From: Antechinus flavipes
Lineage: Eukaryota
DNA length: 64,000 nucleotides
Direction: 5' to 3'
Assembly (NCBI RefSeq): GCF_016432865.1
Contig: NC_067399.1
Span: 216,690,001-216,754,000, forward strand
Positions 1 through 64,000 of the stretch are shown here, piece by piece; the stretch's first letter is position 1, and every line of letters begins with the position of its first letter. The position numbers and the translations under genes were made by a program. Below the pieces are notes generated by a model that saw only the letters and a program-made list of their open reading frames with translations, was not told the origin of the DNA and searched no databases.

Positions 1-61
1 TTAAACTTAATTGAAATACAAATTGACAACACAAGTAGTTTTTAGTATATTCTTCATCTAA

Positions 62-303
62 CAAGTAGGTGGAGCTTATAGAGCTTCAGGCAGTATGCTC
101 ATCTTCCTGAGTTCAAATCCTGCCTCAGACACTCACTAGGTATATATCTCTGAGTAAATTTGTGAATCCTATTTTGCTCTGTTTCTTTATTATAAAACAA
201 GCTAGCTAAAGAAGCTAGATACCCCTCCAATATTTTTGCCAAGAAAACCCCAAATAGGTTACAAGTATTAGACACAACTAAAAATTACTGAGCAACAAAA
301 AAC
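62..303 (+). mobile_element. MAR1-type CORE-SINE
   Basis: tRNA-like head and core (tcctgagttcaaatcctgcctcagacact) followed by the RTE-type tail tttgccaagaaaaccccaaatagg...agacacaactaaa...gcaacaaaa. Confidence 0.75.
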
Positions 304-574
304 AATGCCCAACCTTCCTTCCCATCAGATCCCAGACTATACTAGATACTCAGGACCAGCTGTATCTTTGTTGTGCCCCTCCCTCATTGTATCCCATTCT
401 TATTTTTCGTTTGTGCCTTTACTCACATCAATCCCTTCATACTTCATGTCCTCTTGGTCTTTGATACTCAAATAAGACCCTGCTAAGACCTTCAAAGAAC
501 AGTTCACTCACTGTTCCTGTCATGAATTTTTTCCGGGCCAATCCTCTGCTTAATATTGAAGAAATGTGATATAT

Positions 575-1070
575 TAGAATGAACTCTGGACTTGCAATCA
601 GGAGAGAAATGCTTTCAAATATTGACTCAGACAGTTATCACTGACTTTGGATAAGTCATTGAACCTCTTAAAAACTCACTTCCTTCATCAACTTACATGG
701 GAAGAGTATTTCTTTGTAACACCTACCTTACACTCAGAGAGTTATTAGAAGACAAGTGTGTTAAAAAAAAATCTCTAGTGCTATGTGGAGGTGAGCTATT
801 TTTATCCATGGGTTCCCCTCTTTCTTGCCTAAACTACAACACTTTCATAGAATGAGTTCTGGGTTTGAAGTCAGATAAACCTGAGTTCATTTCTAGTTAA
901 GACACTTCCTGAGCAAGAAATTTAATCTCTCTCTGCCTCAGTTTCTTCAGCTCTAAAATGGGAATTACAATTTGCATCTACCTCATAGAGCTGAGGAAAA
1001 ATCAACTGTGATATCTTTAAAATACTTTCAACAATGACTGACCCATAGAAGTCACTTAGTTCCCTTCCAT
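575..1070 (+). mobile_element. two degenerate MIR SINEs
   Basis: core motifs ataagtcattgaacctc and aaacctgagttc...tctctgcctcagtttcttcagctctaaaatggga. Confidence 0.65.
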
Positions 1071-2040
1071 GTCATACAATGAAACATGCTGTCTTGTTAT
1101 TTTCATAACTATAACTATCTTCCTATTCTTTTTTCTTCAATCAAGCAGAAGGTTCTAAAGGAAAAGGGACTCTGGCTTAACATATTTTCTGTTCCTCCCT
1201 GGGTCCTTTACAGGATTGAGCACAAAGCTTAGGCTTAATAAAGGCTCATTCGGGGATTGATTTATTTCATTGGGACAGTTTCTGATGACGTTGAGTATGA
1301 AGGTTTGGGGAGCAGCTGGGCCTCTATTCCAGAGGAAAGCTCAGGCACATTCACATCCACCATATTGTGATTGCACTTTTTATTTCTTCAGACAAGCTGG
1401 GGTTGTGGCTCACCAGGGAGAGAGCCCACTTCCCTCTTCTGTTTAATCACCTCATTTTAGAAGATGCTCATTTGAATGGCACATTTGAATCTATTGGGCC
1501 ATTTCATTAACTTTTGAGAATTTGCTTCCCCAGGGTGCTTAGCTACTGGGAAGCTACTGGGGTGGGGGAGAAGATATTAATGCACAGCTAACATTATCTG
1601 GATGTCCAATTGTGCATGCATTACCAAGTAAGATAATGTATGTACAGCACTTTGTAAAACTAAAAACTCTGTGTAAATGCCCACTATTGCTGTTCTTCTC
1701 AATCACCATTTATTAAGCACTTGCCACCAAAGTGGTATTTCTATTGTGCAGATTAGAATATGGCATTTCTTTGCTGAGTAAGCTCCAGTGATTCCCCATG
1801 GCCCCTAGGACCAAATACAAACTTACATGTTTAACATCTAAAGCTCTTCCTACCCTTTTGCCCTTCATGCACATTACTTTCCTTCAAATATTTTATCATC
1901 CTACCAAAATGACCATCCTCCTATTGACATTCAGAAACTTTATTTCATTGCCTGTTTATGTGTCTTTGCCTAGGTTTTCCCCAACACCAATACACTCTTC
2001 TATTAATTGGCACCTATTGAAGTATTTAACTTTCAAATGT

Positions 2041-2192
2041 ATTCCATCCCCCCCACCCCCCAGGCAATTGGGGTTATGTGACTTGCCCAGGGTAACACAG
2101 CTAGGAAGTGTTAAGTGTTTGAGACTAGATTCGAACTTGGATCCTCCTGACTTCAGGACTAGTGTTCTATCCACTGCCCCACCTAGCTGCCC
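2041..2192 (-). mobile_element. WSINE1-like SINE with 11-bp TSD
   Basis: reverse complement of ggggcagctaggtggggcagtggatagaacactag...cctgggcaagtcacataaccccaattgcct; ctttcaaatgt flanks it at 2030-2040 and 2193-2203. Confidence 0.85.
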
Positions 2193-2499
2193 CTTTCAAA
2201 TGTCTTCTAAAAACACCACGCACCACATGAAGCTTATCCTCTTCCCTCAAGTGCATGCCCCTTTTAACAAGCTATTTACTTAGTATTTCATATTTACTTC
2301 TACCTACATATGCTCTTTTCCCCAATAAGCTCTGAATTTTTTTTAATTGTTTTTTTCATTTCTGTCTTTGAATCACTGGTGTAATACCTGGTGCATAACA
2401 AGCACTTAATAAATGCTTATTATTTTATTAGTTTATATTTATTAGTTATTGATTCATACCTTCCCAAATCAAGCCAAAGTAAGGAAAGTTCACACTGCA

Positions 2500-3400
2500 T
2501 CGTGGATCAAATATTGTCAGTTTAATGGAAAACATGGACAAGAGTAATGCAAGGTGAGCAGCCATGTATGAATTCTGATCTGCTTTGTTAAAGGGAATAC
2601 TAACACCAGTAATAACAGAGATCCATTAAAATTTTTGACGATTATCATTACTCTTATTGTTTTAGTTACAGTACTCTAATTTCTGAAGTTCTTACTTCAG
2701 GAAACAAACATTTGTATGCAGTATTTTAAGTTCTGGGGCACCTGAAGTACTGGTCCAGGTTCCTGGTGGCAGGTAGCCCTTCTCAAGTAGGGGGACACCA
2801 GGAAAAGGTCATTTTCACATGTCATTCCTCAACTGCAACCGGTTTTATTCCAAGGCTGCAAACATAAGGGGGAGAAAGAAGTGAAAGTAAATGCAAGAGA
2901 GGAACCAGCATTGGCTCTTCAAGTGCCCCAGTGACCCTGGTTTGACGTTCTCCTTAGAACATATTTAATGATCTTGGCATCAGCAATTCCCCTGAAGTTT
3001 ATACCCTATACCAACTACATAGATAAAGGGTCAGAGGCTGTGTCTATACAGCAGGAAATGAGTGGTCCACATTGCCAAACATCGATTACTGCCTCTGCCC
3101 ATGGGATGTCTTAATGACTGAACTGAACTCACAGTTTGTTTCTGACCCTGTGTCAGTACCGTGCTGATAAAGCCATATCGTTGCAGTTTTATTTTATTTT
3201 ATTTTATTTCTTTTGTCACTTCTGTCTATTCTCAGTCCTTATTAAAAGTGATTGCTCATACCATGGGCTGAGAGTTCTTTTGTGCCATGTGATTGATGCT
3301 TCCCAGGCAGATATGCTGTAAGAACTTCCTAGTTTCTCTCCATGAAGTTCTGCTTGATCTGATGTTGCTTCATTCTCATTCAGAAGCCTTGTTATGTATC
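2500..3400. promoter_or_regulatory. unique CpG-retaining block, candidate conserved noncoding element/enhancer
   Basis: no repeat similarity recognised; higher GC than the background; about 7 CpGs in 900 bp of otherwise CpG-depleted DNA. Confidence 0.3.
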
Positions 3401-3499
3401 AGTCAGTTTCTTAGTCTGAGGAAGACTCTTTAAAATCCCATTGAATTTCCAAATTATGTAGACATAGATCTGCATACCTTGTAAAAAAAAATGGTCTAG

Positions 3500-3607
3500 G
3501 AGCTTCCTCCCTCCCCACTTCCAACCTTCCTTTCCTTTCCTCCCTCCCTCCTTCTCTTTCTCATTCCTTCCTTCCTTCCCTCCTTCATTTTCTCCTTTCC
3601 CCCCTTC
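3500..3607 (+). repeat. (CTTC/CCCT)n polypyrimidine tract running into the gap
   Basis: direct reading. Confidence 0.85.
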
Positions 3608-3910
3608 NNNNNNNNNNNNNNNNNNNNNNNNNNNNNNNNNNNNNNNNNNNNNNNNNNNNNNNNNNNNNNNNNNNNNNNNNNNNNNNNNNNNNNNNNNNNN
3701 NNNNNNNNNNNNNNNNNNNNNNNNNNNNNNNNNNNNNNNNNNNNNNNNNNNNNNNNNNNNNNNNNNNNNNNNNNNNNNNNNNNNNNNNNNNNNNNNNNNN
3801 NNNNNNNNNNNNNNNNNNNNNNNNNNNNNNNNNNNNNNNNNNNNNNNNNNNNNNNNNNNNNNNNNNNNNNNNNNNNNNNNNNNNNNNNNNNNNNNNNNNN
3901 NNNNNNNNNN
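3608..3910. other. assembly gap (303 N)
   Basis: run of N. Confidence 0.99.
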
Positions 3911-4040
3911 AATGAGAGTGTGCACAAAATCAAATGAGAAATATGAATGTGATGGTTCCTGAATTGGTACTGAGAATATTTCTAGAATCTCCTCTTCATC
4001 ATACTTGAACAGTCTATTTTTCTCTATTTCTCCCTTAGTC

Positions 4041-4095
4041 GGGGGTGGGGGGGGAGGGGGGAAAGGGGAGGGGAGAGTTGGGAGGGGGGAATGGG
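4041..4095 (+). other. G-rich tract with G-quadruplex potential
   Basis: at least six runs of 3 or more G with short loops. Confidence 0.6.
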
Positions 4096-5029
4096 AACTT
4101 TCCTATGCATCATCTTGCAAAGCTATAATTTTGTAGCCCGTGCTAGTATTGATCCAAGTCCATTCAGTCCTTCAGGAATTATTTGTTCCTCATAATATCA
4201 TGGAAATATTTTCCATGAACTGAGACAACAGGAACTTTAAAGTGTTTATATTAGCATGATAATAACATTATAAGAGGCATAGTATAAGTAGGGCAGAAAA
4301 TAATTGGATCCAGTAAAGGGAACAAGAAATTCATATCCCCAACTCAAGCTTATTTGGGATGAATGTGACATCCTTTGAATGCCCATTTGTTTAACACAGT
4401 GATTGGCAAATAGTAATTAATAAATACTTCTTGACTGATTGACAATGGAATAATGAATAATCAGTCAATTTAATGATTACTACTATCATTCTCCCAATTC
4501 TCATTACACTAGGGGAATGTATAAACTTTTATGGCCCATGGAAAGCCATCCCCCATTGGAAAAGTGGAAAATATCTTAGCCCCATCCTAGGGGTGTATAC
4601 TGACTTTCAATGAATATTTTGTTCTTTAGGATAACTCTGGATCATCTTTCCAATCCCATCAAATATCATAAACAATAAGCAACAAATGAAATCATGATCT
4701 CTAATAATCACAATGTTTGCTTATTATTTTTATGCTTATTTATGTCCTTACCTCTCTTACTAGAATATAAGTTCTTTACATACGGACATTATTTTGTTCT
4801 TTCAGTTTCTTTTCACAGTGCTTACCACATTGTCTGGCACTTAATAAACTCTTATTAACTGATGACTATAATAATAGCTGTCATTTACATAGTACTTTAA
4901 AATCTATAAAGTATTTGCATACCTAATCACATTTGATCCTTGCTGCAGTTATCCCTTCCACATCACTGGAGTTAAAGGCTTGAAGCCCCTGGATCTGAAA
5001 AATCCATGTAAAAAAATTTTTTTTTTCTT

Positions 5030-5165
5030 TGTGAGACAATTGGGGTTAAGTATCATGTTCAGGGTCACACAGCTATTAAGTGTTAAATATCTAAGGTCAC
5101 ATTTGTATTCTAGTCCTCCTGACTCCATGGATAATGCTTTATCTACTACACCATCTAGTTGCCTA
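5030..5165 (-). mobile_element. WSINE1-like SINE
   Basis: T tail then gagacaattggggttaag...cagggtcacacagcta...tcctcctgactcc...ccatctagttgcc. Confidence 0.8.
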
Positions 5166-6254
5166 TTTTGTAAAAAAAAACTTTGACCCTCCCTTCATAC
5201 CAGAGAAGAAATATGAATTATCATGGTAGTAAATGAGAAAGTATGTTGATATTACACAATAATATCATTATATGTCACATAATATATGTAATATATTATA
5301 TATAATAAATACATGCATATATTTATATTTATGCATTTCTGAGCTTCTAAACTTTTTCTGTGTCACCTACTGTCATCTGCATATCATCTGCAGCTTCCAT
5401 AAAATTCCCATTTAATTTCTTATGCTGAGGATAAAACCATGATGGACAAAGTCTTTCAAGAGATGGGATTACTGTACAACTTTGTGAGATAGGTGCTTTT
5501 ACTGACCTCCTTTTACAAAAAAGAAGACTGAGGTGAGAGAGGTTCAACGACTCAGGATTATTATAACTAGTAATTGAGGTGGAATTTGAACAGAGATCTT
5601 TTTGGCTCTGAATCCAGCATCCTCTTCACTCTTTCATAAGGTCTTTCAAAGCAATCATGTTAAAATCACTTGGATAATGTAAGATTCTATATTAAAGATT
5701 TATGGTCAAGAATCCTGTCCCAGAATGGATGAGGAAGAAGGATAAGTTTTCTTCTCCCTGAACTAGGGATGAATATCATAGGTATTTGGCTAGACTTAGC
5801 AAAAAAAAAAAAAAAAAAAAAAATAGAGAGAGAAATTCTGCCCTCAAAGAATTAATTAGAAAGGAGATAATAAAACTTGGCCTCTAATCTCTACCTTCTG
5901 GGAATCAGGGAAAATAATTGAGGTGATGAGGGCTAAGACTTTGTCAGAGGCTATTTTATTTATGACTCACCCACTGAAAGTAAGAGGAACAAAGACACAT
6001 TCAAATTGAAAGGAAGCATGGAGGGATAAGTTCCTTCTTTGAAAGGAAGGGGGAAAAATAGGCATTCAGATTGATAGGCTGGATAAGAATTTTCTTCTTC
6101 TTTTCTTTCTGAGAAGGTCATACTCAAACTTTGGGGAATTGCTAGGCCATTTAGTAAATGTAGTATCATCTGGAGTCTCCTCAGCAACAGTTACTATACA
6201 AATAGAAATTTCTTCATTTACAAAATCATCCACAAATGTTGCATGTTTTAATTC

Positions 6255-6500
6255 CATTACATAAGTACTTGAGTGCCTACTACGTGCCAAGGCCTGTACT
6301 AGGTACTGGGCATGCAAAGTCAGAATGAAAACAGCTCCCGCCAAACAGTTTACCTTGGTGATAGGTAGGGGGTGGCTAGAGAGGAGAGATGGGAAACACT
6401 GTGAATACAAGAAAATTCAATCTTTATAACAAATTAAGTGCAAAACAAATATGGAGGTAAGGGAGTTATAATAATTAGGAGAATCAGGAGATATCTCATA
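6255..6500 (-). mobile_element. L2 3' end fragment
   Basis: aagtacttgagtgcctactacgtgccaaggcctgtactaggtactggg is the reverse complement of the L2 terminus. Confidence 0.7.
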
Positions 6501-7034
6501 TAATAAGTAGTCCTTGACATGTTTGTTTTTTCCATCCAAGCATTTTAACTACACCTAAGATTAATAAAAATATCAGGCATTAATTTTAATTCCCAATTTA
6601 TGGAGTGCTTTAAAATCCATTATTTTATTTAATTTCATAAAATCTCTACGAAATAACTAGGATAGATGTTATTAATTCCATTTTATAGATAAAGAAAATG
6701 AGACTCAGGAAATATGACCTTGCAAAGTTATTCAGTATCAGACCAATTCTATAGTCCATCACCCAACATGCTAAAAGAATAGTATAGACAAGTGTAAATT
6801 TTATCAGAATAAGCATTTTTATAGGCTGAGGAGGTATACCAGGAAGTATTTATAGGACAAATGAATCTTGAAATTATTAACAAAATGACCCTTGTGTCCA
6901 TAAAGGAATTTGAAAGGAAAGAATGAAATGAAAATATACCCATTAAAAGCATTGATTGTCTGAGAAAAGGTTTGTAGGGGAGAGAAACTTCTATAAGGGA
7001 GCAGACAAGGGTAGAGCAAGGAAGTGGAAAAGGG

Positions 7035-7110
7035 GTGATATATTATAATTTGATATGATATATATGATATATAGTATGATATATATATTATAATATATAT
7101 TATATTATAG
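7035..7110. repeat. (TA/TGATA)n AT-rich microsatellite
   Basis: direct reading. Confidence 0.8.
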
Positions 7111-8001
7111 TTTCTAGTATTGTAGGCCAAATTTGAACTCATGTCATTTTGACTCTAGGTCTAGTGATCTATTCACTTTACCATCTAGCTGCTGCTAAAA
7201 TTTAAATAAATAAATAGGGAAAAGAAATTAAGTACTTTCTATGTGCAAATTAATTCTAGCTAAATTCTGAGGATTCAAAACTAAAAATGGATTCATTCAA
7301 CTACATTTATTAAGGGCTTACTTAAACTATGTACAATGCCCTGTGCTAGCTGTTGAGGATGCAAAGACTAAGACAAACCAGGAAATTAATATTCTGATGG
7401 GGAAAGTTAATATATATTGAGAAACAGGGTCCAGTCATTATATTTTGTTTTGGAAAGACACAGGGATAGTAATTAGACCTGGAAATATTAGATTGATACA
7501 ACTATTCTAATAACAATATTGATCAAAGTATAGTTCTAGAGCTATAATAGGAGGATGTTGGTAGGGGAAACTGTATACACGCTGCCCCTTTCTCCCATAC
7601 TATAGAAAACAGAGGAGTATCTGAATCCTTTTTTCATTAATAAAACCTAATTAAGCCTTCATTAATGAGGGAAGAACTGATTATTATTCTGTTTGTCAGC
7701 AGGACCAAAAGAGGAAACTTACCATTTAAAGAGCACTCTCTAAGTTTGAATTCTGATGGAATATAACCTGTTTCCAAACCTACGTGAAAGATAATCTTAG
7801 GACCTAAAACACAACGTGCTCTATTGAAAAGGACTTCTGGATTTGTAATTAGATAAATGGGGTTGGTATTTCAACTATGCTACTGACTACCTATGTTAAG
7901 TTTGGGAAATCATTTGGGAAAACACTCTGGGTCTCAAGTGTGTAATGATCTTATGATCCTATTTGATCCTTCTTAGCCTCAGTTTTCTCATGGAAAGGAA
8001 A

Positions 8002-8529
8002 TGTAATGCCAGAGAAACTGAGGCAAGATAGAGGTTAGAGAGTTTTTAATATTTTATTTGAAAGGGAGAGATTTACTGGAGGCAGAGCAGAATCCATTCT
8101 GCCTCCAGGGCTGAATGAGACTATTGTCTCCAAGAATGCAGCATCCAGCAGCTAATGTGTGCTTCCCATGAAGTATATATGCTCATGGCTCTAAACTACC
8201 AGGGGGAAGACTGAGACAGGGGCAGAGTCAGAGCACTGAAAGCTGGAAGGGACTATCAATCCCGTCCTGAAAAGGTTGGGGGAGGCCCCAGACCTTCTGA
8301 TAAGTTGGGATCAAGAAGAACAGTGACAGAATGGGGGAAGCCACTGGACATTCTGATAAGTAGGGAAAGTCTAGAGTTATGATGTCTAAGGTAAAAGATC
8401 TTTCTCCTTATCTGGATCATGATGATTAGGAGGGGGGATGTTGCATTCAGGCAGAACAATTCAGGGAAATTGAAGTAGAACAATTAGGGAAACTGAGGTA
8501 GAATAATCAAAGGAACCTGTGGCACAACA
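8002..8529 (-). mobile_element. solo ERV LTR (~528 bp)
   Basis: TG...CA termini (tgtaatgcc...ggcacaaca); 4-bp TSD gaaa at 7998-8001 and 8530-8533; minus-strand AATAAA near 8053-8059; internal ~24-bp repeats (gcagaacaattcagggaaa); ends shared with the element at 59910. Confidence 0.85.
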
Positions 8530-10214
8530 GAAAAACAAAACATTCTCTGAGGCAGGTAGGAAGATTGAGTATATGTACACAGAAAAGATGATAATTTAGC
8601 TCACTTTTTATTACCAAGTAGGAGGTGAAGTCATTGATTTCAAGAGTGGGAAGTGGACGTGGGGAGTTGTTCTTTTCAAAATGCTTGGCTTCATGTCTAT
8701 TTATATACTTCTGGTTAATTTAAAGGACCAATGGGACACTTTCATACACTTTATCAATTGTTTTAAGGACTTGACTTCACAGTATAAAGAATGACTCATT
8801 CAGATGGAATGCATTTTATTATCTTAGAATAAAATATTAGATATCTTATTTAACCCTGTAATCACTAACTACCAATCTTGTGCATCCTTTTCCTGAGCCC
8901 TCTCTTAAGCCAGTTTATATGCTAGCCCTTACTTCTCAAAAAACAAAATAATAGATATGTTGTGGCTTATGGGTAAAAGAGAAAGCCCTACGCTCCCCCC
9001 ACCACCACCACCACCACACCTACCCCTTTTCATAAGTCTCTGTCTTTTCAGACTCTGTTGTTAGTTTTTTGATGATGTTATTAAAGATGCTATTGCATGT
9101 GATATGTTTTTTAACATACAGTATAACTCCAAAGTCTCCATGTCTTTCATTCCAATGGATCTTTATAGAGCTCAGATTTTATTGTTGCCAAATAAGCTAA
9201 TGGAGCAGAGTCTAGAATTGGCAACCAATCAGAGTCTATTCCTCTACAACTCCATCAACCCCATGACCATCAATATACTGTTTGATTTTTATTTATTTCA
9301 CCATAGGTTTTAGCAAAATCAAGTGATACATTCTGATATTTCTTCATTGATTAATAAATTTATAACTTACTTATATATGAGCCCATACCCCAGTTTATCA
9401 CATGCCACTAATAAATAAAACTACTTTTCTTTAAACTTTTATCCATATTTCTATACATTAAGTCAATTGTCATATTTCTTTGACTTAATAAAATTATTGA
9501 CTCTACAAAATTTTTAAATATAACAATGAAACAAGCACAGAAATTGGCATTTTCTAAATATCTTTTCAGAGAAAAATCAGTTAGACTGAAATCTAACTAT
9601 TGCTACTCTTGACTAAGCCTCACTCTATAGTAGTCTTCAGTTCTCTGATGATAGGAGCTAACGTGTTTAATTGTTCCTTTGCACTATAAAAGTTAAATTC
9701 AATTTCTTATGAAATAAGCTCTCTTCATCCTTTTTCTTTGTATTTCATTCATTTTTTTCTATATATAATAGATATCTTTCCAAAATAACAATTGAACTAT
9801 ACATCTCTTAAGATTCTCTTCCCTCTTAAAAATGTAATAGACATAGATAGTTACTTTGAGAGGGAATATTGAAGTTAGTGTTACCATAATAATACATTTA
9901 TCATTTCAAGTATCAAGGTTTCACATGGCATTTTTTCAGAAAAGCACCAAAATTTCAAGGTCAGGAAACAAATTCCATTAGTCATCAAAATCAATGCTAC
10001 TTTATTCATGCACTGTGAACATCATATAAACAAATGACCAATTGATAATGCATCTGAAATAGAAATGAATTCATAAGTTCTTACTGTTACCATGTCCATG
10101 GGTAAAGAGCAATTATTATCTATAGTACATAGGAGATAAGCTCAACAAAGACCTCAAAAATAACAACAGCAATAACAGTTAACATTCATATAGCTCTTAA
10201 AGGTCACATCATTA

Positions 10215-10400
10215 AATATATTATATATATATATATATCTCACAGATCACAAATATATACTATATATACATATCAAATCATATAATATTACATATTATAT
10301 ATATACATATGTATGTATGTATATATATATATATACATATGGAGGAGGCTGATGGTAGAAATAGTACAAGAAAACATGTATGTGTGTGCATGTATGTGTA
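10215..10400. repeat. (TA)n/(TATG)n microsatellite region
   Basis: direct reading. Confidence 0.8.
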
Positions 10401-10791
10401 TAATTTACTGTTTGTTTTCTTGTATAAAATGGTGCAATTATCTAAGTATTTGAAAAATTATTTATATATGGAATTCAACATATCTTACTTTTTGTTAATC
10501 AATAAACATTCATTCATTCATTTGTTTCATCAATCATTCATGCCTACTATGTGCCAGGCAGAAAAATACTAAGTGAATATTTGCATAATACTATCATTTA
10601 AATCTCAGAACTTTTGTAGTTAAAAATAAGCTTTTAAAATTTCAATGACAATATTATGCAAAAACTTATTCACTTAGTATTTCCCTATTAACATGGAACT
10701 GTCATATTTCTTTGCATTCAGAACACAGATAAATAAGGTGATGTGCCAAAAAAATTCATCATTTAATGGCTACCTTCCTGGTCATGGGCAT

Positions 10792-10949
10792 NNNNNNNNN
10801 NNNNNNNNNNNNNNNNNNNNNNNNNNNNNNNNNNNNNNNNNNNNNNNNNNNNNNNNNNNNNNNNNNNNNNNNNNNNNNNNNNNNNNNNNNNNNNNNNNNN
10901 NNNNNNNNNNNNNNNNNNNNNNNNNNNNNNNNNNNNNNNNNNNNNNNNN
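10792..10949. other. assembly gap (158 N)
   Basis: run of N. Confidence 0.99.
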
Positions 10950-11244
10950 ATACCAAGGAAATAGATTAAGCACCTTTTCATGTTACATTTAAGAGTAGAG
11001 AATATTCAATAAATGTTTTATTGATGATGCAGATAATTTTAATCCTAGTGACAATGATGAACTAGATTATCACTTTTTCTAAATTATTCCAGTGATATAC
11101 AGGAAATTAACTGAAGGTCATAGGGTAATGGAATTTAGAGCAAAAAAAGAACCTTAGCAGGCCCCTAGCCAAAGGTCTCGATTGTTTAGCCTAGTCCACA
11201 TCATCATCAAATGAGCCCCAATCAGATTAAAATGTAATTCAGAA

Positions 11245-11560
11245 ATATTATAGCCACATGAAAAAGAAATGATGTAAATCATTTTTATTGGAGAAATGCA
11301 AATTAAAACAACCTTGAGATGAAATCTTATGCTTAACTTATCACATGGGCTACAATGATTGAAGGGGAAAGCAACAAATGTTAGAAGGGATGTGGAAACA
11401 TTGGGACACTAATTTACTCCTGGTAGAATTGTGAACTGAAGTATTTAGCAATAACACCAAACAAATAAACCAAAAAAAAAAAAATTACATTATGAAGCTA
11501 AGTCAATATGCCACCTCTAGAGATTGCCATGTATGTATCTATCAATGGCTCTCTTTTCTA
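11245..11560 (+). mobile_element. L1 ORF2 C-terminal fragment
   Basis: gagaaatgcaaattaaaacaaccttgagat...aacaaatgttagaagggatgtggaaacattgggacactaat matches the L1 ORF2 3' region. Confidence 0.8.
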
Positions 11561-11699
11561 TTTCTATTTGATATCATTATTCTCTCACAACTTATACCAA
11601 CAAATCTGATAGGCAGAAGACCTTCCAAGAAGGATGAAAACACCAACTCCCTAAGCAGATTGTTTCAATTTTGGAAATATCTATTTATTAAGAAATATT

Positions 11700-13600
11700 T
11701 ATGATAGAAAGGTCATCTCTTTGAACATCCCTTCTAATGTTGCTGGTTCTTACCTTTGGGGCCATGGAGAGCAGGTCTGATCTCTCTTCCACAGAGCAAC
11801 CCTTAAAATAATTGAATACAACTTTTATATGTCCCATAGTTCTTCTTCTTTTCTCTAAACCCTTTCAATAGATCCTTCTATGACATGAGCTCAAAGAATT
11901 TCACCATTTTGATTTTCCCATTTTGAATCAATGTCCTCATTCTTACATTGTGGTACTGAGAAATGAATACAATGTATACATAACCTCACCAAGGCCCAAT
12001 ATTAAGGGATGATAGTCTCTTTGTCAGAGAAATTCTGTCTGTCTTACTGGCATCCAAAATTGTCTTTTTTTTTTTTTTTTTTTTTTTGAAGGGGAAAGGG
12101 GCTGCTTACTTTTTATGTAGCAAAGAACTGGAAATAATAGAGAAACATAGCCTTATAGAATGGCTAAACAGACTGTGGTACATGAATGCAATGACATATT
12201 GCTATGCTGTAAGAAATGACAAATATGATGAACACAGACAGATATAAGGAAAGACCTATATGAACTGATGCAAGACAAATTAAGTAGAACCAAAGAAACA
12301 CTACACACCACAACTACAAAAATAGAAATAAGAACAATAACCACAAAACAACCAAAAATGAATGTCAGAAAATAGATTCTCCCTATTTCTTTGTGGATAC
12401 AGGGAGGCTATGAGTGTATAACATTGCCTAAATCTGATTATAATACATGAGAGAATTTTAATTATTATTTTCTTCTTTAAAAAGTTGTGATAAGGGATGG
12501 CTTTTCTGGGAGGGGGCAGGAAAAGGAGTGATATAGGAAGAAACATATATAATGAAAAAATATATATCCATTACCTATATTTCATTCACATATATGTATA
12601 TATTTTTTCAACTCTGCTGACTCATCTGAGTCTTTTAATAGTCAGATATGTTTCAATTAAACTACCATATAACAATGACTTTCCCACCTTTTATTTGTGA
12701 AAGCAGTTTTTTTAAATCATATTTAAGACTATTTGAAGTATACTAAATTTAATATTAGATTAAACCCAGAACTTTTATTTGTCACCATTTAGTATTGAGA
12801 CAATAATCCCCAAGATATTTGAGATACTTAAAGACAATTGATATGCTATATCCCTAAGCGCTATATGATCAGAACATTTCATAAACATATAAGTTATGAC
12901 TTTAATCAGGTCATTGGTAAAATTATTAATTATCTTCTAGCTCTTCTCATACCATTATAGCATTCTATCTCTCATGATAAAATCAAAAAATTCATGACAA
13001 TTCTTTGTTTCTGGCCATTCAGATCTGTCTGTTACATATTATCATACAAACCATGTATCTTTATATTTCTATAAGAATAATATGAGAAAGAATCCATTTT
13101 TTTCTTAACCTACATAACTTCAGCATTCATCTGACTTACCAGTTTAGTAAACCCATCAAAAAAAGCAAATATATTTATTCTGACCTATTCTGGTTGAAGC
13201 CTTTTTGCGATTACCATTTTGGGGGAGTACGTTTTCACTATCATTTTAAGGATACCTTCTAGACGATTTCAAGAATTAAATTTAAACTCTCCATTCTAAA
13301 TATAGTTTTTAGCTTCTAGTCACTACATTGTTTTAAAAATAAAGACTGAATTTTCTCTCCTGCTGTCCTATGGCACCTCTCCAATTCTCTATGACTTTTA
13401 AAATTTTACTGACAGTGACTTAGCAATCACATTTTTGGTTCCCACTCTGTCTCCCCCTGTTCTGATTGGTAAATGAAGGTATATTTTATCTGGGCAATGT
13501 GACTTGATTTCATCAAGGACAGGTAGGCCATTCTGGTTGAGGTTCAGTCATTTTTAAATTGTGTTCAACTCTTCATGCTAATTTTTTTTTGGCAAAGATA
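11700..13600 (-). mobile_element. L3/CR1 LINE relic (RT and 3' region), interrupted by L1
   Basis: reverse-complement CR1 motifs, e.g. ccacagagcaacccttaaaataattgaatacaac and (minus strand) ccagaataggtcag...gctttttttgatgggtttactaaactggtaag, similar to L3 RT. Confidence 0.7.
12090..12570 (+). mobile_element. L1 3' fragment nested in L3
   Basis: gcaaagaactggaaat...gaatggctaaacagactgtggtacatgaatgcaatg...aaagacctatatgaactgatgcaa. Confidence 0.85.
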
Positions 13601-13790
13601 ATGAAGTGGTTTGTCATTTGCTTCTCTAATTCATTTTTATAGATAAAGAAACCCCAAATGGGGTTAAGTAACTTGCTTAGGGTCACACATCTATTAAGTG
13701 CTTGAGACCAGATTTGAACTAATGAAGAAGAGTCTTCTGAATTTTAGGCACAGAATTCTATCCACTGAGCCATCTAGATATCCCTAGATG
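13590..13790 (-). mobile_element. MAR1-type SINE
   Basis: aaagataatgaagtggtttgtcatttgcttctct...aacttgcttagggtcacacatcta...ccactgagccatctag. Confidence 0.75.
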
Positions 13791-14199
13791 TTTCTTACTA
13801 TCTCCTTAATTTTCTTGTGTATCAATTTCTGCTTGATTTGTTTATTCTGTCATTTGCAGTGCAAATGTGACCTTCCTTTGAAGATACCAGCTGAAAGGAT
13901 CTTTAGTTAATCTGTGACTTATTTGGAAATAATAATAATGGATATCTTAGCAATGTTCATATTTTTATATCTTTTGTGAATTAATAGTCTTCATAATATT
14001 TCTTGAAAAAAAGGCTTTTCACACACAAAAAACAAAAACAACTATGCAGTTCTTTCCCATTATTATGGAAATGAGGTAGAAATGACTCAAGTAAATGATG
14101 TACAGGGCTACTGTCTTGTTGATATGACTTATTCACCAAAAATGGCTTTAGAATCACTCAACTAGTATAGAGTTCCTTATGAAGTACATTTATTCTTTG

Positions 14200-15480
14200 T
14201 TTTTAAACTTCCATCTTATTTTTCAGTTAATTTCATTACTTTCAATTAAATATTTACTTTATTTCCTTCCCAAATCATCTAATTTAAAAGGAAAAAATGT
14301 AACAAATGTCCATACTCAAACAAAACAGATTCCCACATGTCCGTGGTCAAAAACATATGTCACATTCTGTACCTTGTCTGCATCATCTCGCTATTAGAAA
14401 ATAATACAGATTGTCCTTTGAACTTATATTTGGTTATTACATTATTCAGAGATCTTTAAGATTGTCAAAGTTGTGAGGTTTTTTCCTTCATTATAACGCT
14501 GCTATTAGAATATAGGTTATTTTTCTGATTATATTTACTTCACTATGCATTAAATTATATGAGATTTTCCCCCAAATTTAGTAGAAACAGTCTATTATCA
14601 TTTCTCACGGCATAAGAGTATTTATTTATATGATTGAGTGTTCATCCCTTCTTCTAATTGATATTCTTTTTTTATCTTGTTGTTTTGATTAAAAAAGAGA
14701 TAGCATTAATATTTGTCTTCCCTTTCACCTTTTTTTTTCTTTCTTTGTTCTCTTTAGAGGCATAGAGCCAAGTAGTGATTCTAAATAGCCAATAGATATA
14801 TAATTTAGTAACATTTAGTTTAATTCAAATTAATCTCCAGAATTTATCTCTCCACCAAAACTGTATTAATATGTCCTTTTTTTTCCAGCAGGCTCCAAAA
14901 CTATTTCCAACTTTTGTTATTTTTGCCAGTATAGCCAGGTAGATATTCAAACTTACTTTATTTTACTTCTTTTTAATTACTAGTAGCTTGGAGAAAACTG
15001 TTAAATCTTAAGGTGATTATTTATAATTCTTTTAAAAGTTATTTATATAACTCAGACTACTCATTTATTCAGTAATCTTTCATGATCTTAAAGATTTAAT
15101 TTCCGAGTTATACACACACACATACACACACACAATACAAATATGTTTATATGTATTTGTATATATAGTATTAGACCTTTATAAGACATTTTAAATGCAT
15201 ATTTTTTGCTTGTTTCTTTTTTCCCAATTGACAATTTATCTTCTTGTTCTAGTTACATATATTTTGTTCCTACAAAAGATTTCATATGGTGTCTGTGGTT
15301 TGAGAAATGAGCAAGCAAATTGTGGTATATCAATGTAATAGAATATTATTGAACCATAAAAAGGATACATGAGAAAATCAGGGAAACAGAATTAAAAATT
15401 TAATCAATCCACTTCATTTCAAAGCTAAAGGTCAAAATTAATATGATTTTTATATTTACAAAATGAATCAAAATGGTGGT
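14200..15480. mobile_element. old L1 fragments (minus ~14200-15300, plus ~15300-15480)
   Basis: marsupial L1 3' UTR and ORF2 end motifs; aaattgtggtatatcaatgtaatagaatattattg. Confidence 0.6.
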
Positions 15481-15859
15481 AATGAAATAGATCATTTCCA
15501 GATAATTCCTTTGACAAGAATAGACAAGTTAGGAGGAAAGATAATAAATCCTTTTGGGGATGTTGAGTGTAAGATACCTATTAGAAATCCAGATGAAAAT
15601 CCAGACAACTAACTCTTAGTTTAAGACTAAATTATAGAGAATATGTAAGATCTGTGTATGTAAATATCTCTGTTTTGTTTTCCATTTTTAAAGAAGAGGT
15701 CCTTTAATACAAATGCATACTCCATAAATCATTCTTTTAACCATGTTCTCCTAATGGTGCATACTATAACTTTGGTCATTGTAGGCTTTGCACCAGGTCT
15801 TTAAATTTTATCTAATCTAATCATACTATTTTTAAAAATCATCAGATTTCAGGATCATA

Positions 15860-16460
15860 AATCTAGAGCTGATTTGGCTACTCTCTACTCTATCTTACAG
15901 TTCAGGAAAACAAGACATTCTTTGCAAGGTAAAATTACTTGCCCAAGGTTGCTCAGATACAAGTGCCAAATAGAGGGATTTAAATTCAGGTTATCTGTCT
16001 CTAGAGCTATATACTTCAACCTATATCATTCCACTATCATATAATGCATCCTGGTTAGCTTGAGAGACAGAAAAATAAAGTGATTTATTTGAGATTGCAT
16101 AACTATTTGGTCTAGATGTCGATTCTAAATGCAATAGACTGATTTTTATACTATATTGAGGAGTGGGAATGTGCCCTCTCAAATGCTTAATCAGACTCAG
16201 TTGTGGAAAAATAAGCATGTTTGCTGGCTCCAGAAGTGATGAGCCTTATAAAGGATAAAATGTTGGACATAGAATCTGGAAAAGCTAGGTTCGAAGTCTA
16301 AATCCAATACTTAGTAACTATGATAACATGACTAAATTTTTTTAACCTACTTGAGACTAGATTTCCACATCTGTACAATGGAATTAAAAATATCTTTAGG
16401 ACCTGCCTTACTGGGTTATCATGAGATACAAAATATTAAATGTATGTACAATGTATAATG
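15860..16460. mobile_element. two MIR SINEs (minus ~15860-16010, plus ~16255-16460)
   Basis: acttgcccaaggttgctcag core; ctaggttcgaag...tttccacatctgtacaatgg. Confidence 0.65.
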
Positions 16461-17399
16461 TTTTATTATAGTCAGATATGTTAATCTACAATTATTCTCA
16501 CAAGTTTCTAAAGTAGAAAGCACATCAGTAATTCATATCATTGTACCTGATCCTCCAGTTTGTAACAGGAACTTCCATGAAACTAGTACCCAGAAGCAGA
16601 TCCTGATGTAAAGTAAATCTGTATGATCAAAGGATAGTTTGTATGGTGACAAAAATAATAGGCTCAATGAAAGGATCTCCCCAGTCTGACACAATATTTA
16701 ACAGAATTGTAACACATTGCAGGAGTTCTCTCTCCTGTCAGAAAAGGAAATCTCTAAAAGAGAATGGTGGTAAAGGGAAGAGGATCATGGAAGCTGAAAG
16801 GGAATTCAGAGACCATCTAGTCCAATCAAATAATTTTCTAGAACCTCATTTAGAGAATATATCTACTTTGACTCTTGGTTTCTGTGATGCTTTGCAATGA
16901 AAGTTGTGACTTTACCAGATTGGTAGAATGCTAGAGTTTTCTATCTCTTACCTGAAGTGAAAAGGACCTTTTAAGTTATGTTTTGTTTTTCCTTGCCTTT
17001 CTGATAGATTTGTTGTGAAGTGAAAGAGCATTGCCAAGAGCTCTCTACTTGGGAAAGCCTAAAATAACAAGTACCTTTGGGAAGCACTGGAGATTGAAAA
17101 GAAACCTACTCTCCCCAGAGCCTATCACTTTTTTTGTGTGCCAAACCCAAGATGATTAAAAAAAAAAATCAAGAACCCTCAGTTGGGGCAGTATTAATAT
17201 TCCTAGGAATGTTAATTAGCGGATTTTGCAATTGTTATTCATCCATGGAGTATAGTTTTGCTCTCTTGCCAATAAAATTTCTTCTATAATATTATGAATA
17301 GAATTTTTCTTTTGGAAATTAGTCTCAGTTGAGGTGGGGGGGGGGGAATATCATGCAGCTATCCTGCCCTCCACATTTTCTAAACTGAAGAAATATAAA

Positions 17400-18430
17400 T
17401 GAAGTCATGAAAATAAGAAAATCTCTCAAATTTGTCTGAGCCATTTAATCAATGGGAACTTTGCAACAAATAATATATTTGTAAAACAATTAATGTGATA
17501 ATAGCTAATTCTATGTGGATGATATTTCCTATCTCCATTACAGTACTCTGCATCTAACTGCCACAGGCCAATATCTGGCTTTGCATTGCCATTCTCCTTA
17601 GAAGTAGAGATACCAGTATAGGCAAACCCCAGGGAGCAAAATCCAGCTGCTGCAGCTGCCTGTGATAAGCAATAAATAATACATTTTGCTCAGCCCCCTG
17701 AGCTCAGCCAATTACCTTATAAGCCAAAGTTTATGATTGTTAAATTGCTTTCCTTTTTTTCTTTCTTAAAAAACTCCAACAACAAAACAAAAGGAAAAAA
17801 AAACTTCACTGTCAGTATAGAAAATGTAATTCAATGTAATTTCATAGGAACTTATATCTACTATTTAGTTGTTTTCTTATATTTGGAAAGATCACTAAGG
17901 CCCATAAAAGATAAAACATATGACACTAAAGACTTCCAACAATACTTTTGCAAGAGTGGGGAAAAATATATCCTTAGTGCTGCTTAAGTGCTCTCGGCAC
18001 ATTATTATGTGATTCCTTTGATTTTTCCCTCATTATAGTTATTTCCTGCATGTTATAAATGAGGCCATTGTATCGGCCAGAGACCAATTTCCGTACTGAG
18101 GTTGATTAGGCAGTTAGCTGTCCTCCGCTTTTGCAATATCTCCTTGTCTTTACCATGGTTTCCATAATGCCCTTGATTCATGCACATCTCAGGATTTTAC
18201 CTTTTTCATTAGTGTAGAGTCCTAATGAACACTTGGTTGCATTTAATCTCTTGCTCTAACAAAATGATCAAAGTTGCCATAGTAATATGAAATTAAATCA
18301 GTGTAACAATGTCTTCTCCATACATGGATGCAATATACTAGCTATTCATGGAGTGGTTTGGTCTGGGCAGTTTGACACAGTGACTTGTTTCCAGATTGAA
18401 TACTAAGATTCCCATCAGTTTGACTAGCTG
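17400..18430. promoter_or_regulatory. unique block, candidate enhancer
   Basis: tandem CAGCTG E-boxes at 17644-17649 and 17653-17658, TGATAAG at 17663-17669, and four CpGs between ~17995 and 18130. Confidence 0.3.
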
Positions 18431-18785
18431 TTGATCTTAATCATCTACTAAGAAGAATTTTTTTTAAGCAACAAAAAGAGAGGATATAAGCATGTGTGTA
18501 TACTCATGTGTACATACATACTCACACGGGTATACACATACTCACAGAGATATCTGATACACACATATATTTTGTAGTTTTTCAGTCACTGTAGTTGGAT
18601 CTGACCCCATTTTGGAAGCAAATATATTGGAATGGTTTGATATTTCCTTTCCATAGATAAATATGGAGATGGATAAATGTATATACAGATATATACATAA
18701 AAATCTCTATGTGTGTATATATTTATATTTTAATCTACATTTGTATTAATATATACCTAGATAGATGATGCCTATATATATATAC

Positions 18786-18816
<31 letters not shown>

Positions 18817-20459
18817 TACACATAGATATTTCTATGTGTGTGAATATATTTATGTTTTACCTATATTTGTTTTAGTCAATAGATTGATAAATAGAAGATA
18901 CACATATGCATAGAGTGTTTATTGTTTTAATGAATGGGATGGATTATTCTTTTAGTAACAAGTCAGAGAAGCTTAGAGTTTGAAGAAACTTGAGAGATTA
19001 GTCCAACCCTCACAGCAGTGACCACTGAAGCCTTAGTTTGCCCATGATAATCTTATGTTATACTTTAGATCACAGAAACAAGAGTATCACATGCTATCTA
19101 TTTATCATATTGATAATACCAATATAATTTTTTGAGATAACATAGAAGGAGAAACTCCTTAGCTCAAGGAAGTGTGGATGAATCAAAAGAATGGCGTCTA
19201 TCAGTATATGGAGTATGTCCAAGTGATCCTTAGGTAACACAGGTAAGACTGAGTTTGCCCATGATCTTTTTCATGACAAGCAATTTCTCTCATATGCAGA
19301 AAAAAGCTCTTAAAGATGAAAGTACAAAACTCATCAAATATGTATGTGTATGCTTACATACTGTATGCATGCGTATGTTTATATATATAAAGAGAAAGAG
19401 AGAAATCCTGATTTTGTTTAACATTATATCATAACTCAGACCTTTTGAAACTTGTTCAGTTGTCTTCCCATTTCCTGAAATTGAATTGTATTCCTTATCC
19501 ATATTTGTGATGAAATATTTATGCTTGTATCAACAATTTTAGGACAACAGAAGATTCTATCAGCACCACAGACAGTGCTCTACAACAATACTCACTGACT
19601 AGAAAAGTTGGATGCATCAATACAATCTTTTGTTTCTTTTCATTATCCTTTATCATAAATATTGTTGGACTTCTTTATGAATCTAAAAATCATCAGCTAC
19701 CTCTTTATTTCTAAACAAGTTCTTCTACACATCTGATAAGTTTCAGTTGTTTCTCTATTCCAGACCATTTCTAATCATTTTTAAGGGATTGTCTGAAGTC
19801 ATATATTCTAAGTCCTTATATTATTTACATTTCTCTCTACGGTCTTCAATTAGTTCAGAGAGCATAAAAATAGTGATGGATCCTGGTGAGACATGTCAGA
19901 AATACTAAAATCTGTATAGTACAGGTAGGCAAGGAATGGCTAAACAGGGAGGGAGGAATTGTTCTAACTTAAAAAGCAGCAGACAATTTCAGGAAGTTAT
20001 CAGAAAATTCACTGATTTTAAATCATGAAGCACAAAACAAATGTGAGCAAATTATTGTTATCATTATTATTATTAACCAGTATTTATTAAATAGTTACTG
20101 TCATTCATAGTGTTTAGAAAAGTATAAGTGTTATGGATTAGCACTCAGTTCATATTCAGGCAAAAATGCATAAAAAAGTTGTATAGAGGGGGTAGAGTTT
20201 GAATTAATCAGAGTTGCCCATCAAATAAAACAACGGGTCTTAGAAAAGGAAATGAGGAATCAAAGAGAGAAAGAGTATCATTAACAATCAGCAGGCATCA
20301 AGAATAATGGGCTGTTCACATACCTATCTTTGAAATTCAGGTTTTAAAGACACAAGAGGGATAAAATTTCTGGTGACAAATATAATATAAAGATGGATAT
20401 TGATGGAAGAAAAATTTTATATTTCATTTTTTTCTTAAAGTCATATATACTGTAATATA

Positions 20460-20675
20460 AATTTTTAATCTTTTTTGTGTTATGGAACTATTTGGCATTC
20501 TAGTGAAGTCTATGGACCTCTTATCCAAACAATGTTCATAAATTCACAAAATAAAATAAAAAGTATGTATCCAAACATAATGCAAAGTTTGTAACAGAAG
20601 TTACAAGGAATTCAATTATGTCAAAAATGTAATTATCAAAACATTAAAAAAATATATATGCACCCCAGTTAAAAA
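20460..20675 (+). mobile_element. hAT-type non-autonomous DNA transposon (MITE)
   Basis: ttttgtgttatggaactatttggcattctagtgaagtctatggacctc...aaaataaaat; related copies at 39715-39895 (opposite orientation) and 60940-61140. Confidence 0.6.
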
Positions 20676-20686
20676 GGTATAATACA

Positions 20687-20830
20687 GTGGCAGCTAGTTG
20701 GTGTATTGATAGAACTTCAGTCCTGAAGTCAGGAGGACCTGAGTTCAAATCTGACCTCAGACACTTAATACTTCCTAGCTGTGTGACCCCGGGCAAGTCA
20801 CTTAAGCCCAATTGTCTCAGCCAAAAAAAA
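20687..20830 (+). mobile_element. WSINE1-like SINE
   Basis: gcagctagttggtg...cctgaagtcaggaggacctgagttcaaatctgacctcagacacttaa...cccaattgtctcagccaaaaaaaa. Confidence 0.9.
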
Positions 20831-22139
20831 GTGTAACTAGCAAGTAGTGGCATTATACAAATTCACTAAATTAAAAGAATTATACTAAGCATGCATTATA
20901 ATTGAACAGAGAATAGTTTGTAGCTTTAAAAGTCAGTGAGTTCTATATTTGCATTTAAGAAAACATTAATAACCCTTTATGAGGTAGACAAGGAAGCTGT
21001 CCTTTGGTTCATTAGTATTCGTTTGTGGCACCATGCCAATGAACATATATTCTGAATACACAAGTCAGCAACAGTTCAACTTTCCCTGTTTAGAATTCCA
21101 GGAAAAAATATATATATTTTTAACTTAAAGCAGAAACTGTGATATCTTTGTTAACTCTAGATTATTTGCTTCAGGTAGAGAGCAGGAAAGTCAGATTCAT
21201 AAACATGAAATTTCTTGATTAATCCCAACATTAGGGGCATGGAAAGAATGCTGAAGTATGAGTGAAAAAACCTGGTTTTGAATCTGAGCTCTACTACTTA
21301 TTCCATGTGTGACCAATGGCAAGTGGCTAAATTCCCTGGTCTTCAGCTTCCTTCTCTATAAAATGGAGATTAATTAGATGGTTTCTTATAGTCTTTTCAC
21401 CTCTAACATTTTATACCCAGTCATTCTTTATACCTTAATGGACTGCATTAAATAAAAGCTAGTTCTGGGATGTTTTCTCTTCTTATATAACAGAAAAATG
21501 GATTCTATCTTGATTTAAAGATTAAAGAGATGAGAAAAGAGATGGGTCTATGATGTATTTTCACTACAAGCATCCGTCCACAGGATAGAAAATCACTTAT
21601 TGAGAATGATAGAGTTACATATGGCTCTAAGTGATTGCCTGAGCAACTGAACAGGAAACATGCAATAAAAAAAAAAAAGTAACAGTTTTTTTACTATTGT
21701 AAACAATGTAAAATTCATTTTTCTTAAAAGCCACTATAAAAGTAATTCTTTGTGTCCTTGTTGAATTACATGTTCCATTTGCCCTCAGAGAAATTTTATT
21801 TTTAATCTTTCTGTTTTAATATATACTTTGATTTCTTGTTGAGAAGGATTTTTTGTCTGTATTAATGAGTGGGATGATGTAATTACAGAAATGTTTTATT
21901 TTTTTTAATTCCATCCTAAAGAAAAAACATTACAAAAATTTTGTATATCTGGGTAAAGGTCTTTCACCTAATAAACAATCTATAGAAATATATTACTGTT
22001 GACCACCATCTTTAGAACCTAGAAGTTAGGATTGTTTTCATAAATGTTCATCAAGAGAAATAAAAGCAAGAATCAGAAGTCCTCAGGAGACAAAATCTAA
22101 GAAAAGAGCCAGTTATAAAATGCAGATCCCCAAAAGGCA

Positions 22140-24330
22140 ATGAACAAATGCACAAAGAACAGGCAATAAGCACAATGAACTAGATAAAGATCTTAATTCA
22201 TAAGAAGTAAGAGTTAACTTCATAGCTATCAGTAACATTTAGTCTGATGAGATTTATGAAGAGAATATGGATCTAGAAGCATCTTAGAATGAATGAAGAA
22301 ATAAACACTTAGGAAAAGATGAAGAAACATGCTTGTCACAGAGGCATGGTAAAGTAAGGATATGGTATTTTCATTATCTGGTTATTTATTAGAGTGTTAT
22401 TTGTCAATAGTAGAGATACTCAGACTTTATTGATTTCTTTAATGATAATATTATTCTTCAAAATATAGAGGAAACAAAAAAAGGCATAAATCTATTTGGC
22501 ACTTGATTGTCATCATAAAAAAAGGAAATTGTTCATATGAAGGAAATTGTGGCAATCTTAGAAAATGTCAGAATAAACCACTTGGAAACCACTTGGAAAA
22601 TGAGATGAAAACTGAGTATAGTCTAATCAGTACCCTAAGTATGAATCAAGAAGATGATTCAGTGAAAAGATCAACAGTTACCTAAATTTCCAAAAGGAAG
22701 TTAGTTAGGTGTCCTAAGAAATCCTGAAGAATAAAATGCTAAAAACTCAGTGGGAAACAAGACAATTGAGTTTAAACCAGGGAAGTTGCTTAAAGAGAGC
22801 AATGTGAAGACACAGGGAATTTAACAACCAGATGATAATGGGAGTGGGAGGGGCAGGGTTGAATTATACATAGATTATAAAAGAAAGCTCATATAAGAGA
22901 AAACAAGTATAAAAGTGATATGGTAATGTCAGGAATACTGAGGTTCAAAGTAAGCTGAAGCTCATAAAGAATATGATAACTAACAAATTGAATATTCATA
23001 GGTATGTGGGAGAAAGAGGAGAATCAAAAAATGAACTGGAACACTCCTTAGGGCAAATGGGACTATGAAAGGGAAGTGTTCAACCCTTATTTCTTTCTTT
23101 CTTTTTTTTCCCTTTGGAGGAAAATTACTGGATTGTAAACAACAGAATACAATTTGTTGGGTTTTTTTTTTTTAATATGTTTATATCCAAGATAAATATA
23201 TAAAGGAACACTTAGAAGCCCTTGGTGTTTGAGTTAATTAGCTTTGGTGAAATACGATCTTTGGTTCTATGAGAAACTGGCGAATGTGATTGCTGTATGA
23301 CTATCAGAGACTGTTGAAATTCTATAGAAATAAGAAGTAGCAGGTACTTGCAGGAGAGAAAACCAAAGGAAATCATCAATTATAATCAAGTAAGTTTAGA
23401 CTATGCTTTCTGAAATATGTTACTATGTGTTAATGAAGTTATGGTCACCATAAATCTAGAAAAAAAAAACAATGATCACAAACTAGCATGACTTGAGAGG
23501 TCGTGCAAAACTAAAATTATTTTCACTCTTTCAGTCATTTATTGATTCATTCATCTTCCTATTTATTCATCTATTTATCAATTCATTTATTTGTTTGTTT
23601 AGGTAAATTATTATAAACAGTTATCTTAGAATTTAGCAAAGCATTTGATAAAATCAATTGTACTATTTCCTTTTTAAAAAGATGAAGTTTAGAGAGTTCA
23701 ATTATCTGGATTCCAAGTTGGAGAAATAAATGAATCCAAAAATTATTCAACAATGACTCAAAGTTAACTTGGAAGAAAGTCATACACCTCCCATGGACTA
23801 AGTGCCTCAGGGAAGTATACTTGGCCTTATGTATGGTGTTTAATATTTCATTAATAACATAAAGTTATAATTGTCATTAGAGAAGCATGCCATTGGAAAT
23901 GTGACTAATGCAATGGTTGGTGGAGTTAGGGTTTTAAGAGTTAGACTTAAGTTGGAAGGAATGTCACAATTTAATAGGGGGTAAATGTAAAATCTTACAT
24001 TCATTAAAAAAAAAAACATCAACTCAGATACAAGATAGGACTCCAATTTCTAATTGTCTATGATGAAAAAACAAATGATCTTAAGCTTTTAGAGACTACA
24101 AATTCAATTTTAAATAGCAATGTGATATAGCAGCTAAGAGAACTAACACAATCTTAGACTTCACTAAAAGAAGTATAAATCTAGTATCAGGAAATCCTTC
24201 TTACTATGTCCTTGCCAAATGACATCCAGATTATTGTGTCCCAGTTCTAGAATTCACAGTTTAAGAAAGTCATTAATAATCTGAAAAGTGTTCTGATGTA
24301 GGCAATCACAATAGTGAAGAGTACTGAGTA
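22140..24330 (+). mobile_element. L3/CR1 LINE relic (endonuclease region ~22140-22720, RT ~23600-24330)
   Basis: acaaatgcacaaagaacaggcaataagcacaatgaactaga; gcttgtcacagaggcatgg; aatgataatattattcttcaaaa; gaatttagcaaagcatttgataaaatc (DFSKAFD-like); gtgcctcagggaagtatacttggcc (VPQGSILG-like). Confidence 0.75.
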
Positions 24331-25099
24331 GACTACGTGATTGAGTTTGGTGTGTTGTATGAGAATACTGTCTTTCTATTACACAAAAAGGACCGATATT
24401 TTTCATTTATCTAATTTAGTCTCACTTTCAACAGTAAGCTCTAGCACCATATACTACAGAGCCCTGTTCTAAGATAGATGCTTTGTTTTTTTTTTGTTTT
24501 TTTTTTTTTTTAACTTAGTAAGAGGGGAAACTGTAGAATGAAGTATAAATGACTAAAATTGGAAGACATGACATTCATAAATTTGTATAAACTCAATGCA
24601 CACTTTCCAAGATGAGTGCTATTTTTTAATTTGATTCCCAGATTTGAAAACATACTTGTTAGACTAGAATCAACAGTATGTAGAGATCATGAACATACTT
24701 TTATTGTTATTCATTTGTAAAGTCATAACTTATTAGTATAGATATTTCTAATATTTGTTACTGAAGAATCTAGTTTCCCTTTCTCCATAGTCTTTAAGTG
24801 ACATTTAGAAACAACATGATCAACTAAATAGAATAGGGTACATTATAATATGTGTCCCTAGTCAAGTCCCTTGACTTGAATTTATCCTTTGAATTATGAA
24901 CAATTAAGATTTTTGAGATAAGCTATAGTTTACCTAGGGAAAGGTAACTAAGGCAAACATGAGTTTAAATGCCATGCAATATAAGAATCAATTAAAAGAA
25001 TGGGTAATATTTAGACCTAAAATAGAAAATACATCATTGATATGATCACTATCTCATAGGATTGTCATGTGAAATAAATTTCAGATAAAGTTATATGAT

Positions 25100-25325
25100 A
25101 GAAGATTCTAGCTCAATGTGTAGAAGAATTTCCAAATCATTAAAATTATTTAGCAATGAAATGACCTGCCTTGGGATGTAGTACATCTTCATCAGATGTG
25201 GCCAAATAGATGCTGTATGCCCATTGTCAAAGGTAATATACAGGGAATTCAGACTTTTTTGGGGAAAAAATTAGAGTAGATCTCTGTAGTCACTTCTTTC
25301 TGTGATATTCTAAGATTCTATGAAC
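25100..25325 (+). mobile_element. L3/MIR3 3' end
   Basis: ctgccttgggatgtagt...ttagagtagatctctgtagtcacttc...attctaagattctatga terminus. Confidence 0.6.
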
Positions 25326-25379
25326 TCAAAATACCAGTAACAGTAGAAACAAGAGGCAGAGACACATTAATAGATATGG

Positions 25380-25500
25380 ATAATAGGAGAAAAGATAAAG
25401 GAAGAGAGACAGACAGAGACAGGGATACAGACACAGAGATAGATAGAGATAGAGAGACAGAGACATAGAGAGGAAAAAGGAGAGGAGAAAATATAACAAA
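25380..25500 (+). repeat. (GAGACA/GATA)n purine-rich repeat
   Basis: direct reading. Confidence 0.8.
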
Positions 25501-25599
25501 GAAAAACAAATAGAAATCCTAATTTCCTGCCTATGTGGATCACCCTTTTCAGTAGAATATATGATAACTTCCTTATCTCCTGTAATGGGTATGTAGATG

Positions 25600-26000
25600 A
25601 TTCTCATAAAATGTCAATAAGATGAAGATTAGACCCATGGATTGTTGTTGTTTCAGTTATCTTTTATTCAGTGAATATGGTACTAGTATGAGTGGCTACA
25701 TGACCCAGGATATAAAAGTCTCTAAAGAAGTGAAATTGAACATGAAGCAGAAGGAAATTGAGAAATACCTGGTGACTAAAAATAAATAGGCTGTTGTATA
25801 GAAGAAATGAGGGATTTAAAAGATGAGTTGGAAAAAGAGATGTCATAAGGGAAATGTATGGTAGAAAGAAATACAAAGAGTCTGTTCATGTGAAGGCTAA
25901 GAAATGACATGTAAATTTTCCACTCCCATCTTTGTCATGGTAGGCCTCTGGTACTTTGAATGGTCTCCTGTGATGAACTTATTGGAGAACCTAATGTCAT
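25600..26000 (+). mobile_element. degenerate RTE-clade LINE 3' fragment
   Basis: ggtaggcctctggtactttgaatggtctcctgtgatgaacttattggagaac resembles the marsupial RTE 3' region. Confidence 0.45.
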
Positions 26001-26739
26001 GGATTTAAAGATAGAGGGGACTCTGAGAGATCATGCAGTCTAGCATTCTCAAAACATAGATGAACAAACTAAAGCTCATAAAATTAAAGTGAATTATTTA
26101 AGATCACACAGCTAGCTAAGTGTTTATGATAGGATTTGAGCCCAATTTCTCTGTCTTTCAAGTCTAGGACTTTACTATATCATGCTCTCTCATGGGTAAG
26201 CTGGTCCGGCTGAGTTACAGTTTGTGTCTTCTAAGGCATTACCCAAATCAATGAGATCATAGATGCACAGATGTACAGATGAGCATTATTTTTGCCACTA
26301 TTCTATTTTCCTTTCTTCTCACATCCTTCCTGAGGTTCTATTAGAATGACACAGGGGTTACTTAGGGGCCCCTTTCACCACTACTTAGCGTCCCATTTCC
26401 TTTAAATGTGTGATTATTGTGGTAAGTCTGATGCTACATAAGAAAAATGAAAAAAAAAAAAAAAAAGCCATGTTCAAAAGTGATTTATCTGAAGTCAAAT
26501 TTATGACATATGAGGCCTGAAGTTAGAAGGCTGCAGAAATGATACAACATACACCAAGAGGAAATGTCTGTGTCCCAGATTCACGATTTCATTCATTGAT
26601 TTGTTTTTCCTAATGAGACTTCTCCATTCTAAAGCCTATGTGATAATATAACTGAGCGGGTTTTGTATATCATAGCATGTTATAGATACTATCTAGATGT
26701 AAGAGACCCACTATTATTATTATAGTGGGAACAAATGAA

Positions 26740-27430
26740 TGACCCTGAGAGTGGCAAAATGGTAAATGCCATTCATGCTTCATTTGCTTCTTGACTGCCT
26801 CCGTGCTCAGATTTGAGTTTGCTTGGAGACCAGGTGTAAGGGCTGCTTCTAGGATTAATCTTGGTTCCCGGCTGTAGTGCCATAGGCAGATTCATTACTC
26901 AAGCAATGGAGACATGGGATCTGAGCAGACACTGTGATAAATGCAGTTAACTCCAGCAGATGTAGGCTTCTTGCATATAGCATTAGAAATGTCACGTCAC
27001 ATTACATTTGTTTACACAAGGGCAAAGCAGAAGCTGAAAGTGTTTAAATGTTTTTATTCCACAGCATCATAATATTGGTAATAGTTTGTAATGATCATTT
27101 TTGCTAGTGCCAAGCAGTCTCCTAATCTGAAAGTATAAATTACACTTAGTGGCTCATTGAAAAGTGTTTTAGCATGGGTGAAATCAATCTCCTCTATTGG
27201 TTATTTTTCTTGCAAGCATTTTCTTTTAGGGGAAGTTTGATATTCAAAGCATGTTCTGATGGGTCTTATTTTACAAGGTGAGAGGTTTCCCAGGAGCACA
27301 GTGTAGGACTCATTAGTCCAGTTCAGAATAAATCGTCTAGAGCAATAAGGAGGAAACTGCAAAGATTTGCGGGAGTCTCACTAGTAATGCTGTTGTCCAG
27401 GCCAAAGAACTGCATTATAGATTAGAGCTC
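26740..27430. promoter_or_regulatory. unique CpG-retaining block, candidate enhancer
   Basis: TCACGTCA (TGACGTGA on the minus strand) at 26992-26999, TGTTTAC (FOX) at 27009-27015, five CpGs, no repeat similarity. Confidence 0.35.
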
Positions 27431-30400
27431 AGGCTCAGTAGATCTGTCCAGTCCTCTCAGGAAATAACCCTCTGACACAGAGTTCAAAATGGTCCCAAGC
27501 TATTACAAATTCCATGTCATAAAAGATGATTAGATTTTAGATGTCAGAGAAGTTGAATATAGTATTAGAAACTTGAAAGTGAAAGGGACATCAGAAATAA
27601 TTTTATCCAACTACTTCATTTTAAGGATAGAGAAACTAAGGCACATAGAGGTTACTAGATTTGCCCAATCATGCAGATGATGGTTGAGTCAATGCTAGAA
27701 GAAATCTCTTGATTACTAACTTGGGCTTTCCCCCACTCTACATAGAAATGCACAAATGGGGAAGGAGATCCCATCTCCTCCCTTCATGTTTCCTTAGGGC
27801 AGTTTGATTTAATAGTTAGGATCCTAGAGTTAGAAAGGCAAAAATCCAAACCCAACTCCTAGCATGTATCAGTTACATGACAATGTATAAGTTACATAAC
27901 TTTTGTGTGATTCAAGCAATTTGCTGGGCTTAGTTATAGGTTATGATTTCCATTGATGAATGAACAAATTAATTGCTTCTTCTAGAGAAAGTTCTTGAGT
28001 CATAAGTCCCTCCTGTACTCGGGTATCATGGTATAACTGAATTTCTTTGATAATAGAGGACATGCACATTTTATCTTTACCCTCATCCTCAGGAAACTTT
28101 GAAAACCAGAAATCCTAGAAGTCTCCTGAATTTACAATTTCTATTTGGCAGTCAGGCAGAAATAGAAAATAAGATTAATCACTTCAGGCATTATTCTGCC
28201 ATTTTTCAGAATCCAGCAAGGCCCAATAGTCAAGAGTGAAAACTACAACTATAGTAAATATGACCTATGTCATCTAAAGATTATCAAAGAAATGGATAAA
28301 AATAAAAAGGACATTGAGTATAAATGCCTTAACTTGTTATATTTGCCCCACAGTGACATAACTGATAGTGTTGAATTATGCTTACATTTTCTTTCTCCCT
28401 TCATATGTATTAATTTTGATTTTAAAGCAATCTGAGGTTTTTTGTCAGTGAAGATTTGATTTGAGAGCTATGTAAGAATATCAACATTCAAACTGATCTA
28501 TGTTTTAATACTTAATCTTCTTTCTTTGAAGGTAGAAATGTCTTTGAATGACATTAAAATAGAGTAACTTTTATACTCCATACAGAAATTGTCAAGTAAA
28601 AGGAAAATATGTGAAAATTTCAGTTCCTTTCAGTGGATCCAGCTGGAACATCTTCTAGACAATTTTCAAGGTCTGGCAGGGATATATGATTTAAACAACC
28701 ATTTTTCAAATGTGACATTTAATCCATGGATAAAATTTTTTGCACACCATTTGTGTTTCTCTCTGAATAAACAGTCCTAAACTTACCATGTTCAAAACCA
28801 TCAAAAAAATCACTTTTTTTTTTTTGAAGAAAGAAATGACTATGGTAAAACTTTCTTGGCAACATTCATTCCTGCCAATTGGAAAGACAAGAGGCAAAGA
28901 ATCAGGGTCTATTTCATCTTCAACTAAGATGTAGAAGGTATTTTCACTATTTAAATGGTACAGCCTAAAATATTTGGAAACAGAAAAATCCTGGAGTCTT
29001 TGTTTCTCATGTAAATATTTCACTAATAGCTTACTTTTTCTCCATAGAATCTCACTTTCTACAAGGCTCTTCTATTTCTTCAGATCAAATCAGGAGAAAG
29101 TCCCAGTTAGAGGCTAATCATTTTACAAATTAATAATCATTCTTTGAATAAGGAAAATATCAACCAATCTCAAAATAGGTTTTCAAGCAACATCAGAGTC
29201 AACAACCAATAAAAGGCAGAGACCAGGATTGTAGTGACAAAGGATGCTCTAGGCATAAAGAATGCTCAAATCCTGAGAACCAGGAGGGCTTTCTTTGGAA
29301 TTGTCCTTCTATAATTCATGTTTATGAGAATCCTGGTGTGTCTATAATATTTGTCTTAAAATCATATTTGGCTCAGTAAGATTTCCCCAAGCCACTAAAA
29401 GTTCCACCTCTATTCATAGAAATTGTTCATGGCAAACAATTCAGTATTTTATTCCTATTCAATTATTTTCTTCTTTTTAGCTGTCTTAAGGCTTTAAAAG
29501 TGTACTGGATCATAATGGATAGGGCTCAGAAAATGAAATAAAAAACATTTGATTTCAAGTTCCATCTCTGACCTATAGTGCCTTTCTAACAATTGCAGTT
29601 ACTTAACCTCCCAGACCATTCTCTAAGACTTTTAAGTTATGGAGATATTGTCAATTTGTTTGGATGGAGTGACTTTCCACACTGAGGTTTCTTCTACACA
29701 ATTGAAATTACAGGACACTATCACCACCATCAACAACAACCAAAATCATAAACAAAAAAAAAAAAAAAACCAAACATATATTTTCATCAATTACTATATA
29801 AAGTAAAGCCTTTTGGCTTTATGATAGAACTCTCTAATATTCACATTCCCAAAGAAGATTACAAATAAGGTAAATGAACAAGGAACATCACAAAAATACA
29901 TAAAGAAAAGTACAATAAGAATTAAAATTTCCTCATAAGCTGAGCCAAACATCTATTAACTTTTCAGTTCTACCTTGTTACACACCAGGATCTTGTATTT
30001 ATCTTAATTCATTATTCATCCTACAGCTGCACCAAAAAGAAAAATTCCCCAAAGTATACCAAAATAACAATATTTATCTTTATACTTAACAGTCTATATA
30101 TCTGGATGGTGCCAGAAATTCTACACTGCTAGAAAGCTGAAAGGTAAAGCAGAAATCTAAAATGCAAATAAACTCTGAGACTTGAAAAGCTAGAATTACT
30201 ATTAGCAATTTTAATCATTTAAATGAAGGAAAAATTCAAAGTGAAACAATTATCATATTTATCTTCATTCTTGGCTTAGTGCTCTTTGCACATTTTGCAG
30301 CTGAAAACAAAATAAAATAGCATTTTGCATGTGAGTTGTACATTATGATTTTGTATATTGTGATACCTTTATGTTTTTTGCAAACATAGAATTATAGGAC

Positions 30401-31399
30401 AGAATGTTAAAGGTGGTATGGTGTTTAGAGTGTTCAGATATCATTGGTCTAACTTTAATTTTATAAATTATGAAGCATAAGTTAAGGAATGAGAAATGAT
30501 TGATGGAAGGCTATATAGTATCATACAGTAAGCAGAATCAATAGAAAGGTCCAAATCCAAAAGTGCAAAATAGCACATCAAACCTCAATGCCTTAGGAGA
30601 CAGAAACAGATGACTCTCTATGTAGGAGAGCCCTAGATCCTTCCTTTATCTGAGTTATTCTGTGTTGTTTATAAGGATTTTAAATGTGAAAGAACTGGAA
30701 AAGACTTTAGAAGTCACTTATTCAATCCCTAATCCAAATTATTAACAAATATCCCTTCCAGATAATTGAACTACTATAAAGTACCAAGTTCCTCTCAGAT
30801 ACTAGCCTGATCTCACTTTTTTAAAACAGGCCATACATATCTGTTACCATATAATGAAAATATCAGTGACAGATTCAACTGTAAAGAAATTACATGTTTA
30901 GGTACTTTATACAAACCATTCCACACTTATATCAGTTGGAAAAAATCATAAACACCTAGAAGAAGTTGATTAATGAGCTACAAAAGCATGTGCCTTAAAT
31001 GTCCCTCATAATCAATTACTAAACAAGCTACATCAAAACATTGCAAGATTATACTGCAAAACCTTTGACCCCATTGCACATTCATGGTTAATTTGTGTAT
31101 TACAAATATATAAATTAGATGCAGATACACTGAATATATTAGTGTATTTGATATCTACATGGAAAAGTGTACACTGTTTAATAAATGTGGCCAACACAAT
31201 AATGTCAAGAATACTTCAAATAAAATATGACATTTTTCAATAAGTGAGTACAAGTTAGTGCTGTTCTGCCTAGCATTAAATATCCATTGTCAAGGCTCCC
31301 AAAGAGAACTGATTGTAGGGTCCAAATAAAAAATGACAAGAATACCAAACCATCATATAAAGCCTGAATATGTATATGGATAATATTACATAATATGAT

Positions 31400-32450
31400 A
31401 GTACTAGAAAACATATTAAACTGGTTTTTCCTCTCGTGAAAACTTTCTCTAGTGACAGCAAAATGTCACTAAAAAATAAAGCAGTTTCAATATAAACTAA
31501 AGATAAAATGGAGATAGAAATCACAAAACTTGAATTGAGTGGTCACTTTTAATCAACACATAAAGATATCTTTGAATCCTTCAGGAAATACATCAAAACT
31601 ATGAAGGGTAAAGTTGTGATTGTGTGATTTAAATGACATTCTGGGAACTCAATAAAATAATATTCTATTGAACAATTAACACCTGATAAAAATCAGTCTT
31701 AATATTTACTTTTGAAACAATAAAATGAAGAATGAGAAACTTATACTTTATCCATGCAGCACAGAATTCATCATGACAACACAGATAAGGAAAGAAGAAT
31801 ATTTATTCTTCTTAAGGAAGATGATTGAAAAATGTTTTTAAAGAAAATAAGCAGATTAAAAACTTAAAGGACTTATTCTAGAACTTCATAGAACAATAGA
31901 AAATACTAACAGTAGAAACATATCCCTATGTCTATTGAATACAACTGAAAATATGCTTTCATATGGAGCACATATGAAATCAAGATACTATATGAGCAAC
32001 ATACATATAGCCTTCACCAATCTTATGTTGACAAAGAAACATCTAAACATGACAGAGTTATGATATCAATACAAGATTATATATTTCTACTAGAAATTTT
32101 AAAAGATTATCCTGAAGGTCTCAGACTTAGTCATAGACACAAATTATTCCAGAAAATAGTAAAAATAATGGAGTATATCACTAAAAGTTGCAAAAACATA
32201 GTAACTATGCAATTCTTAGGAAGGTGTTGGTAGTAACTAGAATCACAAATCAGACAATCGCTTCTTCCTAAACTAACATTTTTATTAATTTTACAATTTA
32301 GGTATCCTAGAGAATTCAACAAATAAAGTATATTGATACTAGATCATTATAACAGAAAAATCATTTCCCACAAATGATACATAAAAATTTGAGAACAACA
32401 TGTTTAATAGGTAACACCATACTATATACTTATAAACTCTAAACTACGTG
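31400..32450 (+). mobile_element. heavily degraded ancient L1 ORF2 relic
   Basis: APE-like gttgtgattgtgtgatttaaatgac (VIVGDFN-like), catatccctatgtctattga (PISLMNID-like), tatcctagagaattcaac. Confidence 0.45.
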
Positions 32451-33149
32451 GGATATAAAGCCTTCAGAATATAGAAAACTAATAGTATAAATAAGACCAT
32501 GAGAGAACAGGATATAATAAATGACATCTCCATCATCCTGTCTAGAAATAGATTTTCTCCACAAAGATGTTTTCAGTGAGTCTTCAGTAATTCAGCTATA
32601 AAACAACAAAACCCCAACAATCATTTCTTCTATTTGCCCAATGTACTTTAAAATAGTATAGTAGGATAGCAGCTTGTCTTGGGCCTTTTCTATCTGAACA
32701 TGATAAAATGAGATAAGAAGAATAAAATGGTAATATTAGCAACAATCCATTTAATGTTCACGTCAAAATCCACATCTATTGGGAGAGAGAATTTCAATTT
32801 CAATTGCCAGTCAAGATATTATTTATTAGTGACTCTGGGTATTCATAGATCACAGGAATAATAACTATGAAGTCTTTTTAGATTCCTTAAATGCTATTGA
32901 GTTCATTGGTGGTCTCAACAAGGATATTATTCCTATGAATCCAAGAAATAATGGGAATACCACAAGGAGGCAATAGATAGATAGATAGACAGATATGTGT
33001 GTATATATATGTATATATGTTTGTATAGTAAGTTTAAATACACAAAGAAAGAGAAATCTTTCTTAATTTCTAGTAGAAATAATCTAATTTTTCATTGATA
33101 TCATAAACCTGACATGTTTGATGGTGCTAACCTTAAGATAGGCATACCA

Positions 33150-35935
33150 AGAGAAAGCACAAAATGGACTGAAAATTTAGATATTTTCGTCATGTAGCAG
33201 AAATATCTTGTCAGAAAATTGGAAACAGATCTCATTGATTAGTGGGCAAAAATTACATATTGTTTTTTGTCAATGGTATCTTCAACTTCAAGTCACATAA
33301 AAGCATTTTGCTTACCCATTCCAAGAAATTATATCTGTCTTTGCCGGTCTCTCCCTCTCTCTCCCTCTCTCTCCCTCTCCCTTTCTCTCCTTCTCTGCTT
33401 CACCTCTTTCTCTGTCCCCTCTTTTTTCTGTCTGTTATTTTCTCTACTTGTTTAAATTAAAAAAAAAAAAAAGATTAGGAATCAGATTAAAATAAGAAAA
33501 GGGAAAGTTCAAGACAGTGTGGACTTACAAATCTTAATGTAAAAGCAAGAAGTAACAAAAGAAATGACAAAAACATCATTGAGAAGCCATTTTTTTGGGG
33601 GGAAGGGAAGAAAAAGGGAGGAAATACAGAACAATTAGACTTGAATTCTGAAAAATCCACTTTCAGATTGATAGTAGAATGAATGCAGTTTGTAGACCAA
33701 TTAAACCAAAACAGCAATCCATAAATCCCTTCTGCTCTAACCATGATGAATGAATGTATTCTCCCACATTGACATCATATGAAAACACATCAGGACCTAT
33801 AAAATATATATAATATCTCTTTCCATGATAAAATCTAATCAGAGGAACACTAGATATATCAGAAATATCTGGAAAAGCAATTGCCAAAACTTTAGCATAA
33901 GGAATTTGAAAGAGCTATTAAATAGCTATAAAAAGACATTGAAAAATTTTATCAAAATCTACTTGGTAGCTAAAGTACAAAACTTAAATACTATATTGCC
34001 TAATACAAGAATATGGAAAATAAAAACTTAACAGAAATCCTAGATTCCCTTAATCAGCAATGGAGGAAAAATGAAAAGTTTAAGATGTCATAAGAGATTA
34101 ATGAAGCATGAAAAATAAAACAAACTATTATACATCATTGAAATTTTAGGGAAAAAAAATACTGGGGGTGGGGGGGAGTAAAATAAGGAATATGTGGAAT
34201 GTTACTCATCATCTCTATGGTTTTAAGAAGTCCAGCACAAGGAAGCTATAAGTTGGGTAAAAGCAGAGAGAACAAGGACACTGTATTTTAAAAATGGAGG
34301 TAGAACCATTGCATCAAAGATGGCGACTAAAAATCTAGCTTTTTTGTGCAACAATAAAGTAAGGGCTGGATAAAGTCCATAATTATTGGCTTAAGGGCTG
34401 CATAGTGATTCATGAGTTGCTGGCAGAGTCCTTTATCAACTTTTTTTCCCCCCTCAAATGCAAGCCTGATCTTGCCCTTCATAACAGAAGACAGTACTTA
34501 TCTATTACCAAAAGATGAGAACAACAGTGACTTCCTCAATTAAAGGCCAATTAAGCACTTTATTCAAAAAAGTCATAGCTTGTACCATTTTAAAAATAAT
34601 CTATAAACACTTATAGGAAAACAATACATTGACAGAAAAGAAAAATGGGTGTGTCAAAAATTCATAAGAATGAAAAGAGCAACTTATTATTGATTTGGTA
34701 GTTATTGAACATGCTGTCCAAAAGTGCTGTGTGACATTTATACTGCCTTTGTTGATTATCACAGAGCCTTTGACAAAGATTTGTTCTCATAGCTTATTCA
34801 TGTACTGAAAATACATAAAAAATTCTCAAGTATAGGGAAAATTCTTGTATTTATACATCAATTCTGAGTGCCTGAATAAAACTTTTTCAATGAATTATCA
34901 CCTCCTAATAACATTACAATCCCCCTCATAATATCTTTCTTTAATCTGAACAGTGCATAGCCACAACCCTCTTTCAATATGATTTCAGCTTTTAGATGTG
35001 TTTCACCAATTTTCCCCCAAGGATCTTTAAATTCTAATTATCTTGCCAGCCACTTTCTCCTTTTCCTTTTTATATTTAGCTTCTACTCCATAATCCCACT
35101 CAATTGTCCTTAATCCCTTATATTTTCCTTGAAGTTGATATGTTATGCTATTTATTTTACATATTATACTATATACTATTTTATGCCCCTACTATTCCCT
35201 TTATGGAAAATTTGTTTGGTTATCAGAAAATGGAATGGCCTCAAGAAAATGTCTCCAAGCAAAGGGCTGCACAACCATTTATAATGACATCCTGGCTTAA
35301 CAATAATTTATCTTTAAACTTGAAAAATTTGAGATTTCATGATGAAATCAAGGTGTCATATTAGTACTAATGGAAAGTAAATACATAGTGAGATAGATGG
35401 CTCACTCAAAAACATGTTCAGCAGCTTACTCACCTTATAGACTCTTTCTCCATTGAGATCAAATAACATATTTGGAATTATAAGTATAAAATTTTTAATG
35501 GAAGAATGGAATTTAATGGAAAAATTTTAATGGAAGAAAAATATTGATGGATTTTATCCCAAATCTATAGGTCAGGTTGAATGGCTGAAAATAATATTAA
35601 TACCATGATATTTCAGGCAATATTCACTGAGCTAAAGATATCAAAGACAAGGTTATGGATAAATATTTTGAGACATTCTCAAATTGTAGTTGAATGGGAA
35701 AAACACATTTGAGCAACTAATACTAATGCAAAACTACTTTAAAACAACTTCCAGAACTACAAAATGAATCATAAAAAATTTGGAAAGTAGTGTTCCAATT
35801 ACCCATACAGAATTAATAAAGTAGGGCCCACCATTCAAAGACAAATGTGGAAAAAGTAATGCTTTTACACCAAAAAGGAGGATGAGAGTTCATAAGTATA
35901 TGAACATGACAAACAGGTTTAAACCTAGAGAAATA
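33150..35935 (+). mobile_element. R4/Dong-clade non-LTR retrotransposon fossil (Mam_R4-like), N-terminal domain through RT
   Basis: manual translation gives colinear motifs: KWTENLDIFVM*QKYLVRKLETD (33162-33230), TEILDSLNQQ (~34030), VQHKEAISWVKAE (~34230), GLDKVHNYWLKGCIVIHELLAESF (34363-34434), TYLLPKDENNSDFLN*RPI (34496-34552), LTEKKNGCVKNS*E*KEQLIIDLVVI (34629-34706), YTAFVDYHRAFDKDLFS*LIHVLKIHK (34739-34819), GG*EFISI (~35877). Confidence 0.8.
33345..33430 (+). repeat. (CT)-rich simple repeat inside the R4 fossil
   Basis: direct reading. Confidence 0.8.
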
Positions 35936-37990
35936 TTTGTATTTTCCCCAGTTACATATAAAACAGTTTTTCTTTTTTTTAGCTTTCATTTGTTTTTAAA
36001 ACTTTGAGTTCCAGATTCTCTCCCTTCCTCCCTACCCTCATCCCCCTTTAAGAAAAGACATGATGTCATGTAAAATATTCCCATTAAAGTCATATTGTGA
36101 AAGAAAACATAGATTTCCTCCTTACCACAAAAATCAAGAACAACAAAGTAAAAAAAAAAAAATCAGTATGCTTCAATCTGTATTCAGACACAATCAGTTC
36201 TTTTCTGAGTAGCATTTTCATCATAAGTCCTTAAGAGTAGCATTGTTTAGAATAGCAAAATCATTCCCAACTGATCATCCCACAATATTACTATTACTTT
36301 CACAATATGTTTCACTTTGCTTGAGTTCATGGAGCACTTACCAGATTTTTTTTTTCCTGAGAGCATCTTGCTCATCTTTTCCCACAGAACAAAACTATGC
36401 CATCATAATTGTATCACTCCTTAATTTATGGGCATCTCCCAGTTTCCAATTCTTTGCCCTGAAAAGAGTGCTGCTATAAAGATTTTTGTACTTAAAGGTT
36501 TTGTTTCTTTTAAAAAAAATCTCTTTTGAGACTTACGCTTAATAGTGGTATTGTTAGGTCAAAGGATATGCATGATATTGTAGTACTTTGAGCATAGTTC
36601 ATATCTTTTGGTCATTTATGAATTAGGGAGTGGATCTCATTTTTTTAATAATTTGATTCAGTTCCAACTCTCCCTGTGCAGTGGGAGAACTGTTCGGTTC
36701 TGCAAATATGTATTGTATCTAGGATATACTGCTACATATTTAACATATATAGGACTGCTTGCCATCTTGGGGGGGGGGAGGAGGGAGGGAGGGGAAAAAA
36801 CGAAACATAAGTGATTGCAAGGGATAATGCTGTGTAAAAATTATCCTGGCATGGATTCTGTCAATACAAAGTTATTATTAAATAAAATTAAATTAAAAAA
36901 AAAAAAGAGAATAGGAACTATCTTTTTGGATAGAGCATCAGGCTCTATTCTACTCAGGAGACCAAGTCAAATAAAGCTTTAAAACATAAAAAAATAAAAA
37001 AAAATAAAAAAAAATAATTTGATTCAGTTCCCTATACATTTGAGAAATGAAGCCTTCATCAAAAAACTTGCTTCAATGTTCTTTATCCAGTTGCTATCTA
37101 TAGACTCACCTGTTTATTTTATTCTCTCTCTACTATCACCCTAATTAATCCTCCTCAGTTTTGCTACTGACCACCTGCTTCCTCAGCATGCCCTCTTTTT
37201 ATACCCTCACTACTTCCTGTATCCCCTTCCCCTCCTACTTTCTTGTGGGATAAGATAGGTTTCTATACCCATATTGAGTCAATTCTGATGAGAATAAGGT
37301 TCACTCATACACTCTTGCTCTCCCCTTCTTACCCTCCATTGTAAAAGCTTTTCCTTGCCTTTTTTATGGCAGATTATTTATGGCATTCCATCTCTCCATT
37401 TCCCATTCTCCCAGTACATTCCTCTTTCCCTTTTTAATTTTATTTTTTTTAGATATTATCCTTTTATATTCCACTCATACCTGTGCTCTGTCTCTACATA
37501 TACTACTCCTAACCTCCATAATAATGGGGAAGTTTCAATGAATTTCAAGTATCATCCTCCCATGTAGGAATGTAAAAAGATAAACTTTATTAAGTTCCTT
37601 ATGATAGTCTTGATTACCTCCTTATGCTTCTCCTGAGTCCTGTATTTAAAAATCAAATTTTCTATTCAGCTCTTGTCTTTTTATCATGAATGATCGAAAG
37701 CCCTCTATTTCATTGAATTTCCACCACTTCCCCTGGAGGGTTATATTCTGTTTTGCTGGATAGGTTATAATTTTTGGCTGTAATACTAGTTCCATTTCCC
37801 TCTGGAATATCATACTCCAAGCTCACTGATCCTATAAAGTAGAAACTGCTAAATTGTGTGTTATCCTGACTATGGCTCCACTATACTTGAATTATTTCTT
37901 TCTGAATGTTTGAAATATTCTCTTCTTAACCTGAGAATTCTGGAATTTGGCCATAATATTCCTGGGCATTTTCATTTTGGTATATTTTTT
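35935..37990 (-). mobile_element. older L1 (3' UTR plus ORF2 end), host of the young L1 insertion
   Basis: aactttgagttccagattctctccc; gggcatctcccagtttccaattctttgcc; cctctggaatatcatactccaagc. Confidence 0.85.
36666..37012 (+). mobile_element. young 5'-truncated L1 with 3' transduction
   Basis: L1 3' UTR 36666-36894, first A tail 36895-36906, unique 81 nt 36907-36987 with AATAAA at 36970-36975, second A tail 36988-37012; identical TSD aataatttgattcagttcc at 36647-36665 and 37013-37031. Confidence 0.85.
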
Positions 37991-38359
37991 TTCATTTTTG
38001 ATTGTTATCTTTACTAAGTCTCTTCTTCACCAATATCTGATCTTTAACCATTCCTTAGATGACATATTTCCTAAATCTTTCACCATTCTGGTCTTATCCC
38101 TAGTACATATTGTAATGCATAGGTAATAAGTAAACACAAAATAAATGTTGTTATTCTTTAATTCACTCAATTTATCTACTCACTTATGAATATTATATAT
38201 GAACATGCATATATAACATTAAATTAACCTATTATAATATATAAAATATAACTATGTTATAAATATATCTATATATCTATATCATATATTAATATATAAT
38301 ACTCAAAGCAGAGTAAATAAGTATATACAGACACACATAGGCTCAAATATACATATATA

Positions 38360-38590
38360 CATTTGATCCTCACAACAACCAAATGAAGGGTGTTCTATTA
38401 TTATTACTCCCATTTTACAAATGAGGAAACTGATTATTACTCCCATTTTACAAATGAGGAAACTGAAATAGAGTTTAAGGGCTTTGTCCAGGGATACATA
38501 ATTAATAAGTGTCTTAGGTCAAATTTGAACTTGTTTCTTCCTGATTCCAGAACCAGCACTCTATCTACTGTACCACCTCATTGTCCCTAT
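38360..38590 (-). mobile_element. MIR-family SINE with perfect internal 33-bp tandem duplication
   Basis: attattactcccattttacaaatgaggaaactg occurs at 38400-38432 and 38433-38465. Confidence 0.85.
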
Positions 38591-39714
38591 CATTGTCTTT
38601 ATTAAAATCTTGCCCCCAGAGCTGTATACAATACTCTATAACACTCTTATGTGTACTTTGTCTAACTATCATTCTGTTAAACAGAACTCTAATGTCTTAA
38701 TTTGGGAATAATATAGTTAATGAATTATTCATTCTTTCATTCATTAAACAAACATTAAATATTTTAACCATGTAAAAATTCTGTATTAGGCTTTGGGGAA
38801 GACAGAAGAAAATAGATATGATCTTTGCTATTACAAATTTAAGAAAACCTTCTCTTAATTATGACCATCTGACTGGATTTAAGAAAGATGTAGCTCCCAC
38901 TCTTAGGGAAGTTAATCTGTTTAGAATTTATTAAAGTGAAACTTAGGGATAGAGTGAAGACATGTCAAGCTACTCTAGACTCTTTTGTTCTAATCCAGTA
39001 GTTGTCACAGTTCAGGAAGTCCACAGAAGAGAGTAGTCATTTCTGCCAGATCAGCCTACTAATCTGAGTGACTTCTGGAAAAAAAGGTTTACACTGATTT
39101 ATAGATAAGAATACAAAAGAGCTGATGTTCTTTTCAAATGAACTAATTTAGTGTTAGCTTAGCAATAACATATACTTTTGAATACACTAATTCTAAGATA
39201 TTTAGATAAGGAAGAAGACAGCATGAATAATTCCTTTATTACCTATGTTAGAACAAAATACTCAATCTGTGGCTTCATTTCCTCTGCTGCTAAATTCTGG
39301 TTAAAATTACTTTTAAGCCCTCCCCAGACTTAAAATACACTTCCTCCGTACTTCCACATCATGGAGTCCCTTTTTTCTTTAAAGATGTAATTTAAGCAAC
39401 ATTTCCTGCATGAAGCCTTTTCTGATCCCTTCAAGTGCTAGCATTCTCCCTCCCAAAACATTTAGTACTGAACTATTGGGATATATTTACTTTTATTTTA
39501 ATTAACAACTATGCTTTTTGTACTCAGATATGAGAATATGAACATACTCCCTATAAATAGACATTACTACATTCTTATTATTTTTATCCCCATTGCTTAA
39601 CACTATGTTTGAAGCATAGTAGGTACTTTATAAATATGTATGTATTGATTGATTGATAATCCTATGATCCATGATTTTGTCATTCATTCTTACTATTTTT
39701 AACATGTACTGGGA

Positions 39715-39895
39715 TGGAGATTCTTAAATCAGAATCTAACTTAGGTAGATGAATAGATAGATTTATTTAAGTGTAATTGATTTCCTTTGTAATTATATAT
39801 TTTTTATTTTATACACTTAAAAATATCATTCTGAGAAGCCATGGCCTTCAACATCCTGACAAACGTATACCTAACACAATAAAAATTATAAGCTC
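39715..39895 (-). mobile_element. hAT-type MITE, same family as 20460
   Basis: aaaatatcattctgagaagccatggccttcaacatcctgacaaa. Confidence 0.55.
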
Positions 39896-39949
39896 CTTCT
39901 CTTTTTTTTTTTTAATAATTCGTAAAATACAATGTAAATATTTTATAAT

Positions 39950-40291
39950 TGTGATGACCGTGTATTTTAAAATCAGCCGGAGTCAGGAATTCAGGTTAAG
40001 GGAAAATCCTCGATCTTTATTCTTTGTGGAGGTGAAGGGGGATGGTGATAGGAAGTGAGAGCAGTCCCGACAGGAAGCCGGCCAGCAGCCTCTCTGCCTC
40101 TCTCTCTGCCTCTCTCTCTCCACCCACCAAAATCGTCTCTCCATCATTTCCTACACAACACATCAAAACTTGCAGAGAGTGGGCGGGGCCATTCTTTCTC
40201 CAAGCATATATTAATAGAGTATCGTCCAATTGCTATTTAGCCTCACGTGCTTGGGACCTCAGTGTATCAACTGGAGCTTCAGCCCATTACA
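39950..40291 (-). mobile_element. young solo ERV LTR (342 bp)
   Basis: TG...CA termini (minus strand TGTAATGGGC...GTCATCACA); minus-strand AATAAA at 40016-40021; 9 CpGs; GC box; CACGTG at 40244-40249; TSD imperfect in TA-rich flanks. Confidence 0.85.
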
Positions 40292-40479
40292 TATAATAAA
40301 TCAATATAAAAATGCTAATATAAATACAATATAAAATTCCACTACAAAAATTTATAGTATGCCATCATACAATACATACTAAAAATGCTATCACTATGCA
40401 ATGGCTGCACCAAAAAATAGCATCTGTGTTTGAAGAAAACATTTATTTATTTATTAAATTTTTTGGTACTATGTAGATT

Positions 40480-40770
40480 AGGAGAATCTTTGCCTTAATA
40501 GCTACCCAGCCTTAATCACTGAATAGGTATGGCCTTGGACAAACTGAGACCTTTAGCTTCAGAAGGCCAGGATCTCCCATTCCATCCAAGGCCATTTCCA
40601 GTTGTCCTGATCTATATCTTGCTACTTTAATCAGATGGCTTTGGAGGGGAAAATGAGGCAGGTGACTTTACACAGCCCTCTTAGTTCCAGTTCACTTGCA
40701 TATCATGACATCCCCTCCCTGAAGTCATACTCCCTTGGAGAACAAAGGACAATCAGCAATCTCAAGAAAG
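40480..40770 (+). mobile_element. WALLSI-like RTE-tail SINE
   Basis: gatggctttggaggggaaaatgaggcaggtgactttacacagccc...gagaacaaaggacaa. Confidence 0.7.
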
Positions 40771-40779
40771 ATTAGATTA

Positions 40780-41345
40780 GCCCTGGAAGGCTGGACAGAA
40801 TTTCAAAAGTTAGGGAATAGGATGATATCCTTAGGAGTGAGGAATATAGTGAGTAATTTAGGTTTTCTAGAACCAAATGTAGGTAATATGAGGCAAGACT
40901 GAAAAGGGAAAATAATTGTGAAGGACATTGAATGCTCACTTGATAATTCTTGGCTTTACTCATGAGCCAGTGGAGAGTTATTAAAAAGTATTCATATCTG
41001 TACAAAAGAAGGGTTCATCTAGCAAAGGCATACAAGAAGGATTAGAAAGATAGTGGAGATCAAAAGAAGAGTAATGACGTTTTCACTGTTGTCCAGGAAA
41101 AAAAAACAACGGAGGCCAGGTCTGTCATTTAATGGTGGTGGTCTGGATTTTGAAGAGGCAACAGATATGAGACATTGTGGATGGGTCTACAGTCTGTAGG
41201 ATTTCATAAATGATTGGATGTGAGAGATAAATGAAAGAAGAATAAATGATAACTTTGAACAAAAGATGATAGATTTTGAATGAGGGAAGAAACTGGTTAG
41301 TAAATTGTGGTATCTCACATAGAAACACCTAGAAGGAGGAGCAAA
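40780..41345 (-). mobile_element. L2 fragment
   Basis: purine-rich reverse L2 text, e.g. gaagggttcatctagcaaagg and aaatgattggatgtgagag. Confidence 0.6.
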
Positions 41346-41359
41346 TTTTGGGGAGAAAT

Positions 41360-41630
41360 ACTTGGAATTGTAAGGTGATATGGTGGATAGAGGACCAGGA
41401 CTGAAGTCAAGAAGGCTCATCTTCCGGTGTTCAAATATGCCTCCATATATTGATTAGCTATGTGACCCTGGGCAAGCCACTTAACCCTGTTTGCCTCAGT
41501 TTTCTTAACTGCAAAATGAGGTGGAAAAGAAACTGGCAAACCACTCACAGTATCTAACTCCAAATGAAAACTCAGATATACCTGAAAAGACTGAATGGCA
41601 ATAACAAAATTTGGAACTGTGTTCTATTAA
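41360..41630 (+). mobile_element. MAR1-type SINE
   Basis: gtgaccctgggcaagccacttaaccctgtttgcctcagtttt...aaactggcaaaccactc...gactgaatggcaataacaaa. Confidence 0.85.
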
Positions 41631-43109
41631 TTATTCTATTGGTACATTCAAAGGTAGTTGGGAGGCTCAGCTTCATCATTAATCCTGAAATCAAAATATT
41701 CTACCATGAATAAGTAAAGGATATGTTTGAGGTTTCAAAAAAAAAAAAAGAAAAAAGAAAATTCAGCATTTTATACTGGGTAATTCTACTTGCAATATAC
41801 CTAAGGGATTCTAATAAGAAAAATGTGTTTGCCAAACTTTATTCATTAAAAAATTACAACCTATATTCTTGACCTTCAAGGACTTATTCTAAAATCATAT
41901 AGCTTTTCCTAAACAGCTGAATTATTTAGTGAGATTGAACTGTGGGAGACTTTTTTAAAAATCCACTAAACTACCAGGAGAGCTTGAGCTCTGCAGCTGT
42001 TTAGACCTTAATCTGCATTTTTTATTTGAGCAAAACCAACTCTTGCAACTGAGAAATAGCCCAGAAAACTTCTACTTTGCATATCAAAACCAAAAAAGTA
42101 GTCTAGCCATTGTTATGAAGATGATAAGGAGTGACCTATTCTGCATAGATATGGTCAGAATAACTGATGTTCTCTCTGAGCCTTTTTCTATGACTTCTTT
42201 CTAAAATGTATCTTTTGTCCATATTTGGTTATATTCATATAAATGGCCTCTTGGTATGATCTAAGGAAATAGTAAGTCCATGTAGCAAGAAGACTACAAA
42301 TAAATAAGCCAGCAAGTTTTAGTAGTCAGTCCAACTGGAAATTTTAGGAGCTGATTCATGCATGGCCCTATTATATTAATACATTGAAAATTTATATTCC
42401 TTCAAATGGAGAATTCTATCTCCACAAATGTGCTGCTATAAAACTTTGCTGTAGTGTTGAGGTGGCTCTAGATTCTTGATGAATATACCATTGGAGGGCA
42501 AACTCTAAATTGAAAAGGATTCAAATATGGCCCCAACGATGAACTGTCATCTTTGAATCAGGCTAACTAAATTTGGAGAGCACCTTCCCCAGAATATTGG
42601 TTACAAACTCTTTAGCTTTTTTCAGGCACAACTCACAAAGACTCTCTAGTAAGGAATGGAGAGTTTGTCAAAATAAAGAAACTTATATTTCAAAGGATCT
42701 CACAGCTACAGTGGAAGGGACCTTAGAGGCCATCAGGTTTAAACAATACTTGAGTAAGGATACCTTCTCCAATATATTCCAAACTATCCATCCATCTTTC
42801 AGCTAAACAACTCTATTGAAAAAGAATCGATTTAGACAGTGCATTTTATTTTTAGCAGCTCTAATCATCAGAAAATAAATTTTTCTTTATGTCAAATCTA
42901 AATTTATCTCAGGCAACTTCCATTCATTTATTCTTGTTCTGCTTTCTGGTACCAGGTAAATCAAATACAATCCCTTTTTCTATAAGATAGTCTTTCACTA
43001 CTCAAAGGCAGATATGATACCCCTTCTTTGAATCTTTTGTTTTTTAGGACTTAAAGTACAATATGAATGCTAATTCTGCTTCTCATTCATCCTCATCTTT
43101 ATCTTCCTA

Positions 43110-43160
43110 CTTCTATTACTATTACCACTGCTACTACTATTACTTCTACTACTAATACTG
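43110..43160 (+). repeat. (CTA/TTA)n repeat
   Basis: direct reading. Confidence 0.75.
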
Positions 43161-43526
43161 AATATTGACATTCTCTCCCATTCTTACTAAGCTAAATGAT
43201 CTTTATTTTAAGAATGATGTTCCTAAAATGTAATAGAATAGTAACAATTTGGAATGGAAAAGAAAGGATGATGTGAGAATTATTATGAATATATCATTAA
43301 TGAGACCTGTGACTGAATAGATCTATAAGTCATTCAAAAAGAAGAATAAAATATTTTTTCCAAAGTGACAACTGTTAGGAAGAATAGAAATCCCATTAAC
43401 AAGAATATAAATAGGGAGAAATAGAGGAAGGGTTTATCATGATTAAAATTTGGTTTGGGATTCAATAATAATGAGTTCAGATTTAGCCAAAAATGAGTGA
43501 TGTACTGCTTTAAATCTGAGGGAAGA

Positions 43527-43669
43527 GGGGTAGCTACGTGGTGCAGTGAATAGAGTACCAGTCCTGAAGTCAGGAGGACCTGAGTTCAAATGTGGTCTCA
43601 GACACTTAACACTTAGCTGTGTGACCCTGGGCAAATCACTTAACCCCAATTGCCTCGGGGGAAAAAAAA
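43527..43669 (+). mobile_element. WSINE1-like SINE with 17-bp TSD
   Basis: near-consensus SINE body; aaatctgaggg(a/c)agagg at 43512-43528 and 43670-43686 (one mismatch). Confidence 0.9.
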
Positions 43670-44155
43670 AAATCTGAGGGCAGAGGTTCAGTCTTTTCCC
43701 AGGGAATGTGGGAAATGCCTAATACATATTTAGGTGGTATCCATTGCCTGAAAATATGGATGTGGGTGACATCTGCTTAAATGATACACTAAGTGGTAAG
43801 AGTAGATAATATTTCCAGAAGAAAGTAAAGAAGAAAGTAAATGCAAAATCATTAACACCTACAATTAGAGAGGAGGAAAATAAACCTTTATAGAATAAAA
43901 TAAAAAGATAGTCAAGAGAAAATAACATCATAGATGTCAAAGGGAGAGAGACATTAAAGAGAGGCTAGTTAATTTGAAAATGTTGCAATAAGGTCAAGGA
44001 AGATGAAAATTTAGAGAGCACTGAATGGAATTTTTGTTGTATGGTAGGGCTTTGCTGCTAAGTATTCATAGCATTTTTGTACTATTTTAGGAAGAGCTTA
44101 AGAAATTAATTAAGTCATCAAATACAATTTTCTTTTAAGAAGTCTGAAATGTTAG

Positions 44156-44189
<34 letters not shown>

Positions 44190-44899
44190 TAGAGACTGAT
44201 AGTGATAGAAAAAGAGAGAGACAGAAGATGAAAAATTTATGATAGTTCAGGAAAATAAAAATTTGAGGGTTTATTTTTTGCTTTATAACATGTTAGATGT
44301 GAAAGTAGTTTTGAGGTGATAGAGAGTGAGCAACTTATGATGCAACAGGGGGAAAGAGTGGGTAATTGCTAGGAATTATCTCTAATCTTATAACAATCCC
44401 ATAAGATAGATAATATAAATATCCCCATTTTAATAGCAAGTTGTTAATTTCAATGCAGCTGGAATCCAGCTAGTTATCTAATTCTAAGCTTATTTTTTGT
44501 TTGTTTTAGTTTTTTTCATTCTTGTATCAGTGGAATCAATATTTCCACTAATGAAAAAAAATTCATTTTGTGAATGAATATTTTGAATATCTTTTTGATA
44601 CAGATTTACCCATCCTTGTGTAACAACCTTTCATCTGTCTAAACTCTTAACTGTTGGTATCTCCCAAAACAATTTTTATTGTTTTAAGGTTTGTTATTTT
44701 TCTTTATTCAGAGATAAGAGGTCTTACTATAAAGATCTATGTACAGACCACATATTTATTAGTAGAAGACTAGTCTAGCTAAATTCTGTTTTATCATTAG
44801 GTTAGCTATGTGATAGTCAAAGATTGTCTCCCAAGTCTTGAAAAGGAAGAAATCTGTGACAAGAGAGAGCATACCCATCTATGGTCTTTGCTTTTTTCT

Positions 44900-47160
44900 T
44901 ACTCTTTTTGATATTTTCAATAGTTGACAATATTCAGAAGCTTCACCATCTGGAGAGTCTTCCCCTCTGGATTTTCCTGAGCTTATTTACTCCTAGCTCT
45001 ATTACCTGGTTGACTGGTTCTTCTTAACTGTATCATTATTCATATCTATGTTTGAATATACCACAAGACTCAGGCCAGAGCTCCCATGATTTTTCTCTAT
45101 TCTTTGTCACTTGGTGACTTCAACTGCTCCTTTCATTTTAATTATATCTCCAATCCCATAAATCATAGAGCTATATATACAACCCTAGATTCTCCTGAAC
45201 TCATCTAGCATCATTAATTTCCTATTGATGATATCAAACTGTATGACTCAGCTAATTTAAGCTGTATGTATCCAAAAGATAGTTATTATACTCCCTTATC
45301 CCCATGAAAAATACCTTTCTTTCTAAATGCCCCTATTTCTGCTTAAAAAGCACAATTATCTTTGTATTTGCTTAGATATGTGACACAGATGTCATTCTCA
45401 ATTCCTCACTCTTAAGCCACATACCAAATAACTTGCCAATTCTTGTTATATGTACCCTCACAATATTTCTTTTAAAATTTTTTTATTAAAGCTTTTTAAT
45501 TTTCAAAAGATTTGCATGTTTTCCAATTTTCCCCTCTTTTCCCTACTACTTCCCCTAGGTAGCAAGTAATCCAATATATGTTAAACATGGTAAAATATAT
45601 ATTGTCCAATATATGCATACATATTTATACAATTATATTACTACATAAGAAAAATCAAATAAAAAAGGAAAAAAAAATAAGAAAGAAAATAAAACGCAAA
45701 CAACAACAAAAAGAATGAAAATGCTATGTTGTGATTCACACAGTTCCCACAGTTCTCTCTCTGGGGTGTAGATGCCTCTTTGGATCACAAATCATTGGAA
45801 CTTCTCCGAATCATTTCATTATTGAGGAAAGCCATGTCCATCAAAATTGATCATTGTATAATCTTGTTGTTACCATGTTCAATGATCTCCTGGTTCTGCT
45901 CACATCACTCAGTATCAGCTCATGTAAGTCCAGGTTTTTCTCAATTCTGCCTGTTCATCATTTCTTACAGAACAATAATATTCCATAACATTCACGTACC
46001 ATAACTTACTCAGCCATTCTCCCACTGATGGGCATCCACTCAGTTTCCAGTTTCTGGCCACTACAAAAAGGGCTGCCACAAACATTTTTACATATGACTC
46101 ACAATTTTTCTTGAATAGGCTCTCTTCTCTGCTTTTATAAATACTATCATTTTACTTCAGATCTCATCACCTCTTGCCTGGGTTGATATTTTTTCTTATT
46201 GTTCTCCCTGCCTCAAGTCTCTCTCCTCAATTATCAAAGTGATTTTCCAATAGTGGAACTTTGACCATCCCCACCATACCCATCTATTTCTACCCTCTCA
46301 CATGCTTACAGCCATTCACAAACTCCAGTGATTTGTCATCTTTAGAAGTAAATATAAATTTCTTTGTTTGATATTTAAACTCTTTGTAAACTTATCCAAT
46401 CCTTGCAACCTTATCATACATCATTCCTTCTAGTATACTAGGCAAAACTGCCCTAGCTGTTACTCAGAAATGGCAATCCATTTCCAATCTCTGCTCCTTT
46501 GAATGGTCTCTTATATGTTTTTTTTTTCTTACCCTGAATATTAACTCCTTATTCATATCCACTTCTGGGAACCCCTGATATTTCAAAAAACTGAGAACTA
46601 GTTTCTCCTTTGGCAGGTGGCCTTTTCTAGACTTCTTTCCCAATTCATAGCCTTTCATTATAATATTCTTTGCTCAACATTTTTAGTTCTTCACCATTAG
46701 CTGAGCTATTTCAGGTCTTCTGTCATTCAAATCTCTTTGCAACCTGACTGAGTCTACCTTACTTAACCACAGTTATTTCTACTCCCAAATAAATTCACAT
46801 TTCATTTTTTTCATTGCCTGCAGGTATGCCACCTGAAATATTCTAGAATTATTCTGTCTAATGAAAATCCAGTGTCTCTTTATGGTCAAGGTCAAGTTCC
46901 ACTTGATCTGTGTAAAACCTCCCTTTATTACCAGAGATTTTGGTGACCTGTCTCTTCTCTAAATGCCTATTATTGAGGTTGTATCATATGGTATGGTTAG
47001 ACTTAGATTCTCCTTTATTATGCCCTCAAATTATTCCATATATTAGTCATAACTCTCCAAAGAGTTTCTGAGATCCATGGTAGCAGAGTCCATATCTTTT
47101 GTTTTTTTTATTTCTCATGTAGGCTAGGCACATAGTAGATGCTATTCATTGAATTTATTT
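44900..47160 (+). mobile_element. L2 relic split by an L1 insertion
   Basis: pyrimidine-rich L2 text on both sides of the L1, ending in ggctaggcacatagtagatgctattcattgaatt. Confidence 0.65.
45470..46095 (-). mobile_element. L1 3' end
   Basis: ttttattaaagcttttt...cccctaggtagcaagtaatccaatatatgttaaac...gatgggcatccactcagtttccagtttctggccactacaaaaagggctgcc. Confidence 0.9.
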
Positions 47161-47999
47161 GAGGATTTTATTCTATTGTTTGTGGTTTTCTTTAATTGTA
47201 TTCACTAACAGTCTTTTATTGTTTTTTTTTAATTTCTGCCAGTTTTACATTCAATCCTCAGCAACAAATAGATTTCAAATTATTGATCTGAAAATTTCCT
47301 AAACAGTAAAATGAGAGGGTTAGAATGGATACTGACTTCCATTTCTATATCTAGGATATTGATGCTAAATGTATAAATAATGTGATAAGAAAAACTATCA
47401 TGCAAGAGATGGAAACAGAGAATTTTGGTCTTACAGGACAGTCCCTATGTATGAAGTATATGTAATATTTGTAGTTTATTATTTTTATAGGTAAAGATAG
47501 ACAAAATCTCTCTCAGGAGAAGGAATCAGTTACAGATAGAAATTGAAGTTTCCAAAGGAGAAATAAATATTGAAGCAAATTTTCCTAGAAGCTAGGAAAT
47601 AAAATAAGATCTAGATTACAGATAATCATACATATGTGTATAATGTTATTTTTGTCTAATTCTTATTTTAATTCTTGTTTTTGGAAAGTTCTTCTTTCTT
47701 CAAAAATAGTAAATCATTGGTACAATTTTAGCTTGACTGTAGTCTGGGAAATTTTGTTTTTTAGCTCCCCTAGAATGTTAAGTCTCAGGTTTGGGCATCA
47801 TGTATCAATGGCCTCAAAGACCTGTGAGCAGGGCATTCAATAAAGTTAATTGATTACCACAATTTTAAATACCAGATACTCTCACAAGAAAAACCTAAGC
47901 GATATTTTTCATTCTGTGCATACTAGAGAAAGGAGTATTTTCCCTCCCTCCTTCTCAACCAATGGAATAATATGATAACCTCCAAACATAATGCCTTTA

Positions 48000-48790
48000 A
48001 GAAGTGTGAATGCATTTAATTTTCTGTAAGATGACAGCTCCAGAAACATCATTCACTGCATCAGAACAGAAAGGATTTCTTTTATTTATTCCTCATAGAG
48101 ATGAATTTCCAGCCTTTTGAATTTCAGTGCCGCTGAGACTCCTTTCAACCTTTAGCCTCTCTTCCCAGCCTCTCTCATGGTTCAGGATTTACAATATCTA
48201 CCTCCCACAACTTTCTGAGGCTAAAAGGGACATGAGGTCACTCGTCTAACTTACACCCTGGGCAATCCCTGAGTCCAAAATTGTATGAGAAAACCGGATA
48301 GAGGTCAGGAAGAGCAAAACTTCATAGAACCATCAAAATAGAAATGTGAAATATCTACTAAGGAGTCAAGCCCATCACTAGTGTCCCTAGGGGGAAAATG
48401 TGCTACTTCCTCAATGTTGCTTAGTATAGTTATAAATGTCTCAGACAAAGCTATCTCTGTATGAACTGTGCTGCCAATCATGCTGCCAATCTCTGTAGCT
48501 CTTTGGTGTGAGATTGTCTAGCAGAGCCACCTGCAGATCTTCCATTGAAACTCTGCCACCAATACAGCTCCAATTTTGCAGACTCTCTCCTCTTAATGTC
48601 TATGAATTTCACAAGATGATTTTTAGGAAGCTGAACAGATACAGGACTTGCTGTGCATCCTGGGCATAAGATAAAAGAAAATATTACCTAATCTTGCATT
48701 CACCTGTAAAGATTTTTTTTTTTTAAATAAAGTACTTCATGGGATGGCCAACAAGGTGTCGCCAGATTTATAAATAAACTGTTAACTTTT
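48000..48790. promoter_or_regulatory. unique, relatively GC-rich block, candidate noncoding element
   Basis: no repeat recognised; four CpGs; tandem tgctgccaatc twice at ~48469-48491. Confidence 0.25.
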
Positions 48791-49857
48791 TTTTTTTAAT
48801 TGAATCATGTTTTAGGGAAATTATTAAGGAAATTACTTAGGCAAATTATTTTTTCCCTTTTTATATAGCATAAATTTCATTTTTATTCAAATTATCACCC
48901 TACTTTAAAAAGTTTTTTTTTATTAATTTTCTGTTCAGAATGAGAGCTATCAGTCCAAGAAGAACTGAAAAATTATAATAAGAATATTTCTCCAAAGGAA
49001 GCAAAAGGCAGAATCTTTATAATGGATTGACATACTCTATGATATGTGATAAGTTTTAGATTTTATTCATATTTACCTCCTTTCTTTACAATTTGTACCT
49101 TTAATGAAATGGAATTTAATCTCTCATAGCTACAATGCCTAGAAGGTTTCATAATATTTTTCACATATTTTATTTTTTGAGATAGATATGAAGCAAAGGT
49201 TCTTAGCAAGATTAGAGTTCTTCCAAATTAGAACAGACTATTAGTCCTCCCCCCCCCCCCCCCATCACTAGAAATTTTCAAGTAGAAACTTAATGATCCC
49301 ATGGTGGGTATATTTAAATTAAATTATTATGTCTGTATCAGAAGGGGGTCTGTTCAAGCATTTAGGTTGCCCTGCAAAGCCTTCACTCCTTTTGAACGTC
49401 TATGATTTGATTTGGGGGAGGGGGAAGATAAAAAAAACAAAATCCAAATTATTGCTTAAAAAATTAATCTTACTTCATTCCTATGTCCCCATGAGTGACT
49501 TGATTGTTATTTCTGTTTCCTTATGATGTCAGTCCAAGTCATAAAGAAACTAAATTATTGGGTAAGTGAATTACTTTATTTTCCTTTCATAACTACTTTA
49601 ATTTAGAGGAAGAATTTTTTTGGAAAATTAACTTATTCTAACCTTAAGTTAAGCAACTTTCTCTCCTTTACTCAATATACTTTTATTTATATTATTTCTG
49701 TTTTTATGATTCATTCCCTTTAGCTATTTGCAAACAGTTATTTGCAGAAAGGCTCACCCCTGGATAGGATTATTCATGCTATAAAGTTTTAGTTCTTTCA
49801 ATACCCTTCTTAAATTAATCCCTTCTGTCCCTGGGGCCACATTTACATTGGTATTTC

Positions 49858-50460
49858 TATAACACAGCATTTTTATTGCACAATTCCTGGTGCTTTAATG
49901 GTCTGTATTGTTTCAGGAGTGTCTAAAAATAGGGCCCAGAGATAACTATCACAGGACAGGTATCTGGGGCCAGAGAAATGGTCAGATTGTAGACATAGCC
50001 CTCAATCCTTAATGAATTCTCTGTGCTTTTGTCTTTGAATTTGGTATTTTCTCCTCTCCTTTGTTAGGACAATTGTGATCTAGAAAAATAAATGCTCTTG
50101 CCTAGTCTTTGCCTGTTTACATCTATGAAACAGAAAAATAAAATCTGTATTTTTTAATAAAAGTTGTGTATAATACAGCATTTTTATCACATAATTCCTG
50201 GTATGTTAGTAATATCTATTGTTTCAAGGGTGCTTAAAAGAAGACCATGGAATAATTTTCAATTGCAGAGAAAATATCTTGAAAGAATTGGTCAGATTTC
50301 AGACATATCTGTCCATCTCCAAAGAGTTCTATTTGTTTTTGTCTTTGAAGATGGAAGGTCCACTCTCTCCTTCTTTGGTTAGGGATAGTAGCATCTGGGA
50401 CTGGTCTAAAATTAAATGTTTGTCTGTACTTTGCCTACAGTCTGTCAATAAAAGTGAGGG
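49858..50460 (+). repeat. diverged two-copy tandem duplication, period 311 bp
   Basis: units start at 49858 (tataacacagcatttttat) and 50169 (tataatacagcatttttat), with colinear matching blocks throughout. Confidence 0.8.
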
Positions 50461-51671
50461 AAAAATATTAGATTTATGAAATAAATATATCAGCATGAGT
50501 TACCATTTTAGAAGAGGATTCACCACAGGATACCTAATGAGATCACTAACACATTTTAAAAGATTTGATTTACCAAATTTGATTTGCATGCACTTTTATT
50601 TTAAGAAATAACTGAAACAAATTTGACATAACACAAACATCTTTTTAAAGAATGATTCACTTCAAGTCACATGTCTGTGCATTTGAGAGGTGAGAATAGG
50701 AAACGTATTTCTGGAAAGGAAAGGTAGAGATAATATAGTGTCTGACAGCAAGTTTGAGTAATCTAATCTGTAGAACTCATTTAATTGTATTCACATCAAG
50801 CCATAGCATCACCAGATTCTTTTCTCAGTGCCTGTTTTCTGATGTTGATTTAAATTTTACTCCATTTCATCCCAGACTTGATTCTTATTTATTGCCATAG
50901 CAGTCTCATATGTTTCCTTTTGGGGTCTTAAGTTGTATGTCATCCTATTTTTAGCATCAGTACCTTTCTTACTCATTAAAAGAATTAGACTCAAAAATAT
51001 GGTTTATTAGTTTCATTTATTCTTATGACTTCCAGTGAGGTCATAGTTATCCATGATGTTTTTTGTTTTTGTTTTTTTGGGGAATTTTTTGTGATAGGAT
51101 TTCCCCTGCCACTTCATCTATGATGTAAGAATAGCTACCCTTAACTTTTGAACAATGTTTTCTCTGGAGACAAACTCTCCTTTTTTTCTCCCTCTGTACT
51201 TTGTTAGGGAAATAATGAAATTTCTTACACGTCTCCCTTACCTTGTGATAGAATGAAAATTTCAATGAACTTATCAGAATCCAATAAATAACATGTTTTT
51301 GCATGAGAATTCACAAAAAGTTAAGTAGAAAAGGAACCTCACTGTATTTCTTCCATTCCTCAAACTTGGTTGACTTAGCTTGGTTGACCTTTTATTCTTC
51401 TCTACAGTTTATTTCCAATATAGTATTCCAGAGAAAGCCCTTAGACTCAACAAGTAGCAGCAGATATGTTTGAAGAGTTTGGCCAATTCAGTGTACTAAG
51501 TCTTTATCTATATTGTAGGTACCCCCTTCCCAAATAAATTATGGAACAGTTTGTTGCTTATAGAACAATCATCATGAGTCAAAACCAATTAGCTCCACCT
51601 ACTTTGTCTTGCTTTCATAAGCCATAGACAAACTTCCTATGTCCTCCTGAAGTGGAAAACACTTGAATTGA

Positions 51672-52209
51672 TGTGGGAAAGATTCCTATCTTTGATTCCC
51701 AACCCTTCCTCCCCCCCAGTTAATGTAATTACCCTTTAACTCACAAATCCTGGTTCATTTGTATTCCAATAGAAGATCTGGACCTGTCCCAGCCCCACCC
51801 AGATCTGAGCCAACTTTGGGGCTATACCCAAAAGCCCTTCAAACTAAATCTCCCATTATAAAAGGGACATGCTGGGACCCCCTCTTTGCAGAGGTCCCAA
51901 ACATGTTAGCCATATGAGGACCCTCTGTCCACTGGAGCTTCTGTCCGGTGCCCTCCTTATCTCTACTTTCACCTATCTCCTTACTTCCAAACCCAATAAT
52001 AAACCTCTTTTATCAATCTAGCTTTTGGGCCAATAAATGCTTTTATTGGGGACTCTAGCTGCTACTAGACTTTATTTACCGCCATACTCTTGCGCTGAAA
52101 CCAATGGGATTGCAGGGGAGCTTTGCTTGACTCTCTGTATCCTAAACCTGCCACTAGACCTCAACTAAAGCCTAATTTCATTTAGGTACCCCAAATCTAG
52201 ACCTCATCA
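51672..52209 (+). mobile_element. solo ERV LTR (~538 bp)
   Basis: tgtgggaaag...cctcatca termini; TATAAAA at 51857-51863; AATAAA at 51998-52003 and 52032-52037; GC-richer than flanks; TSD not clean. Confidence 0.75.
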
Positions 52210-53581
52210 GAATGATATAATTACTTTCTTAAAAAAATAAAAAAGAACTTCCTTTTTGAACAAATAATCTCAATGTGTTCCAGTTAAAAACATCAGTTTA
52301 GCAAGTGTATGTGAGAAGTGATTCTAAACTTTAATCCACAATATAAAGTTAAATCATTTTTAAAATATTTTAAATGCATCCATTTAAATAATTGCCACCT
52401 ATTCTAGAATGCAAAGATGTCCCTAAAGGATGGAGCTCAAGACAAAACTCAAGACATGTAGCAATCATAAAATTCACTTGTGAGCAAATAAGAATTATGC
52501 CTACTCATTCCTAACAAAAAGATAAAAATTAAGCTAGAGAAGTATACTCTAACTAAATATACTTCTATATATTCCTCGTCTTGTTGTCATAGATGATCTT
52601 CAGAGACTTCTTGGGTTTAAATTCCTTGTTAGTCTTTAACTTTGAAGTTAAATTTCTCATTGTAACCTTTTTTATTGCTAAATTCCAGGATCCCTAGCAT
52701 CCAATATAAATATGTTAAGCCCACTGTGATGGTCTTGTGGCTTTGGATTCAAATAATAAGTACCTCCATTGCTCACTCCCAGGATGGCCTTGGTCATCTA
52801 GTGCCTTATTCTCTCGTAAAATCAGGAAGGATTTGAATTAGATGGAACCAGTGATCCCTTCCAACCTATTCATCATTCATGAACAAATCCTATAATACTA
52901 CTATTCATATCCTAATGTCATTAGATTATGTCAGGTTTCCACTGTGTATACCAATAACCAGGAAAATGGAATTCTAAAAAAGGTAAAGAATGGATAGACA
53001 TTTGGTGGGTGGACATTTTTATTTAGATTTTTATGTTTTGTCATCTTTTTTTTTTTTAAAATCATGATGAGTCTTTTGCCATCCTAGTGACTAGGTATTA
53101 TATGAATGTGTTTTTAAGCTGTATTGTACCTAAGGTTAATGTTAAAAAAATAATAATAATAATTGTTCAGAAGAGCAGAGACTCAGAAAAATTAAATGAT
53201 CCAACCATTTTCACATAACTAGAATATATCAGGGACCCTATTGAAGTCTAGGTTATATTAATATTAAGTCCAATGCTATAGTCACTGTACTATCCTATCT
53301 TTCATATTAATATGGCCAACACAATCAACTATTTAAAAGAATTCTGTGCATGCCTTATAAAAACTGACAAATTTTATCAAGAGACATATTTCAAAGTCAT
53401 ACTGTTTACTTGGCTTTCATTTTTCACCACAGAATTCATTATTTAGATAAAAAAATAAAATAGCTAAGAAAATGTGATGGCATCCTTCTCTGCAAATATT
53501 ATGTTAGAATTGGAATGGAGAAGTTGTATTGATAAGAAATCCATCCTAGTCACCTGTTCATCCCATGAATAACTGAGCTTA

Positions 53582-53608
53582 AACACACACACACACACAC
53601 ACACACAC
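53582..53608 (+). repeat. (AC)n microsatellite
   Basis: direct reading. Confidence 0.95.
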
Positions 53609-54359
53609 CTTTTTTCCCCTTTCTTTTTCTTTTCCCAAGCATGAATTTGAATAAGGAAAAGAGAAGAACAGTGTAAATGTGATTAAATTATCGGACAGAA
53701 ACACACGACTAAAAATAATTGACTCTCTCATGTTTCATGAGCTCTAACTTAATTCTTCATAATGCTGATTTCTTTTATTTCCCAATATTTATTTCCTTTT
53801 CTACCTTGACTTTAATTAATTTTGCCCTTGGCTCACAAACAGGTGAAACTGGAAACTTTGTATTTGCTTTTTTTTTGTTTTGTTTCTCTTGAAGCAAGTT
53901 AACTAATTAAAATTGGAATTTGGTTACATGTATTATATATCAGGAGTCATCCTGATATAAAATGCCCAGCAGGGTCACATAGTGGTAGCTGACTTTTTCT
54001 AAGGCAGAAAAAGAAAAAAAAATAAGTGGAAGTCAGGAGACCACAATGTGAAAGAGGAAGAGTAAAATAATTAAATAAAAGTTGTGGGAGAAAAAAAAAA
54101 GCAGCCACAAATATCTTGGTTAGTTTTGCCAAAGAACACAGTTATTAGGTCTTAACACTTCTAGGCTTCTGCACATTCAACCATTTTGTGTGATTGTTGG
54201 GTAGAGTGTAAAATGAGGTAGCAAGTTATTCATGAGTTTGATTCTAATTGACAGTGAAGCAAATGCTATTACTTTATTTCCCATTTGATTTACAATTGCC
54301 TCTTTATTTCTTTAAAAATGACTGAATAAAAACTTTAATTCTTCGGGAATTGTATTCAT

Positions 54360-54371
54360 TCTCTCTCTCTG

Positions 54372-54420
<49 letters not shown>

Positions 54421-54443
54421 CTTTCTCTCTCTCTCTCTCTCTC
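54360..54443 (+). repeat. (CT)n microsatellite
   Basis: direct reading. Confidence 0.95.
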
Positions 54444-54559
54444 CCCAATCCCCAAACTGTAGTAAGTGTTTCTCAATCTGAGCTTGGAAAGAAGTTAAAG
54501 TTTCAAAAAGACGGAGCTGAGGATAAATTTAATTTTATCAATCAACATTTTTGTTGTTG

Positions 54560-54800
54560 ATTCTTTTTTTCTGTCATGTATGACTGATCCCATTTGGGGA
54601 TTTTTGACAAAAATACTGGAGTAGTTTACCATTTACTTCTCCAGCTTATTTACAGATGAGAAAACTGAGGCAAACAGGCTTAAGTGGCTTGCCCAGGATG
54701 ACAGAACTAGTAAGTATCTCAGGTCAGATTGAAATTCATCAACAAGAGTCTTTCTAACTCCAGGTCTAGCACTCTATCTATTGTGCCACCTAGTTGGCAC
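54560..54800 (-). mobile_element. MAR1-type SINE
   Basis: ccatttggggatttttgacaaaaatactggagtagtttaccatt...gaaaactgaggcaaacagg. Confidence 0.85.
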
Positions 54801-55340
54801 TGCCCTGGCACCAGAGATGAGAAGCAAAAGAAGCAAGAGATAGTCACTGCCCGCAAGATAATTACAACTTAATTCTAGGTATCAGCATCAGCCTAAATGT
54901 ATGGTTAGAGCAAGAAGGTCAGCTTGGGTAGAGCCAGAGATTACAAAAATTAGAGAAATATATAATAAGGCTGTAAGGGTAAGTTGGACCCAGGTTGTGA
55001 AGAGCCTTAAAAAGCTAAGAGCAGAATTTTTTCTTTGATCCTAGAGATAACATAGAGCTACAGGAGCTTTTAATTCTGGGGAATGACATGGTCAGTGTCA
55101 CAATTGTGCTTTAAGGTTATCACTTTGGCAGTTGTGAGGAGAATAGATTGTAGTGGGAAGATTTGAGGGAGAAAGATCAATGAGAAGGTTATTGAAGTCA
55201 GACTGGTGAAAGCTGATAAGGGCCTGAATGATGATAGTACCCATATTAATGGGGAGAAGTGGGACAGATGCAGAAGTTGGGGAGGTAGAATAAATAAGGC
55301 AAAGTAATGGACTGAAAATATGAAATATGGGATAAGAGCT
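54800..55340 (-). mobile_element. L2 fragment
   Basis: gaccaggttgtgaagagcctt...gacatggtcag...ttggcagttgtgaggagaatagattg. Confidence 0.7.
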
Positions 55341-55479
55341 GAAGATTATAATAATGGCTAGCATTTATATTACATCTTAATTAAGGTTTGCAAAGCACTT
55401 TACAAATATCTCATTTTATCCTCACAACAATCCCGAGAAGTCTGTACTTTATTATCTCTATTTTACAGATGAAAGTGGG

Positions 55480-55737
55480 GCAGCTAGGGATCACAGGGGA
55501 TACACTTCAGAACCTGGAGTCAGAAAAGTCAGGAAGACTCATCTTCATGAGTTCAAATCTGACCTCAGACTCTTATTAGCAGTGCAATCCTGCACAAGTC
55601 ACTTAAACCTGTGAGACTCAGTTGGCTCAGTAAGTTTAGATTTGATCTCTTCTCCCTTCATCTCCTTCTGTTGCACAACACACATTTATAATCTAATACT
55701 AGCTAAGTTTTTCTTGGTTTCCATTTCCCTGAAAAGC

Positions 55738-55780
<43 letters not shown>

Positions 55781-55925
55781 AAAAACTAATCCTAATCCTT
55801 TCAGAAACATAAAAATTAGCTGAAGAAGGAAATGGCAAACTATTGCAGTACCTTTCCTGAGAAAACTACAAATGGGACCACAAAGAGTCAGACAAGACTG
55901 AAACTACTGAACAACAACAAAAACA
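55480..55925 (+). mobile_element. MAR1-type SINE split by ~180 bp of unrelated sequence containing A39
   Basis: 5' half ends at ...cacttaaacctgtgagactcagtt (~55623); 3' half resumes at ...tagctgaagaaggaaatggcaaac (~55818); A run at 55741-55779. Confidence 0.7.
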
Positions 55926-56109
55926 AATACAGATAAGGGAACTGAAAGAGGCAGGAGTTTGTGACTTCTCAAGGATACACAGATACTAAGTGTCTGAGGC
56001 AAAATTTGACTCAATTCTTCCTGAATCTGGTGTTCTATTCATTATACGACCTGGCTGCCTCATAGAATGACCATGAGGTTGTCAAAATGAGTGTCTAGAA
56101 ATATGATGG

Positions 56110-56430
56110 TATTCTTTTTTTTTTTTTCAATTGCATTTTATTTTTCCAAATACATGTAAAAATAGTTTTCAACATTGACTTTTATAAGACTTTGTATTCC
56201 AAAATTTCTCCTTTCCTTTTTTCTATCTCCTCCCCAAGATAGCAAGCAATCTAATATAGGCTAAATATGTACAATCCTTTTAAATGTATTTCCATATTTG
56301 CCTAGTTGTACAAGAAAAATCAGACTAAAAGGAAAAAAATGAGAAAGAACAAACAGACAAAAAGGTGAAAATACCATGCTTCCATCCACATTCAGTCTCC
56401 ATAGCTCTCTCTCTAGACATGATTAGCATT
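56110..56430 (-). mobile_element. L1 3' end
   Basis: T tail, ccaaatacatgtaaaaatagttttcaacatt, ccccaagatagcaagcaatctaatatagg. Confidence 0.85.
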
Positions 56431-56524
56431 TTTAGATGGTGGAATTCTTGTCAGAAATAAGGAAATATGAAAGAGAATTTTTTGGGGGGAGGGGGAATAA
56501 AATAAAATGGATTTTGTGTTTTTT

Positions 56525-56557
56525 ATATATATGTATGTATATATATATATATATATG

Positions 56558-56590
<33 letters not shown>
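56525..56590 (+). repeat. (TA)n(TG)n compound microsatellite
   Basis: direct reading. Confidence 0.95.
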
Positions 56591-56592
<2 letters not shown>

Positions 56593-56699
56593 TTTTTAGG
56601 TGTGTTCAGGAAATCTAATTGTCAGTTGTTGATTATTGAAGAACACAGCAAAAGGGAAAGAAAGGCTGAATTTATAGACCTGAGAGTCTTCTAGACTAT

Positions 56700-56960
56700 A
56701 CTTCCAGTGGAGCAGCTCAGTGGTAGCATGGAGAGATCATGGGGCCTGGAGTTAGGAAGATCTTACCTTAAATCCTATCTCAGACATTTACTAGCAATGT
56801 TACACTGCTAAAGACACATAATCCTTATTTGCTGCAGTAGGTCACACTGGAGAAGGGAATGGCAAGCCACCCAACCATCCTTGCCAAGAAAATCCTATGG
56901 ATAATGTCCATTGGGTCGTGTAGAGTCAGGACTGAACAGCTGAACAATAACAAATACTTT
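56700..56960 (+). mobile_element. MAR1-type SINE
   Basis: gagaagggaatggcaagccacccaaccatccttgccaagaaaatcc...gactgaacagctgaacaataacaa. Confidence 0.8.
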
Positions 56961-58239
56961 TAGTGCTTTATCATACTATGCTTTCTGCCAGTAGGTGAAA
57001 CTAATAGGAAAGTTCGTAGGAGCCAGATACCTGTGATGCTAAAATACCACACAATTGGTTGGTTAATTCAAGATACTTCCTTTGCTCATCATGTAGTGAA
57101 AGAATGACTTATAAATGATTGCTTTGGGATGAAAGGGGGAGTCTAAAACTAACAAAACTTTTATTTTTCTATTAAATCTGTACTCTAAAGGTCATCAGGT
57201 AATTGAGACAATTCAGAAGTTAGTTAGCTGAGAAGTGCTCTGAATTTCTCACCTAAATAATAAGCAGTACTATATACAATATTCATAGAATTGCAGAGGT
57301 TAAAGGGACTTCAGATGTATTCAACCCATACTTGAATAGAATTATTCTCTACAGTATCAAGTGAAGGGAAACTCACTACCTCCTGAGACAACTCCATTCC
57401 ACTTTTGGACAGCACATCGATTTTTAGATAGTTGTTTTTTTTTTTTTTTTTTTTTTTCCCTTCAAGTTGAAACCTAACTTCCTGCAACTCCATACCTTTA
57501 AATGTTTGAATTATCTTCAATAAATCAACAAGCTTCTGTGCATTGTTCTGAAAGTCTTAAAGCTCTCTAGAAATGTAAATTGTTGCTGCTGTCCCCGTTT
57601 TTGTGTTTGTTAGAACAGTCCTCAGGTACCAGGGTCTAGAGAGGAGACTGCAGACCAATTATCTTCAGAGCTCAAGAGTAATGAAAGAATTCTGCAGTGT
57701 ACCCTGAAGTTTCCACAGCAAATGGGGCAAAGTCTCTGAATAGTAAGCCATGATTCTAGTCATGATTGATGTTGTGGTCATGATTAAAACTTATGCTAGT
57801 AGTTTTTGTTGTTTTTATTCTTTTCCGTATATTTCCTCCCTAAGACAACTGCAATTAAATAATTTGCCTTGGGTCAAACAGGAAGTATTAAATGTCTGAA
57901 GTTGGATTTCATTTCAGGTCCTACTGGCTTCAGGACCAAGTGCAGTATCCACTGAGCCATCTAGCTTCACCTTTTTCCTGTATTTTCTATCTGCATAGAT
58001 AATATACTCAGATGGGAGCAGTATACCTTTAGAATATGTCTAATTGTCTCCTAATGACTATGTTTGGTACTAAAAGTACATTTTCAGTTTATCAGGAGTA
58101 GATGGGAGTTTTCCTTTTGTCCTTTATTATTAAAACCCATGGATTATTGGCTCATAGTAGATTTTAATAAAGGTTTGTTGATTGACTAACCTCAAATCCT
58201 CAACTTCACAGAGGAATTATGCCAAAACCAGATCCTAAC

Positions 58240-58790
58240 AAGGAAAAGGGGGTATTACAATGGAAAGGTCCAGTAGAATTTCAAATAACTCCCTATATCC
58301 CAACTATGAGAAGACTGGATTTTAATTCATAACTGTGACACCCCCATTAGCTAACAATTCCCAGGCCATGTTCCAATTGATCATTATTTAGATCCAGATT
58401 GACTCAGAGTAAATGTGAATAGTACTCATTTCTCTTGCCTCCAGAATCCCTGAGGGTTTTCCCCTCCCAGATTTATTTTTTATTCATTTAGATTTTTTTA
58501 ATTAAATGAAAAAAGGCCATTCTTTGCCTCAATTTCAATGGATATGACCTCAAAACTGAGATTTATTGAAGACCTTAGATTAAAAATATCAAGGTCTTCC
58601 ATTGCATCCAGAGCTACCTCCAGTCATCCTGATTTATATATGACCAGGAAACCCAGATGATTCTGGAGGAGAAAGTGAGGCAGGTGACCTTGCCTAACCC
58701 TCCCTCATTTAAATCCAATTTACATGCATATTATGACATAACCTTCCTGAAGTCATGGCCTTCTTTGAAAACAAAGGATAAACAATAACC
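58240..58790 (+). mobile_element. WALLSI-like RTE-tail SINE (long form)
   Basis: cagatgattctggaggagaaagtgaggcaggtgaccttgcc...aaatccaatt...gaaaacaaaggataaacaa tail. Confidence 0.75.
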
Positions 58791-59909
58791 TTTATCCTAA
58801 GGAGCTTATTAATTTAGTCTTAGAGAAGTCACTGATCTTTATAAATGGTAGAGATTTCCTCGTTGGGAATACTCTAATTAAATAAAACATATACAAATTC
58901 CTCTATAATAAAACATTCACACACATGTGCATACACATGCATACTCACATATACATACTCCCAAATGAAAGTCTGTAATGCATGCAGAAATCTAGTTTTA
59001 CTGTGAACTCTGAACCATGTAATGTAAACTCCTATTAAAAAAAATCCTTCTTCAAATCTTTCACAAAACCCCCAATTTACTTCCTAGCCATATAATTACT
59101 ATTTTCAAAGATACAACATGAAATAATAGTAAAAAACCCAGACTTTTCATAAGCCTTCAAGTCTTGGCCCCCTTTTGCCATACAATCACTAACTGAATGA
59201 GCTTAGGTATTTAATTTCCTTGAGTTTCAGTTCTCTCATTTTGCAAAATGAGGAAAATAACCTCTGCTCGGTACCCCTCCCAAGGGATTGTTCAAAACCT
59301 AATTTAATAATGATATAGTAGTATCATTACTTTGTAAAGTGCTTTTTAAAGTTTTTTCATGATTTGCATATTTAAAAGATAGCATTATAACATACCCATT
59401 GCTAGAGATATCCTTCATCTTTGAGGGAGATTTTGTTAATGGAATTTATTGTCTTTGGATAGAAAAAATATTTTGGGGAAACTGGCAGAATACTTTTATA
59501 TATTTAATCTCAAAATGTCTATTAGATTCTCTTTCTTTCCTTTCCCTTTAATCTGGTAAAGACATGACAAAAAAAGACCTGTCATCTTTATTTTCCATAA
59601 AAATGGACCATGTGTTTTCCATGAGAATTGTAAGCCTTCTCATCTAAATCCAGCATAACTATGCTTTCACATGAATTCAAAACCATCTTACCAATACTCT
59701 CAGTTTCTTGTGCTCTGCTGATTGGAGAGCTCAGGATGGAAGGGAAAAACTCCTAGAATTCCTATTTTATGGGAAATAGTCAACTCTTTATTTCTTATCC
59801 ACTGTAAAGTGCATGATGATGTTACAGCAACTGTAACATCGTCATGCACCTTACAATGGATTCCATCTTTATTTTCTCAGCCTTTTGGCATCTTTTTATC
59901 TGGTCTTCT

Positions 59910-60425
59910 TGTAATGCTGGAGAAACTGAGGCAAAATAGAGATTAGAAGTTTTTAATATTTTATTAGAGGGAGAGTTTGAACTGGGGCAAAACAGGATCC
60001 ATGTTGACTCTAGCCAGCTGGATCAGACTTTTGCCTCAAAGTATCCAGCCCTTAGCAAGGGATCCCAGAGACTCTTATAGGGCTCCAGCAATCAAGGAAA
60101 CAAAGGCAAAAGGGGTAGAGCACTGGTGAGTTGGAAGTTCCAGGAAAGGACCATAAATTTAGTTCTGACAGATTGGGGGTGAAAAAGGATCATAAATTCT
60201 GATAAGTTGGGAGGCTAGGAGACACTGTCTGGTTCAGAAGGTCCCATCTAAATATCCAAGATAAGCCATCTGCAGTTTATGACTCTTTGGAATACTAGTG
60301 GTCAGGGCTCCCAGACTTAATTATCTGAGTCCTAATGGCCAGGAAGGGAGTTTCCACCAAAAGACTGAAGCAGAACAATTCAGGGAAACTGAAGCAGAAC
60401 AATTCAGGGAAACTAAGGCATAATA
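59910..60425 (-). mobile_element. solo ERV LTR related to the 8002 element
   Basis: starts tgtaatgctggagaaactgaggcaaaatagag (8002 copy: tgtaatgccagagaaactgaggcaagatagag); ends ggcataata; 24-bp repeat actgaagcagaacaattcagggaa twice; flanks cttct/tttct. Confidence 0.85.
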
Positions 60426-60939
60426 TTTCTCCATAGGATTGAAAGCTCTCTGAAGACAATAATTGTCTTTCTTCTTATTTGCATACTTAGCACAGCATTT
60501 GGCACATAGTATGTAGTTAATGTTTGCTATACTGTGTTGTGTTATATTTATCTTAAATTAGCAATACATACATACATAGTTTGAACAAGGCAATATTTTT
60601 CATCAGGAAATAGCCTCTCCTGTTTCAAATCTCTAAGAACACATAGCCTCTTTTTTGCATTTATCTTATCTTGCTCTTCATTTTATAATATTACTTGTGT
60701 ACTTGTCTTGTTCCTCTTATCCAGTAGATAAGCTCTTTATCAACATGTTTTCCAAAATGTTTGGTACAGTGACTTAAAGATAGTAGATATTCTTTTTAAA
60801 ATTATTTTTAATCTGTGTAGTGAGAACAGTATTTATGTCAAATTCTAACTGCCAATTATTATATGAAACTCTTTGGATTAATCAGTTCTCCTATCTAAAT
60901 ATCTTTTACCTCCTCTATAAAATCAAGTGATTATATTAA

Positions 60940-61140
60940 GGATTTTTGCTTTATTTTGTGTTAGATAAGATCCCTTTGGAATTCTGGTTGTCTTTGGACC
61001 CTTTCCAGAAGAATGATTTTAAATATTTAAAATAAAATACATAGTACTATGAAGAAAGTTGATTGTATTACCAAATATTAATAAAAACATTATATCAGAC
61101 ATATTTATATCTAAATCACTTAGAGCCCCAAATTCCATGG
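60940..61140 (+). mobile_element. hAT-type MITE, same family as 20460
   Basis: gatccctttggaattctgg...ggaccctttccagaagaatgattttaaatatttaaaataaaatacatag. Confidence 0.55.
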
Positions 61141-62159
61141 TTCCATGAAATCATGCACATATCTCTGAAGAAAAGCAAATGTGAACCTATAATCTTTATT
61201 GGATGAATTATCTTGGAGTCTCACTAACAGAATCGCACAATCTGGTTCATTTTAGCACTTAATTGAGTGTTATTCAATTTTATACCTCTGAGAAACTGAG
61301 CTAACCAGGGTGTTTGTACTTAAGACAACTTTTGTTTTTTTTCCCAAGCCATGTAAAAAAAAACACAAGAGCATCCTGGTATTCCTTCCTAAACTACAAA
61401 ACTATACCAACATGCAGTTTTCTCTATATTCAGATATGATCCAATTTTTTCTATGAAACAAATATTCTTACTCCCCCATTTTTTTGTGGTGATGGTTGTT
61501 GTTTCATTTGTCACTCTGGCAAAACCTGTGTTTCTCTAATTAAAATGAATGGAATTCCTAAAGAAAACCAATTAAATTCTAATAGTCATCAAAATATATT
61601 AGAAGTTACCCTCGTTAAGAATCCTTGCATAATGGTTATCATTCATTTATTAATGGTTCTGATGCCAACAATTCCTCTACCACTGCTTATCAGTTAAATT
61701 CATTATTTGATTTCCTTTCTTTAAGAAAAGGATCTTTGCCTGCTGTGCAAAAAATGGTCAGGATTCATTATCTTTGCAGGCTCTGATCATTTCTGGAAGT
61801 GAAATTATAGGTTGCTCAATTACCCTTTCCTTTCAGTGGATGGCTTTCCACCTTGGTTTCTCTTGCCATTTTCCATGACACCAGAATCTTAGAGTAGAAC
61901 TCTTTGCCGTGACTGAAGTCTGTGACAGTGAAATTGGGAGCTGTAACACAGCTTATTGTTCTCTGTGCTCTCCCAAACTGAGGCAACACCTAGAGGGTAG
62001 AACTCTTTCAATAATCCTTCAATTGAGGGGCATTCTGGCTGTATTTCACATCTATGTGGAAATTGCATTGAATTCATTTGTGTTTGCTACCATGGAGCAA
62101 GAAAGAGGGATTCACAAAGAGAAGGGGGAGGGAAAAGAAGAACAATTAAAAATTATCTC

Positions 62160-62380
62160 ACATAAAAGAGATGTGCAATGGAGGGAAAATCTTCTTTTTT
62201 TTTGGGGGGGGGGAAGAGGGTTAAATTTGAACATTACTCTCATCAGAATTGAATCAAAGAGGGAATAACATACACACTCAGTTGGGTATAGAAATCTATC
62301 TTACCCAAAAGGGAGATATGTTTTTCATGTTTGCATGTTAAAAAAAAAGTACATGATAGTTTTGTTTTGTGAACTCTAAT
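62160..62380 (+). mobile_element. L1 3' fragment
   Basis: aacattactctcatcagaattgaatcaaagagggaataacatacacactcagttgggtatagaaatctatcttaccc. Confidence 0.8.
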
Positions 62381-62482
62381 CTTGCAAAGAACTCCTCAAG
62401 GTTCTCAGCTCACAAAACAGCATAAATCTGCATATTTTAGAAACCAATAAATTAGGAGTTGGAGGAAGAAATGAGGAAGGAG

Positions 62483-62849
62483 NNNNNNNNNNNNNNNNNN
62501 NNNNNNNNNNNNNNNNNNNNNNNNNNNNNNNNNNNNNNNNNNNNNNNNNNNNNNNNNNNNNNNNNNNNNNNNNNNNNNNNNNNNNNNNNNNNNNNNNNNN
62601 NNNNNNNNNNNNNNNNNNNNNNNNNNNNNNNNNNNNNNNNNNNNNNNNNNNNNNNNNNNNNNNNNNNNNNNNNNNNNNNNNNNNNNNNNNNNNNNNNNNN
62701 NNNNNNNNNNNNNNNNNNNNNNNNNNNNNNNNNNNNNNNNNNNNNNNNNNNNNNNNNNNNNNNNNNNNNNNNNNNNNNNNNNNNNNNNNNNNNNNNNNNN
62801 NNNNNNNNNNNNNNNNNNNNNNNNNNNNNNNNNNNNNNNNNNNNNNNNN
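62483..62849. other. assembly gap (367 N)
   Basis: run of N after a GGA-rich repeat. Confidence 0.99.
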
Positions 62850-63560
62850 TATTATGTTCCAAGCACTATACTAAACACTTTAGAAATATTATTTCATTTA
62901 AATTGTACTATGAATCCTGGGAGGTAGATTCTATTATTATCCTGATTTTATAGTTGAGGATATTGATTCAAACAAAGGTAAATTACTTGCCATACTCATA
63001 TAATAAGTTTCTGAGATCAGATCTGAACTCAGGCCCTCCTGACTCCAGCTAGTACTGGTGTCCACTGTACTAGAAAAATTTGATTCAAATCCTAGTTTGT
63101 TCGTTTTTTTTTTTTTTTTTTTTTTTTTTAGTGACTTTCTATGTGACCTTAGCAGTCAATTAATTTTATTGGAATAATAGATTATAGATTTAAAGCTGGA
63201 AATGATTGTAGTGATGTAGGTCAGGTCTCTTATTTTTCAAATGAAGAAACTGAGGATTAATGAGGTCAAGTAACCTACTTAAGATCACACAGATATCAAG
63301 TAGGATATCTTGGACTGCATACTGCAATTCAAAAGTTAGAACTTAGTTTTTCTCATCTATGAAGTGAAACAGTTGCACCACATGGCCTGTAATTTCCCTT
63401 TTAGAAAGACTGGTTCTACATCCAATCTGTGACACAGTGTATGTGTGACCCTGAACAAATCATGCAATTTCTCTTTTTTCCTTGGCAGCTCCACTATAAG
63501 TAAAGAAATCATATACTTTTCTGAATAGAAAAAGAAATTTCCTCACTAAGAATTTCTTAA
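62850..63560. mobile_element. cluster of MIR/MAR-family SINE fragments
   Basis: aagcactatactaaacacttt...gatctgaactcaggccctcctgactcc; aaatgaagaaactgagg; gtgtgaccctgaacaaatc. Confidence 0.65.
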
Positions 63561-64000
63561 GCAGATAGATCACAAATTAAATTAGATAAATATACACCAT
63601 GTCTACATACAAATGTTTTCTTACTTTATATATTTACATATAAAATGCACATAAATGCATATAATATTCATATAAAACAATCTAAATATGCCTCATTATA
63701 GGTGATATTTATATGATGTTTACTATATATGTCATTAATTCACCAATACTCCAATGGATTTGTGATCTCATTGATGCCATGGTTCTGTGTCTTAGTGCAG
63801 ATCACTGTCCTTCCATACCTACTTATCTTGTATGAGTTTTGTCTAAAGTCTTCACAGGAATGTCAAACACTGAAGAATTTTCTTTTTTCATATATAAAAC
63901 ACCTGAATTTTTGCTACCCAGGGAATGAATAATTGTCCATAGTTAACCTTTGGATTGAGCCACAAACTTCTATTTTGTTGTTGTTGTTTTCTCTTCCAAG

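Follow-up and report, generated by a model that had tools for sequence, protein, structure and literature searches.

What is the broken, protein-like stretch at about 33150-35935 of a 64,000-nt piece of the Antechinus flavipes genome (the whole piece is called the window here), and how did it come to lie there? A sequence-only reading had taken it for a long fossil of a rare R4/Dong-type retrotransposon, which covers most of a single open reading frame (ORF) and escapes ordinary annotation. All 15 motifs quoted in that reading were recovered by six-frame translation; they lie on the plus strand within 33162-35919, follow one another as listed there and are distributed over three frames. Plain annotation tracks are indeed blind to this copy (copy B): Pfam detected no reverse transcriptase (RT) in the six raw frames, and its sole match was unrelated, on the minus strand, with an E-value of 0.049. 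By contrast, the frameshift-aware search that had been proposed gave 184 bits for 32900-36300 with a profile of 20 intact single-ORF proteins carrying an RT and a restriction-like endonuclease (RLE), compared with 18.6-23.5 bits for eight shuffled, 21.9 bits for reversed and 18.7 bits for reverse-complemented versions of the same DNA. The N-terminal part alone scored 43 bits and the part after 34860 scored 35 bits (nulls, 15-22 bits).

Copy B extends over 33120-35938 on the plus strand (residues ~79-871, K2P 0.323), corresponding to residues ~85-870 of an ORF of ~1,170 residues in the profile alignment. Its 662 aligned codons are broken up by 12 stops and 16 changes of frame, as expected of the dead fossil that had been proposed, and the locus codes for nothing functional at present. 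The claim that most of the ORF is covered, including the N-terminus, holds for the N-terminus but not for residues ~603-684 (the RT core with the YMDD motif) or for anything after ~870 (CCHC zinc knuckle, nuclease and 3' end), all of which are gone. The first half of the RT domain (34181-34842, plus strand) is the best-kept part, with 74% identity to the family majority over 675 nt, while a low-complexity interruption is present at 33312-33446, including a (CT)-rich array at 33348-33413. The quoted motif RCHKRLMKHEK sits within a DNA segment that can be aligned to the family, and its reading frame is presumptive. The proposed 5' limit of 33150 has to be moved, as copy B aligns from 33120 and its 5' end is probably near 32760 (a weak match, E 0.041).

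With regard to its clade, copy B was found to be of R4/Dong type and not L1, the 184 bits obtained with the intact relatives comparing with 18.5 bits for the L1 RT of its own genome, which is noise level (shuffles, 16-23 bits overall and 16-21 bits for L1). Under one scoring scheme, it scored 186 bits with P0002, 162 bits with a weevil protein, 115 bits with a moth protein and 88 bits with P0009, a protein group with one named host, a shrimp. A fossil-only profile, built from 20 in-frame fragments of the window and of genomic copies with stops written as X (five of the 20 contain Pfam RVT_1), had a Sitophilus oryzae protein of 1,139 residues as its top match in 1.84 billion representatives (118 bits), and the solved structures in the PDB that matched it by RT were R2 proteins only, at 18-21 bits. 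The intact relatives are single-ORF proteins of ~1,140-1,200 residues (~1,160-1,190 for those retrieved by the fossil profile) that are colinear with the fossil copies and have RVT_1, a weak zf-RVT match and C-terminal CCHC and PD-D-K motifs; no APE domain was detected by Pfam in any of four intact relatives, and the fossil N-terminus aligns to theirs at up to 61%. The commonest residues over 65 copies of the family spell YMDD, C-C-H-C, RHD, D...D and K..KY (YMDD commonest in 40-44 copies; the nuclease-region residues C, C, H, C; R, H, D; D; D; and K..KY commonest in 29-38), and the P of the PD motif is mostly L, which may be due to CpG decay. R4/Dong elements are described, in the accessible parts of several papers, as elements with an RT and a REL-endonuclease whose insertion sites are rDNA or microsatellites, those of Dong being (TAA)n (PMC7998251, PMC3812793, PMC4640811); a divergent N-terminal Myb/SANT-like domain was reported for the clade via HHpred (PMC7998251), and the legend of an R4/Dong figure in the same paper lists Sitophilus oryzae, with no accession visible. 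The family majority is only 24% identical to the L1 RT, its copies are scattered at TAA repeats on seven contigs and not in rDNA, unlike R2, and RTE, CR1 and L2 are APE-type elements without an RLE, whereas the family has RLE motifs and no APE, an indirect comparison by domain type. Thus, although the RT tree, in which the family groups firmly with insect elements including that of Sitophilus oryzae, is without labelled R4, Dong, Rex6 and Mam_R4 references, and R2 is mentioned in automatic names of relatives, it is scarcely credible that the element should be assigned to a different clade (L1, RTE, CR1/L2, R2 or NeSL/Hero), given an L1 score at noise level, relatives without APE that end in CCHC and a PD-D-K nuclease, R2 proteins that match the weevil relative at only 82-111 bits, and dispersed copies at TAA repeats outside rDNA.

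Copy B is not alone in its genome. When 34330-34900 was searched against the own genome (3.19 Gb), all 40 scored matches out of 119 candidates were positive; apart from the window itself, they represent 39 sites elsewhere with 66-80% identity, which identifies the stretch as an interspersed repeat. The 87 family loci that were aligned are best matches and not a random sample; 10 duplicate or overlapping loci and seven window loci had been left out, and for two loci (L042 and L094) the score refers to the wrong strand. The suggestion that copy B is special or particularly useful for reconstruction did not hold up, since 34 of these 87 loci outscore it, 10 of which span residues from at most 100 to at least 840; nor was copy B among the 40 best listed genome matches of an intact relative (25,268 first-look candidates, 39 scored). 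Near-full-length copies include L081 (G000:C7:58334869-58338693; residues 61-1171, 417 bits), L089 (353 bits) and L017 (342 bits), all with 10-20 stops and better kept than copy B. Nor is the family, which the sequence-only reading called rare in mammals, rare in dasyurids: the RepeatMasker table of Antechinus stuartii, in the part of the paper available, lists 12,719 Dong-R4 pieces covering 4.9 Mb, or 0.15% of the genome (PMC9631953). Copy B is an unexceptional and incomplete representative of a class that had been counted before.

The distance of the family copies to their majority has a K2P median of 0.305 (IQR 0.277-0.334, n=80) in a DNA pile-up, which is preferred to the protein-guided value (K 0.405) because noise in the alignment raises the latter. 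The three codon positions differ at 0.30/0.27/0.32, close to what neutral decay gives, and a K2P of ~0.3 would be compatible with activity before the marsupial-placental split. Several individual loci show further rearrangements. In L047 (82-1324) and L029 (488-578, both in element orientation), two of 81 loci, an inverted 5' part is joined to a forward 3' part; this geometry is that of twin priming known from L1, and the two inversions could also be later micro-inversions. Clusters of at least three family pieces within 3-4 kb occur at L069, L073 and L086, and a 350-residue stop-free stretch of L1 ORF2 RT lies beside the family copy at L015 (1-1050, minus strand).

Besides neutral decay, it has to be considered whether the locus was kept by selection, for example as an exapted exon or regulatory element. 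Words of the locus were found in eight organisms, and copy B together with its single-copy insertion was covered by contigs in three DNA runs. Copy B is common to other species at ~5% difference, the locus itself being seen in close relatives only; a related species has 118 differences in 2,250 letters and frame-breaking indels of 1, 2 and 4 nt in copy B. Human Dong-R4 is often constrained, with 797 constrained elements for 550 pieces according to the accessible text of PMC3428314, and one RNA run has short pieces of copy B; however, these are short contigs of depth 3-10 from a metatranscriptome, which give no evidence of transcription. In addition, the stops and frame changes, a K2P at or above the family median, the differences and indels in the relative and the loss of 213 nt in the own lineage all argue against selection, which is very improbable.

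The way in which copy B arrived is best approached through a second R4/Dong copy (copy A, 30732-32747) immediately upstream, which the sequence-only reading had overlooked. Copy A is a 5'-truncated but 3'-complete fossil on the same strand (30732-32706), comprising residues ~450 to the end of the ORF and ~60 nt of 3' UTR; it scores 193 bits in the frameshift-aware profile alignment with the same 20 proteins (nulls, 19-28 bits), its DNA pieces are 64-76% identical to the family majority, and its K2P is 0.363. It retains a remnant of the RT catalytic motif, YMDN (31373-31384, plus strand; YMDD in the family majority), and a decayed CCHC zinc knuckle and RLE region (32147-32500, plus strand) from which the PD motif has been deleted. 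An A-rich stretch and a degenerate (TAA)n tail follow on the same strand at 32707-32747, with 11 of 15 matches to (TAA)n, just below the cut-off of 12. Right behind this tail is the probable 5' end of copy B (32760-32975, plus strand): the best match in the window to a profile built from 12 family 5' ends is at 32918-32961, a weak match (E 0.041) with the right strand and order, and short colinear blocks of the family 5' end reach back to ~32760. Copies A and B are 71% identical over 163 nt.

Other copies of the family are also flanked by TAA repeats and stacked head-to-tail. In the pile-up, the family ORF end is followed by a short UTR and then by AAT repeats. Using a criterion of at least 12 of 15 matches, (TAA)n was present at 11 of 26 anchored 3' ends (from 44 candidates), compared with 2.3% of random windows (P 7e-10); the anchor used ends before the tail, whereas an earlier anchor had misplaced the ends (2/31, P 0.33). 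Among the 14 copies with enough 5' flank, six could be anchored, and (TAA)n lay just upstream of four of them (background 2.3%, P 0.0013), the other two flanks not being TAA-like. TAA repeats on the 5' side point to the target and not to a tail alone. A second piece within ~1.5 kb was found on the same strand at 14 of 81 loci and on the opposite strand at seven of 81, whereas random placement predicts that 0.6-5% of loci have neighbours, although this excess should be read with caution because the loci are best matches and AT-rich regions gather repeats. Of 11 same-strand pairs tested, 10 are independent copies at 66-77% identity and one is a 100% duplicate; in five tandem pairs the downstream copy begins 32-53 nt behind the upstream 3' UTR. 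It is likely that the family was aimed at TAA repeats and that such stacks arose as would be expected from the TAA targeting of Dong, which in the visible text of PMC7998251 and PMC3812793 targets (TAA)n in insects and molluscs.

Copy B was probably inserted directly in the (TAA)n tail of copy A. Alternatively, A and B might not be two targeted insertions but the products of an ancient duplication in tandem, or might lie side by side by chance in a region rich in repeats, given that the match for the 5' end of copy B is weak, that an inverted 70-nt copy near copy B attests to local rearrangement, and that a recent tandem case of 100% identity is known at L096. This is unlikely, as the divergence between A and B matches that of any two family copies, the two are truncated differently, and neighbours occur at 12 of 81 loci, far more than the 0.6-5% that random placement of 12,719-100,000 pieces would give (P 1e-13 to 4e-4). 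The L096 locus itself (G000:C5:195031419-195034733) has a tandem duplication of ~920 nt, identical over 409 nt, which may be recent or an assembly artefact.

Taken together, copy B is very likely a defunct member, under neutral decay, of a multi-copy family of R4/Dong non-LTR elements, arranged head-to-tail behind a second copy and inserted, probably through target-primed reverse transcription (TPRT), into the (TAA)n tail of that copy. In RLE-LINEs, whose biochemistry is modelled on R2 structures, the nuclease nicks the target and reverse transcription is primed there. By analogy with this biochemistry, the single protein of the family would have bound its own RNA and recognized (TAA)n, its C-terminal nuclease would have nicked the repeat, and reverse transcription would have started at the nick; 5' truncation may have produced copies such as A, and each insertion would leave TAA repeats as fresh targets, giving stacks such as A-B. 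The later history of the locus comprises the expansion of a microsatellite, the inverted duplication of 70 nt, the entry of unrelated DNA, a probable loss of ~213 nt of RT core in the own lineage and the insertion of an L1-like repeat in antisense at the 3' end.

Traces of these later changes are visible along copy B. A (GATA)n/(TA)n microsatellite occupies 32973-33027, followed in the 5' region of copy B by an inverted 70-nt local copy (33055-33123, minus strand, 83% identity) of 32040-32108 of copy A, with a score of 86 for A, compared with 49 for the family majority and no more than 56 for any of 84 other loci. This piece was set in after the insertion of both A and B; it lies ~950 nt from its source and resembles a templated repair insertion. 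Two other readings were dropped, namely twin priming, as the piece is a local copy of A, and a DNA transposon bounded by the 32040/33123 inverted repeat, as its left arm lies within the ORF of A. Further downstream, the RT core has lost ~250 nt, in the place of which there is 540 nt of unrelated, non-R4 DNA (34850-35390); two related species have 213 extra letters at 34845-34850, so that part of the loss would be recent. The segment 34850-35020 has one weak 70% match elsewhere (L106) and may be a rare old repeat. The 3' third of copy B, which is absent from the rest of the window, has been cut off by one or more abundant L1-like repeats in antisense (35940-38100, minus strand), 35940-36700 giving 7,652 candidates and 44 matches. 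Near 37700 there is a weak Pfam match to L1 ORF1 (PF17490, E 0.06); what we take to be an L1 ORF2 C-terminal motif was also recognized in this repeat, a region with no Pfam match. The ORF1 remnant lies ~1.2 kb from the ORF2 C-terminal remnant, which may represent nested insertions or a half-L1-type element. Elsewhere in the window, a SINE-like repeat of ~140 nt occurs at 2056-2194, 5016-5163, 20686-20830 and 43526-43673 (72-85% identity).

As to the origin of the family, horizontal acquisition had been raised as a possible reading, and it stays live, as the relatives around the family are insect elements. A tree of 61 rows places the fossils in a single clade, within a group that also contains the weevil, a fruit fly and four proteins without names (SH-aLRT 99). 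In a 53-row tree, for which the fossils were realigned to a profile excluding the weevil/fruit-fly group, the family is sister to the weevil protein plus P0002 and is also nested with the fruit-fly group, each at 100/98 support. Forcing it outside the insect-side rows was marginally rejected on 27 rows (p-AU 0.047), the exact sister remaining unsettled (p 0.48). The family majority shares 60-62% amino acid identity with the weevil protein over the RT and nuclease regions, which is a floor because the majority has lost all CpG, compared with 46-56% between the weevil and other insects (ladybird 46%, moth 51%), 50% between flies and 69-72% within Lepidoptera; paralogous lineages blur such family-insect comparisons. 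The path from the family to the weevil is ~0.67 changes per site, compared with 0.38-0.52 among moths and butterflies, and would fit a divergence several hundred million years ago and not the insect-vertebrate split.

On the other hand, vertical descent from an old vertebrate Dong/Rex6 lineage, shared by fish, lizards and the amniote ancestor, might produce the same picture if the insect likeness reflects slow evolution, unsampled vertebrates or transfer in the reverse direction. In the accessible portions of the literature, Rex6/Dong is found in most fish and is abundant in anole (PMC4350176), and one Dong-R4 fossil older than amniotes is listed in human (PMC9004415). Moreover, P0002, the nearest protein, and P0015-17 bear no host name and could be from vertebrates, the AU test is marginal, and an atlas contains RT clusters with Chordata as the commonest phylum, a generic record without sequences that does not amount to a test. 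However, every named host of the nearest relatives is an insect, the sister grouping with the weevil plus P0002 and the link to the fruit-fly group persist with a profile excluding them, and the majority is closer to the weevil than the weevil is to ladybird or moth, or one fly to another. In a search with P0009 for vertebrate R4/Rex6 proteins, no vertebrate was present among the 120 matches listed, whose one named host is a shrimp. Vertical descent is thus conceivable though rather doubtful. Horizontal transfer, in whichever direction and at whatever date, is slightly favoured, and the more specific proposal, that mammalian Dong-R4 is an insect-derived, (TAA)n-targeting LINE that moved horizontally into an early mammal or earlier amniote, kept its specificity and left more than 10,000 marsupial pieces and stacks in its own tails, is evenly poised between right and wrong.

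A mammalian LINE with a sequence-specific target would be of interest because its copies and stacks could be used to date and test this specificity, and the near-full-length dasyurid copies could yield an end-to-end description of the family, including the 5' region and tail. If the transfer were true, an old insect-to-mammal case would join the few retrotransposons that mammals acquired horizontally, and if the insect-derived reading were true, the family would be the fossil record of a sequence-specific mammalian LINE and of a Mesozoic insect-mammal transfer. The Dong-R4 class is already known and counted by RepeatMasker; copy A, the TAA flanks and stacking of the family and its insect affinity are new. 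In the literature as far as it was accessible, no paper on TAA targeting, tandem arrays or an insect origin of mammalian Dong-R4 was found, and Dfam/Repbase notes and supplements may hold these; the word "Dong" is absent from the available text of PMC4408412 and PMC7070016 and occurs in that of PMC9650251 and PMC8516420 only as author names.

Among known systems, the family probably equals or overlaps the LINE/Dong-R4 (Mam_R4) class, the named mammalian families of which are Mam_R4 (RepeatMasker/Dfam) and X4_LINE (Repbase) in the accessible parts of PMC9004415 and PMC5753468. Mam_R4, described there as an RLE-bearing human LINE relic (PMC9004415), is likewise old, of R4/Dong clade type and equipped with an RLE nuclease, a comparison by description; human has 550 Dong-R4 pieces covering 120 kb (PMC3428314, in part), and TAA targeting, tandem stacking and insect affinity are not mentioned in the accessible accounts of Mam_R4. 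Dong of Bombyx mori, DongAg, DongBg and ostracod Dong resemble the Antechinus family, as far as the visible text of PMC7998251 and PMC3812793 describes them, in their single ORF with RT followed by CCHC and RLE and in their (TAA)n sites; they are intact or recent, whereas the Antechinus family is long dead, and the likeness is by description only. The nearest named intact proteins are XP_030765588/XP_030754471 of Sitophilus oryzae and CAD7002869 of Ceratitis capitata, which have the same domain order, are 60-62% identical to the family majority over the RT and nuclease regions and are annotated as uncharacterised. R2 (R2Bm and R2Tg, with solved structures) provides the only relatives in the PDB; it is distant (82-111 bits to the weevil protein) and, in the accessible part of PMC7998251, targets 28S rDNA and carries N-terminal zinc fingers, whereas the Antechinus family lies at TAA, yet the chemistry of RLE nicking and TPRT would be expected to be alike in both.
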